Assembly (NCBI GenBank): GCA_016840405.1
Contig: JAEOSK010000004.1
Location: 49,174-113,173, forward strand
Source of the DNA: Candidatus Hermodarchaeum yapensis
GTDB lineage: Archaea; Asgardarchaeota; Hermodarchaeia; Hermodarchaeales; Hermodarchaeaceae
Reading direction: 5' to 3'
DNA: 64,000 nucleotides
The notes under the pieces are model-generated. The model saw only the letters and a list, made by a program, of their open reading frames with translations. It was not told where the DNA came from and did not search any database. A program made the position numbers and the translations under genes. Shown here piece by piece: positions 1 through 64,000 of the stretch. Each line of letters starts with the position of its first letter. The stretch's first letter is position 1.

Positions 1-68
1 TCAAAAAGTTCAGCTGTCGCAGAATCTTTACTTTGTGCAACTTTCCCATTCGTTTCTTGTGAATTCAT
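1..68 (-). CDS. 5' end of a gene running off the left edge of the window (MNSQETNGKVAQSKDSATAELF...)
   Basis: ATG at 68, GGAG upstream, frame open to the window edge; only 22 codons visible. Confidence 0.3.
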   Translation of the reverse strand, partial: MNSQETNGKVAQSKDSATAELF

Positions 69-378
69 CGGGAATTACATTCTCCAATAAATCTCTCAAA
101 ACTACACCCTATTTAATTCCTCAGTTCTTGACCGCTGGTCAATACACCTCGACCAATATTTTTGTCTAAGCTATTGAGTCAATCAAGCACTTTGGTCATG
201 TAAGAAAAACTAGCTAGAGGAAGCCTTAACTTCTTCAAAAAGCCCAGAAGCGATCAAGTCGGTGTCTGAAAATGAAATAAATTGTAAAAGAGGCAATCCT
301 TCACGGATTGAACCGGAACCAGCGCCTTTCAGGTTGCACTTCGAACTGGTGGAATGGAATAGATCCAAATCATTGCTT

Positions 379-492
379 TTTAAGGTTAGAGCAAGCGGAT
401 TTTCCAGGCGATATACGCCATTCTCTTGGGTTTCGAAGACAAATATGCCTGATATCGAACTAACGACGTGAAAGATGATTTGTTTCACGTCA
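379..492. repeat. Copy A of a diverged ~115-bp direct repeat containing a 9-bp palindrome and a TATA-like end
   Basis: Aligns by eye to 1715-1826 (gccattctcYYgggtttcgaagaca...gacgtgaaagatgatttgKttcac); perfect inverted repeat GACGTGAAA-N9-TTTCACGTC at 465-491. Confidence 0.85.
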
Positions 493-604
493 TATAATCT
501 TGGAAGAAGATGCAATATTGTTAGTGGGGTTTTTAGACTAATTTTAAAATCAGGATTTTCTTCAACATTTTCACTTGTGCCTCTGTTCGCTTGTCTTCAT
601 CCTG

Positions 605-1612
605 TTACTTCTGGAGGGTTAAGCTATCAGCATAGGGTGCAAGTGTTTTATCAATTTCAGTCATTTGTTTGTTAGAGAGAGGGCCATATTGGAGTGTTTG
701 GCTGATTTCCTCGACTTGCTTTTCGGTTTTAAAGCCGGGTATTGGGATGACTTGGGGTCCAAGAGCTAAAAGCCACCCAAGGGCAGCTTGCGTTAAGGTA
801 CGTCCGCCTCTGATGAGTATGTCGTGAATCATTTCGAGCATCTCAAGTTGTTTCGCTTGTCGTCCTTCTTGCATGTCCCACGCGGCTCGAATGTCGTTAG
901 GTACCTTTGAACTCTTGCTAAATTTTCCAGTCAGCAGACCCATAGCGAGTGGACCCCGTATGATATTCGCTTGGTCGAATTCTTCACAAAGGGCTAGCAT
1001 TTCTGTATTGCGCTCAAAGATATTATAGTGGTATTCCATAGCGGTGCAATGAGGTCCTGCAATAAACGTTCTAGCCCGATCAGGATTGACTGTACTCCAC
1101 CCATAAGCACGAATCATTCCGTTATCGACGAGAGTTTCCATCATAGGTACGAGAGCTTTTGCGAGGTGGGCATCGTACGCATTACAATGAAACAAGTAGA
1201 GGTCGATATAGTCGGTGTTAAGGCGTTGGAGACTGGCTTCACAGGCTTTTCGAATCGATTCGGGTTGGATAAGATCTGGATCACCTAACCAAGTCCTAGT
1301 GTCTTCTTCGAACATGCCCCCAAACTTGGTGCATATGATGACCTCATCTCGGTAACCTTTCAAGGCTTGACCTAGAATTCGTTCACTATGACCGCCTCCA
1401 TAGGCATCAGCTGTATCAAAGAAATTAATACCTAAATTCAGAGCTCTATGGATGGCTTGGATGGAATCGTCGTCGTTCACTTGACCATAACTCAACGCAA
1501 CTCGTTTACCTTCAGTTTGATACCAAAGGGGTCCACCAATAGCCCAACAACCGAGTCCTACCGAACTGACTTCAATCCCACTTCGACCTAATTTTCGAGT
1601 ACGAGTTTTCAT
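605..1612 (-). CDS. Aldo/keto reductase
   Basis: GLGCWAIGG, FFDTADAYG, CTKFG, SLQRLNTDYIDLY, IPIPG motifs; start placed at ATG 1612 (MKTRTRKLG) rather than ORF start 1786. Confidence 0.93.
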   Translation of the reverse strand: MKTRTRKLGRSGIEVSSVGLGCWAIGGPLWYQTEGKRVALSYGQVNDDDSIQAIHRALNLGINFFDTADAYGGGHSERILGQALKGYRDEVIICTKFGGMFEEDTRTWLGDPDLIQPESIRKACEASLQRLNTDYIDLYLFHCNAYDAHLAKALVPMMETLVDNGMIRAYGWSTVNPDRARTFIAGPHCTAMEYHYNIFERNTEMLALCEEFDQANIIRGPLAMGLLTGKFSKSSKVPNDIRAAWDMQEGRQAKQLEMLEMIHDILIRGGRTLTQAALGWLLALGPQVIPIPGFKTEKQVEEISQTLQYGPLSNKQMTEIDKTLAPYADSLTLQK

Positions 1613-1714
1613 TTTATCATTCTTCACGTTTATGTTAATCTGATAACTATCAAACATACATTTTTTCTTATCATTGAACCATCGGCCGGCAATTTCATTA
1701 GCACAATATATCTT

Positions 1715-1826
1715 ATTAAGATTAGAGTAAACGGTTTTTCTTTGATTTATGTGCCATTCTCTCGGGTTTCGAAGACATATGTGCAATTCCGATCAAATGA
1801 CGTGAAAGATGATTTGGTTCACATTA
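1715..1826. repeat. Copy B of the diverged ~115-bp direct repeat, upstream of the AKR gene
   Basis: See copy A; palindrome is imperfect here (GACGTGAAA-N9-GTTCACATT, 1799-1825). Confidence 0.85.
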
Positions 1827-1887
1827 AAAACTTCTAAAAATCCTTCGCCGAAGATACTAGCAAAATGCTTAGCGTGTTCTTCAAATC

Positions 1888-2994
1888 TTATGATTGCAGT
1901 TCCATGGTTTCTCTCAGCCTTTTCCCCCGTAGAGCATTCATTTTGTTCTTGATTAAGCTTAGACCAACAATTTTTCGGTCGAAGGAAATGGTCATTTGAG
2001 GTGAAAGATATGTGATGCTAGCACTGCCAATGGCATCGGGAAATTTTTCGCGATAATTCTCTTCCCACCTAAGATGACTTCCAATGCTATGGTGGTTTCC
2101 AAAGAGTAAGATGTTGTATTTTCCATGGAGGACTTTGTAGCCTATCGGAATGTAAGGATCTTGAACAATCTCACGAATGATCTTTTCTTTAGACTTTTTA
2201 ATTTCAAATAGTGAATAGGTCAATACATAATTTGGTGGTACAAAATAATTAGGAAAACGGCAAATCGGGGTAGCGAGTATATTCTTTTTTAGTAGTGATG
2301 CTATCCGCTTTTCAACCGTCTTTCGATGTAATCCAGTTTTTTCACATAAAGCAGCGTAGTTGGCTTTAATTCCATTTCCATCAACTAATTGTTTCATGAT
2401 TTCGATATCGACAATGTCGAGGGGGTGGCCATTTAAAGTCAGTTCACCCTTCGCTTTGAAATCGCTCTCAATGAGATGAATTCCGGAGTTGGGGTCGTAT
2501 TTGATTATACGTTGATTCGAAAAATAAGTCGTGCTCGAATTAAAATTCGCACCTTCCTCAGAGAGCCCATATTGCGATTTTAATATTGAAGGTAATGATT
2601 CCATGTAAATTTGGAAGTTTGTGATGTCTTTATGATAAACGAACAGTATGGTATCATAGTCTCCTTGCCGTGAACTAAAAGCTGCGAATATATATGGATC
2701 CTCTTTTACCCAGTTCTCGAATTTTTTTCGATCCTGTGGCGTTTTCGGTAGGTCTAATTGTAGATCAATGAGTAGCGGATAGTATTGATAAAGACCGGGG
2801 AATCTAAAAACGGGGCGATCGAGAATTTTATGATTAAAGAGTTTTTCAACTTTTTTCCTAATAGTATTTCTGTGTTTACCAAGAGCTCTTGAAAGATTGC
2901 TGAGGTTGACATTTACAGCCTCACCAGATACCAGACTTTGCATTAGTATCAGATCTTCTTCATTCTTTAGTAAATTTGACATAATTTCACGCAC
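1888..2994 (-). CDS. Internally duplicated Lrp/AsnC-like transcriptional regulator (two HTH plus effector-domain units)
   Basis: Two homologous halves: LSRALGKHRNTIRKKVEKL..RPVFRFP and LCEKTGLHRKTVEKRIASL..TPICRFP; probable start ATG 2982. Confidence 0.75.
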   Translation of the reverse strand: MREIMSNLLKNEEDLILMQSLVSGEAVNVNLSNLSRALGKHRNTIRKKVEKLFNHKILDRPVFRFPGLYQYYPLLIDLQLDLPKTPQDRKKFENWVKEDPYIFAAFSSRQGDYDTILFVYHKDITNFQIYMESLPSILKSQYGLSEEGANFNSSTTYFSNQRIIKYDPNSGIHLIESDFKAKGELTLNGHPLDIVDIEIMKQLVDGNGIKANYAALCEKTGLHRKTVEKRIASLLKKNILATPICRFPNYFVPPNYVLTYSLFEIKKSKEKIIREIVQDPYIPIGYKVLHGKYNILLFGNHHSIGSHLRWEENYREKFPDAIGSASITYLSPQMTISFDRKIVGLSLIKNKMNALRGKRLRETMELQS

Positions 2995-3237
2995 TTTAAG
3001 CCAATATTAATATCTTTTTCGTAATATTATATCAACTTTGTCATTATTCGTTGTTGATTATTATCTTATCAAATATGAATATTATTTGAACAAATGTGTC
3101 AATTATGTCATTTCTCTTTGCATAATAGTTAATCTATTTTGTATTTTTTCTCAAAAATTTGTAATCTATATTTAATAATATCTATTCTTCAATTTATAAT
3201 CAGAGCAAACACAAAAATTGTAAAAAAGGTGTTTATA
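2995..3237. promoter_or_regulatory. Very AT-rich divergent promoter region between the regulator and glutamate dehydrogenase
   Basis: Divergent gene starts; multiple TTTATA/TTAATA-like boxes. Confidence 0.55.
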
Positions 3238-4452
3238 ATGGAACAAACGGTTGTTGATTTACAGGAACAACGAATTTCCGTACTTGATGATTTGCTCGAA
3301 CAAGTAAACGTTACCAGCCTTCTAGATTCTTGGGGACCAGAGAAGGTCATCCAAGTCTATGACCCTAAAATTAAGATGGAGGGGATCCTCGTAATTGATA
3401 ATACGGCGCGGGGTCCTGGTAAAGGAGGATTTCGAATTAGCAGTGGTGTCACGCCTACCGAGGTCTTTAAGCTCGCGAGAACAATGACATGGAAATGCGC
3501 TTTAGCGGATCTTCCATTTGGCGGAGCAAAGGGTGCAATTAATGCAGATGCTTATTCGATTGATAAAATTCGATTCGTGAAGACTTTCGCCAGAGCTGTT
3601 TCCACTTTTTCACCCGATCAATGGGTGGCTGCTCCAGACATGAACGTGGGTGAGAAGGAGATTGAAGCGTTCGTTGAAGAAATCGGTAGTATGAAGGCAG
3701 CGACGGGGAAACCTGAACGCCTTGGAGGAATCCCTCATGAACTTGGTACTACAGGGTTTGGAGTGGGTGTATCAATTGAATCCACCTTGGAGGTTCTCAG
3801 TAAAACGGTGACAATTCAAGAGACACTTGAGAACCTAAAAGTCGTCATTCAGGGCTTTGGCAATGTTGGCTCAGAACTCACTAAGTATTTGGCGAATAGA
3901 GGCGCGCGGATTGTAGGCATTAGCGATTACTGGGGGGCAGCATATAACCCGAAGGGAATCGATGCTTCAAAAGCGTTGAAACACGCCTATGCCTGCGATG
4001 AAGCTCATTCTATTAAGGGATGTAAGGGTGCAACTGCAATTGCCAGAGATGATGTCACTTATTTGAATTGTGATATCTTGGTTCCGGCTGCGATATCAAA
4101 TGTCATCACAGGCCAAAACGCCTCGAAAATAAAAGCGAAACTTGTTTTTGAAGCTGCAAACAACCCAACAACCATCATAGCAGAACAGACCCTCTTTAAG
4201 AGAGGAGTCTTAGTCATTCCCGATTGTATAGTGAATGCGGGTGGGGTTATCGGTTCCTATGTTGAGTATATCGGGGGGAGTCCTGATGAAGCCTTCGCGA
4301 TGATTGAAGCGAAAATCTCACAAAATACACGTAAAGTGCTGAAAAGCGCAATCAACAGCGATACTATCACATTACCACGGGCCATGGCGATGAAGATTGC
4401 ACAAAAACGCGTTTCACAAGCAATGCATCGACGAGCAGGTCAAGAATTATAG
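3238..4452 (+). CDS. gdhA: Glu/Leu/Phe/Val dehydrogenase (glutamate dehydrogenase-like)
   Basis: GPGKGGFR, MTWKCA, PFGGAKG, APDMN, IQGFGNVG, EAANNP, NAGGV motifs; start ATG 3238. Confidence 0.92.
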   Translation: MEQTVVDLQEQRISVLDDLLEQVNVTSLLDSWGPEKVIQVYDPKIKMEGILVIDNTARGPGKGGFRISSGVTPTEVFKLARTMTWKCALADLPFGGAKGAINADAYSIDKIRFVKTFARAVSTFSPDQWVAAPDMNVGEKEIEAFVEEIGSMKAATGKPERLGGIPHELGTTGFGVGVSIESTLEVLSKTVTIQETLENLKVVIQGFGNVGSELTKYLANRGARIVGISDYWGAAYNPKGIDASKALKHAYACDEAHSIKGCKGATAIARDDVTYLNCDILVPAAISNVITGQNASKIKAKLVFEAANNPTTIIAEQTLFKRGVLVIPDCIVNAGGVIGSYVEYIGGSPDEAFAMIEAKISQNTRKVLKSAINSDTITLPRAMAMKIAQKRVSQAMHRRAGQEL

Positions 4453-4479
4453 AGAATAATCTGGAATGGAGGTGAAAAA

Positions 4480-4764
4480 ATGGAAATTAAATTAGTTAGA
4501 ATCCTACAATGCCTAGATCGATCCTCTTCGGGTTGTCCGCTAGGTCACATAACACGACATACGAATATCCCTGAGCCATTAAGTCTCCTCGACATCTTGG
4601 AAGAAAATAATCTTGTTCAACGCTGTTCATGTGATGGATGGTCACCTACTGGTCATCCACAATTTGAGATTACATCAAAGGGTTCTCAGAAGCTAAGAGA
4701 GATTGAAGCTTCCAGTATTCATATTCCGATTCGCATTTTAGAAAAAGCTTATGTGGGGCATTAA
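4480..4764 (+). CDS. Small winged-helix protein
   Basis: GGAGGTGA Shine-Dalgarno; LLDILEENNLV...FEITSKG wHTH wing pattern. Confidence 0.7.
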   Translation: MEIKLVRILQCLDRSSSGCPLGHITRHTNIPEPLSLLDILEENNLVQRCSCDGWSPTGHPQFEITSKGSQKLREIEASSIHIPIRILEKAYVGH

Positions 4765-4824
4765 TTCAACGCTTCTGAGAAGTGTTCGAAAATACGCATA
4801 AGCAGTAGTCTTGGGCGATGAATT

Positions 4825-4986
4825 ATATGACGAGGGGGCTGTGGATCCTCCCTTCGGCGAATTGTCAACTACCACTAATTGTAATCTATAGCTTGTATAT
4901 CGCATCCTGTGATACGGGTTCCTAGCAATGGTTGTTGCCATCGCTGGTTGAGCAACGGGAGAGGATTGAAGTCCCCTCAATCATGT
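4825..4986 (+). ncRNA. Candidate rod-shaped structured RNA (~160 nt), family unknown
   Basis: Nested helices 4832-4840/4970-4978, 4844-4852/4957-4966, 4854-4860/4941-4947, 4863-4874/4929-4940, 4899-4904/4908-4913; G-U pairs favour the + strand; lies between convergent genes. Confidence 0.5.
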
Positions 4987-5147
4987 TTGTGAGTGAGTTT
5001 GATGCTTAGTACTACGCCGCAGCTAGAACTGAATTTCTCTCCACCTTGCAATAAAGCACCACATGTAGGACAAGTCGTCAATACTTGTTGGTTGGAAACT
5101 CGAGTACGGGGACGGTTTTGAGTGGATAGAGACGATTGTGTTAGAGC

Positions 5148-5408
5148 TTACGTGCGGCGATCGTGGATGAATCCTATAACGAAATAAATGGAACAAACGA
5201 TTAGAAGGAGAACGAGTACCGTGACCGCGCCAACTATTGCCACAAATGGGTCGAGAAGGGGAGATAGGGACCATGATCCGTAAAATTCAAGGAACAGGTA
5301 GAAGCGTATGAAGGCAATAACGATTACTACGAGCCTGCATTGACAAAGATAACTCCTGAGCTTTGCGGAGAGAGTTTTATCTTCATTTTCAACACTCAAG
5401 TACCCCAC
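5148..5408 (-). CDS. Small two-TM membrane protein, hypothetical
   Basis: Two hydrophobic segments; divergent from tbp. Confidence 0.45.
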   Translation of the reverse strand: MGYLSVENEDKTLSAKLRSYLCQCRLVVIVIAFIRFYLFLEFYGSWSLSPLLDPFVAIVGAVTVLVLLLIVCSIYFVIGFIHDRRT

Positions 5409-5503
5409 CCAACTTCAAGTTGAAGTGAAGCCTTCTCATGCGAAATGGTTATGACGTCCTTAGTTAATTGGTGTACGAGATAATTTGTGCAGGAGACTGA
5501 CTG

Positions 5504-6055
5504 ATGCCCCGACGTCCAAAGTATAAAATTGAAAATGTAGTGGCAAGCGTAGAAGTTGTTGCAAAAATCGACCTTAACCTGTTAGTTCGTAAGCAAAAAG
5601 ATGCGGAATACAACCCTGAACAGTTTCCAGGGTTGATGCTTCGGATCAAGAATCCGAAGGCCACCATCCTCGTGTTTAGCAGTGGTAAAATGGTGATCAC
5701 CGGATTACGCAGAGAGACTGAGGCCGAGGCAGCTGTTGAAAAAGTCGTTAGCAAGATTCGAAAGGCAGGCATTACCGTCACAGGCAAGCCAAAAATCACC
5801 ATCCAGAATATTGTGGCCAGTGGTGACCTTCACAGCCGCATCGATCTGGACCTGGCTCAAATGACGCTGGAACGCTGTCTTTACGAACCCGAAGTCTTTC
5901 CCGGACTCATCTACCGAATGAAGACACCAAAGGCAGTTTTTCTCATTTTTAGTAGTGGTCGAATTGTGTGTGCTGGCACGAATAAAGAATCCATTACGAA
6001 GAAGTCCATCTACCTTCTTGCAGATCACCTGCGGGAATTAGGACTCATCGAGTAA
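5504..6055 (+). CDS. tbp: TATA-box-binding protein
   Basis: Two TBP repeats: IENVVAS..YNPEQFPGL..FSSGKMVITG and IQNIVAS..YEPEVFPGLIYR..FSSGRIVCAG. Confidence 0.98.
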   Translation: MPRRPKYKIENVVASVEVVAKIDLNLLVRKQKDAEYNPEQFPGLMLRIKNPKATILVFSSGKMVITGLRRETEAEAAVEKVVSKIRKAGITVTGKPKITIQNIVASGDLHSRIDLDLAQMTLERCLYEPEVFPGLIYRMKTPKAVFLIFSSGRIVCAGTNKESITKKSIYLLADHLRELGLIE

Positions 6056-6080
6056 TAGTGCTCCATTGAATGCTCCCACA

Positions 6081-6255
6081 TCGACGTTCTCCACGACTGA
6101 AGCCGAGGGAGTTCTCGCTGCCTACTCTAAAAAAATCAGCAACCGTTGCAGCAGGACATTTTTCGGGGTGTGATCTGCCCCACGTTACGAATATCGAAGA
6201 CGTTCCTGAAATGTTTACACCTATGGAGAATTAATCCACAGCTGCTTATATTAAA
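6081..6255 (-). mobile_element. Decayed IS200/IS605-family right end with a frameshifted tnpB C-terminal remnant
   Basis: Minus strand GAACTCCCTCGGC-TTCA-GTCGTGGAGAACGTC hairpin resembling IS605 right ends, preceded by SCGLILHR..RNV..VGQITP resembling the TnpB CG..DRD.NA..N..VG..PE tail. Confidence 0.5.
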
Positions 6256-6282
6256 CCGAGATCTCTGCTCCTTCGGTGATAG

Positions 6283-7053
6283 ATGGTGAACAACAGCATC
6301 TGTATCAAAACCGAAGGCTTGACGAAAATCTTTGGGTCCGTTCAAGCCATCAGAGAGCTCGATTTAGAGGTGAAATCGGGTAGTCGATTTGGTTTTTTAG
6401 GTCCGAATGGGGCTGGAAAGACCACGACGGTTCGCATTCTCTCAGGGCTCTTAAAACAGACGAGTGGCACTGGCACGGTCTGTGGATATGACGTATCTAC
6501 CCAGCGTAATTCGATCAAGGCTGTAACGGGTCTTCTCCCCGAAACACCTGGCCTCTACTCCAAGCTTTCTGCCGTGGAGTTCCTCGAGTTTATTGGAGCC
6601 CTGAATGGTCGTAATGGAGACTCGCTGCATCAGCGGATTGACCGCCTTCTGGCCATTCTGGGACTGGAAGGTCGCCAAGAGGATTTACTCGAGTCATATT
6701 CGTCTGGGATGAAGCAAAAGGTTCTCATGGCTTCGACGTTACTGCATGATCCGCAACTCGTGTTTTTGGATGAACCAACGTCACGTCTCGACCCCGCGGC
6801 TTCAGCTCTAGTAAAGGATTTGATACTCCTTCTCGCCGAGGAAAATGAAACGAGCTTTTTCATCTGCACGCACATTACCAGCTTCGCTGAGGATGTGTGT
6901 GATGTAATTGGTATTATCAATGAAGGGCAATTAGTGATCGTTGATTCGCCTCATCAAATAATTGAATCAACAAAAACGAGGAATCTTGAAGAAGCGTATC
7001 TCAAAATCGTCGGTGGCAAGGTCGACCGCCAGACCTTACTTACATGGAGGTAG
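6283..7053 (+). CDS. ABC-2 type transporter ATP-binding subunit
   Basis: GPNGAGKTT, YSSGMKQ, FLDEPT, CTH. Confidence 0.96.
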   Translation: MVNNSICIKTEGLTKIFGSVQAIRELDLEVKSGSRFGFLGPNGAGKTTTVRILSGLLKQTSGTGTVCGYDVSTQRNSIKAVTGLLPETPGLYSKLSAVEFLEFIGALNGRNGDSLHQRIDRLLAILGLEGRQEDLLESYSSGMKQKVLMASTLLHDPQLVFLDEPTSRLDPAASALVKDLILLLAEENETSFFICTHITSFAEDVCDVIGIINEGQLVIVDSPHQIIESTKTRNLEEAYLKIVGGKVDRQTLLTWR

Positions 7054-8744
7054 CGGAGATGGAGTGTAGATGGCTTCAGATCGCGAAGGCAGAATTTTTC
7101 GTCTTGACTGCGAGATTCAAGGGTCACCGGAAACTCTTCATGGGCTTAGTGCTTAGCCTTGGATTGCTCTGGGCAGTTTATTTTGCCCCATTAGTAGTGG
7201 GGCTCGTGATGGAGGTCCTTACTCCCATAACGCCAATTCGTGTAATTCTCCAAGTCATGTTTCCGGGGCTGATGCGTGCAGTGATGCTATTACTGTGGAT
7301 GCTTCTCCTTATCATCCCCTTAGGTCAGGCACTTTCAGAGATTAAGATTGGGCAATGGGAGATTCTCCTTGCCAGTAATGTCACAACCCGCGATATCCTC
7401 GTTGGAACCTTTCTTGGCAAGATACCTAGCTATACGTTGTACGTCCTTGTTTTGGCACCACTCTTACTCTCACCTTTTCTACTTGCCCTTCAGGTCTCGC
7501 TTCTAGGGCAGCTACTAATTTACACAATCCTTACACTGATGATTCTGACCATTAATTGGCTGTCCAACATCATTTGTGCGGCTCTTCAAGCAAAACTAGG
7601 TGAGTCCTCACGCGGTAACGATATCGCCAAAGCCCTCGCCCTGCTAATGGGTTTGATAGCGATTATTCCAGTATTGGGTCTACAGCTCTTCGCCACTCAG
7701 TTCTCTGTGATCTTAGGGCTAAACGTCTTCTTGGTGTTTCCCTTCACCTGGAGTGCTGACCTCGTTAGCTGGCTCGCTATCACCTTCAACGGTATTAACC
7801 TTACTGCTTCACAAATAGCGCACTTTCAGAATGTCCTGCAATTCGATTTACTCACAAATGGGCTACTCATAGTGGTCTTCGGCGTGGTGTGTATTGGTAT
7901 TGGTCTCCTATCCGCTGAACGTCTCTTTACATACCAGATAGGGGCGCGAAGCGAAACGGTGAGAACTGTAAAGCGTGAAAACATCCTTCTACGGGGTCTG
8001 CGAAAAATCAGTCCTAGTTCCTTTGGGTCCCTAGTAGTGACCTGTTTTAAGACCTTCTTCCGACAGGTTCAGAACCTCTCTAAGATCGCGATGGCACTTA
8101 CCCTTTCAGTGATCCTGCCGTTTCTTGTGATTCTTGTATACGGACAAGGTTCTCCGATAACGTTGGACTCTCTTTTACCAATAACGGGATATGGTCTGGC
8201 ATTTATGGGTATCATGGCTTTTAGCGGAACTTCTTTTCTTGAAAGCAAGGATCAGCTTTGGATGATCCAAGCAGTTCCACGGGGGACGTCACGGTTTGTT
8301 AAGGCTCGATTAGTAATAGCAGTTCTCATTGCTTTACCGCTTAGTCTTATTCCCACAACTGTATTGACCATCATGATGGGGTTGGAGCTATTCCAATTCT
8401 TCTGGCTTTTCGGGTATGGCTACGCCATGGTGTGCGGCGCTGCATTGTTCGGCACCGGAATCACAGCCTTGAATCCGAACTATGAGGACATAAAATCACC
8501 AGTATATACGACGAGTATGATGATCGCAAATATGATTTGCTTATTCGTTACTATGGCCAGTCCCTTCATACTCAGTGTCATCACAAGGTTCTTCATCGGC
8601 GTCTCTCTTGATACTCTTCTTGTGACATGGGGTTTCTTGAGCGCAGGAGTCGGTCGAACAATAATCACAGCAGTATTTCTGCTGGTACTCGGTGCACTAG
8701 TTGTGTTGGTGGGAACTCGAAGGCTGGGTCGACCTGGCACTTAA
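7044..8744 (+). CDS. ABC transporter permease (multi-TM)
   Basis: About 13 hydrophobic segments; coupled to the ATPase gene. Confidence 0.85.
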   Translation: MEVAEMECRWLQIAKAEFFVLTARFKGHRKLFMGLVLSLGLLWAVYFAPLVVGLVMEVLTPITPIRVILQVMFPGLMRAVMLLLWMLLLIIPLGQALSEIKIGQWEILLASNVTTRDILVGTFLGKIPSYTLYVLVLAPLLLSPFLLALQVSLLGQLLIYTILTLMILTINWLSNIICAALQAKLGESSRGNDIAKALALLMGLIAIIPVLGLQLFATQFSVILGLNVFLVFPFTWSADLVSWLAITFNGINLTASQIAHFQNVLQFDLLTNGLLIVVFGVVCIGIGLLSAERLFTYQIGARSETVRTVKRENILLRGLRKISPSSFGSLVVTCFKTFFRQVQNLSKIAMALTLSVILPFLVILVYGQGSPITLDSLLPITGYGLAFMGIMAFSGTSFLESKDQLWMIQAVPRGTSRFVKARLVIAVLIALPLSLIPTTVLTIMMGLELFQFFWLFGYGYAMVCGAALFGTGITALNPNYEDIKSPVYTTSMMIANMICLFVTMASPFILSVITRFFIGVSLDTLLVTWGFLSAGVGRTIITAVFLLVLGALVVLVGTRRLGRPGT

Positions 8745-8910
8745 TTTGAATAAGGAGGAACAAAGCAACTTTATACAGGCTACAACTCCTGTAGACTTTG
8801 AATCGGTCATGACCTTTCATACCGGTTCATCGTCTTCAGGAATATACTGGTCAATGAGTGAAATGGATTTCCGAATGAAGCTGTTGGTTGATGGAAGGTG
8901 AACGAGTGGA

Positions 8911-9642
8911 TTGAAACAGGCGGAATTCAGTGCAAACGGTGTACTTAGTAGTCAAAGAGAGCTGTTACCACGGTTGTATCAGAGCCATCGCCTTTTCGTA
9001 ATTAACTTCTTTGCCTCACTATTGATGGTTCCTCTCTGGTTTCTCTGGGTAATCTTCTTCGCAGCAGTGATTGCAGAATCTTTTCAGTGGTTTCTCCTAA
9101 TAACTGCGCCAATATGGATTGCAATACCACTTACTGTTTTTATTTTTGGATATAGCGGGAAAGCATTTTTTGTTTATATGCGATCTGCAAAACACTTCTT
9201 AGATAATGCAAAAGTGGATGTCAATGCCTCTAGGACTGCTGAAGATTTCACTACGTATATGAATCTCCTTTTCCCAGTTCTTCTCCCTTCGATGACATCG
9301 ACACCCAATTCTACGCAGCAAGAACAGGAGCGAATCCACAAAATAATTCGAAACTTAAAGAGGGCACCGATCATAGAAGGGGCGATTCTTGGAATCCTTA
9401 TCTTTAGCTTTGTCAGTTTCTTCGTCAGACATCCGTATCTCCTTCCCCGCCTTCTTCTTACACTGATTATTCCATTTCTCTGTTTCAACTTCGCTATTAT
9501 GGTAATCCGACTTGGAATTTTCCTTAGGTGGCGACAATATGTTAGCCGCTGGCTGAATCTTTATGACAGCCTCACCACTTGGCAGGCAAATCTTGAGTTA
9601 AAAATCCAACAAAACGCGAACAGTATCCAGAGGGAGATTTGA
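8911..9642 (+). CDS. Four-TM membrane protein, hypothetical
   Basis: Two TM hairpins; stop overlaps the next start. Confidence 0.75.
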   Translation: MKQAEFSANGVLSSQRELLPRLYQSHRLFVINFFASLLMVPLWFLWVIFFAAVIAESFQWFLLITAPIWIAIPLTVFIFGYSGKAFFVYMRSAKHFLDNAKVDVNASRTAEDFTTYMNLLFPVLLPSMTSTPNSTQQEQERIHKIIRNLKRAPIIEGAILGILIFSFVSFFVRHPYLLPRLLLTLIIPFLCFNFAIMVIRLGIFLRWRQYVSRWLNLYDSLTTWQANLELKIQQNANSIQREI

Positions 9643-10082
9643 TGCCAAAAACATCTACCGCCTCTGATAAAACAAGTTACAAGGCACCTCGTCGAGGGAA
9701 ATTCGAGATATGGTCAGCATTATTAGAAGCGTGTCTTCGAATCCCGCGAACACAAAGTTGGCTCATGCGGAAAGTTGGCCTCAACACAGCTACCGCCAAA
9801 GAAGCACTGAGTAGTCTCACCAGGGGAAGACTTCTTGAGCAAGAAAGTGAACCCAAAGTGGGTATTTTTGAATATAAGACCACTGAGAAAGGAAAAGCCG
9901 CTCTAGCCCAATATTACCAACTAATTACATCCTTCTTCGGAACCAGCCACAAAAGCCGAGTGAAGCAATATATGATCGTCTTGCTTTTCGCCCTCTCCTC
10001 TTGCTTTGTCTATGGGCAAATCGTTTTTCGGCAAGTGTACAGTTTCCTTGCAGGGGGAGACTCGGATCATACTCCTATTTGA
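9639..10082 (+). CDS. Archaeal winged-helix transcriptional regulator with hydrophobic C-terminal tail
   Basis: RRGKFEIWSALLEAC..LMRKVGLN..YKTTEKG pattern. Confidence 0.8.
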   Translation: MMPKTSTASDKTSYKAPRRGKFEIWSALLEACLRIPRTQSWLMRKVGLNTATAKEALSSLTRGRLLEQESEPKVGIFEYKTTEKGKAALAQYYQLITSFFGTSHKSRVKQYMIVLLFALSSCFVYGQIVFRQVYSFLAGGDSDHTPI

Positions 10083-10121
10083 AAAATAAATTTTCGTGCA
10101 ATTCTTTTGAATTTCGAAGAC

Positions 10122-10685
10122 TTACTTTTCGTTGCTTTTTGCCATGCTTTTTTCGTAAAAACAGCTCTCTTTGTGTGTAGCTGCGAGCTTGTAACCACAA
10201 GAGTCGTATAATATGCGTGCGGCTTTATTCGATTCAATTACGTGTAGCCCGATGAGTTTCAGACCCTCACTCCTTGTCCACTCTTCGATTTTTTCCAAGA
10301 GTAATTTTGCCAGACCCTGTCTGCGAAATCTAAGCACAACATGCAGATTATAAATCCACGTTAATGGTTCCTTAAATCGCCAAAATGGCCCACGATGGCA
10401 CACCCATACTAGCCCAACTGGTTGTCCTTCACTGGTTTCTCCAATGAACACCACATGATCTGGACTAGACATATCCACCGGATCGTTCTTATCGAATTCC
10501 TCATATTTTCGCTTTATTTCTTCTTCTGATAAGGAATCTGCGTCTGTGAGTGTCCCTTTATATGATTCAAGTTGACAGTAGTCGAAGAACGCTTGATCCG
10601 TTTGGCGATTCCATTCTCGAATATGAAATTTCAAAGAGAGACCTTCTTCTGCATTGATTTCTATGTGTTCGTGTATCTTATCCAT
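10122..10685 (-). CDS. GNAT N-acetyltransferase
   Basis: LHVVLRFRRQGLA motif A; NKAARILYDSCGY motif B. Confidence 0.9.
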   Translation of the reverse strand: MDKIHEHIEINAEEGLSLKFHIREWNRQTDQAFFDYCQLESYKGTLTDADSLSEEEIKRKYEEFDKNDPVDMSSPDHVVFIGETSEGQPVGLVWVCHRGPFWRFKEPLTWIYNLHVVLRFRRQGLAKLLLEKIEEWTRSEGLKLIGLHVIESNKAARILYDSCGYKLAATHKESCFYEKSMAKSNEK

Positions 10686-10817
10686 TTTTACATCAAGTGT
10701 TTATGAGTAATGATTTAATGGTGAGGGATATTTGGCTAATAGTGTGACAAGTCAGAAGTATCATTCTGATGTTTAATGTCAAACAAGTTCTACGTGTCAA
10801 AAATATTAAGTGAGAAT

Positions 10818-11423
10818 TTATTCAACTGTGTCGTTTGATTTTTCCTGAAGAACTTCAACGAGTTTGTACGAGTCCCAGAGATCACCTTGGAATCTAGCAA
10901 AAGGAATAATTAGTATAAATTGGACCGCAAACATGACTAATAACCGGATTATTACGATTGCTAGTGGACCCCAGAGAAGGATTATTGCGTTTTCTATCAG
11001 GACAAATGTTGGAGCGAAGAGTTTTGAAACTGTGAAAGACGCGAGGTTAATGAGGAATAATCCAAAGCTGAATATGAAGTACAAGAGCAGTTGGAGCGTG
11101 CTTCGTAGACTTCGGTGAGAATTATGTCTGAGTTCAACGAATTTTTCTGCAGGGAATTCTTCAGTTTTAACCTTGAGCAACTCTTTCGCCAAATAGAAAT
11201 TAATTTCGTGACTGATGATAGAACCCATAATGGCTAGTCCTAGAGCGTAGGTGATTGTGAGAAACATCATCAGGGGCATCCCCCAGGCTGTGAGAAATTC
11301 ATGGGGGTATTCAAGGATGTAAATCACGACAACGAATAAGAAACCCAGTAGAATCCCAACCAGTGCGAGAATCGCGTCAAAATGGACATCTGGTCGTTGA
11401 AGTTTTGTAGGTTTTGTCGTCAT
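10818..11423 (-). CDS. Four-TM membrane protein, hypothetical
   Basis: Four hydrophobic segments, 201 aa. Confidence 0.75.
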   Translation of the reverse strand: MTTKPTKLQRPDVHFDAILALVGILLGFLFVVVIYILEYPHEFLTAWGMPLMMFLTITYALGLAIMGSIISHEINFYLAKELLKVKTEEFPAEKFVELRHNSHRSLRSTLQLLLYFIFSFGLFLINLASFTVSKLFAPTFVLIENAIILLWGPLAIVIIRLLVMFAVQFILIIPFARFQGDLWDSYKLVEVLQEKSNDTVE

Positions 11424-11633
11424 TTGAAACCTTCCGATTGGTTCAATTTGATTTTAATTCTTAAAAACTTGAATCGGGGAGATATATTGAATTTGTTCTT
11501 AAGAATGAATTCTTTATGATGGTGTGAAGAATCTAACTTTACCTACTAAGACGTACAAACAGACCGGGTCGGTTGAAGATCACCTCGAAGTGAGTAAATT
11601 CTGAATTAATAGTGTTTGTGATGGTGTCGTGGT

Positions 11634-11828
11634 TTATTCTAGTTTGACCTTGACGGCTTTGAGGCCGCGGTCGCCTTCTTCAACTTCAAAGGTGACTTTG
11701 TCGCCTTCGTTGAGGACCTTTTCGCCTTCGACTTCGCTTCCGTGAACAAATACGTCTGTTCCGGATTCTCGTTCGATGAAGCCGTAGTTTCGGTCGCGGT
11801 TAAACCATTTGACAGTTCCTTTTTCCAT
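11634..11828 (-). CDS. cspA: Cold-shock protein (CSD)
   Basis: GTVKWFN, YGFI (RNP1), DVFVH (RNP2); GAGGTGA SD before ATG 11828. Confidence 0.96.
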
Positions 11829-12018
11829 ATGATTCACCTCGATTGTCTTCAGTTAGGTGAGGTTCCCTTTCGGGAGGTTTGGCTGTGTCACGCAGCCGTG
11901 CTTTTCCCACGAATAGTATTCTAGGGAATTGCTGCATAGCACGATAAGTAAAATTTCTGATAAAAAACGAAATTGTCCTATTTGCTACTATGCAATGCTA
12001 CAAATATGTGCTATATAG
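11829..12018 (-). promoter_or_regulatory. csp promoter and long structured 5' leader
   Basis: CTATATAG box 12011-12018; hairpins GGCTG/CAGCC (11881-11897) and TCCC-GAAA-GGGA (11864-11875); anti-SD TCACCT pairing with AGGTGA (11834-11860). Confidence 0.55.
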
Positions 12019-12101
12019 GGGTTTCGATGGTGTATAATGTTGTAAGTAGACTATGCCTCATTCAAACAATTTGGTAAACGATTGGGAAAGAGTATTGAGA
12101 A

Positions 12102-12950
12102 TTAAAAATCCATTACGGGTTTAGGAACCACGATTTCTTCTTTCGGTGCGGCTAGTTTCAAGGCTTCATTGATGATATCTAGAGCTTTTTCGCGGTTATT
12201 GGGATCGATAGCGACCATTCCGTAGGCTTTGATGCCCAGAATCCGTTGCACTAGCTGGGGAGACAAGGCGCCGGGTAGATCTTGTTTATTGGCAATAGCG
12301 AGGAGCTCTGCTGCAATGTCTTTGCGGCGGATTAGATCGATGATATCTTTACTGTTCAGGACATTTTCAAGGGTCGAGTCAGTAACGAGGAGGATAATTC
12401 GGCTGCCACGGAAGTAGAGTTCCCAGAGTTTACGGAAGCGGTCTTGTCCAGCAAAGTCCCAGGTGGAGATTTCGTAGGTGCCAATACGAGCGCCTTCGAT
12501 TTTTTGGATGTCAATGGCGATGGTCGGGACATAGCTTGTGGGAGGAACGCCGCCATTTAGAAGAGTAACCAGGGTGGTTTTCCCGACGCCACCGTAGCCG
12601 ATGATGCTGACTTTTAAAGTAGTGACAACGTAGTCGTCAACCTTCGCCATGAAGTCTTCGTATTCGACCTCGTAGCTGATAACACGACGAAATTCATAAG
12701 TAACACGATCGAGCTTTTCGCGGAGGGTATCATCGTCGTCTACACTTTCTGCACAAAGTACGACCACACCGCGTCCTAGGGGTTTACCGATGTATTTGAT
12801 GGGACCAATTTCCTCGATAAGGGAATCTTGGGCCTCTTGGACGCGGCCAGCGAAATCTTGCATTTCACCTTGATTGATGGTGATAATCCAGAATTTCTTC
12901 TGAACGACGATTTCGTCTCGTGCGTCAATGATGAAAACGTGGTGTATCAT
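12102..12950 (-). CDS. Longin-like N-terminal domain fused to an Arf/Ras-family small GTPase
   Basis: GYGGVGKTT, YVPTI, WDFAGQ, NKQD; N-terminus MIHHVFIIDARDEIVVQKKF resembles longin strands 1-2. Confidence 0.85.
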   Translation of the reverse strand: MIHHVFIIDARDEIVVQKKFWIITINQGEMQDFAGRVQEAQDSLIEEIGPIKYIGKPLGRGVVVLCAESVDDDDTLREKLDRVTYEFRRVISYEVEYEDFMAKVDDYVVTTLKVSIIGYGGVGKTTLVTLLNGGVPPTSYVPTIAIDIQKIEGARIGTYEISTWDFAGQDRFRKLWELYFRGSRIILLVTDSTLENVLNSKDIIDLIRRKDIAAELLAIANKQDLPGALSPQLVQRILGIKAYGMVAIDPNNREKALDIINEALKLAAPKEEIVVPKPVMDF

Positions 12951-13091
12951 CCAGTATCCCCTGGTGAGAGCATCCGCTATTGTCTTTTGTGTATTTCGGG
13001 TAAAGCTATTTCAACTTTCCGCACCAAAACGGAGAAGGAAGGTTTATGTTTACTTTTGCATAAGGTTCATATGGTCGACAATTAAAGCTCT

Positions 13092-13862
13092 GTGGAGTCG
13101 ATTTCGGTGGAAGTTACAATTCTAGGCAGTGGCGCATCGCTACTTTCTCCAGACCGTGTTTTATCTGGCTTAATGATTGAAATTGCTGGTGAACCACTTA
13201 TTTTTGATATGGGTGCCGGCGTGTTACATCGTTTGTCGTGCAGTTTAGTTGAGTTAACACGGATTGAGCATTTGTTCATCAGTCATCTGCACGTGGATCA
13301 TTGTTCAGACATTGTGGCGCTAGTCCAAAGCTTATGGTTGATGGGTTATGATAAGACGCTCAATGTGTATGGACCAAAGGATATCCTGAAGATGGGAGAA
13401 GCGATTGGTGAGGTGTTTCCCTATCTAATTGGAAAAATCAAGATAAAATCTCACACCATTTCTCCTGAGTTTCAGGTAAAGTCAAAGAACTGGACAGTCA
13501 AGGCGTTTCCAGTGAATCATGGCGACTTTGAAGCCTATGGCTACCACCTCGAAGCCGAGGGAAAGCGAATTGTTTATTCAGGTGACACTGCACCAAGCGA
13601 AAACTTGGTGAAGGCCGCTAAGGACGCGGATCTTCTGATTCATGAATGTTCCCTTCCGGACCGTATGAAAGGTATGGCTCCAAATCATTCCACACCTGGT
13701 GAAGTCGGGAAGGTGGCGGCGGAGGCGGATGTCAAAACCTTGGTGATTACCCATTTGTATCCTGAGCTGATAGAAGAACTCGGTGATGCCCTCCGTAGTA
13801 TTCGAGCGACTTTTTCTGGGAAAATCATCGTCCCACGTGATACTCAAATCATTACCTTATAA
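13092..13862 (+). CDS. RNase Z/BN-like metallo-beta-lactamase-fold hydrolase
   Basis: ILGSG, SHLHVDH, YSGDT, LIHEC, NHST, ITHLYP. Confidence 0.9.
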   Translation: MESISVEVTILGSGASLLSPDRVLSGLMIEIAGEPLIFDMGAGVLHRLSCSLVELTRIEHLFISHLHVDHCSDIVALVQSLWLMGYDKTLNVYGPKDILKMGEAIGEVFPYLIGKIKIKSHTISPEFQVKSKNWTVKAFPVNHGDFEAYGYHLEAEGKRIVYSGDTAPSENLVKAAKDADLLIHECSLPDRMKGMAPNHSTPGEVGKVAAEADVKTLVITHLYPELIEELGDALRSIRATFSGKIIVPRDTQIITL

Positions 13863-13898
13863 TGTTGGACCGAAACATCTTTGAACGGCTAATGATTT

Positions 13899-14384
13899 TT
13901 GGTGGGTTTTATGAACAAGCGAGATTTCCAAGATATGCTAAACCGGGCTGTTCCTATCGAACAATATATGCGTGAGTGTTCAGCAGATTGTAAATCGAAA
14001 TACGAGGCCTGTCGAGCGGATTATACACTGAAACCTGACATACTCGAATCGATCAAGGCATTTGATAACCAGTTTATTGTTGTAACTATTAGTGCTGATT
14101 GGTGTAAAGATTGCATAGCCAATGTACCAGTGCTTGATTTGGTTCACGAGGCGACAGGCCTTCCTGTGTATATCTTGGGTGGTGTGAAAACAGACCCCTT
14201 GAACCCCGATCGACAATGGGCAGTTCCACCAAGTCCTCCCGAAGTAAATACGCTAAACATCAAAGCGATTCCAACGATTCTCATTTATGCAAAGAATGGA
14301 AAAGAAATAGGTCGAATCATTGAGAACCCATCGATAAAACCCACACTGGAAGAAGAACTCCTTTACTTCTTGGAAAAAGCGTAA
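13899..14384 (+). CDS. Thioredoxin-family protein
   Basis: WCKDC active site and cis-Pro motif AIPT. Confidence 0.88.
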   Translation: MVGFMNKRDFQDMLNRAVPIEQYMRECSADCKSKYEACRADYTLKPDILESIKAFDNQFIVVTISADWCKDCIANVPVLDLVHEATGLPVYILGGVKTDPLNPDRQWAVPPSPPEVNTLNIKAIPTILIYAKNGKEIGRIIENPSIKPTLEEELLYFLEKA

Positions 14385-14411
14385 TTGTGTACTCACTGTA
14401 TTGTGATTGCT

Positions 14412-14765
14412 TCATAATTTTTCTTCGTCAATTTCTGGTCGATGTGGAGTAGGACCAGAACCTTCGAAGTGGATAAGCCCTTTCCCCCCACCACCATGGC
14501 CTCCAATAAAATGAGCCCGGCGATCAGCATCTCTTTTTCTTCTTTCCAAATCTTTAGGGCGTTTATCGGGGGGGATAAGGAATAGGAGGAGGAATAGACC
14601 AAGGAGCGCCCCATAAAAAGCTGCAAAGAAAAGATTCGTTATTAGCAGGAAAAAGAAAATTGAAACTAGCGCAATTAGGAGTGATGCCACACAATATCGA
14701 CGTCTTTTTTGATTTTGGGTGAGTTTTGGCTTTTGTGGATTGGTCGTGCTTGAAACCCCAATCAC
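14412..14765 (-). CDS. Small two-TM protein, hypothetical
   Basis: TM hairpin plus charged Gly-rich tail; start uncertain. Confidence 0.55.
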   Translation of the reverse strand: MIGVSSTTNPQKPKLTQNQKRRRYCVASLLIALVSIFFFLLITNLFFAAFYGALLGLFLLLFLIPPDKRPKDLERRKRDADRRAHFIGGHGGGGKGLIHFEGSGPTPHRPEIDEEKL

Positions 14766-14882
14766 CTCATGTTCACTAGGAAAATTGGGAGTTATATAGT
14801 TATTTCGAGAGTAGACACTTATCGTTTCGTCCTTCCTAAAGCCTTTAAGTTAAGTGAAGAATCTTCGGGGTGGGAGCGAACA

Positions 14883-17543
14883 TTGTCTTTCCGGATTTGT
14901 CCTCGTTGTTCAGGATTTGTGGAAGTGCGACCGCTGGGTAAGCATTTCCAGATTCGGTGTTCGCAATGTGGAGCCAGTTACAAAACTAAACCTGGCGAGG
15001 TAGGTGATCCTGTTGCAGCATATCTGCGTTTCATGGACGTTATGGAGAGTGGTGAGCCAGCTCAGAGAGCTGATGTGAAGTCCAGACGACCTCCCTCACG
15101 ATATGACCGAGAACCGAAACGTCGACCGCGGTCTAAGGAAGAGTGGAAGAAAGTGTTGAAACAAGCGGGAGTTGAATCGGTTGAACAGCTCCCGGAGGTT
15201 GTACAGCGTATTCTTAGTGATTCTGCGTTTCATTTAGTAAAATATCGCCAATTTCCTGAAACTGCACCTGAATCCGGTTGTCAGGTCAAGGATGCTCCAT
15301 TGAATGACCGATTGAAAGCGGTCCTCGAACAACAGGGCGTTACTCAGTTGTTCAAGTTTCAGGAGGAAGCTTTACAGCATATTCTTGCAGGGCGGGATGT
15401 TGTCATTTCAGCTCCTACAGCGACGGGGAAGACCGAGGCATTTGCCCTGCCCATTATCGAGCAGATTTTAGCCCGACAGAAGGGTTGGGGGCCATTACGA
15501 GCGGCAGAAAAACGGGCAGTACAAGCCGTGTTCATCTATCCTACAAAAGCATTAGCCCGTGATCAAGCTGGAAAACTTGCCACTCTAACTTCCAGCGTCG
15601 GATTGGATGTAGCCGTGCTAGATGGTGACACACCCAAATCTGAGCGGGGTGCAATTTACCGGCAGCCTCCTGATATTCTCATCACAAACCCGGATATGTT
15701 ACATGTTCACCTAATACGCCCTCGAGACCCTATTCGGCGACTGATTCGAACGGCCCAACATGTGGTGTTAGATGAGTTGCATGTGTACGTGGGAGCCTTC
15801 GGATCGAATGTGCATTTTCTTTTACGTAGGTTACAGCGGATTTGTCCCCCGCTCCAATTGATTGGGGCATCGGCGACAATTGCCAATGCACAAGAGTTTG
15901 CTGAGCTCCTCTTTGGAAGGTCTGTGGTTGCGATTCATTGTGCCACGGGGAAGAAAGGGATTATTCATTTTATGATGTTATATCCTGAGCGGGTAAGCCA
16001 AAGCACAATGATTGCTAGCGTGGCTCAAGAACTGGTTCGAAGCGATATGAAAACGCTAGTGTTTGCAAATACCCACAAGAACGCTGAAGTCATTAATCTG
16101 ATTGCGCGACGGACACGGATGTCTAGTGCTGTACATCGGGCCGGGTTACCAATGTCATATCGTCGGAAAGTGGAAGATGATTTCAGGCGAGGCGAATTGG
16201 ACTTGCTTGTTTCGACCCCAACTTTGGAGCTAGGGATTGATATTGGTGACCTGGAAGGTGTTGTGTCGATGTTGGTGGGGATTACTCGCCTGACTCAGCG
16301 GATTGGTCGCGCTGGGCGAAAAGGTCAGGATAGTATTGCTGTGTTAGCTCTCCGAGCGAATGATGCCATCAGCACGTATTATCGCGAACACCCAGATGAC
16401 TATTTCACAGATATTGATCCTGCCTATGTTGAACCCCATAACGAGGTTGTGGCGCATCATCAACTGATAGCAGCAGCCTTGGATATGCCATTAGTTCAGG
16501 ATGAATTTGCTGAGTTTGAACCAGTCATAGAACAATTACTCAAAGAAGGGTTGTTTTCCGAATCACGTGGGAAACTGCGACCGAATATTATTGCAACACG
16601 TCGGATACTCGCGCGGTATTCCATTCGAGGGATTGGTGATACCGTTCAAATCGTTCACAAGGGGAAAATTATTGGTGAGCGCCAGATGCCCATGGCGATG
16701 GGTGAACTACACCCTGGTGCTTTCTATCTGCATGGAGGAACAACCTATGAATCACTGGAATTCGAGTATCGCCATGGCGTGGGGAGAGCCGTTGTGGAGC
16801 GCCTTCCTGTAGGTCACCGTGAGATGACCCAGCCACTCCGTCATGTTGATCCGGAGGTCATCCGAGTATTAAACACACGTCAAGTGTACGGTATCACTGT
16901 CCATTATGCTGACCTACGTATGACAGAAGTTGTAACAGGGTATGCGATAAGAGACATCTATACCGATAAGATACTCAAGATTGAGAGTTTAGATCAACCC
17001 TTGGAATTCACCTATCCCACGAAAGGCTTCTTTTTTACTGCCCCTCATCCCGTGAAAGCCATCACAGCGACGTTGGCAAGCAAACAAATCAAATCTAAAC
17101 CCGAACGAGTTCTAAAAGGAGCTGATGAGGACGAAGAGATTACAGAAGAAGACCTTCTGATTGGAGGATTCCACGCGTTGGAGCACACTCTGATTGAAAG
17201 TAGTGACATGTTAACAGGTGGCGGAAGCCATGGGATTGGTGGTGTATCCATGGGTTCGACGGGACTCATTTTCATATATGATGGGAGTCCTGGCGGGAGC
17301 GGATTATCCAAATTGCTTTATGATCGTCTGGAAGAAGCGTTCCGCCGGGTCACAGTTATCATTAAGGAGTGTACTTGCGAGGATTTGGATGGATGTCCTG
17401 CATGCACCTACTCGTATCGGTGTGGGAACAACAACTGGCCCCTCTTCAAAGATGGTGCATTTGAGGCGGCAGATTTAGCTTTGAAAGGTGTAAAGGTGAA
17501 CACCGCAGTAAGTCCTGAACTCACAGAAGAACCACTAGTTTAG
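14883..17543 (+). CDS. DEAD/DEAH-box helicase with C-terminal DUF1998 (Hrq1/SftH/MrfA-like) and N-terminal Zn ribbon
   Basis: APTATGKT, YPTKAL, DELH, SAT, QRIGRAGR; C-terminal CTC..GCPAC..CGNNN; N-terminal CPRC..CSQC; start placed at TTG 14883. Confidence 0.92.
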   Translation: MSFRICPRCSGFVEVRPLGKHFQIRCSQCGASYKTKPGEVGDPVAAYLRFMDVMESGEPAQRADVKSRRPPSRYDREPKRRPRSKEEWKKVLKQAGVESVEQLPEVVQRILSDSAFHLVKYRQFPETAPESGCQVKDAPLNDRLKAVLEQQGVTQLFKFQEEALQHILAGRDVVISAPTATGKTEAFALPIIEQILARQKGWGPLRAAEKRAVQAVFIYPTKALARDQAGKLATLTSSVGLDVAVLDGDTPKSERGAIYRQPPDILITNPDMLHVHLIRPRDPIRRLIRTAQHVVLDELHVYVGAFGSNVHFLLRRLQRICPPLQLIGASATIANAQEFAELLFGRSVVAIHCATGKKGIIHFMMLYPERVSQSTMIASVAQELVRSDMKTLVFANTHKNAEVINLIARRTRMSSAVHRAGLPMSYRRKVEDDFRRGELDLLVSTPTLELGIDIGDLEGVVSMLVGITRLTQRIGRAGRKGQDSIAVLALRANDAISTYYREHPDDYFTDIDPAYVEPHNEVVAHHQLIAAALDMPLVQDEFAEFEPVIEQLLKEGLFSESRGKLRPNIIATRRILARYSIRGIGDTVQIVHKGKIIGERQMPMAMGELHPGAFYLHGGTTYESLEFEYRHGVGRAVVERLPVGHREMTQPLRHVDPEVIRVLNTRQVYGITVHYADLRMTEVVTGYAIRDIYTDKILKIESLDQPLEFTYPTKGFFFTAPHPVKAITATLASKQIKSKPERVLKGADEDEEITEEDLLIGGFHALEHTLIESSDMLTGGGSHGIGGVSMGSTGLIFIYDGSPGGSGLSKLLYDRLEEAFRRVTVIIKECTCEDLDGCPACTYSYRCGNNNWPLFKDGAFEAADLALKGVKVNTAVSPELTEEPLV

Positions 17544-17559
17544 TACGTCCTTTTTGTCA

Positions 17560-18807
17560 TTAGAAATCTGGAGTAAGTTGGGCTCGTATTTTCGGAAAAA
17601 GCACTCTCACAAGTTGTAACTTCACCGATTGGGCTCCTGCATCGGGGTATATTTGGTATAATTCGTCAATAGTTTTGTAACCCATGAGCAGCTGATAGAT
17701 CACAGGAAAAGGCACTGCCACATGCATGTCCTTAATTTCTTCACGTTTTATATAAGTGATTTTCTTAATCTTCCCATTTTTGAAGACTAATTCAATTCCT
17801 GCGCGGAACCAGTTGATGCGCAACGAATCGGACAATTGGGTAAAATCGGAGTGGGCTAACCGGTTTTCAAGAACGGGTGTAATTGTTTCCATGAAGTGCT
17901 TCACTGATGGAATTCGTACGTACCAGGCATAAGGTCTCGTAAATTTTGACTGGCTTAAGCCCTCAAGAACAGGTTGAATGGCGGGTCGTGATGGGAGATA
18001 TATTCGGATGGGCAATTTGCGACGTCTTGCAATGGTTTTCATGTAGCGAAGTATTGATGGGATGTGTGTAAGATCCTTTACCCAGAGTTCATGCATTTCA
18101 AGAAAGCCCCAGCCGATTGACAGGATAAAGGATCCTACGGTCTTAGTGTTGCGTTTTACGACATAGAATCGGTAAACGGAATCATCTCCAAATTTACCAT
18201 GGGTGAGGTAGGGATATTCTGCTGGTGTGATAATCCGATAGAAATCGAGATACGAATTCCGGTGTTTTCGTGCAGTGAGATATTCATCAAAGGTTTGCTC
18301 TGTAATCTCTTCAATGGTGACAGGTTCTTTCTCATTCTTTTTGAGGCGAGGAATTAGTTCATTGGGTATGGTTAGGGTTCCATCAAAGTTTATGGCGAAT
18401 TCGTAGCCGAGGGTTCGGTAGAAGAAGGGAATTCCAATAATTACGAGTAATGGGAGTTTGTATTCGGCTACCCGTTGTTCAAAGAGGTCATTGAGTTTGC
18501 GAATTAATCCTCGGTGACGATATTCAGGGAGGGTGGCAACGATTTCCATGTGCCCAACGGGAAATTGTGTGCCATTGAGAATACAGGTTGTTCGTGAAAG
18601 GCAAAAGTAAGAAACGACCTTCTGTTTTGTTGTATCCATTATTAGGAAGTGATCAGAAGGTGGGGAATCGTGGTGATAATTAAACAGGCGGTCAATCATT
18701 GAGCTGACTTCTTTTCCAAAAACGACCTTCACTACTCTCTCAATCGCCTTCTCATCAGCAGTGGTTGCGGTTCGCATGATAAGACTTTCGCCTAGATCGA
18801 CTTGCAT
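17560..18807 (-). CDS. Eis-like GNAT acetyltransferase with C-terminal SCP2-like domain
   Basis: VATLPEYRHRGL, GIPFFYRTLGYE; ~415 aa architecture. Confidence 0.82.
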   Translation of the reverse strand: MQVDLGESLIMRTATTADEKAIERVVKVVFGKEVSSMIDRLFNYHHDSPPSDHFLIMDTTKQKVVSYFCLSRTTCILNGTQFPVGHMEIVATLPEYRHRGLIRKLNDLFEQRVAEYKLPLLVIIGIPFFYRTLGYEFAINFDGTLTIPNELIPRLKKNEKEPVTIEEITEQTFDEYLTARKHRNSYLDFYRIITPAEYPYLTHGKFGDDSVYRFYVVKRNTKTVGSFILSIGWGFLEMHELWVKDLTHIPSILRYMKTIARRRKLPIRIYLPSRPAIQPVLEGLSQSKFTRPYAWYVRIPSVKHFMETITPVLENRLAHSDFTQLSDSLRINWFRAGIELVFKNGKIKKITYIKREEIKDMHVAVPFPVIYQLLMGYKTIDELYQIYPDAGAQSVKLQLVRVLFPKIRAQLTPDF

Positions 18808-18983
18808 AGTGGAATCCCTTCGATATTGGTGGGTGTTCGAAGTGCCGCTTCCTCAAATGCTTATTGGTGCCTTTTTGTGATATCATGGTGAGTGAAGTGC
18901 ATCAGAGAACCCAACACTTTAAGACGACCAGTTCCCTCACTCTACGTGTTGTCGCCTAAAGATGGAAGAAGGCTGAGATTGCT

Positions 18984-19235
18984 GTGGCGCGATTTAAGTA
19001 TTATACCATTTACCGCTGCAAGCATTGTGGCGAACGCATTCGTGTCCATGGCAAACTCGCGTCGAAACTTGTTTTGCCTTCCGGTGTTCAGATGTGTTGT
19101 ACTCGTCCACGATTAGTTCGAGAACGGCAAGTTTTAATTTCAGACTATGAATCGGATAAACACACTAAAGGGAAAGAAGAGCCTCGAGCCGAAAAAGTGA
19201 CACAGAAGAGCTTGTCTGAGTATTCAAAGAAATAA
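18984..19235 (+). CDS. Small metal-binding protein (CxxC...CC) with C-terminal PIP-box-like motif
   Basis: YRCKHCG..MCC; ends TQKSLSEYSKK; TATA-like CTTTAAG upstream. Confidence 0.6.
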   Translation: MARFKYYTIYRCKHCGERIRVHGKLASKLVLPSGVQMCCTRPRLVRERQVLISDYESDKHTKGKEEPRAEKVTQKSLSEYSKK

Positions 19236-19253
19236 TCGTTCTCTTTTTTCAGT

Positions 19254-20198
19254 TTAGAGAATCGTATAGCGTGGATGATTCCGTGTTTTGGGAGTGGGAG
19301 CTGGGTAGGAACCCTCGGCAGAGGTGTAGGCAAGGAGGGCATCAGTGACTGCGGTTGCCGTGAAGAAGCGGGGGGCGCGGCGGAGTGGTCCAGCGAGAAT
19401 GAAGTTGGCTCCATGACATTGAAGATAAGTGCAAAGGGCTGGAGAAAGGTATCGTTTTGCGGCTGGCGAGATGAGTTTCGCGCGACGCCATATGGCAACA
19501 CTATTCGCTGATCCAGCACCAACAGGATAACCCAATTCAGCTTTGACAAATTGCATTGCAGACGCAGCAATACTGAGACCCGCAAGATCGAGCGCAACAG
19601 TATCGATGAGCAATTTTGTGAGTTTAGCTTTTTTGGCTTTTGTTAGCAAACCTTCTTCATCTGAAGAACCCTTTAATGCGTCTAATCGCCCTTCAGGGCG
19701 AATATCGAGTGGATTATGAGCGAGGACAATTGCAGCTTGGATTTTTGCGCTTCGAAGTGCTTCGAGTTCTTCGTTAGAAGTATGATGACTAATAGCATCA
19801 TAGATAGCGAGATTCGTTCGACCAGTCTGTTCAACGTAAGAAACCCCTGCGAATCGTGCTTCCTGTGAACTACTATCAATGAGGAAAGGAATTGTTTCAG
19901 CAACTTCCGTGAGATAGGGTAGGTAGTTGTTCATCGCCTCTGGTGTTTCTGCAAGGACATCGAGGATTAGAGGATTGCCAGTTGTTTGACTGAGTTTGAT
20001 GGCTCGGTCAATGTATCGTCTGGCTTTTTTCTTATCAAAGCGACCAACGCGATGATCTGTGACTAGACGATCACCGCGATGGAAAATGGATAGCATCAGA
20101 GTTGTGGGATATTCTCCGCGACGACCGCCTAGGATAACGTCACCAATCTGAACGGTCTTGGGATCAACAGGGGAGGATTGCTGGATCATTGAGTTCAT
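19254..20198 (-). CDS. mtrH: Tetrahydromethanopterin/pterin methyltransferase, MtrH/MtxH family
   Basis: IGDVILGGRRGEYPT..SIF, FLIDS, LIDT, GYPVGAGSAN, GANFILAGP. Confidence 0.85.
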   Translation of the reverse strand: MNSMIQQSSPVDPKTVQIGDVILGGRRGEYPTTLMLSIFHRGDRLVTDHRVGRFDKKKARRYIDRAIKLSQTTGNPLILDVLAETPEAMNNYLPYLTEVAETIPFLIDSSSQEARFAGVSYVEQTGRTNLAIYDAISHHTSNEELEALRSAKIQAAIVLAHNPLDIRPEGRLDALKGSSDEEGLLTKAKKAKLTKLLIDTVALDLAGLSIAASAMQFVKAELGYPVGAGSANSVAIWRRAKLISPAAKRYLSPALCTYLQCHGANFILAGPLRRAPRFFTATAVTDALLAYTSAEGSYPAPTPKTRNHPRYTIL

Positions 20199-20330
20199 CT
20201 CATTAGGTGAATTTTCCTATTTCCTAGAAGGGGGTTGAATGGCATTTTAAGTTCTACTTCAACGGATATTACCGAACACGCGAATGCTTTTTAGGAACCT
20301 TCACGCCCAGCATGGTCTTCATAGAATGCG

Positions 20331-21674
20331 GTGAAGCCTATTTTAAAACCAACTCCCACTAATGAAAGCTTTGAATCAAGACCTTACTTAGGTCAAATCC
20401 TTCTCTTGGCAGCCGCACAAGCAATTCTAATGTTGGGCTATGGAGCCGTCCTGCCCATCTTACCCTATTATCTCATTGAATTTGGGGCAGGCGCTTTTGA
20501 ATACGGACTGCTTGTTGCTACCTTTTCGATTTTCGCCTTCATTGCTGCCGGTCCATTGGGAACTCTTTCTGATCGAATTGGACGGAAACCCGTCATCATG
20601 ATTTCCCTCGCCGGTGCAGGCCTCTCACTGGTCGTGTTTAGTCTGTCGAATTCTCTCATTTTACTTTTCATTACTCGAGCAGCCGAGGGTTTTTTTACTG
20701 CAGGGTTATGGCCTTCGGGCGATGCCTTGGTCTCTGATATTGTGCCTCCCAAGAAACGCGGAAGCGCTTGGGGGAACCTTTTGGCCGGTCGGACTACGGG
20801 AATGATTTTTGGACCCACCATCGGAGGCATCCTTGCGTTTTATCTCGGCGTTCGAATTCCGTTCATGATTTGTGCAGCCCTTGCCTTCGTTGCCCTGCTT
20901 CTGAGTGGTCTTTTCATCCGCGAACCACCACGTACTCGGTCCAAAGAAGATCTTCTCCACGATCAGATCAGTCAACCGTGGTGGGATAGATTCTATCTAG
21001 CTCTCAAAGCCTATTGGAATGTGCTGCTAACTGGTGGGCTGCTGCTTGTGGTTGCTATGATTGTGAGGTTCACCCGTATCCTTTCGATTGCCACGGTAGA
21101 ACCCATGTTTGCCATTTACACAACTGATCCGCGAACTTTCGGATTAACACCCTTAGAGTTAGGTCTATTTTTCTTCTGCTTTGCAATCACTAATGCAATT
21201 TCTCAATTAGTGTTCGGACGACTTGCCGATCGAATAGGACATGGTAGCCCGATGGTTCTTTCCGGCTTTGTGACAGCATTTGGGTTGTTTCTTGCCATTA
21301 TTGCCACATCAACACTTCAATTCTATCTCGTCGCAGTTTTCTTGGGATTGGGTGGTGCGATGGCATTACCCTCTACGGTAGCTGTTGCAGCGGAGGCTGC
21401 TCCTCCAACTGAACGAGGACGGGTTATGGGATTATTATCCATGTCTGGAAGCTTAGGACGAGCGACGGGACCGATTGTTGGAGGTTTCTTGTATGCTAGT
21501 ATTCTCGCCTTGACTGATAATCCCTATCTTGCCGCATTGCCACCCGTAACAATTGCTTTGATTGTTGGGATTCTTGGAAGTTTTGCTGCAATTCCGTTAT
21601 TCCTTAGAGTCCGGAGAACTGCGATGAATAAAAACACTGGAGAGGAAAAGCCTTTGAAGACCGATGAGGGCTAG
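20331..21674 (+). CDS. MFS transporter (DHA1-like)
   Basis: GTLSDRIGRKP and GRLADRIGH motif A; 12 TMs. Confidence 0.93.
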   Translation: MKPILKPTPTNESFESRPYLGQILLLAAAQAILMLGYGAVLPILPYYLIEFGAGAFEYGLLVATFSIFAFIAAGPLGTLSDRIGRKPVIMISLAGAGLSLVVFSLSNSLILLFITRAAEGFFTAGLWPSGDALVSDIVPPKKRGSAWGNLLAGRTTGMIFGPTIGGILAFYLGVRIPFMICAALAFVALLLSGLFIREPPRTRSKEDLLHDQISQPWWDRFYLALKAYWNVLLTGGLLLVVAMIVRFTRILSIATVEPMFAIYTTDPRTFGLTPLELGLFFFCFAITNAISQLVFGRLADRIGHGSPMVLSGFVTAFGLFLAIIATSTLQFYLVAVFLGLGGAMALPSTVAVAAEAAPPTERGRVMGLLSMSGSLGRATGPIVGGFLYASILALTDNPYLAALPPVTIALIVGILGSFAAIPLFLRVRRTAMNKNTGEEKPLKTDEG

Positions 21675-22509
21675 TCCTAGCTTGATACTGATGACATCAC
21701 AAGTTCTCCCCCATGTCAAGAAACCTGCAACGATTCTTATTGTGGAAGCACATCCTGACGATGCTGCAATTTTTGCTGGTGGAACTTTGGTTAGGCTAGC
21801 TGAGGAGGGGCACACCCTAGTTAATCTGTGTTCGACGTATGGTGAAAAGGGCACTTTAGACCGTTCAATGACTCGTGAAAAAATGATTGATATTCAAAAA
21901 AGTGAATCCCTACGAGCAGCGGATGTGATAGGGATTAGCGAGGTTATCTTCCTAGGAATTCCGGATGGTGAGCTACAACCGGAGCTAGAACTGCGTCAGC
22001 AGTATACAGAAATCATCCGTCGCGTCCAACCGGATTTTGTATTTAGTTTTGACCCGCATATTCCCTATGATCCCCATCCTGACCATCAAGCAACGAGCCG
22101 AACAATCTATGAAGCCTGTTTGAATTGCCACTTACCATTGGTGTTTCCTGATCAGCTTGCAGATGGACTAAAACCACATTATGTGAATCGATTCTTTGGT
22201 TGGGAGTCTTCGAACCCGAACACCTATGTTGACATTACTGCGTCCTTAGAGACGAAACTACGAGCCTTAGAAAAATATGAGAGCCAAATGCAAATGATAC
22301 TCGATGAAACGCGGAATCGCTCTTCACGTGCAGGAATTGATGTTCCGATAAGTAGAGAAACAACATCGAAAGAATTCATTCGCGAGTGGATTACGACGGA
22401 AGCACAAAGAATTGGCAAACATGCCAATTGCCAACATGCAGAAGCATTCAATAGCATCGGGTTTAGTGCCGTTAGAATTATTGTAGAACAATTAGAAACC
22501 GAAGAGTAG
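21664..22509 (+). CDS. PIG-L/LmbE family deacetylase
   Basis: AHPDD, HPDH, YESQ. Confidence 0.92.
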   Translation: MRASPSLILMTSQVLPHVKKPATILIVEAHPDDAAIFAGGTLVRLAEEGHTLVNLCSTYGEKGTLDRSMTREKMIDIQKSESLRAADVIGISEVIFLGIPDGELQPELELRQQYTEIIRRVQPDFVFSFDPHIPYDPHPDHQATSRTIYEACLNCHLPLVFPDQLADGLKPHYVNRFFGWESSNPNTYVDITASLETKLRALEKYESQMQMILDETRNRSSRAGIDVPISRETTSKEFIREWITTEAQRIGKHANCQHAEAFNSIGFSAVRIIVEQLETEE

Positions 22510-22582
22510 TGAAGGTCTGTATTCCCGGAAAATGCTAAGCCTTTTAGGTAACTTCATTTCCGGAAGTGACCGGTGATTACCC

Positions 22583-23134
22583 GTGAATGGTTGGGACCAC
22601 GTCTTCATTACAACGATTGTATTTTTTGTGAGTTGGATAGCCATTTACTTCCTTGCTCTCTATGGCTTTATCGCATTCCCAGCATACCTTACTCTCTGGT
22701 TTATCTTCGTCGCCTGGGTTGGTGGAATCTTTCCAGATTTCGATATTCACTGGAAACCCCTTCTCGGACATCGGTCTGTCATTACTCATAGTGTCTTAGC
22801 GCCACTCCTAATTGTTGGCATCTTCTACCTTCCGATACTCATTGTTCCTGAGTTATGGATGGAAATTGATCGCTATTTCATCGTCATCTTCTTACTGGGA
22901 TGTGCCCTACACTTACTCCTCGATTTAATTCCTAGCTCTCGCTCAGTACTCAATCGATTCATGAAAAATCCGTTGGAAGCCTTTGCCTATATTGAGAAAA
23001 ATCAAACATCAGCACCTGGAAACATCACAAGAATCCCTGAAAAGTATGAAAGAGGATGGCTAATCGGTAATGCCGTTGCCCTTATCTTCTTTGCTGCGTT
23101 TCTCTGGTGGTTCTTTGTTACCTTCTTTCCTTGA
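22583..23134 (+). CDS. Membrane-bound metal-dependent hydrolase (YdjM-like)
   Basis: MNGWDH, FPDFD, HRSVITHS, HLLLD. Confidence 0.82.
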   Translation: MNGWDHVFITTIVFFVSWIAIYFLALYGFIAFPAYLTLWFIFVAWVGGIFPDFDIHWKPLLGHRSVITHSVLAPLLIVGIFYLPILIVPELWMEIDRYFIVIFLLGCALHLLLDLIPSSRSVLNRFMKNPLEAFAYIEKNQTSAPGNITRIPEKYERGWLIGNAVALIFFAAFLWWFFVTFFP

Positions 23135-24323
23135 GCACCTGCGCTAGTATTTCCATTAAATCCAAAATCTTGAGATCAGTCTCCTTTACCTGATTCTGGG
23201 TTTCGGTGAAGTGGAGTTTACAGTTTGGACAAGCTGAAACCAAGTATGAGTTCGAAGCTGATGGTGTATCAGCTAGTCGGGTCCGGGTAATTTCCTCAGC
23301 TAGAGCCGGAAAGGTTTTGGGTAAGGCGCCGCCTCCACCGCAGCAATCCGCATATTCTCGATTGTGAGGAAATTCCATTAGGTCGGCTCCTGGGATAAGT
23401 TTGAGAAGCTGTCGGGGGGGTTCGTAAATGCCTAGTTCTCGTCCTAAATGGCAGGGATCATGGTATGTCATTGTTAAAATTGAACCAGTTTGCTTCGTCT
23501 GTAAAGGGGATTTGATCAGTGGAGCGAGTTGTTCACTTTGCTTGACTAAAAATTCGACCATGTGAAGTACTTTAACTTTCTTGGGTAGGTGTATACCTAG
23601 TTGTGGATAGTCGAGTTTAAGGGCTCTGGCGCACCCGGGGCACGTTGTGAGTATTGTCTTTGCACCGGATTCTTTGATGGCTTTAACGTTTTGTTCTGCC
23701 AAGGATTTGGCACTTTCGATGAACCCGGCTCGGATAAGGGGTGATCCACAACAGACTTCATTTTTCTCTCCATTGAGAAAGGTGAAATCAATTCCTAGTC
23801 TAGCTAGCACTGTATGAGTTGCTGAAGCGATTTCTGGATGTCTGTATGCTGTAGTACATCCAACAAAATAGGCAATCTCGGCTGTGGATGTTTGATTCTT
23901 CAAAATACTTTGAAGTTGTGCAAACCGCTCATCATGTGGTTCGCCATAGACGTTGAAGAATTCACTGGTGTTCTTATCGAGCTCAAGAGTTCCAGCAGGA
24001 GCTCGGTGTTCAGCTACTACGCGTTCACGACTAAGTTCGATGATGCGTGGAAGTTCATGACGAGGCATACACCAAGCCTTGCACGCCCCACAGAGATTGC
24101 ATTGATACAAACGATCCACCGCTGCTTCTGTGAGCGCACTTTTTCCTCCCCGATACAGTTCAATGATAAGGGCTCGACCAACAGGACTGCAGGCATCAGA
24201 ACGAGTAACCAAATGAGTGGGGCAGGAATGGCGACACATACGGCTGCAGAGACTACATAGACGACTAATTTTAGCGAAATCATCCAACGTGTTTGATAGG
24301 GCGGTTGAATTGGGTGGTGTCAT
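23118..24323 (-). CDS. Fe-S oxidoreductase, GlpC/HdrD-like (two 4Fe-4S plus two CCG domains)
   Basis: CSLCSRMCRHSCP, CNLCGACKAWC, EVCCG, CPGC, YHDPCHLGR, CCGGGG, ACPNC. Confidence 0.92.
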   Translation of the reverse strand: MTPPNSTALSNTLDDFAKISRLCSLCSRMCRHSCPTHLVTRSDACSPVGRALIIELYRGGKSALTEAAVDRLYQCNLCGACKAWCMPRHELPRIIELSRERVVAEHRAPAGTLELDKNTSEFFNVYGEPHDERFAQLQSILKNQTSTAEIAYFVGCTTAYRHPEIASATHTVLARLGIDFTFLNGEKNEVCCGSPLIRAGFIESAKSLAEQNVKAIKESGAKTILTTCPGCARALKLDYPQLGIHLPKKVKVLHMVEFLVKQSEQLAPLIKSPLQTKQTGSILTMTYHDPCHLGRELGIYEPPRQLLKLIPGADLMEFPHNREYADCCGGGGALPKTFPALAEEITRTRLADTPSASNSYLVSACPNCKLHFTETQNQVKETDLKILDLMEILAQVLKERR

Positions 24324-25798
24324 TGTGAAGCTCCCTCTTTAGGAAATTTCGAGGTTTCATTCCCAAATCCCAATTTGCCAGGGTTCATGATATTATTGGG
24401 ATCCAAATACTGTTTGATGGCTTGTAGAAGCGCAAAGCCGGTTTCTCCATGTTCGATTGGCATCCAAGGGGCTTTGAGAAGCCCCACGCCATGTTGATGG
24501 CTGAGTGTGCCGCCTGCACGATGTGCAGCTTCTAAGCCTGCATCCCAGATTTGTTGGTATTTTGTCTCAACTTCTTCTGGTGAGTTAGCGTGACCGACGA
24601 AGATGACGTAGATGTTACCACCGTCGGGGTAGAAGTGGGAGAAGTGACTCATAGTGCCAACTCCGAAGGCTTCGATGGCTTTCCGCATCTCCCAGTACAT
24701 CTTCTCTAAATTGGCATAGCTAGAAGCCACGTCTAAAACATCGTAAAGCATGCCTGGACCCATGTTCATGCTCGAAGGATAATAGAGATCGAAACGGTTG
24801 TTCCACCAGTGCTTTGAAGGCCCCGGTCCTAAATCCTCAGCACCTCCTTCTAAACAAATCTTGGTTACCGTGCGTTTTTCCAGTCGAACAAAGTCTTTTG
24901 TTGCCCGATAAATGAAGTTCAGGACGCAAGCGCCGTCTGAAGGTGGTTTGAACCGGCTGAGCACGAAACGTGTTTCGTTTTCATCGTATAGACGGATGAG
25001 CGCAGGTTTCAGGTCTTGGCGAAATACCTGTTTGACAGCATTCATCCCTGAATGTAGGTCGGGAAAGAGAAAGGAAGCAAACTGTGTTTCCTCGGGGGAT
25101 GGAGCAATTCGAAGCGTGAGTTCAGTGATGATTCCATAGGTTCCTTCTGATCCGATGAAGAGTTGTTTGAGATCGGGTCCCATTGAGGAACGAGGCACGG
25201 CTTTAGTCCGAAGTAACTCCCCGGTAGGAAGCACGACTTCTAATCCAGTAATCATATCTTCGATTTTCCCATACTTGGATGAAAGAACACCGGCTGACCG
25301 GGCAGCAGCGAATCCACCAAGGGCAGAGCTGTAGATGGAGGAGGGAAGATGTCCAGTAGTGTACCCTCGTGCCTCTAGATACTCTTCTAGCTCATAACCT
25401 AAAATACCCGGTTCTACTGTCACGGTGAATGATTCTTCATCAAGAAATAGCACCCTGTTCATTTTCTTGACATCAACGATGATTCCCCCAGTTGTGGCTA
25501 ATATCCCACCAGCAACACCACCTGCTCCAGATACAGGAATAATGGGTATGGATTCTTGGTTGGCGAGTTTGACAATTCTTTGAATTTGCTCAACAGTTTG
25601 TGGCCAGACAATCAAATCCGGTTTAGCCTCGATGATTAACCGCCCCAACCGTAGCAGACGGAGAGGCCATGCATCTCGCGAATAGTTAATTTTGTCCACT
25701 TCTGCATCAGATACATTCTCTTTACCTAACCAAACTTCCAGTTGGCGTTTTACTCGATTGACATTGAAGGCAGTTGAAGCGGCAGACACGGATAACAC
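24320..25798 (-). CDS. FAD-linked oxidase, alkyl-DHAP-synthase-like/GlcD superfamily
   Basis: GHLPSS, SKYGKIED, GPDLKQLFIGSEGTYGII, SHFSHFYPDG, LSHQHGVG, DPNNIMNPGK. Confidence 0.9.
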   Translation of the reverse strand: MLSVSAASTAFNVNRVKRQLEVWLGKENVSDAEVDKINYSRDAWPLRLLRLGRLIIEAKPDLIVWPQTVEQIQRIVKLANQESIPIIPVSGAGGVAGGILATTGGIIVDVKKMNRVLFLDEESFTVTVEPGILGYELEEYLEARGYTTGHLPSSIYSSALGGFAAARSAGVLSSKYGKIEDMITGLEVVLPTGELLRTKAVPRSSMGPDLKQLFIGSEGTYGIITELTLRIAPSPEETQFASFLFPDLHSGMNAVKQVFRQDLKPALIRLYDENETRFVLSRFKPPSDGACVLNFIYRATKDFVRLEKRTVTKICLEGGAEDLGPGPSKHWWNNRFDLYYPSSMNMGPGMLYDVLDVASSYANLEKMYWEMRKAIEAFGVGTMSHFSHFYPDGGNIYVIFVGHANSPEEVETKYQQIWDAGLEAAHRAGGTLSHQHGVGLLKAPWMPIEHGETGFALLQAIKQYLDPNNIMNPGKLGFGNETSKFPKEGASQ

Positions 25799-25914
25799 CC
25801 ACCATTCGAACTATGAATAGGAATTATTACATAAAAGCCACCTTGAACAACGAAATCCCTGTCCAGAATAAACAGGAGAGGGGTTGGTCTAGATGGAACA
25901 CAGATACTGTTGAC

Positions 25915-26667
25915 TTAGATGGGTTCTGAGACAAAGATTGCTCGCTCAGCTTCAGGGGTCCAAGGTGCGCGAGTGAAGGAGGAGTAGATAGTTTCTACTT
26001 GGAACTGCATCTCAGCTAGCAGAAATTTCACATCTTCGACTGTCATGATGGCAAGTTGCGACCAGTCATAAAAGGTGTCGGTGATACGCCCTGTTTTGTC
26101 ATGGACATCGAATCGGAGTACTGTATCGATAATCCCCTTTGATTCTTGAGCACGGGTTGAGATGGAACGGGTTACAGCGCCACCTTTGGGGAGGGAAACG
26201 GTTTCCAGTCGTCGCCATGTGCCTGTTGGGTCTGAATCACCCACCCAGATGTCAAACACAAAGGAGCCTTCGGAGTGTAAATGGGCTTTCACACTTTTGA
26301 GACAGCCCAACTGCTCTTTGCGGGTTGTAAGGTATTGGAAACTCCCCGATGGGACATAGATAAATCGAAATTGCTGATCGAGTGAAAAGTCACTCATATC
26401 CCCAGCAATGAAAAGAAGTCGTTTGGCAATTTCGGGTGGGGCTTTTTGCAGCTTTTTCCGGGCTTCCTGAAGCATCTCGCGGGACTTTTCGAGCCCAACC
26501 ACCGTGATACCATCTTCAGCTAAATGGAAGGCAAAGACACCAGTTCCGACGCCTAATTCTAGTGCCGGTGATCCTACCTCTTGAGCAAGGAGCTGATAGA
26601 AAGCCTGTTCCTCTTCTTTGCCAAGGGTAAAGAGATCATAGAACTGTGCACTCGCTTGATACGCCAT
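25915..26667 (-). CDS. Class I SAM-dependent methyltransferase
   Basis: LELGVGTG, GDMSDF, HLHSEGSFVFD. Confidence 0.9.
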   Translation of the reverse strand: MAYQASAQFYDLFTLGKEEEQAFYQLLAQEVGSPALELGVGTGVFAFHLAEDGITVVGLEKSREMLQEARKKLQKAPPEIAKRLLFIAGDMSDFSLDQQFRFIYVPSGSFQYLTTRKEQLGCLKSVKAHLHSEGSFVFDIWVGDSDPTGTWRRLETVSLPKGGAVTRSISTRAQESKGIIDTVLRFDVHDKTGRITDTFYDWSQLAIMTVEDVKFLLAEMQFQVETIYSSFTRAPWTPEAERAIFVSEPI

Positions 26668-26749
26668 ACGAAACCATCACACCTGAATGCATTGGGGATT
26701 GTGGACTATTTGAGGGTTTTTGTCTAGCAATCTGTAGTCGCGTTCCACA

Positions 26750-27592
26750 GTGGACTGTGTTTCCTCCCACCTTTACACCGGGAAGGATGATGTCATGTTT
26801 CAAACCGCGTTCTCTATGGCACAGCAAACCCAGAAAGCGAAGTGTTCCACTGGTATCACTATCCTCGATGATCTATTGGAAGGTGGCTTTGAACCAGGAC
26901 TAAGCTACTTGCTATACGGTAGCCCGCACTGTACACAAATGATGCAGCAGTCAGTGGCGAGTGCATTGGAACATACCTCCAGTGAACAGGGAGTGGCCGT
27001 CATTGATGCCAATAACGGCATTCGCCCCGACAAAATCATTAGTCACCTCCGGGCAACCTCACAGCAGACCCCACCAACAAAATACCTCAACCGACTTTAT
27101 GTGGCACGAGCCTTTACAACAGACCAGTTTCTTTCTCTACTCGATGATGCTGTAAACGCCATCCAAGAACAGAGAGCTCCGATTCTATTCGTCAACGGTT
27201 TGATGCACCTCGTTCAAGAAGAAGAGGAGGGGGGACCCACTCCACCCTCGCCTAGAGCCTCTCCTGACCCTCGCGTCTTTCGTCGCGCTCAACTTGCGGC
27301 ACACCCGAAACAACTTGCCTTCACGCAGCAAATCGCCGTTGTGGTTAGTGCAGATGGGCCCAAACGCTCCTCTCAGCCACCCCTCCGATTGGGTCAATTC
27401 ACCCGTCACCGGTTCCATGTCTTGATACACCATTCCCGCCAAGACACTGTTGAAACATTCACCTTGGAGAAACATCCAAGTCGTCCCTGGCTTCAACGGA
27501 GTAGAGTGATACCACGAATTCGTCGCTATCCGGGTACTCAGCAGACAACACTCCTTGATAGTGCAAATCCCAAAGCTAGATTGGTTCCGTGA
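26750..27592 (+). CDS. RadA/RadB-like RecA-fold protein with degenerate Walker A
   Basis: STGITILDDLLEGG, VIDANN, VARAFTTDQ, LEKHPS; Walker A replaced by YGSPHCT; real start probably ATG 26795. Confidence 0.8.
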   Translation: MDCVSSHLYTGKDDVMFQTAFSMAQQTQKAKCSTGITILDDLLEGGFEPGLSYLLYGSPHCTQMMQQSVASALEHTSSEQGVAVIDANNGIRPDKIISHLRATSQQTPPTKYLNRLYVARAFTTDQFLSLLDDAVNAIQEQRAPILFVNGLMHLVQEEEEGGPTPPSPRASPDPRVFRRAQLAAHPKQLAFTQQIAVVVSADGPKRSSQPPLRLGQFTRHRFHVLIHHSRQDTVETFTLEKHPSRPWLQRSRVIPRIRRYPGTQQTTLLDSANPKARLVP

Positions 27593-27666
27593 GTGTGAAA
27601 GACCTTACTCAATACTAGCATTTTTACCAGCGTTCATGTAGAGAAGTTGCTCACAAGAGGAGCCAT

Positions 27667-28596
27667 TTGGGCATGAAACTCGGTTCTTGGAAATACTATA
27701 TTCTGCTCATCCTAGCCATGGTGTTTTGGGGTGGGAGCTGGGTTTCCGTGAAAATCGTTGTCTCAAATGCTCCACCGATGACTGTGGGATTCTTCCGTTT
27801 CTTAACGGCAAGTCTGATTTTCATTCCCATTTTACTCGTAACCCATCGAGAAGATATCCAATCCTATACTCGACGTGATATTGGTCTGTTTTTTGTTTTG
27901 GGATTAGTGGGTGTATTGGGGTACGGTGTTCTCTTCTTGGTGGGGATGCAGTTTACCTCATCAGCGCAGGGATCGATTATCGCAGGAGTCAATCCTATCA
28001 CGGTAAGTCTCCTAGCGTTTCTGCTGTTAAACGAACGCCTAGCTCCGAAATGGAGATACTTGGGATTTCTTTTCAGTTTTCTCGGTATTTTCTTCGTCGT
28101 GGGAGTCCAATCCTTCCTTGAATTTCGACCGGACTATTTGATTGGAAACCTCATTCTTTTGTGTGGGATGTTAACGTGGGGACTCTACTCTGTTCTAGGA
28201 AAAAAGGTGATGACTCGGTACTCATCCTTGGAAACTACCGCGATAGGTATTTTCTTTGGTACAGTGCTCTTCTTTGGTGCAGCACTTACAGAGCAATTTT
28301 GGACCCTTCCCATAATGGCTGATCCAGCGTTTTGGCTTCATATCCTGTATTTGGGTATCTTTGTCACAGTCGTGGGATTTCTATTCTATTTTATCGGTAT
28401 CGAGAATCTCGGAGCAAGTCGGGCGGCTGTTTTCATATCTTTGGTTCCTGTATTTGGCACGCTCTTCTCTATCCTGATACTCAGTGAACCGCTCTATTGG
28501 ACATTTATTGTTGGCCTAATTCTGGTTGTTATAGGAATATTGGTGATTAATTATCCACGAAAGGAAAAAACCACAAACACTGCAACTAATCCTTAG
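27667..28596 (+). CDS. DMT/EamA family transporter
   Basis: FWGGSW, two EamA repeats, 10 TMs. Confidence 0.93.
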   Translation: MGMKLGSWKYYILLILAMVFWGGSWVSVKIVVSNAPPMTVGFFRFLTASLIFIPILLVTHREDIQSYTRRDIGLFFVLGLVGVLGYGVLFLVGMQFTSSAQGSIIAGVNPITVSLLAFLLLNERLAPKWRYLGFLFSFLGIFFVVGVQSFLEFRPDYLIGNLILLCGMLTWGLYSVLGKKVMTRYSSLETTAIGIFFGTVLFFGAALTEQFWTLPIMADPAFWLHILYLGIFVTVVGFLFYFIGIENLGASRAAVFISLVPVFGTLFSILILSEPLYWTFIVGLILVVIGILVINYPRKEKTTNTATNP

Positions 28597-29245
28597 ACGA
28601 CTTACGCGGATAAGGACAATTACGATTCAGAGGACATTCTTGGCAGCTAGGTTTTCGAGCGGTACACACGGTTGCACCAAAGTCGAGGAGTGCTTGATTC
28701 ATCGTATAGGCTTGCCCTGGCGGGATAACCCTTTCAGCTAGATGCCACAGCTGCTTCTTCGCCGGCTCACGCATCGGGTCGCCTTGGATCTGAAAATACC
28801 GTTGTAGTACACGTCGTACGTTTGTATCAAGAATGGGAGCATCTTTATGATACGCAAAGCTAAGGATGGCGCCTGCAGTATATCGTCCGATTCCTCGTAA
28901 AGCCATCAATTCTTCTAATGTGTTAGGGAGACGGCCATTGTACTTCTTAACGACAAGTTTGGCAATCTGTTGGAGGCGTCCAGGACGAAAATTATACCCC
29001 AAGGGACGCCACAACTGTTTAACCTCTTTTTTTGGTGCAGCAGCCAGAGCCTCGAATGTTGGATAGGCTTCCAGGAATTCGTGATACTTGGGAACCACCC
29101 GATCGACTTGAGTTTGATGAAGCATGATTTCAGAGACAAGAATGTGATAAGGATCCTTGGTGCGACGCCAGGGAAGGTCGCGTCCATTAAGGGCATACCA
29201 TTTGAGCAGCATTCGTTGAAACGTCTGAATCTGCTTGCGGCTCAT
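28586..29245 (-). CDS. mutY: A/G-specific adenine glycosylase, HhH-GPD family, catalytic domain only
   Basis: RDLPWR, VSEIMLHQTQV, GIGRYTA, DTNVRRV, C-terminal 4Fe-4S CTARKPSCQECPLNRNC. Confidence 0.88.
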   Translation of the reverse strand: MSRKQIQTFQRMLLKWYALNGRDLPWRRTKDPYHILVSEIMLHQTQVDRVVPKYHEFLEAYPTFEALAAAPKKEVKQLWRPLGYNFRPGRLQQIAKLVVKKYNGRLPNTLEELMALRGIGRYTAGAILSFAYHKDAPILDTNVRRVLQRYFQIQGDPMREPAKKQLWHLAERVIPPGQAYTMNQALLDFGATVCTARKPSCQECPLNRNCPYPRKSSKD

Positions 29246-29319
29246 AGTCTAGCACGTCCTCAGTGAATTAAAAAAGCCATGCATTTTCATCTTCTAAGTA
29301 AATGGGCTTCATTTTGGGT

Positions 29320-30231
29320 CTAATATTTCTTGACGAAATAATATTCTTTGATCGGTTTTGGATAACCATCGGAGACTCCAAAGATTTCGTATCCGAGTTT
29401 CTGAAAGAATTCCGGGGCTTGGAAGGAGTACACCATTGCGAGACTTGAGATGCAACCTTCCTTTCTGGCAATTCCTTCCGCGACCATCATGAGCTCCTTA
29501 CCATAACCTTGACCACGGTATCGCTCATCAATCCAGAGTTGATCAATATACAAAGCTTTGAGTATTGAACCCCCATTTAATCCCCCAATAACTTGTCCTT
29601 CCGCATTTTTGATAATCAAGTTAATTTGAATTCTAGGATTCTTTTTTCGCAATTCGCCAATATGCTCAAGGACATATTCACGAAGACCTGTATGAAGAAC
29701 ATTCATTGACTCTTCAGACGAATCTTCAGAAATCGAGAATTCAGCTTTCCCCTGTCTGGTAGTTTCATTGAGTGTATCATGAGTTGTATCTAATCTTTTC
29801 ATGAGAACATATTCTGTGATACCACTGGTGTATCCATCGAATATTCCTAAGACTTTGTATCCAATACTTTGGTAAAATTCGGGGGCCTGAAAAGAAAAGG
29901 TCCATGTTTGGGCAGCGGTATAGCCTTTTTTCTTTCCGATTCTTTCTGCTTCCAATACGAGAGCTCTTCCGTAACCCTTTCTCCGATGCGTCTTATCGAC
30001 CCAGAGAACCTCAAGGTGCATGACTCCAACCAACATGCTTGTAATTACTCCACCAATAATTTGGCCAGCCTTATCTTTCAAGACCAAACTGATATCAGGT
30101 GTAGGAATGTCTAATTCGCCGTTAGGGTGCTTTTTGTTATGCTCTTCCAATCCCTTCTTGACACTCTCTATCTCTTCCTTGGAGGGATTCGTAATGATGG
30201 CAAATCGGTTGGAATGCTTGCAACTATTCAT
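29320..30231 (-). CDS. Tandem double-GNAT acetyltransferase
   Basis: Repeated LW[VI]D..R..GYG and SFQAPEF[YF]Q..GY motifs. Confidence 0.9.
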   Translation of the reverse strand: MNSCKHSNRFAIITNPSKEEIESVKKGLEEHNKKHPNGELDIPTPDISLVLKDKAGQIIGGVITSMLVGVMHLEVLWVDKTHRRKGYGRALVLEAERIGKKKGYTAAQTWTFSFQAPEFYQSIGYKVLGIFDGYTSGITEYVLMKRLDTTHDTLNETTRQGKAEFSISEDSSEESMNVLHTGLREYVLEHIGELRKKNPRIQINLIIKNAEGQVIGGLNGGSILKALYIDQLWIDERYRGQGYGKELMMVAEGIARKEGCISSLAMVYSFQAPEFFQKLGYEIFGVSDGYPKPIKEYYFVKKY

Positions 30232-30300
30232 CCAATCAGCTCCGGGTTTGAATACTAGTAAGAGTAGAAATTTTGGATATAGTTCTGAGCAGGAACCTCT

Positions 30301-31641
30301 TTGCTCTCTATTAATTTTGTTGAACGGGTAGCATGGACATGTATGGGCATACGAAGGTTTATCAACAGGATGAATCCAAGGCTGCCCATGGTGGCGCCTG
30401 AAACAGAGATTACTGAATCCCCCACGCCATTAGTACCCCGTCGGTATATTTGGGGGCTTTTCCTTGGTTTTTCACTGTTTCATATAGCACAAGCAATTTT
30501 CTGGCAGTTTGGCTCCTACTATCTCTTCGTTGGAATTGGTGAAACCCAATTTCTCCTGATTGGATTGGTGGGCGGATTACCTGTTCTTATCGGACTAACT
30601 GGAGTTTACCTTTGGGGATCAATCTCGGATAAATTGCATCGGCGTCTCCCTTTCATCATATTCGGATTCCTCGGTCAAGCGATTTCTTTTCTGCTCTACA
30701 TCTTCATCCAAGACAGTATAACATTCCTAATCGTTACTTGTGCAGCCTATTTCTTCTCTCTAGCGGCTGTTCCTCTAGCCAATGCTTATCTCACTGAAGC
30801 TCAGACTCAAAAAGGAGGAGCCGTGGGTTTACTCCTTGCCACGAGCAGTCTAGGTTGGGCAGTGGGAGCGTTTTCAGGTGGATTCTTATTCACTCTCATT
30901 GGCATGGAGGGCTTGTTCCTACTCGGTGCTATTGCATACTTTATCGCCATTTTCACTATTCTCATATTAGTCCGTGAACTTCCAGCGCCCGCCCAAGGAT
31001 CAATCATTGACGAGGAAACAATGAGTGAACCATTAAATCCTGATAGAAAATGGATGACCCCACGTATTATACTCCTATTGATAGCTACTGCTGTGGCTAT
31101 TGGCAGTGTTGGAGTAAATGCCCTATCTTTCTTTTTTGGGATTTTCTTAATTGAAGAACTTGCAGGAACAGCAATCATGCTTGGATTAGCCAACGGATTT
31201 GCGTCTCTCACCGGTTTTGCCGTTACCTTAGTTGCAGGACGGGCAACGGATCGCTTAGGTCGAAAACCTATGCTCCTCATGGGATTTGGTAGTTATGCAA
31301 TTTTTATGACGGTTTACCTGTTTGTGGTGGATCCCTGGGTTGCAATGATTCTTTGGATTGTCCCCTTCTATCCCCTGATCTTTACAGCAAGCTATGCAGC
31401 AGCCGCGGATTTAAGCAAAGTGGCACGTCGAGGACGCGCGATGTCAACCATCGCTACGGCAAATTCCTTGGGATCTGGAATAGGTCCAATAATTGGTGGA
31501 GCCTTAGTTCAGTTTGTATTCATCTCAATTCGGGGAAATATGGTCTTCGCTGTTTTGATGAACATAATCGCCTTGACGTTGGTGCTTCTATTCGTACCTG
31601 AAACGCTGCGACGGTTAAGGAATCGTACCGATTCACAATAA
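30301..31641 (+). CDS. MFS transporter
   Basis: WGSISDKLHRR and GRATDRLGRKP; 12 TMs; real start probably downstream of the ORF start. Confidence 0.92.
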   Translation: MLSINFVERVAWTCMGIRRFINRMNPRLPMVAPETEITESPTPLVPRRYIWGLFLGFSLFHIAQAIFWQFGSYYLFVGIGETQFLLIGLVGGLPVLIGLTGVYLWGSISDKLHRRLPFIIFGFLGQAISFLLYIFIQDSITFLIVTCAAYFFSLAAVPLANAYLTEAQTQKGGAVGLLLATSSLGWAVGAFSGGFLFTLIGMEGLFLLGAIAYFIAIFTILILVRELPAPAQGSIIDEETMSEPLNPDRKWMTPRIILLLIATAVAIGSVGVNALSFFFGIFLIEELAGTAIMLGLANGFASLTGFAVTLVAGRATDRLGRKPMLLMGFGSYAIFMTVYLFVVDPWVAMILWIVPFYPLIFTASYAAAADLSKVARRGRAMSTIATANSLGSGIGPIIGGALVQFVFISIRGNMVFAVLMNIIALTLVLLFVPETLRRLRNRTDSQ

Positions 31642-31654
31642 ACGGGCTCGCGTG

Positions 31655-32116
31655 TTATGCGTTATTGTTCTCTTTCTTCTTTCGTCCAGCGCCAATCATG
31701 TCCCCAATGATAATTAGAATGACAGCTGTGACTCCGATTCCACTTGTTAGGAAGTAGAAGATGATATCTTGTATTGGCAGACTGAAGATACCTAATCCGA
31801 TTATTGAGAGGATTTGGAGGGCCAGGTAGTAGAAGGCTGAGAATGTAGCGAGCATGACTAAGATTTTACCGATGAGGGCGAAGATACCTTCGCCAGCGGC
31901 ATACCAGAGAATAGATCCGACAATGACGAAGATTCCACCGAGACTAGTAAAATATAATAAAATCCCGACGAGAAGGTGGCCATTGGGTGCTCCGATAATC
32001 GTGTTTAGAAATTCGCCTAACGCTAATGCTGTTCCAACATCAATAGCGATGGAGGTGCCCGAATAGAGTAGGATACCGCCACCTGCGAGGAGGAGGATTA
32101 ATCCAATTAAAGCCAT
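31655..32116 (-). CDS. Four-TM membrane protein, hypothetical
   Basis: Gly-rich hydrophobic helices and basic C-terminal tail. Confidence 0.75.
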   Translation of the reverse strand: MALIGLILLLAGGGILLYSGTSIAIDVGTALALGEFLNTIIGAPNGHLLVGILLYFTSLGGIFVIVGSILWYAAGEGIFALIGKILVMLATFSAFYYLALQILSIIGLGIFSLPIQDIIFYFLTSGIGVTAVILIIIGDMIGAGRKKKENNNA

Positions 32117-32253
32117 AGTGTGTCAACATCCAGAAATGTGTATAGATACCCCCAAAGATATGCCCTTATAGTTTACGTGAAGGATGTCAGAGAACGGTTT
32201 TCACGTTGTTTTCCGTAATTTTGGGGGATGATTAGTTTTTTATCATCGCGCCA

Positions 32254-33630
32254 TTGTGTAGTGGTAGAAGCCTTTCTCGACGATTTTATGGGTGTATTAT
32301 GTTGAATCTTGGAGAAACCATTAAGACACTCCCTTCAGAAGCGTGGCAAGCCTTGAAAAAGTACTTCGCGGGTTTGCGACTATTCTTCAATCGGGAAAAT
32401 TGGTCTCACAGCATTGTCTTTTTGGGCACAATGACATTTTTCCTTATATTCGCGATGTTTCAAAGACCGATACGGAATCTTGTAATTGAAGCAGGACTTA
32501 GTGGTGGGATCTTTATTGTCAATATCGTTACGGTTGTTTATCTCGCCGGCATAGGGGCTTTCATCGGGTTTCTTCTCCTAGGTTTCATTGGCGTGTTTGC
32601 TCAAGGGCGGAAAGTTCTCTATGAATCTAGGATTCGCCACTTCATGTCCCCACTCCTCATTGGTGGTTTTATCATCCTTTTCGTCTTCATCCTTCCACAA
32701 CTACTCCGAAACAACGGTATCTTTTGGTTTCTCCTTCATGGTCAAGAGGGAAGTTTAGGCGTTTTTCAGATGATCTTCCTCGGATGTTGGGTGGTTTTCG
32801 TCTTCCTCCAAGTCATCCTCCTAGGATATACCGTCGTGAAATCAATCAAGTGGCTTTCAGGATACCTCCAAGTTCCTGAAACCAAAAGGAATATCAGAAA
32901 ATACTGGGTGCCTCTCATCATTCTTGTTATTCTAATTCCAATCGCCATTTGGGGGTGGTTTCCAATCATGTATACTCTCATGATTATGCCTCGACCTCCT
33001 CCCGTGATTCCTGCGATTCCCATTCCATCGTATGTGAGACTATTGTTAGAGCAAAGCCCGCTGGATTATCTTTCATATTTGCTCATGGTGTTCCCCATTG
33101 TTGCCATTGTGGCAGCAATTGTACTCTGGCGGCGCCTCCCACAAGTTTCTCTTGCCCTGGCTAGTTTCGGTATTTTCTATCCTGTTTTAGTGTATTACTA
33201 TCGGTTCCGTGTTATCCAATATTTTCACAATTGGTCAGACATCATTGCAGCTGTAACCTCACCCGTCCAAGGGTCAGTCTTTGTTGAGATGGCACTATTG
33301 ATAATTACATTTGCTCTAGCGTTGTTAGGAGCTGCGAAACTGCAACGGGGTGTCTCACCGAATCCTTTTGGACTCTTCGCAGTAATGATTGGTGTGCTAG
33401 TGTTTGTGCTATCTTGGGTTCTCTTCGTAGATGTTCCCGTATTTGGGCTAGAATATTATGGAATGATTACGGCAGCTCTTTCTGCACTACTCGCCGTTTT
33501 CGTCTTTGTCATTCTCCCCATTGCTTACAGCATTTACCGATGGAAACATTTTCCATCAACTACGGAGGAGAAATCTCCAACCTTCGAATTGTCAGAAGAG
33601 ACTCTAATCGATGAAACAGGTGAATTGTAG
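32254..33630 (+). CDS. Polytopic membrane protein (~11 TM), hypothetical
   Basis: Long hydrophobic ORF; stop overlaps the next start; probable start ATG 32299. Confidence 0.8.
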   Translation: MCSGRSLSRRFYGCIMLNLGETIKTLPSEAWQALKKYFAGLRLFFNRENWSHSIVFLGTMTFFLIFAMFQRPIRNLVIEAGLSGGIFIVNIVTVVYLAGIGAFIGFLLLGFIGVFAQGRKVLYESRIRHFMSPLLIGGFIILFVFILPQLLRNNGIFWFLLHGQEGSLGVFQMIFLGCWVVFVFLQVILLGYTVVKSIKWLSGYLQVPETKRNIRKYWVPLIILVILIPIAIWGWFPIMYTLMIMPRPPPVIPAIPIPSYVRLLLEQSPLDYLSYLLMVFPIVAIVAAIVLWRRLPQVSLALASFGIFYPVLVYYYRFRVIQYFHNWSDIIAAVTSPVQGSVFVEMALLIITFALALLGAAKLQRGVSPNPFGLFAVMIGVLVFVLSWVLFVDVPVFGLEYYGMITAALSALLAVFVFVILPIAYSIYRWKHFPSTTEEKSPTFELSEETLIDETGEL

Positions 33631-34271
33631 TGGATGCATCCTTAGTCCAGGCGATTGAAAAATTCGCTCGCAATGCTCTTCAAGTTGGGAAAGGGGGAGC
33701 CCATTCGTATGAACATACTCTTCGGGTGCGTCAACTCTGCATGCTAATAGGCAGAACTGAAAATGCTGATCTTGAAGTGTTAGAGGCTGCTGCCTTGCTT
33801 CATGATATTGGTCGTCCTGAAGAAGAGGTAACAGGAGAATCACATGCAATCGTTGGAGCGAATATGGCTGTCACCTTCCTTGCCACGACTTCATTTCCCC
33901 CGGAGAAACTTCCATTGGTTGCGAGTACCATTCGGACGCACCGGTTTAGTGAAAACTTGACGCCTGATTCCTTAGAGGGAGAGATTCTAAGTGATGCTGA
34001 TAAGCTCGATGCGATGGGAGCCTTAGGGTTAGCTCGGACCATTGCTGAAAGCTTGATGCAAAAACGTGGACTCCAGGGAACGATTGAGCACTTGGACCGA
34101 AAGCTACTGAAACTTCTCAGCAGGATGTATACTAATACTGGGAAACGATTGGCTGCACCACGTCATCAATTACTAGTTGAATTCATGGAACAGCTGGCCG
34201 CCGAATTCCAAGCAATTGGAGAACTCCTGCCACCCGAACTTCGTCCGTTTGATTCTAAAGAGAGTAAGTGA
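33630..34271 (+). CDS. HD-domain phosphohydrolase
   Basis: HSYEHTLRV, LLHDIGR, H, DADKLDAMGA. Confidence 0.93.
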   Translation: MDASLVQAIEKFARNALQVGKGGAHSYEHTLRVRQLCMLIGRTENADLEVLEAAALLHDIGRPEEEVTGESHAIVGANMAVTFLATTSFPPEKLPLVASTIRTHRFSENLTPDSLEGEILSDADKLDAMGALGLARTIAESLMQKRGLQGTIEHLDRKLLKLLSRMYTNTGKRLAAPRHQLLVEFMEQLAAEFQAIGELLPPELRPFDSKESK

Positions 34272-34332
34272 TTTAACACTCCTCAATACAGAGGACTGTT
34301 CCTATTGATATCTGTAAATTGGTTGTGAGGAT

Positions 34333-35016
34333 ATGACTTCAAAATCAACAGAATCACAGGAAGCTTTCCCAGAAAGTTTCCTATTTTCATCAAGGTTAGG
34401 TGCCATCTGTGGCATCCTGGGACCGTTGATTGGCTTTGCCAGCATCGCCATTGCGATTGGTCTTTCTCCTACGTGGTTCAATTGGTGGATCAACGCCCTA
34501 AGCGATCTTGGTCATCCAGCAATGCTAGGTGGCCTTAATGGCACTCCTGGTCTCAATCCTGCTGCCCCATACTTTAACGGAGGACTCATCCTCACTGGAA
34601 TCGTTACGATAATCTTTTGCACGCATTTGCTCATGTTCTTCTATTTGCGTAAGAACATCATTGGCATGATTGGAACCTTTCTCTTCATGATTTCCATGGC
34701 GTTTCTTGCTCTTGTGGGTGTCTATCATGAAGCCCTCCTTTTTCCACATGCGATTGCCGCGTTAGGCTTCTTCTTTACTCTTTTCATCTGTTCGATTATC
34801 CTTGGAATTGCTTTCGTCCGAAATCCATCCACTCGAATCGAAGGAATCATCGCTTTGATCATGGGAGTGATTATTACGATTACCCTCTTTGTAGGATTCA
34901 GTAACCTGGTCCCGTGGACTGGGGCTGCAATCCCGGAAATGATTATGGCCATTGCAGGATTCATCTGGATCATTCCAGTGTGCATTAGGATGTACCGGTA
35001 TGGATATGAAATGTGA
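34333..35016 (+). CDS. DUF998-like membrane protein, paralogue 1
   Basis: PTWFNWWINALSDLG, FNGGLI, VGVYHE, GAAIPE. Confidence 0.85.
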   Translation: MTSKSTESQEAFPESFLFSSRLGAICGILGPLIGFASIAIAIGLSPTWFNWWINALSDLGHPAMLGGLNGTPGLNPAAPYFNGGLILTGIVTIIFCTHLLMFFYLRKNIIGMIGTFLFMISMAFLALVGVYHEALLFPHAIAALGFFFTLFICSIILGIAFVRNPSTRIEGIIALIMGVIITITLFVGFSNLVPWTGAAIPEMIMAIAGFIWIIPVCIRMYRYGYEM

Positions 35017-35034
35017 AGAGATTCTGGAATACGG

Positions 35035-35772
35035 TTGAGGCACAAGTCTTATTTGTCTCATAATGGCTTAGGTGGGTTTCCAGAGGAGTTGACTCTTGTG
35101 TCAAATGACGAGGAGGCTCAAAAAATCCATCCTGCCCGAGAATTCATTTTTTCGTCTCGGTTTGCAGGATTATGTGGAATTATTGGTCCGTTGATTGCCA
35201 TCTCAGGTATTGCCCTCGCAATTTTAGTCTCACCCTGGTTTAACTGGTTTACAAACGCGTTAAGCGATCTTGGTCATCCATGGATGCTTGGCGGCTCAAA
35301 TGGTACGCCCGGATACAATCATGCAGCGCCCATTTTCAATTCTGCTCTCTCCTTAACTGGGCTCGTTACCCTCGTGTTGACAATTTGGCTTATCAGGTAT
35401 GAATACTTTGAACTTTCGACCTTTGGAGTGATTGCCGCGGTTCTGCTGACGGTTTCCCAATTCTTCCTCATCGGAATCGGGATTTTCCATGAGGGCTATG
35501 GTGAACTTCATTTCATTGTATCGTTGGGTTTCTTCGTACATCTGATAATTGCTGGAATGCTGTTTGGAATACGGTTAATACTCGAAAAGAAAATGCGAAT
35601 CTTTGGAATATCAGCATTCATCCTTGCCTTCATCAGCATGATAATGTGGGTTTTGTACTATCTTGATTTGACAGTGTTTACTGGTGTAGCTATTCCTGAA
35701 ATCATTTCAGCCATCGCGGCCATGATTTGGGTCTATCCACTCTGTATCCGAATCATCCTTCAGAAAAACTAG
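35035..35772 (+). CDS. DUF998-like membrane protein, paralogue 2
   Basis: PWFNWFTNALSDLG, IGIFHE, GVAIPE; probable start GTG 35098. Confidence 0.85.
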   Translation: MRHKSYLSHNGLGGFPEELTLVSNDEEAQKIHPAREFIFSSRFAGLCGIIGPLIAISGIALAILVSPWFNWFTNALSDLGHPWMLGGSNGTPGYNHAAPIFNSALSLTGLVTLVLTIWLIRYEYFELSTFGVIAAVLLTVSQFFLIGIGIFHEGYGELHFIVSLGFFVHLIIAGMLFGIRLILEKKMRIFGISAFILAFISMIMWVLYYLDLTVFTGVAIPEIISAIAAMIWVYPLCIRIILQKN

Positions 35773-35791
35773 CTCAACTACCTAGCGCCCT

Positions 35792-37255
35792 TCAAACATG
35801 CTTGAGAAGTTCCTGGAGATTCTCCATTACCAGGGTTTGGAACTTTGAATACCCTTGGTTGTAGACCTCAGCATTCTCAGGATTCGGAGAATGAACTTCA
35901 GTCTGATGAACCATAGCGTCCACAGCCTTCTCAACCGTCGGATACTGATTCATACCCACTGCAGCTAAAATTGCCGCACCCAAAGCGGTCCCCTCATCCA
36001 CACCTGTTTTTATGCAGGATCGGCTAGTGATGTCACATTGAATTTGTCTCCACAAGGCTGATCGGGAGCCCCCGCCATCCAGACGCAACTCCTCAACAGT
36101 AACACCTGCAGAAAACATCACATCAATGAGAAATCGAGGAATGTACCCCCCAGCTTCGAGAATCATTCGAGCAACATCTGCACGTGAGTGATGAAATCCC
36201 AACCCTTTGATAAGTCCCATTCCAAAACTGAAGAATGGAAAAAGAACCAAACCTTTACTTCCCGGAGGTGATTGGGCGGCCTGTTCCACGATATAATCAT
36301 ACGGATCACGGCCCAACCGTTCAGCCACTGCTGACTCGATATGCCCAAAATTATCCCTAAACCAGCGAAGAATAGTCCCAGTCCCGGGAACGACTCCTTC
36401 AATAACCCATTGATTCGGCAAAACGTGGGGAACGGAAAACGTGATTCCCATAGGATCCTTAGTTTCTTTCTCTACAGGTGTGACAACAAAGGTTCCAGTT
36501 CCTGTGGTTACTTTTGCAACCCCTTGCTTCAGGACACCTAATCCCACTGCCGAACATTGTTGATCTCCGCCACCAGTCACAACTGGTGTTCCTGCAGCTA
36601 ACCCGGTTTGTTTGGCGGCTTCTGTTGTTAGCTCACCTATGATATTACCGGAGGGTACTATTTCGGGCCACATCAGTACTGGCAAATCAAGTTGTTCAGC
36701 GATTGTATCCGATAACTTGTAAGTTTCAGTATCAAGGAGTCCATAGGAATGATTTGTATAATCAGAGGCTAGCTCTCCAGTGAGTCGGTGATAGATGAAT
36801 GCATCCGGTGTAGCAAACTTCTCGGTTTTTTTGAACACCTTTGGCTGCATGTCCTTAAACCACAAGGCACGACGCAAACTTGTACGCTGTTTAACAATCG
36901 CCTCATGCGCTTCAGCAGAAGGTGAGGTACGGAAATCCATCCACGTAATTGCATTAGCTAAAGGGTTCCCATCCTTATCCAAGGGCACAAGGGTCACACG
37001 TTGAGTAACCACCGAGATGGCAAACACATCAGCCGGATTAATATTCCCTTTTTGTAAGACCTCTTGCATGGTTTCTTGAGTGGTCCGCCACCAATCCTCA
37101 ACATTCTGTTCTGCTTGTTTCTCAACCTCAGCGATGGTCGGAAATTCTCGGTATGCTTTCACAATTTCAGACCCTTTCAAATCGAAGAGCACAGAGCGAT
37201 TTCCGGTTGACCCTAAATCAATGACAGCGATGAATTGTCCTTTTACCATACTCAA
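35792..37255 (-). CDS. FGGY-family carbohydrate kinase
   Basis: IDLGST, AITWMDFR, GGGDQQ, TGTG, DGGGSRS..WRQI, ALGAAILA. Confidence 0.93.
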   Translation of the reverse strand: MSMVKGQFIAVIDLGSTGNRSVLFDLKGSEIVKAYREFPTIAEVEKQAEQNVEDWWRTTQETMQEVLQKGNINPADVFAISVVTQRVTLVPLDKDGNPLANAITWMDFRTSPSAEAHEAIVKQRTSLRRALWFKDMQPKVFKKTEKFATPDAFIYHRLTGELASDYTNHSYGLLDTETYKLSDTIAEQLDLPVLMWPEIVPSGNIIGELTTEAAKQTGLAAGTPVVTGGGDQQCSAVGLGVLKQGVAKVTTGTGTFVVTPVEKETKDPMGITFSVPHVLPNQWVIEGVVPGTGTILRWFRDNFGHIESAVAERLGRDPYDYIVEQAAQSPPGSKGLVLFPFFSFGMGLIKGLGFHHSRADVARMILEAGGYIPRFLIDVMFSAGVTVEELRLDGGGSRSALWRQIQCDITSRSCIKTGVDEGTALGAAILAAVGMNQYPTVEKAVDAMVHQTEVHSPNPENAEVYNQGYSKFQTLVMENLQELLKHV

Positions 37256-37360
37256 ACCTCCGAGAATCCGTATTCTAGCCTGTGTTTGACTAGATGTCCC
37301 TCAAAAGGCTTTACCAAATGGTTTCAGAGTCAATATTGCCAGGTAAGCAAAATGGTGAAT

Positions 37361-37735
37361 CTAACCTTTGACAATTAATCGATCTAAGGCACCTGAGGCG
37401 GTCAGCTTATCAATAGCTGTCTGGTATTGATCTTCGTCGTTAATCATCGTGTTACATGCCTCTTCCCGCATATGTGTTCCAGACTTCACCGTAACAGTAA
37501 CCTTCTTGTCAGGAAATTCATCCTCTAACGCCTTCCGAATAATTATCCCAATAACAGCGCCCATTGGACACATGGGACTGGTTGGAGCAAATTCAACGCG
37601 AATGGTCTCATCGGTGATTGTTACATCTTCATTTTTCACCAAACCCATCTCAACAACATTAACCGGATGTTCAGGATCAAGCACCCGACGAAGAACCACT
37701 AGAACCTCTTCAGTTTTCATATGCTTCAGCTTCAA
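37361..37735 (-). CDS. DUF59/MIP18 (SufT/CIA2-like) Fe-S assembly protein
   Basis: VLDPEHPVNVVEMGLV, PTSPMCPMG; the DPEHP and GTH motifs resemble the CIA2/MIP18 type. Confidence 0.88.
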   Translation of the reverse strand: MKLKHMKTEEVLVVLRRVLDPEHPVNVVEMGLVKNEDVTITDETIRVEFAPTSPMCPMGAVIGIIIRKALEDEFPDKKVTVTVKSGTHMREEACNTMINDEDQYQTAIDKLTASGALDRLIVKG

Positions 37736-37837
37736 TTTAGTTCGTTGTTTTGTTGATAGCGGTGTTCCCTTTAAACACTAAGGTTACTAAATTCATAGAC
37801 TACAAAGAGGGCTCGATTTAATCCTTAGTTGTACATC

Positions 37838-39367
37838 TCATCTTTTTCGTTGAAGAAGCCTTAGTTTGGGATTCATTACGGTATTGATTCCATGACCAAA
37901 AAACACCCAACCAAGAGCAAATAGAGTAAGGCACAATCCAGCTGGCACAAACAACCACCACTCACCACCACTAATTGCACCATTATAATAAGCAGCACCA
38001 AGCATACGGCCCCAAGAGACATAGTTGATTGGCAAGAATAGGGGTGAATCTACTGTGCCTCGCCACTCGTCGAAATTGTGCAGATAGTCAAAGAACCCCA
38101 AGTTCGCTTCAATAACAACAGCTGTGGCTGCAGTAAGGGCGAATTGCACAAAGAAAATTGTCATAACACTGGGAACTAAAGTACGAAATATTATATAGAA
38201 TGAAGAGGCCCCTGATGCCCGGGCAGACTCCACATAGAGCTTCTCCTTTTCCACCAAAACTTGGGAACGAACCATACGAGCAGTACGAGGCCACCAAAGG
38301 ATTGAGAGAATAAGAATAAGAAATGAATAACTTGCGCCTTGAAGGAGGACCATCAGTACCATCAGAACGGGTATAACGGGAATAATTAGGAAAAATGTTG
38401 AAATCCCCATTAGTAACTCATCAAGAAAGCCTCCGACATATCCTGCTGTAACACCAACAGCAAGCCCTATCACTGATGTTAATACAGCCGTACAGACGGC
38501 AATGAAAATCGTCACATGTGTGCTCCAAAAAATCTGTGCAAGAACATCGTTCCCATATTGTGTCGTTCCTAACAGCCCATAGGCTTTTCTTTCCCCCAGA
38601 ATTTCCATTTTGTCAAACCAGACTTCAATCATCCCTGTACAGTTGGGATCGGATTCCACGAGCTTCACACCAAACTCCATTTTTATTTCTGCCCCGGGTT
38701 TAAAAATGAAAAAACTTAGAAATTCAGGGATATACCCTTCATAGATTTCCCAATAATCGGCATAGGTAAGAAACGTGAAATGGTGGAAACGGGAGTCAAC
38801 ATTGATGTGTTCCGGAACGTCAATTCGGACATAAGGCAAAAAAGAGTATTTCGTGAAATTCCCCGAAAAAAGGGATTTCATTGCTAAATTAATTCGGATA
38901 TTCGCGGGAGCCCGATAAGAAAAAGGAAACGCCATTTTAGCGCTGACATTCTCGTGAAAAGCCATGCTATCATCAGAATCGATAAATCCCAGACGAACCG
39001 ATTGATTCCCAAAATAAACTTCATTTTCATCATAAGAGAAAAAGCCTACATCTGGGTTAGATGTGTTAAATTCTAAATTGGTATCACCATAAAAGTAAGG
39101 GTCAGGAACATAGTTACCAGTTGGGGCCCATAGCGGATCGAAAAATGCCTGCCAAGCTGGTGGAGATGCATTCGGTCCCACCCCATACACAAAACGCAGA
39201 CCAGGATAAACTGGAAACAAAATTGGAGCCAACAAAGCCATCGCAAAAAAACCACTCAGTATAATTAATCCAATTACACCAAACTTCACTCTTCGAAAAT
39301 CCTTCAGAAACTGGATTAAACGCTCTTTCCGAGTTTTTCGATATCTAAGCTTTTGCCGGCTCATCAA
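37838..39367 (-). CDS. Peptide/nickel ABC transporter permease (DppC/OppC) with large extracytoplasmic insertion
   Basis: LLGTTQYGNDV, EAA motif YVESARASGAS, SWGRML, MNPKLR. Confidence 0.9.
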   Translation of the reverse strand: MMSRQKLRYRKTRKERLIQFLKDFRRVKFGVIGLIILSGFFAMALLAPILFPVYPGLRFVYGVGPNASPPAWQAFFDPLWAPTGNYVPDPYFYGDTNLEFNTSNPDVGFFSYDENEVYFGNQSVRLGFIDSDDSMAFHENVSAKMAFPFSYRAPANIRINLAMKSLFSGNFTKYSFLPYVRIDVPEHINVDSRFHHFTFLTYADYWEIYEGYIPEFLSFFIFKPGAEIKMEFGVKLVESDPNCTGMIEVWFDKMEILGERKAYGLLGTTQYGNDVLAQIFWSTHVTIFIAVCTAVLTSVIGLAVGVTAGYVGGFLDELLMGISTFFLIIPVIPVLMVLMVLLQGASYSFLILILSILWWPRTARMVRSQVLVEKEKLYVESARASGASSFYIIFRTLVPSVMTIFFVQFALTAATAVVIEANLGFFDYLHNFDEWRGTVDSPLFLPINYVSWGRMLGAAYYNGAISGGEWWLFVPAGLCLTLFALGWVFFGHGINTVMNPKLRLLQRKR

Positions 39368-39592
39368 ACAATACCCTCAATTATACTGACGGCCCTTAAC
39401 AAAGAATCAATTTAGAGAACTATTTCCATTAAGTAAAAAGCATTTGCATTACAACACCAAATTAATTGATGCATATTCTCAAGAAGAACTGGATTTCTTT
39501 CATACAAACTTATGAATTTTGGCTTTTGGGAGCAAACCTTATCTAGGTTCGTCTGCTCAGACTAGAGTATTCAGGATTCTTCCCAATTTAAG

Positions 39593-41110
39593 GTGTGTTC
39601 AATGGCACAAAATGCAGCAGATAAAGCCGCAAAATCTGAGGAATTGAAACGTCAAATCGAAGCGCTAACCACGGATCTCGTCGATGCCATTGACGTGTTA
39701 ACCCGTGATTTACAGCGTAGCCTCCTCATGTTAGCTGACCGGGTTGAGCAGCGTATGGAAGCCATTGGCTTCGGACGTCTTTCCGGACCGGTTGTGAACG
39801 ATATTCAGGAGGGTGTAACAGCAGAGTCGAAGCGGTTTAGTGAGCAGGCCCGTGCTAAGATTCAAGAGATTACCCGGGCGAAGGCAGGGCTTGCTGGGGC
39901 AGCAGATGAACTCAGTGCTTTAGCATCGATGACGGAAGCAGAGCGAGAAGAACTGCGGAAGCGGCTGCAGGATGAGATTGCGGCATCACAGAAGACGCGT
40001 GAGGAACTGGAGAAAGAATTGGCAGATGCGAAGGTGCGAGTTGCGGATTTGGAGAAGCGTTTGCAGTCGCAATCAACGCGTGATGCACGTCGTGTTGATA
40101 AGTTAAAGGAAACGAATAAGCAGCTATCAGAATCGTTGAAGCAGGCTGAATCTGAGCTTATCAAAGTGCGGGAAGAGAGTCAGAAAGCATTGAGTGAACG
40201 TGATACTGCGGTGAGCCAAGTCAATGAGTTGAATGCAAAATTGGCATCAGCAACAGCAGCAGCCGAAACAGCATCGGCAACAGCAGCATCTTCGAAGAAG
40301 GAACTTGAAGCCCAAGTGAAGACATTAACGGAGCAGTTAGAGCAAGCACAGCTAGCAGAGGCAGCTGCGAAGAAAGAGCTAGCAGAAAAAGTAACCACGG
40401 TTGAGGAGAAACTTCAGACATCAGAACAGGAAGTTGTAGAGCTTCGACAATCGGTACAGAAGCTAGAAGAGGTCAAGACGCAAGCAGCACAGGATTCAGC
40501 ATCCCTTGCGGAACTCCAACAGGAATTATCTACTTCAAAAAGCCACCTTGAAACAGTGAATAAGCAGGTAGCCGATCTTGAAGCACAAGTTCAAACACTA
40601 ACGACATTGAAGGAATCACAGGAGCAGAAGATAGCAGCTTTAGAAGAAGAGCAACTGGGTTTGAAGGAGCTTACCAAGGATCGTGAAGCGATTAGCAAGG
40701 ATAAAGAAGATCTTGAAAGGCGGTTAGAGGAAGCCCTTGCTGAAATCGAGAAGATGAAAGAGGAGTATGCCCGGTTTGCTGAAATCCGGGATCGCCTGGA
40801 AATGTTGGAAACACGGGTTAGCATTCAGGATATTCTCTTACAGAAGAACCAGCAGTATCTTGTCTTGACAGCATTTGCCACCAAGATTGTGGAAGGCAAG
40901 TCTCGTGTGGGAGCCAAGGAGATTGGGTTTGCAGCCGCTTTGGGTATCTCGCTTGCAGCGTGGTTGGATACTCACTTTTTGGATCTACAAGAAGAAGGTG
41001 TAGTGTCCATTCATCGCACCGCTGGTCGTGGATTACCATCCGCAGATATCGAAGTGAGTAAGAAGGGTCAACAGCTTTTTGAAGAAGCAAAGCAGAAAGC
41101 TGCACTCTAG
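39593..41110 (+). CDS. Long coiled-coil protein with a putative C-terminal winged-helix domain
   Basis: About 300 aa of E/K/Q/A/L heptads; C-terminal DLQEEGVV..IEVSKKGQQL wHTH-like pattern. Confidence 0.8.
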   Translation: MCSMAQNAADKAAKSEELKRQIEALTTDLVDAIDVLTRDLQRSLLMLADRVEQRMEAIGFGRLSGPVVNDIQEGVTAESKRFSEQARAKIQEITRAKAGLAGAADELSALASMTEAEREELRKRLQDEIAASQKTREELEKELADAKVRVADLEKRLQSQSTRDARRVDKLKETNKQLSESLKQAESELIKVREESQKALSERDTAVSQVNELNAKLASATAAAETASATAASSKKELEAQVKTLTEQLEQAQLAEAAAKKELAEKVTTVEEKLQTSEQEVVELRQSVQKLEEVKTQAAQDSASLAELQQELSTSKSHLETVNKQVADLEAQVQTLTTLKESQEQKIAALEEEQLGLKELTKDREAISKDKEDLERRLEEALAEIEKMKEEYARFAEIRDRLEMLETRVSIQDILLQKNQQYLVLTAFATKIVEGKSRVGAKEIGFAAALGISLAAWLDTHFLDLQEEGVVSIHRTAGRGLPSADIEVSKKGQQLFEEAKQKAAL

Positions 41111-41113
41111 CAT

Positions 41114-41875
41114 TTGCTTGGAGAGCCCTTCATGTCAAGGATATCTGAACGGTATCAACGGTTTGTTGTGCTACGTGATGTTGGCAAAGAAGGATTGCAA
41201 CGAATCCGAAAATCCAAAGTCGCTGTAATCGGGATTGGTGGATTAGGCAGCATTTCCGCAACAAAACTGGTCACACTAGGTGTTGACCACTTGCGTATTG
41301 TTGATCCCGATGTTGTGGATGCGACAAACCTTCAACGTCAATTTTTGTATCGTGAAAAAGATATTGGCCAGCCAAAGGTTCATCTGGCCGCTCGAAGATT
41401 ACAACCCCTGAATCCCGAGGTTACGATTGACTCTATTGAGGTCCAATTGACCAAAGATACAGTCGATGACCTCGTCAAAGACATGGATGTAATAATTGAT
41501 GGACTGGATCGTTTTGCCCCACGTTATATTCTGAATGATGCCTGTTGCCGATACAACGTCCCTTACATTTTTGCCGGTGCACTTGGAGCCACAGGGAATT
41601 TAACAACGATTCTTCCCGGAAGAACCGCATGCCTAGAATGTATCTATGGTGGAGTTGACGACGCGCAACAACCTACTTGTCACTCGATTGGTGTTTATCC
41701 AACACTCTTAGGTGTGGTGGCGAATATTCAGGTGCATGAAGCGCTCCGGATAGTTTTGGGTCATTCGCCCCGACTTGCAGGCCATCTCTTATTTGTCGAT
41801 CTGAACAGTTTGCGGTTTGATCAGTTTCCAATTGCTCGCCATGAGGATTGTGTGGCATGCAAAAATTGTAAGTAG
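41114..41875 (+). CDS. ThiF/MoeB (E1-like) adenylyltransferase
   Basis: RYQR, GIGGLG, DVVDATNLQRQ, CLEC, TC, CVAC. Confidence 0.94.
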   Translation: MLGEPFMSRISERYQRFVVLRDVGKEGLQRIRKSKVAVIGIGGLGSISATKLVTLGVDHLRIVDPDVVDATNLQRQFLYREKDIGQPKVHLAARRLQPLNPEVTIDSIEVQLTKDTVDDLVKDMDVIIDGLDRFAPRYILNDACCRYNVPYIFAGALGATGNLTTILPGRTACLECIYGGVDDAQQPTCHSIGVYPTLLGVVANIQVHEALRIVLGHSPRLAGHLLFVDLNSLRFDQFPIARHEDCVACKNCK

Positions 41876-41887
41876 TCTAGGTGACTG

Positions 41888-43162
41888 CTAGCCGGCCAGG
41901 GTCTTGAGGGCTTCAATAAGGGTGTCAACTTCTTCGATTAAGTTAAAGTAATGGAAACTAGCTCGCACATTTCCAGCGTAGGTATCCCAAATGTTAAGCA
42001 GGCGCATGAGAGGCTGACAACAATGATGTCCAGCCCGGGTTAGTATCTTCCATTGGGAATCTAACGCCAGACTCAAGTCATGAGATGCCCAGCCTTCAAT
42101 GTTGAAACAGACGGCACCCACCTTCCAAGTCATATCTTCTTTGGGTCCATAGATGACAAGGTTTGGAATTTCCCGTAAACCATCGAGTAGGTGTTTGGTT
42201 AATTTGTGTTCATGTTCCACTATTCGCTGGGTTCCTATTCGGTTAAGATATTTGACCGCAGCGCCTAATCCAATAAGTCCGATGATATTGGGTGTTCCGG
42301 GATCCCACCGTCGTGCACGGTGATCGCTGCGAAGCATATAGTCGTTGGCTGTGACATCTGCGATAGCCCCGCCTCCAACTTCTGCAGGTTCCATTCGTCG
42401 GAGGAGTTCATCACGAACATACAGTCCTCCTGTTCCAGGTGGTCCGAGGGGTCCTTTGTGACCAGAAAAGGAGTAGAAGTCACAGCCCAGGGTTTTGACA
42501 TTAACAGGCATGTGACCAGCGCCTTGGGCACCATCAATAAAGACCAGACATTGAGGGTTAGCGGCTTTAATCGCTCGGATAATAGCTGCCACATCGTGTT
42601 TTGTACCCATGGCATTGGATGCATGTTGGAAAGCGACTAACTTGGTGTGTTCATCGACGACCTCAGTGAACATTTCTGGTAATAACCGTCCTTCCTCGGT
42701 GGGTGTAATGCTGTGAAATTGGGCATCGACATGTTTGGCTAGACGCAACCAGGGCAGATAATTTGAATGATGTTCGATAAGCGTGGATACAATTTTACTC
42801 TCAGGGGTCCACTTCACGAGCGGTTGAGCGAATTTGAAACCGGTGCTCCAGCGATTCAGAAATGGATGTTCTAATGAATATGCAACGAAGTTTACAGCTT
42901 GAGTCTGATTCCGTGTGAAAATGAATTCGTCCAGATCACAATGGAGCAACTGTCCTGCGATTTGTTTGCGTGCGTCATCACAAACTTGAGATGCTTTCGC
43001 TGCTATAGAATACGCTCCCCTTTCGATGTTGGCACAATATTCTTCGAAATATTCAATCATTTCATCGATAATCGGGCTAGGGACTGGGGTGGTTGCAGCA
43101 TTATCCAAGTAAACATATTGTTGGGTGATGGAAAGATCTCGTCGCATGTCTTCAGGCATCAT
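41888..43162 (-). CDS. sufS: Cysteine desulfurase, group II
   Basis: YLDNAATT, EHHSN, DGAQ, FSGHK, RAGHHC, RASF. Confidence 0.93.
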   Translation of the reverse strand: MMPEDMRRDLSITQQYVYLDNAATTPVPSPIIDEMIEYFEEYCANIERGAYSIAAKASQVCDDARKQIAGQLLHCDLDEFIFTRNQTQAVNFVAYSLEHPFLNRWSTGFKFAQPLVKWTPESKIVSTLIEHHSNYLPWLRLAKHVDAQFHSITPTEEGRLLPEMFTEVVDEHTKLVAFQHASNAMGTKHDVAAIIRAIKAANPQCLVFIDGAQGAGHMPVNVKTLGCDFYSFSGHKGPLGPPGTGGLYVRDELLRRMEPAEVGGGAIADVTANDYMLRSDHRARRWDPGTPNIIGLIGLGAAVKYLNRIGTQRIVEHEHKLTKHLLDGLREIPNLVIYGPKEDMTWKVGAVCFNIEGWASHDLSLALDSQWKILTRAGHHCCQPLMRLLNIWDTYAGNVRASFHYFNLIEEVDTLIEALKTLAG

Positions 43163-43419
43163 GATTAATCACCAGAAAGTTTTAGACCGTAAGGGCATTG
43201 ACTAAAGAACCTAAAGATATTACCCTTCAAAACCTTCATGCTAATAACAAATTTTCCGAGTATCTCTTCACAATAATCAGAAGTAACCTCGCAAAATTGT
43301 CACGAATTTCATCTCTGTGGAATTGCCATTAGGACGTGGCTAATACTTATATTAATGACATTGACTATGACTTAACGTTGTTAATTCCCACTAACCCCCA
43401 TTAACGAGGATTCTGAGCT

Positions 43420-43770
43420 ATGGCATTTCCTTGTCAGACCGTTGCTAGAGAAGCGTTGCCTGCTATTAAAGCAGCGTTAGCGAGGGCTCTAGTAAAAGAG
43501 GGAATGACGCAGGTTGAGATTTCCAAACTTCTTGGAACTACAGAGGCGACGATTTCGCATTATATGAAAGGGGAACGGGGAACCGCTGTTGTTTTGGGTC
43601 AACATATCGTAGATGATATCGATCAAGTGGCACACAAAATCAAGGAAGGTAGTTTAACAGAAAAACAAACATCCCAAAAGTTGTGTCAAATCTGTCTAAA
43701 AGCCCGAAACACCTGCGCAGTGTGTGGAGCAGAGACAACCCAAGATTGTAATCATTGCACTCACACGTAA
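43420..43770 (+). CDS. Archaeal HTH regulator with Cys-rich C-terminus
   Basis: PCQ..LPAIKA, GMTQVEISKLLGTTEATISHY..GERG; CQIC, CAVC, CNHC. Confidence 0.85.
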   Translation: MAFPCQTVAREALPAIKAALARALVKEGMTQVEISKLLGTTEATISHYMKGERGTAVVLGQHIVDDIDQVAHKIKEGSLTEKQTSQKLCQICLKARNTCAVCGAETTQDCNHCTHT

Positions 43771-43854
43771 CTTGGCTCAGAAGCCGAAATCTTTTGAATA
43801 GCTACTTACAAGTAGTGGAGAATAGAACACACCGGTTAGGGTGAATACTTCACC

Positions 43855-45063
43855 GTGGCATCCATCCCCAATGTCCTTCGTAAAGAAGGCGTCTTTAGCT
43901 TCGTTGTTCTTCTTTTCGTCTGTAGCATAATTTGGGCTATGTTTTTGTCCATTTCGTGGGGTGCACATTTCGCACCGCGTATCGCGTTAGACGATGATAC
44001 GATGCACAAGACGGTTATCTATTACATGTTGAATGGTGAAGATTTCTATACAGCTTGGCGACATGCAGCACAGGCTACTGGAGATTTAGGTGATTTACGT
44101 ATCTATCGGACGCCCCTCATCTTCTATCCAGTCGTATTTCTTACTGGTTGGGCAGGTGCAGGCTTTATTTTTCCGTTAAGTGTACTTTGTGTTTGTGTCG
44201 CTGCATTGAATCTCATCCTTACATTTTGGACTACTCGGACCATTACGGGATCGGGTTGGGCAGGCTTGGCGGCAACGGGTGTTCAATATACCTTCTTTTT
44301 CAACGTCATTCCCTTATTCCAAATCTCCCTCTTTGCAATGCCCTTCCTCATTCTAACCATCTATTGGGCGTGGACTGACCGACCATGGTTGGCAGGAGGG
44401 TTCCTGGCCATGGCATTTCTCATCAAAGAAACCTTTGCCTTTGCTCTCCCTGCGATTGTTATCTTCTTCCTGATGAAACGACAAGGACGACACGCCCTGA
44501 TCATCCTTGGGATTTTCATGGGAGCATTGAGTATCTATTTTCTGCATACAATAATTGCACAACCAGTTTCAGGGCTCGAATTATTATTTGGTGCAAGTCT
44601 TCCAGTTTTCATTTCAAACCTAGCAGGATTTCTCTGGTTTGGTTTTGGAGCCCTATACTACAATGTCTTGGCTCCGGCGACATTTGAGGGCTATTACCCC
44701 TCCAACCCAGTTCCTGTATTTATTCCCTTACCCGTCTTCTATTGCGTGTTGTGTCTTCAGATTATCTTGGTGTGGGGAACCTTCCTATGGTGGACCGTGA
44801 GATATATTCGGACCCGACAAACACCTCCCAAACCCCTTCTGGTAATGGCTCTAATAATGTGGATTGTACCCCTTGTATTTACAGCGACTACTACGGTCTG
44901 GGATTTTCCATTGTTCTGGATGGAGTATGCCATTTGGCGATGGTTTGCCGCCTCCTATGTGGGATTCCAGTTACTCGTTGCATTAAGCTGGACTAATCTA
45001 AAACCTGCGATAAAAAGGACCTTGGCAGGACTTGTATCATCTACTCCCATTTTTTCTTCGTAA
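43855..45063 (+). CDS. GT-C-like polytopic membrane protein (putative glycosyltransferase)
   Basis: DDD after the first TM, YRTP, IKE loop; about 10 TMs. Confidence 0.65.
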   Translation: MASIPNVLRKEGVFSFVVLLFVCSIIWAMFLSISWGAHFAPRIALDDDTMHKTVIYYMLNGEDFYTAWRHAAQATGDLGDLRIYRTPLIFYPVVFLTGWAGAGFIFPLSVLCVCVAALNLILTFWTTRTITGSGWAGLAATGVQYTFFFNVIPLFQISLFAMPFLILTIYWAWTDRPWLAGGFLAMAFLIKETFAFALPAIVIFFLMKRQGRHALIILGIFMGALSIYFLHTIIAQPVSGLELLFGASLPVFISNLAGFLWFGFGALYYNVLAPATFEGYYPSNPVPVFIPLPVFYCVLCLQIILVWGTFLWWTVRYIRTRQTPPKPLLVMALIMWIVPLVFTATTTVWDFPLFWMEYAIWRWFAASYVGFQLLVALSWTNLKPAIKRTLAGLVSSTPIFSS

Positions 45064-45110
45064 TCGGTTACTCAAAGAAATGCTGAGATGTGCCCTCAAT
45101 TACACAAGCA

Positions 45111-45120
45111 GTATAAAAAG
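45111..45120 (+). promoter_or_regulatory. TATA-like box upstream of the candidate ncRNA
   Basis: GTATAAAAAG about 25 nt before the first helix; no convincing downstream + strand CDS. Confidence 0.45.
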
Positions 45121-45140
45121 CAACATACGCCCCATACAAG

Positions 45141-45360
45141 GTTAGTTACCGGCAATCAGAATATTAGACCACCCTTGAGTTAATGCCTCTTGGTGGAGGG
45201 CGGTGTTGTTTATTCGGCACCTGCCCTCCGAACTGTCCGGTAACCGCAGCAGATGCTTGGGAAGCATCCGGGGAGTATTGATGACCCATCTAGACGGATG
45301 GCGAGAAGAAACAGGACCCCCATATTTGGGGAGCAGAGTGGGAGGGGGGATTCATTTTTT
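45141..45360 (+). ncRNA. Candidate multi-stem structured RNA (~210 nt), family unknown
   Basis: Six helices (see findings), GC-rich relative to flanks, between convergent genes, followed by a T6 tract. Confidence 0.6.
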
Positions 45361-46245
45361 CATCGGTGGTTTCCGGATTTGCCATATACGGACCAAACCA
45401 TCAGCTGATCCCACTGCCAGCCAACGCCTAGTTGGTGATACCGACACAGTATACACCCCTTTAACAGGTAGTTCATACTGCTTGTGAATCTCACCAGATC
45501 GAATGTCCCACATACGAACACCATAATCGATGGCCGCAGCGACCTTCTTGTTGTCTGAAGTAAAATCGAGGTCACTGGCCCGAGATTCCAAAGATATTGA
45601 AAGATGTTCTTCCCAATCTTTTGTCGACCGAATTTTCAGGGTTTGTTCATAGCCTATTGAGCCTAGCCACTCACCATCTGGGGAAAAAGTCACGGCGGAA
45701 ACTGCAGTTTCGTGTCCTGTTATTTGTCTGATGAACTCACCGGAGGGAAACTCCCAGAGAAAAATATCATCGCCTAATCCCCCAGCCACTAAGAATTTTC
45801 CATCAGGTGAGAATGAAATGGAAGCAATATTCCGTCTCAAATTCGTAAGTGTCAGCTGCTCTGTTCCAGATGTCACATCCCAAATCTTGACATGCCCATC
45901 ATATGAACCAGAAGCAACGTATTCACCAGTCGGCGAAAATGCCACAGTTGCGACAGTCTTCCTATGTCCACTGAGCGTGTGTTCAAGCGTTCCAGAGGGA
46001 TACTGCCAAATCTTTACAGTGGCATCTGTGGATCCCGTTGCCAAGAAGTCACCCTTAGCGGCTATTGCCACTGAATTCACACTGTTCGTATGTCCAAAAA
46101 GTGTGTTGAGTTGGTTCCAATCGTTTACAGACCAAATTTGGGTGAGATTATCCATTCCACATGTGATTAGTACACTATTATCTAGAGAGAAGAGGATATC
46201 AGACACATGGCGAGTATGAGCATCGATAACGATGGGCGGATCCAT
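45352..46245 (-). CDS. WD40-repeat protein (seven-bladed beta-propeller)
   Basis: Seven GH..V..VAFS..G..LA.GS.D..VKIW-type repeats; start placed at ATG 46245. Confidence 0.93.
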   Translation of the reverse strand: MDPPIVIDAHTRHVSDILFSLDNSVLITCGMDNLTQIWSVNDWNQLNTLFGHTNSVNSVAIAAKGDFLATGSTDATVKIWQYPSGTLEHTLSGHRKTVATVAFSPTGEYVASGSYDGHVKIWDVTSGTEQLTLTNLRRNIASISFSPDGKFLVAGGLGDDIFLWEFPSGEFIRQITGHETAVSAVTFSPDGEWLGSIGYEQTLKIRSTKDWEEHLSISLESRASDLDFTSDNKKVAAAIDYGVRMWDIRSGEIHKQYELPVKGVYTVSVSPTRRWLAVGSADGLVRIWQIRKPPMKK

Positions 46246-46359
46246 TTCGAACGACACCTTCTGAATTCTCTTTTTGGCTTGGAGAGAACGAAGATGTCTA
46301 TATTGTAGTGTTAGACAGGTAAAAAGCCTAGCTAGTTGCAAACAAAGAGAACCTTGAAT

Positions 46360-47724
46360 TTAAGGCTCATATCCGAGATTGTGGTATAACTGTTCAACCT
46401 CTTTTTTCCAATCAGGAAATGCAGCCATCGATTCGGGAAAGCTACGGTAAAGGTTCAGCATTTCTGCCATTGCCCTTGAGACTTTCTGGATCCGTCGGAG
46501 TAAGCCAAGTCGTCTTAAACCACGGAGAAATCGCCCCGCCTTATCAGAGGCTGAGAGTTGAATGCCCTCTCCTGCGTTTGCACGAAGTAAATCTTCTGTG
46601 GTGATGATTCGATTGTTGATGACAAATTCGAATTCTTCGTTGCCTACTTCTTGGAGTAATCGTCGCATAAGATCCAATGACGCGATTTTTTGACCATAAT
46701 GATGACGATTATACTCCACGTTGAATCCCCACAGACCTTCAGCAGAGATGTCACCGGCTTCGATCGCATCTTTGATAAATGGGGTGGCAACGTGACCTGC
46801 TTCAATGGCCGAGCCTATCCCGCCTCCATGAATGGGATTAACATGGCACCCACTGTCTCCAACAAAGATGATACCATCAGCAACGTAGCTCCACAATGGT
46901 CGTCGGATGGGAGCAGCTCCGCCACCACCATGGATAACCTTGGCATCTTTGAAAATGGGATTATTTGCGAGGAATTGTTGATAGAGTTCCTTAGGTTTGT
47001 ACCCATGACCACCTTGGGTGCCCAACCCGACATTCGCGATTTTCCCTCCTCTGGGAAAAATCCAGACATAACCCCCAGGGCTATATCGATCGTCCATGAT
47101 TATCCAGCAGCGATCGGTGGGTTCAAAGGGAGCTTGTAATTCCAAAACCTCACGGTAACAAACGGCTTGATCATGGAGCGCAATGGTCCTTTCGATGAGA
47201 CGATGTTTAATGCGGCGACGGAGGCTAGCGGACATCCCACTCGCATCAACAGTAACCTTGGCTCGCGCTTCTTTCATGGTATTGGATGACGTGTCTTTGT
47301 ATTTCACTCCAATAACCCTTCCATTGTCTAAAAGGGGTTCAAGGACGTGGGCATGGTCGCGGATTTCAGCACCGGATTTTTCTGCGTATCCAAGGAGGCG
47401 TTGACCGAAGTAGAGACGGTCCACGGTCCATCCTTGGCAGGGCTCGCCTTCGACAAGTTGGCTCACGGTAACATAATTTTGCATACTAGGAGGGTAGATA
47501 TCGATGCCATTGATGGGCGTCCCAAGTTCTTTCCCTTTGGGATAGGGGATTCCGGCATTCTTGAGATGATGTAAGGCGATGCCTTCGCCACAGACTTTAT
47601 CCCCGACGCGATCCCGAGACATCCGTTCCAGAAGTAAGACATTGAGTCCAAGTTTTGCTGCCTGACTAGCGAGGTGAGCTCCTGCGGGACCTGCACCCAC
47701 AACAATAAGGTCATGTTCGGTCAT
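46360..47724 (-). CDS. Geranylgeranyl reductase family (DGGGPL reductase)
   Basis: GAGPAG, KVCGEG, PGGYVWIFP, VGDSGCHVNPIHGGGI. Confidence 0.93.
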   Translation of the reverse strand: MTEHDLIVVGAGPAGAHLASQAAKLGLNVLLLERMSRDRVGDKVCGEGIALHHLKNAGIPYPKGKELGTPINGIDIYPPSMQNYVTVSQLVEGEPCQGWTVDRLYFGQRLLGYAEKSGAEIRDHAHVLEPLLDNGRVIGVKYKDTSSNTMKEARAKVTVDASGMSASLRRRIKHRLIERTIALHDQAVCYREVLELQAPFEPTDRCWIIMDDRYSPGGYVWIFPRGGKIANVGLGTQGGHGYKPKELYQQFLANNPIFKDAKVIHGGGGAAPIRRPLWSYVADGIIFVGDSGCHVNPIHGGGIGSAIEAGHVATPFIKDAIEAGDISAEGLWGFNVEYNRHHYGQKIASLDLMRRLLQEVGNEEFEFVINNRIITTEDLLRANAGEGIQLSASDKAGRFLRGLRRLGLLRRIQKVSRAMAEMLNLYRSFPESMAAFPDWKKEVEQLYHNLGYEP

Positions 47725-47774
47725 TTGGATTCCTCTCTGAGATTATGTGTCTTCCTTGAAGTGTTACTTAAAAT

Positions 47775-48509
47775 TTAGTCTGTTCTATGGAGTGGTTGGA
47801 TTTTTAGGCTATCATCACAAGGTACTCGGGAACCAACAGGACAGACACAGGAGCAGCGTGTACACCAGAGCTCAGCACCCGGTGATAGGGGTCGTTTGTG
47901 ATCGGGACTTGTCAAGCACCGTTCTTTGTTGTATTTTCCGCCTTGCAGTGCGTTTACGGGACAAGCTTGAATGCATCGTTCACAGGTAGCGCACCACGGA
48001 TTATCGGTCATCATTCGGCTGGTGGGGAGTGTTTCTGATATGGCAATGGCTCGAAGACGAATACGTGGTCCGAAATCCGGTGTGATGAGGAGGTTGTTTT
48101 TTCCAATAACTCCGAGTCCTGCAAGGACTCCTGCATCTTTTAGATAGATGAACCCGTTGTGTTCTTTTTCCGGTGTCGGTCCATAGGGGAGGACTTTTGC
48201 TTCAATCCGCCGTTTAAACAGGGCAAGGGCTAGTCGGTAACAAACCACTCGGAGAATTTCATCCTCAAATGCTCGACCCGTTGAAAATCGACCTGCACCA
48301 GTTGTGGGCGGGGCATGAAGCCACAAATCAAGGAGTGGGTCTACCATTTGCAGTCCTATTACGATGACCGTTTGGGCAGAGGGGAGAGTATAGGTTGGAC
48401 GATTTTCTGCGGGAAACCGATCAAACTGTTCTATGGAGGCAAATCCTACCAAGTCTGCGCCCCATTTCATGGACATTTGGCGGATTTCTTGTCCTAAGGA
48501 TGCCTGCAT
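47775..48509 (-). CDS. QueG/reductive-dehalogenase-like 4Fe-4S protein
   Basis: GADLVGFA, AGLGVIGKNNLLITPDFGPRIRL, CATCERCIQACP, CTRCSCVCP; start placed at ATG 48509. Confidence 0.88.
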   Translation of the reverse strand: MQASLGQEIRQMSMKWGADLVGFASIEQFDRFPAENRPTYTLPSAQTVIVIGLQMVDPLLDLWLHAPPTTGAGRFSTGRAFEDEILRVVCYRLALALFKRRIEAKVLPYGPTPEKEHNGFIYLKDAGVLAGLGVIGKNNLLITPDFGPRIRLRAIAISETLPTSRMMTDNPWCATCERCIQACPVNALQGGKYNKERCLTSPDHKRPLSPGAELWCTRCSCVCPVGSRVPCDDSLKIQPLHRTD

Positions 48510-48680
48510 ACATATTCCTCGCTTTTCAGATTGATTATGGTTGTACCCTGAGTTATTGCGTAAGATTCTTTTGGGTAAACAGGAACGTTTCAATCTTAAA
48601 TATAGAATCTATAGAGACTATAGTCTTAATCATAAAAATGACCCAAAACCGCACTAGGATTCATAGGAGACGCAGAAATC

Positions 48681-49724
48681 GTGTCATTAGAGCTTATCAT
48701 CGCAGTCATTCTCCTCATCGTCTTAGTGTTTATTGTTGCCATGGCCATTGGTGCAAATGATGAAACGATGGCAAGTGTTGTTGGTGCCAAGATTGTAACT
48801 TTGAACGCGGCAATTCTTTTGGGTGCTTTTCTCCAAATCATTGGAGCTCAGCTTCTTGGAGTTGATGTGTCAAAAACCATCGGCTCGGACATGGTGAATA
48901 TCGATTTACCTCTGGAAGTTGTCCTCATTATCGCCATTGCCATGACAATTTGGCTGTTTTTAGTTTCAGTGAGAGGGTATCCAATTTCTACGACCCATAG
49001 TATCGTTGGGTGTGTATTGGGGATTGGGTTGTGGTTAGAGTTTCGTTTAGTGCTGCCAGTTATTAATTGGCTTACGATGCTGGAAATTGTCATCGGATGG
49101 GTTCTCAGCCCGGTTTTTGGACTAGTAATTGCGTTTTGTCTTCAGTACGTGATTAGGAAATTTGTGTATCCTCGGGCGACGGGTTTGGATCGTCTGAAGC
49201 GCATGGAGTGGATTTTTGGAATATTGCTCTTAGTGATGGTTATCATCACTGGACTGAGTCGCGGAGGGAATGATGTGGCAAAAGCAGTGGGGATCTTGGT
49301 GTTAGCATTTCCTGATCCAACAGCGCCACTATTTGGGATTCCATTGATTCGTTGGTTTCTTCTGCTAGGTGGTGGAGGGATGGCAATTGGTTTGTTCCTG
49401 ATTGGGAGGCGAGTAGTGGCTACCGTGGGTCGGGAAGTCACCGAGTTGCGTCCGAGTTCAAGTTTCGCTGCCGAGTCAGGTGTGGCTCTTGTTATGTTAA
49501 TTGGAACACTGGTAGGACTTCCGTTGTCAGGAACACATGTTCTGGTCACTGCAGTGATTGGTGTGGGGTTGGCAAATCAAACACCGATTGGAGGTCCAGC
49601 AGTAAAGAAGATTGCTTGGGCATCGATTTTGACCGTGCCGATTTCTGCAGCAATGTCACTGGGATTATTCTTTCTTTATGCTTGGCTGGCACCGTTGTTT
49701 CCGTTACTATTACCTGTTCCCTAG
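48681..49724 (+). CDS. PiT-family inorganic phosphate transporter
   Basis: GANDE, PISTTH, GGNDVAK, PLSGTH. Confidence 0.93.
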   Translation: MSLELIIAVILLIVLVFIVAMAIGANDETMASVVGAKIVTLNAAILLGAFLQIIGAQLLGVDVSKTIGSDMVNIDLPLEVVLIIAIAMTIWLFLVSVRGYPISTTHSIVGCVLGIGLWLEFRLVLPVINWLTMLEIVIGWVLSPVFGLVIAFCLQYVIRKFVYPRATGLDRLKRMEWIFGILLLVMVIITGLSRGGNDVAKAVGILVLAFPDPTAPLFGIPLIRWFLLLGGGGMAIGLFLIGRRVVATVGREVTELRPSSSFAAESGVALVMLIGTLVGLPLSGTHVLVTAVIGVGLANQTPIGGPAVKKIAWASILTVPISAAMSLGLFFLYAWLAPLFPLLLPVP

Positions 49725-49738
49725 TCCCAATGCTAGGT

Positions 49739-50647
49739 TTAGGTGGTAGGAAGAGCGAGGTCAGGAAGTAGCTTGTTTAATACTGGATTGACTTTAACTC
49801 GATGTAGATTGAAGCCCATCTTGTCTGGTGAAATTCCTAGGGCTAGATTCAGTAGCTCGGGGTAGTAAAAAACTGGGAGTGGTGTTTTATCTTCTGTATC
49901 GCGGAGGGCAAGACGTTGCATGAGATCAAACTGCAGTGTACAGGCTGGGCAAATTACTACTAAGGCCTCAGCACCTGCAAATTTCATGTTTTCTAGCTTG
50001 TTACCTGTCATTTTGAGAGCCATGTCTTTGTCTGCTGGACGGGTACCATATCCGCAACAATCCATTTCATCTGGATATTGGACAGTTTTGGCTCCTAGGG
50101 CGCGAACAAGTTGGTGAAGAATGGTTGGTCGTTGGGCATCATCAACGTTGAGGAGGTTACTGGGTCGAAGAATATGACAGCCAATATGAGTGGCGACCAC
50201 GAGGTCATTTAAGGGAAGGGCCACTGACTCGGCGATGGTTCCCAAGCCAATGTCTTCGAAGAGAAATTGGATGAAGTGCTTGACCTGAATGGTTCCCTTG
50301 TATTCATGTCCAGTTTTGGAAAGAATAGTGTTGACTTTTGCGCGGAGTTCTGCGTCTTCCTGGAGGCATGCTGCTGTTCCTTTGAGCGCTTCAAAACAGC
50401 CGTTACATGGTGTGAGAATGTTAAGTCCCTTTTCTTCAGCAATGGCAAGGTTTCGGGCGGAGATTGCTAGAGCTGCTTCATGGTCAATATGAGAAAGGGT
50501 TAAGGGATTTGGGCAACAGGTGAAACCAGAGATATCTTGGGTGGAAATCTCAAAATAACTAAGCGTTTCACGCATGGCTACTTCCATGTAGGGTAATCGG
50601 TTGGGGATAACACAACCCATGTAAAGTGCCCACGGTGTATCTGCCAT
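49739..50647 (-). CDS. hdrB: Heterodisulfide reductase subunit B
   Basis: MGCVIPNR, TCCP, PCNGC, HIGCHILRP, CCG, CPAC..QFD. Confidence 0.94.
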   Translation of the reverse strand: MADTPWALYMGCVIPNRLPYMEVAMRETLSYFEISTQDISGFTCCPNPLTLSHIDHEAALAISARNLAIAEEKGLNILTPCNGCFEALKGTAACLQEDAELRAKVNTILSKTGHEYKGTIQVKHFIQFLFEDIGLGTIAESVALPLNDLVVATHIGCHILRPSNLLNVDDAQRPTILHQLVRALGAKTVQYPDEMDCCGYGTRPADKDMALKMTGNKLENMKFAGAEALVVICPACTLQFDLMQRLALRDTEDKTPLPVFYYPELLNLALGISPDKMGFNLHRVKVNPVLNKLLPDLALPTT

Positions 50648-51204
50648 TAAGCTTCCCCTCCTTCTTGAATGGCTTCATCAGCTGCCTTCAGGGCAGCCTT
50701 GTGTTCTTTGATTTTTTTCAATCGTGATAACAATTCGGTTGCCTTTGCGATTGTATGTAAATCCTTCTTACCCTTCTCTTCCAGCGGGATCGGGGGAAGT
50801 CCCAATTCAACACGGCGTTTATTCGCTGATTCGCTTGGTGCAAGGGCCCACCCGGTGGCAATAATGTTCTCAACTTCAGAGACGATATCGTCGGGCGTCA
50901 CCCCCAATTCACTGGCTAGATTCTGCAGGTCTTGGACGAGTTCAGAAACGGGGACCTTCTGAGGACAGTGTTCCAGACAAGCATGACAGCTCGTGCATAA
51001 CCAGAGGCTAGGCTGCTCGAGTAACTTGGAAGCCTCACCTTCCAACGTCGCTCGAACAATTCGGCGAGGATGATAGAGTTCACCGTCGGTAATTCGGGAT
51101 ACGGGACAGGCACTGACACATGAACCACACTGGAAACAGCTTTTCGTGTCAACCCGTTTGGCCAGTTTCTGGGCTATCTCCTCAAGGCGTTCTTCCACAT
51201 CCAT
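50647..51204 (-). CDS. hdrC: Heterodisulfide reductase subunit C
   Basis: CFQCGSCVSACP, WLCTSCHACLEHCP, RRVELGLPP; TAATG coupling. Confidence 0.93.
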   Translation of the reverse strand: MDVEERLEEIAQKLAKRVDTKSCFQCGSCVSACPVSRITDGELYHPRRIVRATLEGEASKLLEQPSLWLCTSCHACLEHCPQKVPVSELVQDLQNLASELGVTPDDIVSEVENIIATGWALAPSESANKRRVELGLPPIPLEEKGKKDLHTIAKATELLSRLKKIKEHKAALKAADEAIQEGGEA

Positions 51205-53750
51205 TACGCCTTCACCTTCGCTGATTTGGTTTTTGCCTTCGCTTTCGGCTTTGGCTTGGGCTTTTCTCTTTTTGTGAGCCGGGTAATACGCTTCTCAATC
51301 TCCGGGCGAAGTCGTTCATTCTCTTCAACGATAAAATCGCGTCCCATTTCTTTGAGTTGTTCAGCCATCTCCGTTGTGACTGTTGCCCATTTGTCCCCTT
51401 CTGCAGCGGAAACCCACTCCAATCGGAACCGTCGTGGATCCATGCCAATCCGCTCCAGATACGCTGACATCCGGTTTGCGCGCTTCTCAGCCCATACATT
51501 CCCCGTAATGTAGTGGCAATCGCTACCAGTTTCGGTGAGACGACACCCAGACATTAACACCATTCCAGCTCCAAGCCGGAAAGCTTCCAAAATGAATTGA
51601 TCCGACATACGCCCTGAACACATAACGCGAATGCCACGCACGTTTGTTGGATAATTATAACGACTAATTCCGGCTAGATCCGCCCCTGCATAACTACACC
51701 AGTTGCACAGCATGGCGAAGATTTTGTCTTCAGGATTGTCTTTCAATAGCGCTCGAATTTGGTCCATAATCTGAGCATCGGTGAAATGCATCTGTGTAAT
51801 TGCATTCGCAGGGCATTCAGCTACGCACGTTCCACAGCCATGGCATTTTGCGGGGGTGACGTAGGCAGCGGTTCCGGGATCAGCGGTGATAGCACCATAG
51901 GCGCAGCGTGATACGCAGATACCACACTTTCCAGTGGCGCTTCGGCATAACTCCGGATTGACGACTGCTACAATGGGTTCAATTTCCCATTCATCTTGAG
52001 TAATAATTCGAAGGGCACGAGCAGCAGCGGCGCTTCCTTGGGCGACGCTTGCGGGAATATCTTTGGGTCCTTGAGCAGAACCGCAGAAAAAGACACCTTC
52101 GGTGGCTGCGTCGACAGGTTTGAGTTTGGGATGAGCTTCCATGTAGAAACCAGAGGGGCCAACGGGAACATTGAGAACTCGTGCAAGATCCTCTGTCCCT
52201 CGACTGGGTACTGCGGCTGTGCTGAGGATGACCATTTCAAATTCGCGCTTAGTGGGCTTCCCAGTTGCCATGTCTTCAGCGCGGACCCATAGGTTGTGGG
52301 TCTTGGGATCTTCTGTGATTTCTGCAGGACGTCCTTGTTGGAAGCGGATACCGGCGCGTCGGGCTCGTTGATAAAATTCTTCATAGTCTTTGAAGTTGGT
52401 GCGGATATCCATGTAATAGATTGTGATTTCTGCGTCGGGGTATTTTTCGTGGAGGAGGAGGGCGTTTTTGATGGTGTACATGCAGCAGAAGCCAGAACAG
52501 TAAATGTTGGATCGTTCGTCGCGGCTTCCAACACATTGGATAAAGGCAAAGCTGTGAGGTTTAGCTTCATCTGAGGGTCGAATGACTTTGCCCTCAGTTG
52601 GTCCTGCGGCATTGATGAGCCGTTCCAGCTCCATTGCCGTAATCACATTGGGATAGACACCATAACCATATTCTGTGATGGGAGTAGGGTCGTAGGGTTC
52701 GTAGCCAGTGGCTACAATGATTGCACCGATGTCAAACTCATGGATTTTCTCGGTGTCATCGGGGAGAATGGCTTCTTGTCCTGCTTTGTTACAGGCATCG
52801 TAGCACATCATGCACTCTTTGGGGCTTAAGCCGAGGCAGTGGTCGGGATCAATCATGTAAGCTGCAGGCACAGCCTGTGGGTAGGGGATGTAGATGGCGT
52901 GTCGCCATCCGAGGTTGGCATCAAAATTGTTGGGAACTAATACCGGGCAGACTGTTTGGCAGTCACCACAGCTGTTGCATTTATCAATGTCCACATATCG
53001 GGGTCGTTGATTAACTTGCACCTTGAAATTACCAACAAAACCCTCAACTCGAGTAACTTCTGCATTAGTAATGAGTTCAATATTGGGATGCCGAGCTGCT
53101 TCTGCCATTTTTGGACCGAGAATACAGATTGAGCAGTCGAGGGTGGGAAAAGTCTTATCAAGCAAAGCCATGATGCCACCGATTGTGGGTGACCGCTCTA
53201 CTAAGTAGACTTTGTAACCAGCATCAGCAATATCAAGTGCAGCGTGAATACCTGAGACTCCACCACCGATAACAAGCGCTGTATGGGTAACCGGAACTTT
53301 GAGCACTTCAAGAGGTTCTAGGTGGTGGGCCTTGGCGACAGCACTGGCAATTAGGTCAGCAGCTTTGACTTGGCAACCTTCAGGATCGCTGGCATGACAC
53401 CAGGTTCCTTGATCGCGAATATTCGCCATTTCAAAGAAGAATTGGTTAAGTCCTGCGTCTTCGGTAGTTCTTCGGAAGGTGGGTTCATGCATTCGAGGTG
53501 TACAAGCAGCAACAACCACGCGGTCAAGCTTTTCTTCTTTCACTATACGCTTGATTTCTTCTTGACCGGGGTCTGCACAGGTGAATTTGTTCACTTTCGT
53601 TGCTACGACACCGTCGAGTTTTGCTGCACCTTCTGCTAGCGCGTTGCAGTCAACGACACCCGCGATGTTGCGTCCGCATTCACAGACAAAAACGCCAATT
53701 CGGGGTTTCTCTTCTATAGGTTTCTTAGCTTTTGCGATGGCGGCCACCAC
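51204..53750 (-). CDS. hdrA: Heterodisulfide reductase subunit A fused to MvhD
   Basis: RIGVFVCECG, GGGVSG, DKTFPTLDCSIC, QCVGSRD, YCSGFCC, GPKDI; C-terminal MvhD CNWCSYAGAD, RVMCSGR, DCHY..GN, WVSAAEG. Confidence 0.96.
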   Translation of the reverse strand: MVAAIAKAKKPIEEKPRIGVFVCECGRNIAGVVDCNALAEGAAKLDGVVATKVNKFTCADPGQEEIKRIVKEEKLDRVVVAACTPRMHEPTFRRTTEDAGLNQFFFEMANIRDQGTWCHASDPEGCQVKAADLIASAVAKAHHLEPLEVLKVPVTHTALVIGGGVSGIHAALDIADAGYKVYLVERSPTIGGIMALLDKTFPTLDCSICILGPKMAEAARHPNIELITNAEVTRVEGFVGNFKVQVNQRPRYVDIDKCNSCGDCQTVCPVLVPNNFDANLGWRHAIYIPYPQAVPAAYMIDPDHCLGLSPKECMMCYDACNKAGQEAILPDDTEKIHEFDIGAIIVATGYEPYDPTPITEYGYGVYPNVITAMELERLINAAGPTEGKVIRPSDEAKPHSFAFIQCVGSRDERSNIYCSGFCCMYTIKNALLLHEKYPDAEITIYYMDIRTNFKDYEEFYQRARRAGIRFQQGRPAEITEDPKTHNLWVRAEDMATGKPTKREFEMVILSTAAVPSRGTEDLARVLNVPVGPSGFYMEAHPKLKPVDAATEGVFFCGSAQGPKDIPASVAQGSAAAARALRIITQDEWEIEPIVAVVNPELCRSATGKCGICVSRCAYGAITADPGTAAYVTPAKCHGCGTCVAECPANAITQMHFTDAQIMDQIRALLKDNPEDKIFAMLCNWCSYAGADLAGISRYNYPTNVRGIRVMCSGRMSDQFILEAFRLGAGMVLMSGCRLTETGSDCHYITGNVWAEKRANRMSAYLERIGMDPRRFRLEWVSAAEGDKWATVTTEMAEQLKEMGRDFIVEENERLRPEIEKRITRLTKREKPKPKPKAKAKTKSAKVKA

Positions 53751-53954
53751 CAGTTCTCCTCAAATTCACTCCACAGTCGCTAAATATCTTTGCAACTTTC
53801 ACAATCAAGTTGCGAAACAGCATAGGAAGTTTTTCAAAAAGGTATAGGAATGTTGACATTTCGGTAGAGCCCATGCTAAAAATCAAGGGACTCGAAAAAT
53901 GGTTGGCTCGAGTTTCGATTAGCAGTGACTAGTTGAGAAGCGATTTCAACAGAT

Positions 53955-54506
53955 TCAAAAAGTCCTGGCGGCTGACTCGGGAGTGGGATATCGTTCAGCG
54001 AGGATTTCTGTAACGATTTCGAATATTTCTTGCACCCCATCTCCATCTTTGGCTGAAGCCTCTACAAAGGGGGCACTATATCTGGCAGCATATTCGATTC
54101 CCTCTTGGAGTGTTACTAGTGGTTGACTTCGCCCATAGGCTGTACGGAGATCTGCCTTATTTCCCACAATAACGATGGGACAATCCGTCACTGATTGTTT
54201 CAAATGCCTGATCCAGTCGTCGAGTCGTTCCATAGTGTATCGACTCGAAATGTCAAAAACGGCAATAGCGAGCCGAGCCCCTCTAAAATAGGACATGGCA
54301 AGATCTCGGAAGCGAATTTGTCCTGCAAGGTCCCAAATCTGGAGTGTTGCTTTCCATTTGCCATATTCAATGTTTTTTGCGGCGAAGTCCACACCCACTG
54401 TGAGTTTCATATTTTCGTCAAAAGTGTTCCAGGTGTATCGTCTAAGGAGGCTTGTTTTGCCCACACCGCCTTCGCCGATAAATAAAATTTTGAGTATCCC
54501 AATCAT
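53955..54506 (-). CDS. Rab-like small GTPase
   Basis: GEGGVGKTS, TVGVDF, WDLAGQ, NKAD, EASAK. Confidence 0.93.
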   Translation of the reverse strand: MIGILKILFIGEGGVGKTSLLRRYTWNTFDENMKLTVGVDFAAKNIEYGKWKATLQIWDLAGQIRFRDLAMSYFRGARLAIAVFDISSRYTMERLDDWIRHLKQSVTDCPIVIVGNKADLRTAYGRSQPLVTLQEGIEYAARYSAPFVEASAKDGDGVQEIFEIVTEILAERYPTPESAARTF

Positions 54507-54685
54507 TGAATATTATCCCAAGTTTTAGTTCCCCGCGTGATGGTTATTTTTCGCTTATGTTGAAATTTCATTTAATATCTTTCTCTCACTTCAACCTGAA
54601 ATTTGTGAATCTGCGGAAACTTGTGTTTGAACTCATAGTGCTCTCTGCTTTTCGGACTCTCGTTAGAAGAAAGTGGTTTGTTGTG

Positions 54686-56065
54686 TTATAAAACTGAGAG
54701 ATTCTTCAGTGCAGCATTGAGGGATTCTTCGAACACATCAACGGCGTGATTGGCTTGCTCTTCAGTAATGGTTAGGGGAGGTTTGACTTTGACTACATTT
54801 CGGACGAACCGCATATCACGGTGGTGTGCCATGCTCAAATCGAAAATGACGTTTCGTTTCAGTCCTTCGTGAACAATGGCATCAGCTAAAGAATTGGCTG
54901 GCACTTTGTCCTTTTTGTCACGAACCATTTCTACACCAATGAACAGCCCCGGTCCTCTTACATCTCCGATGTGTTCGTTCTTTTCTTGGATTTCTTGTAA
55001 TCGTTTGGTAATGAGGGTGCCCAGTTTTTCAGCGCGACGTGGGAGGTTGAGTCGTTGGATGACTTCGATATTGATTAGGGTTGCAGCCATGATCAGGGGG
55101 CTTGCCCCGAAGGTGGAGTGTTCCTCTGTGTACCGGAAGTGTTCTTTGAGGTCATCACGGGCTAGTGTGGCTCCGGCAGGGAGTCCTCCTCCGAGAGCTT
55201 TGGTGAGGCACATCATGTCGGGGACAACGTTGTAGATTTCGGCAGCAAACATTTTTCCAACGCGTCCAAATGCGGTTTGAGCTTCATCCCAGATCATGAA
55301 TACGTTTTCTTCATCACAGAGTTTCCGTAGTCCCTCAATATACCGTTGTGGTGCAGGAACTTGTCCTCCTGGACCCTGCATGGGTTCAATTATGACACCT
55401 GCCACTGGGGCATTGGTTCCATAGATTATCGTGTTTCGAAGCAGTTCCAGACATTCCATGTCACAGTCTTTGGGATCTTGGCCTTTTCGACACCGGTAGC
55501 AATAGGGGTAGGGGGCTTTAACGAAGTGTTCTTGTCCGAATCCCCGGAATCGGATGAGTGGGCTGGGCATCCAATTTGATGCGGTAATGGTGGCGAGGGT
55601 GGCGCCGTGATAGGCCATCCAAGTGGTGATGAATATGGATGCGTCCGGTTTGTTGAGAAAAGCGAGTTTCATGGCGGCTTCAATGGCTGTGGACCCGCCT
55701 TGATTTTGGATGGTTACTTTCTTTAAATTGCCTGGGGCGATCTGGGCGAGTTTATTGATGAGTTTGATACGCGGAATGGTAGGATAGCTGTAGCGAACAT
55801 GAGTGAGTCGTTCTGCTTGGAATTGGGTTGCATAAACAACATCGGGGTTGACGAAGCCGACATTTAACGTCCAAGCTTGGCTGGTACAATCCAAGTATTC
55901 GTTTCCTTCAGTATCTTTTACCGTGGCACCCCCAGGGGTTCCGGTGGCTAGGATGGTGTCCTTCAGATGAGTAAGTGAGTATGATTTGTACTCGCTGATT
56001 TCGTCCTCAGTGACTTTGGTGAGCATTTCAGCAATTTCATTTTCTGTCAGTACTTTAGGTTTCAT
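54686..56065 (-). CDS. Class III PLP-dependent aminotransferase
   Basis: GNEYLD, YHG, IEPMQG, DEAQTAFGRVG, TKALGGG, HSTFG, RGPGL. Confidence 0.94.
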   Translation of the reverse strand: MKPKVLTENEIAEMLTKVTEDEISEYKSYSLTHLKDTILATGTPGGATVKDTEGNEYLDCTSQAWTLNVGFVNPDVVYATQFQAERLTHVRYSYPTIPRIKLINKLAQIAPGNLKKVTIQNQGGSTAIEAAMKLAFLNKPDASIFITTWMAYHGATLATITASNWMPSPLIRFRGFGQEHFVKAPYPYCYRCRKGQDPKDCDMECLELLRNTIIYGTNAPVAGVIIEPMQGPGGQVPAPQRYIEGLRKLCDEENVFMIWDEAQTAFGRVGKMFAAEIYNVVPDMMCLTKALGGGLPAGATLARDDLKEHFRYTEEHSTFGASPLIMAATLINIEVIQRLNLPRRAEKLGTLITKRLQEIQEKNEHIGDVRGPGLFIGVEMVRDKKDKVPANSLADAIVHEGLKRNVIFDLSMAHHRDMRFVRNVVKVKPPLTITEEQANHAVDVFEESLNAALKNLSVL

Positions 56066-56145
56066 TATTGCTGCACCATTCCCTCATATGTCAGATACCT
56101 GCGTAAAAGAATGCCCATTGGTATTCGAATTTTTATTTTCACTTA

Positions 56146-57039
56146 ATGGTCATAGGGAAATGGAGGAAGGCTGAAATACACAAGGAATGCCTAAAAGATG
56201 CGAGGGACCTGGCATTGAAAATAGCAGCCGCACAAATTCACCCCCAATTTGCCCAGCCAGATAAGAACCGAAACATAATTCGACGGTATTGTAAACGGGC
56301 AGCTCAACAAGATGTTGACCTCATTGTGTTCCCTGAACTGTGTATCAGCGGATACAATTTCTCGTCTAAAGAGCAGGTGGACTCTTTTGCAGAACCGGTT
56401 CCAGAGGGTCCGACAACGCAACTATGGATTGAGCTAGCTAAAGAGCATAACATGATTATTGTTGGGGGATTAGCCGAACAAGGGAGGAGCGAGGGTATCT
56501 ATAATAGTGCCGCCATTGTGGGCCCAGATCAGTTTTTAGGCTGCTATCAAAAAATCCATCTCTTCGCGAATGAAAAAGACTGGTTCCTCCCAGGTTCACA
56601 ACCACCCCATGTCTGGAAGCTCCCTTCGGCAGCTATTGGTGTACTGGTGTGTTTTGACTGGGCGTTTCCTGAGGCGTCACGGATTCTAATGCTTGAGGGA
56701 TGTGAAATCTTATGTTTACCCTCCAATCTAGTGCTTCCCTACGCTCAACGGGTGATGGTTGCACGGAGTATTGAAAACCGCATATTTACGGTGTTAGCTA
56801 ATCGTATTGGCACAGAACCCTCCACTGGTTGTAAACCCATCACTTTCACTGGTAGTAGCCAAATCACGAATCCGTTAGGTGAAATCCTTGCTCGAGGTTC
56901 AAGGACTCGATCTGGACTCGTTATTGCTGAGATTCAACCTCAAAAGGCCCAGGATAAATTTCTCACTGGTCAGAATCACATAATTAATGATAGACGAGTG
57001 GAACTCTACCAGCGACTCTGTAACGGAGACCAGCGTTAG
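56146..57039 (+). CDS. Nitrilase-superfamily carbon-nitrogen hydrolase
   Basis: FPEL, QKIHL, VCFDWAFPE catalytic triad; real start probably TTG 56215. Confidence 0.93.
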   Translation: MVIGKWRKAEIHKECLKDARDLALKIAAAQIHPQFAQPDKNRNIIRRYCKRAAQQDVDLIVFPELCISGYNFSSKEQVDSFAEPVPEGPTTQLWIELAKEHNMIIVGGLAEQGRSEGIYNSAAIVGPDQFLGCYQKIHLFANEKDWFLPGSQPPHVWKLPSAAIGVLVCFDWAFPEASRILMLEGCEILCLPSNLVLPYAQRVMVARSIENRIFTVLANRIGTEPSTGCKPITFTGSSQITNPLGEILARGSRTRSGLVIAEIQPQKAQDKFLTGQNHIINDRRVELYQRLCNGDQR

Positions 57040-57692
57040 ACCAGCGTGAAAGTCTCGCCTACAGAAATGGATATTGGAATGATTGTAGACTCTTTGGTTT
57101 TCATTAGTGATAGATAACTCTTGGTTTGATCCGCGGTTCCACTAAGGGGAAGGACAAACCGGGGTTTGATGGCTAAGGTAGCAATGACTGCTCCTTCGGA
57201 ATCGAATGATCCCTTTTTCTTTCCCGCTATGGGAATGCAAAGAAGGTCTGGCTTGGAATCCGCTAAAGATCCAATTTCGTTTGTATGACCCAAATGAAGA
57301 ACTGAACCTTGGTCGCTTTCAACGAGTAAAGCCAAATTGTGTGGCGCGAGAAATCCACCACGTCGTAATTTGAAGCCTCGAATTTTGATGTTCTTTCCTA
57401 CGTCCAGTTCTTTGCCATTTGTCAAGGTTTCTAGATAGTAGCTAGGAGTCCCATCTTTTCGGAGAATATTAATGACCTGACTGTTGCTGACAATGACACT
57501 TCCTTTCTTTCTGGAAAACAGCAAAGCATTCCCAAGATGCTCATCGGATTGGCTACTCACGAGCACATATGATGGTTGAACTTGATTAAGCTCAACCAGT
57601 ACCTGTGCTTCGACGATACCGGGATTGAAGAGTAGGTGTTTTTCAAAAGAAACTAGCACTGCTGCGTATCCGAAGTAAGTCAATGTAAACAC
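57036..57692 (-). CDS. UPF0173-like metallo-beta-lactamase-fold protein with degenerate metal site
   Basis: LTYFGYAAV, DLLCIPIAG, IKPRFVLP; HxHxDH replaced by SQSDEH. Confidence 0.72.
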   Translation of the reverse strand: MFTLTYFGYAAVLVSFEKHLLFNPGIVEAQVLVELNQVQPSYVLVSSQSDEHLGNALLFSRKKGSVIVSNSQVINILRKDGTPSYYLETLTNGKELDVGKNIKIRGFKLRRGGFLAPHNLALLVESDQGSVLHLGHTNEIGSLADSKPDLLCIPIAGKKKGSFDSEGAVIATLAIKPRFVLPLSGTADQTKSYLSLMKTKESTIIPISISVGETFTLV

Positions 57693-57762
57693 CGGACCGG
57701 CACCTCGTGAGACATCCTCTAAATGAGCCTCATTTGAGTTTATACTTTCCTCTTCGCAGACC

Positions 57763-59094
57763 TCAGGAATGCTGCCTTAGATGTGTTGCTGGAACAGGTC
57801 TCCCGTGGATAATTTTCTCTAAGGTTCCGGGTTGACGAATATCCGTGATGAGAACCTCACAATCATCGGGTAGGCCCTTGAAAATTTCATCAAGTTTTCC
57901 CCGCATTCCTTCGGTGACATCTGCTGCTTCACTGGAAGCACCAACCGCGATTTCGTTAAAGATCACATCTAGCGTGTCGGGTGTAATCAAATCAATACGT
58001 TTTGCGTCAGGGTGTTCCTTTGGGTCAGCAGAATATAGGCCATCAACATCAGTGGCAAAGACTACTTGTTTGGAATGTAGTAATCGTGCGAGATACATTG
58101 CAATTTGGTCACCACTGACGATAGTAAATCCTCTCACCGTATCCGCAACTACGTCCCCAGAGAGGATGGGGATGAAACGTTGCCGAAGAAACTCACGGAG
58201 AGCTTGGAGATCCATATGGGAGATACGTCCATCAATAGCTACAATAATCGACGATGACCGAATAGGCACTGCTGGTCGCCCCGTTTTCAAGAAGGCGCCA
58301 TGAATCAAGTGACCAAGCCTAGTCATCTCAGAGGCAGTTTTTGTAACCCCAATCTTCTTTTCCTGACTCCGACCACCCTTTCGGAGCTGATAGTCTTTTG
58401 CTAGAAAATGACCGAATGAACCCCCGCCATGAATAACAACGACAGGATGGGATTCAATTGCCACAATTTCTGAGATTAATTGTTGAATCGTTTCTATGCG
58501 TGGTGTCGAACGTTGTGTCTTATCCGAGATGACGCTTCCACCAAGTTTAATGATAATTGGGGGTTTTAGGGATGCGCGGTGTTTCCGTCGCCATTTTGGA
58601 CGCCAATTTCGCAGCTTAGTTGGCCAATTTTTCCACCCAGTCTTGGCATATCGTTCCCGATGTTCAAGATCATCTTGTATCCACTCAAGCTGCCGAAAGA
58701 ACCGTTCCTTCCCGCTTACACGAGGTATGTCCCGAATCCCCATCTGTCGTAATGATTCCACAAAATTGGCTTCAACAAGCTCCTGTAACTGGCCTTCGAT
58801 TTTTGTCGGAATAACCTCATACCCTTTAGCATTCAATCCCTCACGAACTCCATCAAGCACCACTCCCCGACATACTTGAATCGGTTCATCCAAGGTTACT
58901 CCTAAACAGTTGAAAGCTTCCAGAACCAGCTCCAATCCTCGGGCAAGAAAGGTTTTGTTATCAAAATTTGGTTCTTGAAAATGTACGACCTCAATCTCTT
59001 TCACGACGTATTCATTGGTATCCACTCGGAAGACACCTAAGAACACGCCTCCGACGGGGTCACCCCATCCGGCATCATCGACCTGGATGGTCAC
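57763..59094 (-). CDS. Fusion of an RNase-HII-like uncharacterised domain and isopentenyl-phosphate kinase
   Basis: N-terminal IQVDDAGWGDPVGG..VCRG..KIEGQLQ..KTGW; C-terminal IKLGGSVISDK, HGGGSFGH, GDVV, SGDQ, TDVDG, DVTEGMRGK. Confidence 0.85.
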   Translation of the reverse strand: MTIQVDDAGWGDPVGGVFLGVFRVDTNEYVVKEIEVVHFQEPNFDNKTFLARGLELVLEAFNCLGVTLDEPIQVCRGVVLDGVREGLNAKGYEVIPTKIEGQLQELVEANFVESLRQMGIRDIPRVSGKERFFRQLEWIQDDLEHRERYAKTGWKNWPTKLRNWRPKWRRKHRASLKPPIIIKLGGSVISDKTQRSTPRIETIQQLISEIVAIESHPVVVIHGGGSFGHFLAKDYQLRKGGRSQEKKIGVTKTASEMTRLGHLIHGAFLKTGRPAVPIRSSSIIVAIDGRISHMDLQALREFLRQRFIPILSGDVVADTVRGFTIVSGDQIAMYLARLLHSKQVVFATDVDGLYSADPKEHPDAKRIDLITPDTLDVIFNEIAVGASSEAADVTEGMRGKLDEIFKGLPDDCEVLITDIRQPGTLEKIIHGRPVPATHLRQHS

Positions 59095-59371
59095 GTCAAG
59101 AATTCACCTGCAGGGACCTACTGTCTTTTCAGCTTAAATATATCGCAAACATAATCTTCCATGCTCATCAAGAGTGTTTAGCGCCAATAAGTCACAATGA
59201 GCCAGTAATTTTGAAGATTAAAACCACGTTAGAATCTTCCAAAATGCCGACTTTAACCGAGGAAAAGTGATTTAGGGGATATGAGATTTTGTGTAACACC
59301 ACAGAATATGATTTAAATTTCCTCTCTTAACCCCATAGGTAGGAGAAGGTTACTGCAGAGAGCGACCCCCC

Positions 59372-59947
59372 ATGTCACTAAACGAACACACGTTCAAACT
59401 CGTTGTCATTGGGGACCCCATGGTCGGTAAAACAAGCATAATTAATCGATTTATCACAAAGACATTTAATCACGAATATTTGCAGACTCTCGGCACCCAA
59501 CTCAATTGCCATGAGGTAGTTGTAGGTGATGTGCTGATTCGATTAATCATCTGGGACCTGGCGGGACAACCGCGATTTGAGAGTGTGCGGAAGCTCTATT
59601 TTCTGGGGAGTGACGCGGTATTAGTCGTGTTTGATTTAACCCGGGCAGAGACTTTTGATAACATTGAGGGATGGTTACAAGCCTTTCGAACTGCAGTTCC
59701 GGATGAAGCACCAAGTGTTCTTGTGGGAAACAAAGTAGATTTGGATTCAAGACGGGTGATATCCAGGGCGGAGGCGTATCAACGGCACATCAATTTGGAA
59801 TTTGACAACTACTTTGAGTCGTCGGCTCGTTCGGGGGAAAATGTGGGAGAGCTGTTTGACCAGGTTACACGGTTGTTGATTTATAATCGGTTGGCGGAAC
59901 TTCGTGAACGTTTAACGCCTTTCATCTATTCATCATTCGCATCCTAA
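59372..59947 (+). CDS. Rab-like small GTPase
   Basis: GDPMVGKTS, QTLG, WDLAGQ, NKVD, ESSAR. Confidence 0.93.
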   Translation: MSLNEHTFKLVVIGDPMVGKTSIINRFITKTFNHEYLQTLGTQLNCHEVVVGDVLIRLIIWDLAGQPRFESVRKLYFLGSDAVLVVFDLTRAETFDNIEGWLQAFRTAVPDEAPSVLVGNKVDLDSRRVISRAEAYQRHINLEFDNYFESSARSGENVGELFDQVTRLLIYNRLAELRERLTPFIYSSFAS

Positions 59948-59974
59948 ACAAGAGGAAATGTTGAACAGCCTCGA

Positions 59975-61534
59975 CTATCGAGTTTTTATTTTGATGTTGA
60001 ACTTGTTTTCAACTGAGGATTTTTCCCCATGATAGTTGATGAGCCAGAGATTGGATTCTGGAAATTGTTCAGCACAGTCTAAATTACTCAGAGCATTCTC
60101 TTTATCTTTGTAGAGGCGTTTGAAATCAAATCTAGCAAGCTTCTTTGCTTGTTCACGCGTGTAGGGAATATCCCAGAGCTCAGAGTCCGAGTCATGGAAG
60201 ATGGCATCCATCAGTGTTATCTTTTCGAGGGTGGTTGTGAAAAAGCCCGCTTCAGTTGTGACTGGAACTGGACGCCCCCATTCCTGCAATTCATCGGCAA
60301 CAGCCAAGACAAACAGTAAAGGATATTTCTCAAAGGGGATTTTTCCTAATTCAGGAATGAAGTTATGTAGGGCAATTGCACGAGCAGCTTCGATTAATGG
60401 ACGATCCTCAGCTAGTTCCTTTTCTACGTGATCAGGTGATCCCAACGTTCGCAGAAGGGTAACTGCAGCCACAACTCCGTGATCCATTTTTGGACCTTTA
60501 ACCTCATAGAGGGGAGGTGGTTGATCTCCCGATGTGTACACAAAAACATCTTTGGATAACTCAGCACTTCCGAGCCCATTGTGGATGAGTGTTTGCCATG
60601 ATTTGGGTAGTCCTTTCGAGAGTATTTTCAGATAAGCTTCATTTCCCAAATGGGGGTTACTCAGGTCAATTCGTAAGGGCGAGATTTCCATATCCACAGA
60701 AGGATAACAGCGGAGCATCTCGTTTACCAGCGACCAGTTGACAGAGGTTACTAGCTTGGCAAGCGGTGTGCCAATATCATGAAGTAATCCTGCTAACCAC
60801 CAGGTCATCTCAGCCTCTTCTGGGTTAAAGTCCAAGTTCTCTTCCATTATTCCTCGTAATCCTCCGGAGGCTCCTGTCTTACTAAAGATATAATCACTTA
60901 GAACAGCTACTCGAAGAGAATGGGCTGTATGGTCACGGTAAAATTTTCGCACATTCATGAAGTACATTAACGCTTCAAATTCAGGCAACATTTGAATTAG
61001 GTTGAGTACCCCTTCATTAGTGACTCCTTGTTCTTTAGCAGCCTCAATTAATGCCTTAGCTAACGAGTCTGTGTTTGGGCCAAATAGTTTGAATGCAATG
61101 TTTTGTCCAACGGTATCGCCCATTTGATCTAATTCTTTGTCGAGTTGCGCGAGTCGCTCTTCAAGTTTTGATAGCTTTTCTTCTCGCTTCTTCTGTGCTT
61201 TTTCTTGTTTTTTCTGAGCAGCTTCCAGTTTTGCTTTAACACTCTTTTCTGTCTTCGCCAGTTCCGATTCTATCTTTCCTTTAACCAATGGTTCCAATTT
61301 ATCCCCAAGAGCATCGAGAATGTCGGACACCATTGGTTGGACAAAACTTGGAATACCCAGTTCTGCTTGCCCTTTTTTGGTGGTTAATGATCTGGCGATA
61401 TCTAATCCTGTTTGAATCTTCATCGAAAGATCCATGCCACCAGTTACTCCAGTAAGAAAATTAGAAAAACTTGAACTCGCATATCCAGCACGTTCAAGCA
61501 CCCAAGAATCGTTTATTAACAGCCGCTTAGTCAT
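59975..61534 (-). CDS. Coiled-coil plus HD-superfamily phosphohydrolase (HD-CE-like)
   Basis: YRDHTAHSLRV, LLHDIG, DHG, IALH, ADELQEWGRP; K/E-rich coiled coil at about aa 85-140. Confidence 0.8.
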   Translation of the reverse strand: MTKRLLINDSWVLERAGYASSSFSNFLTGVTGGMDLSMKIQTGLDIARSLTTKKGQAELGIPSFVQPMVSDILDALGDKLEPLVKGKIESELAKTEKSVKAKLEAAQKKQEKAQKKREEKLSKLEERLAQLDKELDQMGDTVGQNIAFKLFGPNTDSLAKALIEAAKEQGVTNEGVLNLIQMLPEFEALMYFMNVRKFYRDHTAHSLRVAVLSDYIFSKTGASGGLRGIMEENLDFNPEEAEMTWWLAGLLHDIGTPLAKLVTSVNWSLVNEMLRCYPSVDMEISPLRIDLSNPHLGNEAYLKILSKGLPKSWQTLIHNGLGSAELSKDVFVYTSGDQPPPLYEVKGPKMDHGVVAAVTLLRTLGSPDHVEKELAEDRPLIEAARAIALHNFIPELGKIPFEKYPLLFVLAVADELQEWGRPVPVTTEAGFFTTTLEKITLMDAIFHDSDSELWDIPYTREQAKKLARFDFKRLYKDKENALSNLDCAEQFPESNLWLINYHGEKSSVENKFNIKIKTR

Positions 61535-61717
61535 TTCCGTCCACTTGCTTCATCTTTTGTGTATTGACCATTACCTTCTTTCCTAATATCAGATTCGGTG
61601 AATGAAGTTTCAGATATTTGTAACTATTTCTGGAGAAGTTCGACTGAGTGTTGAAACCATCAAGTTTAAGACGTGGCTCTTCACAGAAAGCGATTGTATT
61701 CGTCATGAGGGGCTTTC

Positions 61718-62776
61718 ATGTCAAATGTCGATCAATCTTTACAATCTAGCCTCTCAGAACCATCTCTTACTGGCGCTATGAATCACCTTCAGTCACCGAG
61801 TGATTGGTTGGGGGAAGCATCCTTCGGTCAAGGATTACAGAGAAGCATCTCTTTGCTCAAACACCAGTTCCGCTGGTTTGTCCTAGTGTTCTTTATGGGT
61901 GGAATCCTCATAGCTGTTGCAGCGTTTCCCATAGCCGCGATTATCACCAATCTTAATACATTCATTTTGAATGAAATATTTGCAATACAACCAGATATTT
62001 TCTTACTGTTTAGTTTGCTAATGCAAAGTCTAGTTTTGGGACTGTTCCAGAATTTCATCATGTTATTTGGCGTCTTTGTCCTTAGTGTGAGTGCTGTGCA
62101 TCGTGTATTAAACACCGAACCAAGCTTACGTGTCTTGAAGAACCAACAAGAAGCTCTTCGTTTTCCCATCTTCAAAACGATTGCTGTGGGTCTCGTGTTT
62201 GCAACGATTTTGACACTGGCAGGTATTATCCCCTTTGTCGGGTTGGTTGTTTACGGACTTCTTTTCTTCGTTCCAATATTGCTGGTTCTTGAAAGTACTT
62301 CTATTGGTGGTGCGTTTTCATTAAGCGCTGGATTACGTCGCCGTCACTGGCAGCGAATCCTTGGAGCAATAGTGCTAGGCTACTTACTGGTTTTGTTCGC
62401 TGGAACCTTGGGTCAAACATTTTACCTAAACATTGAAGCTATAGCTACACTGTATGGAATTCCGTTAGGCGTACTTGGACCCGTTCTGCTTATTTTGTTA
62501 ACACAGTTCACCATTGCCATGGTAGCCCCTATTCCCCCCCTCTTTACGATTGCATTCTATGCTGGAGCGATGGGGGCACGCCGAGAGACGCAGCATAAGC
62601 AGTACATGCGTCGCATCCAGAGACAACAATGGGCTAAAGCTAGATTGATCTCTATTGACGAACAGCGTTCTGAGAGTGCTATGAATTGTCCCGAGTGTGG
62701 AACCCCAATACGGCTTGACACGCGATTTTGTACCCGTTGCGGAACCAAAATCGAAGATACGGGCAAATCATCTTAA
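61718..62776 (+). CDS. Membrane protein with C-terminal zinc ribbon
   Basis: About 6 TMs; CPECG..FCTRCG. Confidence 0.85.
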   Translation: MSNVDQSLQSSLSEPSLTGAMNHLQSPSDWLGEASFGQGLQRSISLLKHQFRWFVLVFFMGGILIAVAAFPIAAIITNLNTFILNEIFAIQPDIFLLFSLLMQSLVLGLFQNFIMLFGVFVLSVSAVHRVLNTEPSLRVLKNQQEALRFPIFKTIAVGLVFATILTLAGIIPFVGLVVYGLLFFVPILLVLESTSIGGAFSLSAGLRRRHWQRILGAIVLGYLLVLFAGTLGQTFYLNIEAIATLYGIPLGVLGPVLLILLTQFTIAMVAPIPPLFTIAFYAGAMGARRETQHKQYMRRIQRQQWAKARLISIDEQRSESAMNCPECGTPIRLDTRFCTRCGTKIEDTGKSS

Positions 62777-63390
62777 GAGAGGATAATTCGACGGGGAAGA
62801 AACTGCAAAATCAACGTTGCAGGTTCTGCTAGTATAGCAGGGACAACGGCTTCGACTCGATGAAATTCACGACCCCCAAAATCGGAAACAACCACGGCAT
62901 AACCCATTTGAGCAAATAGCACAGCTGCCTCATATTGAAATTTTAGAGCCTGTGCCGACTGTTTCACGCCACCTCGCATTCGCCCGAACAACCCCGAAGG
63001 ATCCACAACAAAAAGCACTGGAGGTTTACGCTTTGACGGAGTGCGCCGCTGTAAACGCATGAGCTCATTGAGGGCATGGTCTTCATCGAGAATCACTCGA
63101 AAATTAAGATTCTTATATTCTTGAACAGATTTCTTTGATTTTTGTTGAAGTAGTGTTTGGAGATAGACTTGTTTTATTCGCCGATGATAATCGAAGACAT
63201 GAACCTGCCGCTTAGTGAATACAAAATGACTAATCAGTTTATGGAGAAAAGGAAGGTAATCACTGTTTCCAGCATGGATTATGGTGAGGAAACTCCTTGC
63301 GTCCATTTGGGCCTGGGCTAGTGATTCAATGCAGGTTAATGCATTTTGATAGAGTTGTTGTTTCTCTGAAAGGGTCGATGGTAAAGACAT
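62773..63390 (-). CDS. Divergent RecA-fold protein lacking Walker A
   Basis: RecA-like strand order LTIIHA / VHVFD / VLFVVDP / AVVVSD / LILQF; no GxxxxGK[TS]. Confidence 0.55.
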   Translation of the reverse strand: MSLPSTLSEKQQLYQNALTCIESLAQAQMDARSFLTIIHAGNSDYLPFLHKLISHFVFTKRQVHVFDYHRRIKQVYLQTLLQQKSKKSVQEYKNLNFRVILDEDHALNELMRLQRRTPSKRKPPVLFVVDPSGLFGRMRGGVKQSAQALKFQYEAAVLFAQMGYAVVVSDFGGREFHRVEAVVPAILAEPATLILQFLPRRIILS

Positions 63391-63518
63391 TCAATCCAAT
63401 TTCCAAACACATCATCAGTCTGACGTCTTAATACTCTTTATTTCGATAAAACTAAAACATAAACACAATCCTCATATGAGCTCCATTCCCTCACTTATCT
63501 TATAAGGGACACTTTGCG

Positions 63519-63587
63519 TTAGGAGGAGCTTACAAGTCACCACCTATTTTCATAACACTTATAGAATGCGGTACAAGCTCCTCCTAA
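63519..63587. repeat. Perfect 13-bp inverted repeat with 43-nt spacer in a divergent intergenic region
   Basis: TTAGGAGGAGCTT (63519-63531) and AAGCTCCTCCTAA (63575-63587). Confidence 0.85.
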
Positions 63588-63601
63588 TCAGGTAGAAGAA
63601 G

Positions 63602-64000
63602 ATGGAGAACAGGAGGGATTCATCAAATCCTAAAAGGACAATGAGTTGTGCAGGATTTCTGACAATCACTGGTGTGTCATTGCTTTTTGAAACGAATCTG
63701 TATTGGGTATTTCAGGAACTTAATCGCTGGGCTGCTTCCCCTGAGGCTTGGATAGACCCTATTTATCCCCTATATCCTGTACCAATTAGTTGGATATTAA
63801 TCGGAATCGGCATAATATTGTTCATCAAACAAGCAACAAAGGCTTGGTCGCAAAAGGAGCAAAGAGAAGTCACTTACTGGGGAGTAGTAATAATTAGCGC
63901 AATGGTAATTGTAACTGGACTTATAGTGTTCTTCCTTCCTATTCTTTACATGCTGAGTCATCTGTTAAGGCTAATGTTGATTTCAAGTGGAGTGTTATTC
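63602..64000 (+). CDS. 5' part of a membrane protein running off the right edge
   Basis: ATG 63602, frame open for 133 codons to the window end, several hydrophobic segments. Confidence 0.7.
   Translation, partial: MENRRDSSNPKRTMSCAGFLTITGVSLLFETNLYWVFQELNRWAASPEAWIDPIYPLYPVPISWILIGIGIILFIKQATKAWSQKEQREVTYWGVVIISAMVIVTGLIVFFLPILYMLSHLLRLMLISSGVLF

Follow-up and report, generated by a model that had tools for sequence, protein, structure and literature searches.

The window analysed here (the whole stretch of 64,000 nucleotides) carries a conserved structured non-coding RNA (ncRNA) at 45141..45327 on the + strand, with a predicted start at 45141-45145 and a conserved part that ends at CCCCCAUAUUU. 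A preliminary description of this DNA had placed the ncRNA between convergent genes, and this position is borne out. Upstream, on the same strand, lies a gene for a GT-C (GT87-like) polytopic membrane glycosyltransferase (43855..45063, +), whose stop codon is 80 nt ahead of the ncRNA, and downstream lies a convergent WD40 ORF (45352-46341). The same description found no iscB or tnpB adjacent, which agrees with the neighbours seen here: the GT-C enzyme, the WD40 protein and a reductase. All of the sequence elements that it listed are present where it had put them; its estimate of ~210 nt (210-220) for the RNA proved too long, the conserved RNA being about 185 nt.

The TATA box, reported as GTATAAAAAG at 45111-45120 and found there, is delimited in our feature list as TATAAAAAG (45112..45120, +); it is nearly invariant and resembles the SRP RNA promoter of this genome. 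The distance from its start to the sequence GUUAC/GUUAU is 30-31 nt in both genera (the genus of the window and a sister genus) and 33 nt in the window, where 2 nt are inserted. Immediately upstream is a conserved element (45087..45111, +; GATGTGCC...TTACACAAGCAG) with an inverted repeat, TGTG-N10/11-CACA, inside it. This element is conserved in the genus alignment, with related motifs 5' of the sister-genus copies and of a metagenome copy, L088, so that TATAAAAAG and the upstream motif are kept together across two genera and this metagenome contig. We regard the upstream element as a candidate BRE or operator. It is absent 5' of the RNase P and SRP RNA genes of this genome, for which reason a shared promoter motif for stable RNAs was rejected. 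Judging from its sequence and placement, the TATA box would act as the promoter for independent transcription of the ncRNA.

Distribution and conservation

A class-level search of 19 genomes recovered one orthologue of the ncRNA per genome in all 14 Hermodarchaeia genomes with an assembled locus, and the five apparent absences are cases in which the locus is missing or the contig ends at the gene. At the family level, the ncRNA was found in 13 of 18 genomes and in none outside. Three further copies lie on metagenome contigs (including L088), and four of the eight metagenome pattern matches were chance occurrences within coding DNA. With a covariance model, no homologue was found in 132 further genomes sampled from the phylum; a weak match in G010 was set aside as chance, as it lies inside an aminoacyl-tRNA synthetase ORF, and the homologue search also gave a weak match on G015:C209. 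Within the window's own genome the ncRNA is single copy by blastn and covariance-model searches: the model matches the window at 45145-45328 (136 bits, E about 1e-32), and blastn against the genome returned no significant match off the locus (best E 4). Comparison with Rfam, named in the preliminary description as a check, matched no family in either the window or four orthologous loci. Rfam 15 at the gathering threshold gave no match across the whole window, a permissive local scan gave just a chance miRNA match on the opposite strand (E 8.9), and no match up to E = 1 was obtained for the four orthologous loci.

The ncRNA is always flanked by the GT-C gene, directly 5' and on the same strand, and by the convergent geranylgeranyl-reductase side, and this synteny is kept in both genera and on metagenome contig L088. 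The downstream WD40 gene is present in one genus and absent in the sister genus. The GT-C gene is itself lineage-specific, with a narrow range like that of the RNA (16 of 18 family genomes, 0 of 183 others), and among 5.8 billion proteins its product falls into only 45 clusters, all with at least 50% identity. Mean pairwise identity is 78% for the RNA, 71% for the promoter, 67% for the upstream coding sequence and 55% for the flanks, making the RNA and its promoter islands of conservation; the region 3' of the RNA, ~55% identical between genomes, is at background level.

Covariation was assessed on an alignment of 15 related sequences, and the statistics therefore overstate independence: 92.6% of cells pair and 12 of 38 pairs carry a compensatory change, values that none of 500 shuffles equalled, with 37-59% of cells paired in slid-alignment controls. 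A first model gives figures similar to those of the second. The preliminary description had chosen the + strand from G-U pairs, and this choice holds, because many G.U cells occur in the pair tables and the promoter points in the same direction. Its proposed comparison of folding energy with shuffles had a divided outcome, in that the 220-nt stretch it delimited is weak on the + strand (z = -0.70), whereas the conserved 184 nt (45145-45328) folds modestly better than shuffles (z = -2.5; family mean -1.5). The minimum free energy fold of 45141-45328 reproduces helices P1, P3, P4, S1 and P5.

Because single-copy orthologues occupy one syntenic position behind a conserved TATA box at fixed spacing, with covariation and no Rfam family, the observation of an unannotated, stand-alone + strand ncRNA gene with its own promoter is confirmed, the transcript, its ends and its abundance being predictions from the DNA. 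The region from 45141/45145 to about 45327 (+) is thus probably a stable, independently transcribed, structured ncRNA gene of ~185 nt that is specific to Hermodarchaeia.

Secondary structure and the 3' kink-turn motif

Compensatory changes back P1, P2, P3, P4 and the 3' kink-turn hairpin. Among the hairpins first listed, P1, P3, P4 and CCATC/GATGG covary, whereas CCACC/GGTGG and CCCCA/TGGGG are not conserved. The 5' strand of P1 (GUUACCGG; 45145..45152, +) pairs with its 3' strand (CCGGUAAC; 45237..45244, +) to close a three-way junction, which is the pairing of GTTACCGG with CCGGTAAC given earlier, and three of its pairs show compensatory changes (CCGG/CCGG vs CUAA/UUAG vs UUAG/UUAG, the last with U.G). 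P2 (45165..45188, +) is poorly formed in the window; for this helix, the genus consensus is AGGCA/UGCCU and that of the sister genus GGU/ACC, with C-G replaced by U-A, and the arm is wholly missing in one sister-genus sequence, L073. The CCACC (45169-73)/GGUGG (45192-96) pairing is the window's own alternative at P2, common only to the window and G005. The single strand J2/3 (45186..45193, +) is conserved, with CCUCUUGG found exactly in 13 of 15 sequences over three lineages and the other two differing by one base each. P3 (45196..45228, +; GAGGGC GGUGUUG / CGGCACC U GCCCUC) corresponds to the hairpin GGAGGGCGGTGTTG/CGGCACCTGCCCTCC described at 45195-45229 and present there. Two of its pairs are compensated: one, C-G, becomes U-A and U.G in the sister genus, and the other, G-C, becomes A-U in two sequences. 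Its inner stem is remodelled yet retained in the window and L088. A pyrimidine-rich single strand, CUCCUUUUCC, is exposed in most species and lost in the lineage of the window and G005; this strand therefore cannot be essential.

The junction is followed by a linker, (C)GCAGCA(G) (45245..45251, +), of which GCAGCA is nearly invariant in all lineages, and by the hairpin P4 (45252..45268, +). P4 consists of GAUGC(UU)/(AA)GCAUC (the GATGCTT/AAGCATC of the preliminary description) with a conserved loop, (C)UGGGAA. Its closing pair changes from G-C to U-A in both sister-genus sequences and its second pair from A-U to U.G. A competing 3' pairing suggested by RNAalifold, GGG..CAUC/GAUG..CCC, was rejected, as it breaks in the sister genus whereas P4 covaries.

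The elements of a kink-turn or K-loop (C-stem, 3-nt bulge, tandem sheared G.A and A.G, NC-stem) are all present in the sequence of the 3' hairpin, with CC-GAU-GA-CC as the bulged strand. In the window the bulged strand (45278..45287, +) reads as C-stem UU, 3-nt bulge GAU, GA, 3b C and NC-stem CC, and the non-bulged strand (45300..45306, +) as GG-C-GA-GA, against a family consensus of GG-Y-GA-GG. GAUGA is invariant in all 15 sequences, as are both GA dinucleotides. At -2b/-2n, 13 sequences have C-G, while the window and L093 have U-A; the 5b/5n pair is C-G, replaced three times by U-A and once by U.G. The 3b.3n position is variable and mostly non-Watson-Crick, as it is in known K-turns. The canonical stem beside the bulge is only 2 bp long and is followed by an internal loop. 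On the other side, the NC-stem continues into P5 (45286..45301, +; CCAUC, loop UAGACG, GAUGG), which is the CCATC/GATGG hairpin listed earlier; this site forms a hairpin of differing sequence in most homologues and a weak one in three, and the outer UCC/GGA pairs at P5 are 84% paired.

Two partners for the bulged strand may be considered, the distal GG-Y-GA-GG or the local GGG-GA, and on either the 3' hairpin is predicted to carry a kink-turn or K-loop. The sequence GGGGAG (45270..45275, +) would be either the 5' strand of a helix S1, with CCCC (45317-45320) as its partner, or the non-bulged strand of a local K-loop, and these readings are mutually exclusive. For S1, which is GGAG/CUCC in most genomes, 90.6% pairing was counted on an alignment built without this or any other helix of the distal model; the local stem is 91.1% paired. 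All lineages keep the distal strand, which covaries with its bulged partner. The L7Ae-type K-loop first proposed here thus stands in that the bulged strand of a kink-turn motif is provided by GAUGA, but covariation slightly favours the distal closing strand (45300-45306) over the local GGGGA. The distal model and the local K-loop have roughly equal support when the latter is combined with a P6 hairpin (GAUGG/CCAUC), in which G012 shows one compensatory change, and the fold proposed for the 3' domain is therefore provisional.

[quoted passage not shown] Outside the conserved RNA, a non-conserved tail (45328..45360, +) holds the UGGGG of the last hairpin in the preliminary description (CCCCA/TGGGG, 45318-45331) and a run of T6 (45355-45360) that falls within the C-terminal Lys-Lys codons of the convergent WD40 ORF, whose last codons it overlaps. 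This tail is a possible read-through terminator.

Relation to known RNAs and possible function

Several known classes were compared and excluded. RNase P RNA and SRP RNA have above-threshold matches elsewhere in the genome (C17:9705-10091 and C24:22360-22699, respectively), and ARAGORN found no tRNA or tmRNA in the window. Hammerhead, sarcin-ricin loop, SECIS and U6-like motifs were dropped because their required nucleotides are not conserved across the alignment. Likewise, a small ORF was rejected on account of 1- and 2-nt indels between orthologues (AC-GCAG vs ACAGCAG; GGGAAGC vs GGGAAAGC) and the missing P2 arm of L073.

The ncRNA would most likely be the RNA core of an L7Ae-bound particle. 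In such a particle, the three-way junction P1/P2/P3 would present the pyrimidine-rich single strand CCUCUUGG, together with CUCCUUUUCC in most species. The fold would then run through the GCAGCA linker to P4 with its UGGGAA loop and on to a 3' hairpin broken by the kink-turn, in the order C-stem, GAU bulge, tandem G.A/A.G and an NC-stem continuing into the variable P5. L7Ae may bind the kink-turn and nucleate a ribonucleoprotein (RNP), with the invariant junction strands and the P4 loop held out as putative contacts for further proteins or an RNA partner. K-turn RNPs on L7Ae/Snu13 underlie eukaryotic snoRNPs and the U4 snRNP, and the Asgard archaea are the nearest relatives of eukaryotes known so far; a conserved K-turn RNA of complex fold outside both the C/D and the H/ACA guides would extend that repertoire by a new type of RNP. 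It seems distinctly unlikely that the ncRNA is the core of a new L7Ae-nucleated Asgard RNP, a third kind of K-turn RNP beside C/D and H/ACA, whose junction strands recruit lineage-specific proteins or an RNA substrate and which is possibly linked to the GT-C enzyme as an OLE-like membrane RNP. The genome has an L7Ae gene at C30:36406-36678, and known targets of L7Ae include the K-turns and K-loops of C/D, H/ACA, RNase P, SRP and further archaeal RNAs (PMC5539422, PMC6009581, PMC2377435). The nearest parallels are L7Ae partners recovered by RIP-seq in Sulfolobus acidocaldarius (PMC5539422), which are also archaeal ncRNAs with a K-turn or K-loop, their own promoter and no evident guide role; the present RNA differs from them in having no sequence or structural relative in that set and in being confined to one Asgard class, and its binding by L7Ae is suggested by the motif alone. 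Such an RNA would also offer a concrete molecule for pull-down from the uncultured Hermodarchaeia.

Rich in C and U, the two most strongly conserved single strands are complementary to sequences of the AAGAGG/GGAG type, which, with the strong promoter and the intergenic position, would also suit an antisense regulator acting in trans. Its pyrimidine-rich strands (CCUCUUGG, CUCCUUUUCC and CUCC) would mask Shine-Dalgarno-like mRNA sequences, with the K-turn serving for stability only; Methanosarcina sRNAs reportedly mask ribosome binding by pairing with mRNA. We consider this unlikely, since no specific target emerged, there being 4 sites of CCAAGAGG in the window vs 2.3 expected (no enrichment) and no complementarity at the starts of neighbouring genes. 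In addition, the window's lineage lacks CUCCUUUUCC, and five separate conserved elements are more elaborate than is usual for base-pairing sRNAs. A lineage-specific regulatory sRNA would be of ordinary interest. It is more doubtful still that the RNA and the adjacent GT-C gene constitute a two-gene module, either a membrane RNP loosely like OLE/OapA or an RNA controlling expression of its neighbour. Their same-strand adjacency is strict in three lineages despite the changed downstream neighbour, and both are restricted to the family (RNA 13/18, protein 16/18, 0 outside). OLE RNA with OapA/OapC in Firmicutes is likewise a lineage-restricted complex ncRNA beside a gene for a polytopic membrane protein, and its K-turn is functionally important (PMC9723947), but the likeness is an analogy only, between ~185 and ~600 nt RNAs from different domains of life that share no sequence similarity, the neighbour here being of the GT-C type. 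In fold and acidic loop motif the neighbouring protein matches an ordinary GT-C enzyme, with the active site outward and nothing that points to RNA binding; the co-distribution of lineage-specific neighbours is explicable by shared origin alone, and the RNA has its own promoter.

Box C/D sRNAs are about 50-60 nt long, with box C near the 5' end, box D near the 3' end, a terminal K-turn and free stretches of 10-12 nt 5' of D/D' that are complementary to rRNA or tRNA, and H/ACA sRNA hairpins contain a pseudouridylation pocket, bear a K-turn or K-loop on their upper stem and have an ANA box following the lower stem on its 3' side. The present RNA shares with box C/D K-turns and K-loops a GAUGA bulged strand, a GA non-bulged strand and tandem G.A pairs, and it may adopt a K-loop form whose spacer of 3-5 nt is like that of D'/C' (PMC6009581). 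GAUGA resembles box C/C', and GGGA and G-Y-GA resemble box D/D' (C = RUGAUGA, D = CUGA; PMC6009581); with archaeal H/ACA hairpins the RNA has in common a short 3' tail and an internal loop placed below the K-turn (PMC2377435), and L7Ae-type K-motifs are a hallmark of both guide classes (PMC6009581, PMC2377435). Both classes were nonetheless rejected, and an atypical, enlarged guide of either kind is very improbable. At ~185 vs ~50 nt the ncRNA is 3-4 times longer than a box C/D guide, and its 5' end GUUAC and 3' end CCAUCAUUU bear no boxes, leaving it without a 5' box C, a 3' CUGA or a terminal C/D pair. Its sole C-like element, AGAUGC, is a strand of P4 that loses the GA in the sister genus (AUUUGC / AUAUGC), and the would-be guide 5' of the GA strand is sequestered by pairing in P4, with no free stretch of 10-12 nt. 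In addition, it is the second GA of GAUGA that forms the sheared pairs, and the NC-stem is Watson-Crick CC/GG, not U.U + G-C. As for H/ACA, the internal loop (2 nt by 1-3 nt) forms no pseudouridylation pocket, it is only 2 bp from the K-turn, and the 3' tail (AUCA / ACAC / UUCA) is not a conserved ANA. The duplex of junction strand CCUCUUGG with 16S/23S regions is no better than shuffles (21/60 as good).

OmegaRNAs are encoded at a transposon end beside tnpB/iscB, are usually multi-copy and take their guide from the flank. The preliminary description had seen a loose likeness to HEARO/omegaRNAs, and the ncRNA is of similar size and highly structured; the likeness is not supported, and the class was rejected, as the ncRNA is single copy with its own promoter, no adjacent nuclease gene and, by blastn, nothing significantly similar in the rest of the genome, omegaRNA copies included. 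Least probable of all is a conserved DNA or cis element, be it the 3' UTR or terminator of the GT-C mRNA, protein-binding DNA, or a mobile-element or omegaRNA relic. Such an element would fit the location just 3' of the GT-C stop codon on the same strand, and TnpB omegaRNA mini-elements, which are common in these genomes, have inserted into this gene. Against it stand the TATA box at a fixed conserved spacing, the compensatory pair changes, which denote constraint at the RNA level, the single copy, and the fall of the flanks to background identity.

The strict linkage to a lineage-specific GT-C gene and the repeated insertion of omegaRNA mini-transposons are new, testable leads. In two relatives (G005 and G009) a TnpB omegaRNA mini-transposon of 190-240 nt is inserted in the ncRNA gene, in or beside the K-motif, and the RNA therefore either tolerates insertion or is dispensable there. 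The inserted omegaRNA core also occurs in the window's own genome, where it is present in 11 copies, abuts TnpB zinc-ribbon domains and differs in sequence from the ncRNA.

Locus, promoter and distribution of the RNA

The candidate RNA of ~185 nt (45141/45145 to ~45327 of the window, + strand) lies in a 288-nt intergenic gap (45064-45351) flanked by convergent ORFs: upstream, one on the + strand (43855-45063) encoding a GT87-like membrane glycosyltransferase of 402 aa (the GT-C gene) and, downstream, one on the - strand (45352-46341) encoding a WD40 protein of 329 aa. All sequence elements named in the preliminary description, which had proposed a stand-alone RNA with its own promoter, were found where it had placed them. 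The element is structured, conserved and single-copy; it covaries at the RNA level, contains a kink-turn (K-turn) motif, has a conserved promoter-like box, and is very probably a genuine ncRNA gene on the + strand. New here are its presence in every genome with an assembled locus, the constant distance from promoter to RNA, two competing ways to close the K-motif (the distal one supported by covariation), the link to a lineage-specific GT-C gene, and the omegaRNA insertions.

Ahead of a near-invariant TATA-type box, TATAAAAAG (45112-45120, +), lies a conserved motif (45087-45111, +) containing the inverted repeat TGTG-N10/11-CACA at 45089-45108. The spacing to the GUUAC of the first helix is fixed at 30-31 nt in both genera and is 33 nt in the window, where a 2-nt insertion gives GUUAGUUAC. 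Since the TATA centre of archaeal promoters lies ~26 nt upstream of the transcription start, the start is predicted at 45141-45145. The RNA is inferred to be transcribed on its own. The earlier choice of the + strand from G-U pairs is favoured by the pair tables, whose many G.U cells would turn into A.C mismatches if read from the opposite strand. A conserved reading frame is excluded, as orthologues differ by indels of 1-2 nt.

The window's genome carries a single copy of the RNA sequence, and BLAST recovered orthologues in 12 of the 14 same-genus genomes. A covariance model (R1) was built from ten of these. In the family, which as sampled equals the whole class, 13 of 18 other genomes gave exactly one strong match each (11/14 in the window's genus, 2/4 in the sister genus), and 132 genomes sampled elsewhere in the phylum, searched under Infernal's stricter filters, gave none. 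Two of the five genomes without an R1 match (G010 and G002) likewise lack the neighbouring marker gene in their assemblies, and in the other three (G008, G016 and G017) the contig stops inside the marker gene or just ahead of the RNA promoter. Hence, these five cases reflect missing or broken loci rather than absence, and the RNA is present in 14 of 14 genomes in which the locus is assembled. Among 185,579 species genomes, a 3'-core pattern matched only Hermodarchaeota/Promethearchaeota assemblies, and metagenomes supplied three more copies, on contigs L089, L093 and the divergent L088. The genome searches put every match in a single class, Hermodarchaeia.

Mean pairwise identity within the genus is 78% for the RNA and 71% for the 60 nt upstream that hold the promoter, compared with 55% for non-coding flanks and 67% for upstream coding sequence. 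No other member of the genus diverges as far as the lineage that the window shares with its nearest relative, G005 (136 bits vs ~200). A weak second covariance-model match (22.9 bits) was seen in a sister-genus genome (G015:C209:905-1103; L111:206-404, - strand); it has a P3-like GAGGGUG...CACCCUC segment without GAUGA, and may be a decayed partial copy or a chance match.

Covariation and the two closures of the K-motif

Folding energy by itself does not prove much about structure: the 220-nt stretch originally proposed gave z = -0.70 (+ strand) and z = -1.88 (- strand), the conservation-defined segment 45145-45328 gave z = -2.5, and the mean over 15 family members was z = -1.5. Pair counts were made on an alignment of 15 sequences (A3). 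A first model, comprising the three helices of a 5' three-way junction (P1, P2 and P3), hairpin P4 (45252-45268) and a local K-stem, has 94.1% of cells paired and compensatory change at 10 of 30 pairs, a result equalled by none of 500 shuffles; slid controls were 33-63% paired. It should be noted that these figures are generous, as A3 was fitted to the helices of this model and the sequences are related. Taken one by one, the changes are clear all the same. P1 reads CCGG/CCGG in the window, whereas most of the genus has CUAA/UUAG and the sister genus UUAG/UUAG (with U.G); P2 also changes in the sister genus, from GGC/GCC to GGU/ACC. P3 shows U-A or U.G in place of C-G, and its inner stem has been remodelled in the window and L088. 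The closing G-C of P4 becomes U-A in both sister-genus sequences, a change that rules out the rival CAUC/GAUG pairing of RNAalifold. The minimum free energy fold of 45141-45328 recovers P1, P3, P4, the GGGG/CCCC helix and the CCAUC/GAUGG hairpin. Two hairpins of the preliminary description, CCACC/GGTGG and CCCCA/TGGGG, proved to be confined to the window and G005, the same lineage in which CUCCUUUUCC, a strand conserved elsewhere between P3 and P1, has been lost.

GAUGA (45280-45284) is invariant, and at the sequence level a K-motif at this site is established, with a closure that is either local or distal. Local closure, in which GAUGA faces GGGGA (45270-45274), is the K-loop originally suggested; its K-stem is ~91% paired, and hairpin P6 (GAUGG/CCAUC), which competes with the distal form, shows one compensatory change in genome G012. 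In the distal closure, GAUGA faces a strand of consensus GG-Y-GA-GG (45300-45306 in the window) to form a standard K-turn, with a C-stem CC/GG (UU/GA in the window), a GAU bulge, tandem G.A/A.G pairs, a variable 3b.3n position (mostly C.C, U.U or C.U) and an NC-stem CC/GG that continues into P5, the hairpin of the CCAUC/GAUGG stretch. Beneath the C-stem is a small internal loop, together with a helix that reads GGAG/CUCC (GGGG/CCCC in window and sister genus). This form is backed by an anchor-based table and by pair counts on A3, which was not fitted to its helices: 13 sequences have C-G at -2b/-2n, where two unrelated ones (window and L093) have U-A, and at 5b/5n C-G is replaced by U-A in three cases and by U.G in one. 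With the distal helices included, the whole structure has 92.6% of cells paired and 12 of 38 compensatory pairs in a sample of only 15 related sequences, and 0 of 500 shuffles were as good. The motif of the proposed K-loop stands, with the distal strand as a second candidate partner supported by covariation, and the two closures are possibly conformational alternatives.

Neighbouring genes and omegaRNA insertions

The GT-C gene lies constantly 5' of the RNA on the same strand, ~80-235 nt ahead, in both genera and on L088. Its 402-aa polytopic membrane protein (52-91% identity) has a weak Pfam match to GT87, a near-invariant DDD motif at residues 45-47 and a confident predicted structure (pLDDT 80.7), whose top structural matches are all GT-C glycosyltransferases (ALG12, ArnT, AglB/STT3, PimE and AftA). 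The gene has the same distribution as the RNA, being present in 16 of the 18 genomes of the family and in none of 183 others from the phylum, and its protein forms only 45 clusters, each of at least 50% identity, among 5.8 billion proteins, restricted to the class. The gene for the seven-bladed WD40 protein occurs in the window's genus and is missing at the same locus in the sister genus, where a geranylgeranyl reductase gene directly follows the RNA; because this neighbour varies, the RNA is not linked to it. Immediately 5' of the GT-C gene, and syntenic within the genus, a small HTH_3 (Xre-like) protein is encoded whose C-terminus is rich in cysteine, with several CxxC (43420-43770, +); it is possibly a regulator of the locus.

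Two relatives carry insertions within the RNA gene. In G005, a ~190-nt element lies between P4 and the K-motif (L006:1311-1500, -), and in G009, a ~240-nt element occupies the loop between GGGGAG and ACCGAUGA (L013 ~1252-1492, -). Both have a promoter-like, TATA-like TTTTTATAC and a common 140-nt core (GTCGCCGCC...GGGTAAGTTTCGG...CAACGG), without tnpB. Core copies number 11 in the window's genome (G000) and up to 18 in relatives; five of the 11 directly abut the C-terminal zinc-ribbon domain of a TnpB gene (C17:12261-12403, C6:6791-6888, C10:13996-14091, C76:1507-1617 and C20:3895-4007), which identifies the core as a TnpB omegaRNA. The remaining copies, including C30:64028-64163, C18:5350-5494 and C54:10994-11168, are orphans that lack a TnpB gene and lie between housekeeping genes (e.g., ELP3 / Nop5, L22 / Trm112), and the TnpB C-terminal domain has at least 28 matches above the Pfam cut-off in this genome. 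As the insertion points in G005 and G009 are ~10 nt apart, the two events are independent. The 3' part of the RNA is still intact in sequence in both genomes. Either the RNA tolerates a large insertion at its K-motif or it is dispensable in these species; an essential role is disfavoured by such insertions in two relatives. In three further assemblies, the contig ends within the GT-C gene or immediately ahead of the RNA promoter (G008:C194, G016:C67 and G017:C6; loci L077, L076 and L075), which may fit more such repeats.

Known RNA classes and possible function

Rfam 15 gave no match in the whole window at gathering thresholds and nothing credible at the RNA locus at E up to 10, and ARAGORN found no tRNA or tmRNA in the window. 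No catalogued family fits, and literature searches returned no description of the RNA. RNase P RNA and SRP RNA are ruled out, both being found above threshold elsewhere in the genome. Compared with box C/D RNAs, the element is three to four times too long and lacks terminal boxes; its sole C-like element is one strand of P4, whose GA is lost in the sister genus, and the would-be guide is base-paired. It also differs from H/ACA RNAs in having no pocket, only 2 bp from internal loop to K-turn and no conserved ANA. The loose likeness to HEARO/omega RNAs that had been suggested is not supported: the RNA is single-copy, has no adjoining nuclease gene, and gave no significant blastn match at other sites of its own genome, where the 11 omegaRNA-core copies lie (best off-locus E 4).

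The window's genome encodes L7Ae, a protein with affinity for the K-turns and K-loops of C/D and H/ACA sRNAs, of RNase P RNA and SRP RNA, and of further ncRNAs (PMC6009581, PMC2377435, PMC5539422), and, judging from sequence, the K-motif is probably bound by it. The RNA would then form an RNP and use its invariant single strands (CCUCUUGG, GCAGCA and the UGGGAA loop) to contact proteins or an RNA, and we consider this reading as a whole fairly plausible. Such strands might instead belong to an RBS-masking antisense sRNA, which is unlikely. The constant position of the GT-C gene and its shared distribution suggest that it may be tied to the RNA; however, no feature of the protein points to RNA binding and common origin of a lineage-specific locus accounts equally well for the pattern, and a role of the RNA as partner of this gene is quite improbable. 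An atypical guide RNA is more doubtful still: when single-stranded segments were scanned for duplexes with 16S/23S regions, the junction strand CCUCUUGG was matched by 21 of 60 shuffles, and an rRNA-directed guide or chaperone was rejected. A cis-acting or DNA element, or a mobile-element relic, is the least likely origin of this single-copy, covarying sequence. In the same genome, the 16S rRNA gene (C71:619-4212, -) spans ~3.6 kb against a 1.48-kb model, with ~2 kb of insertions that are probably introns, and the 23S rRNA gene is split across two contig ends (C17 and C60).
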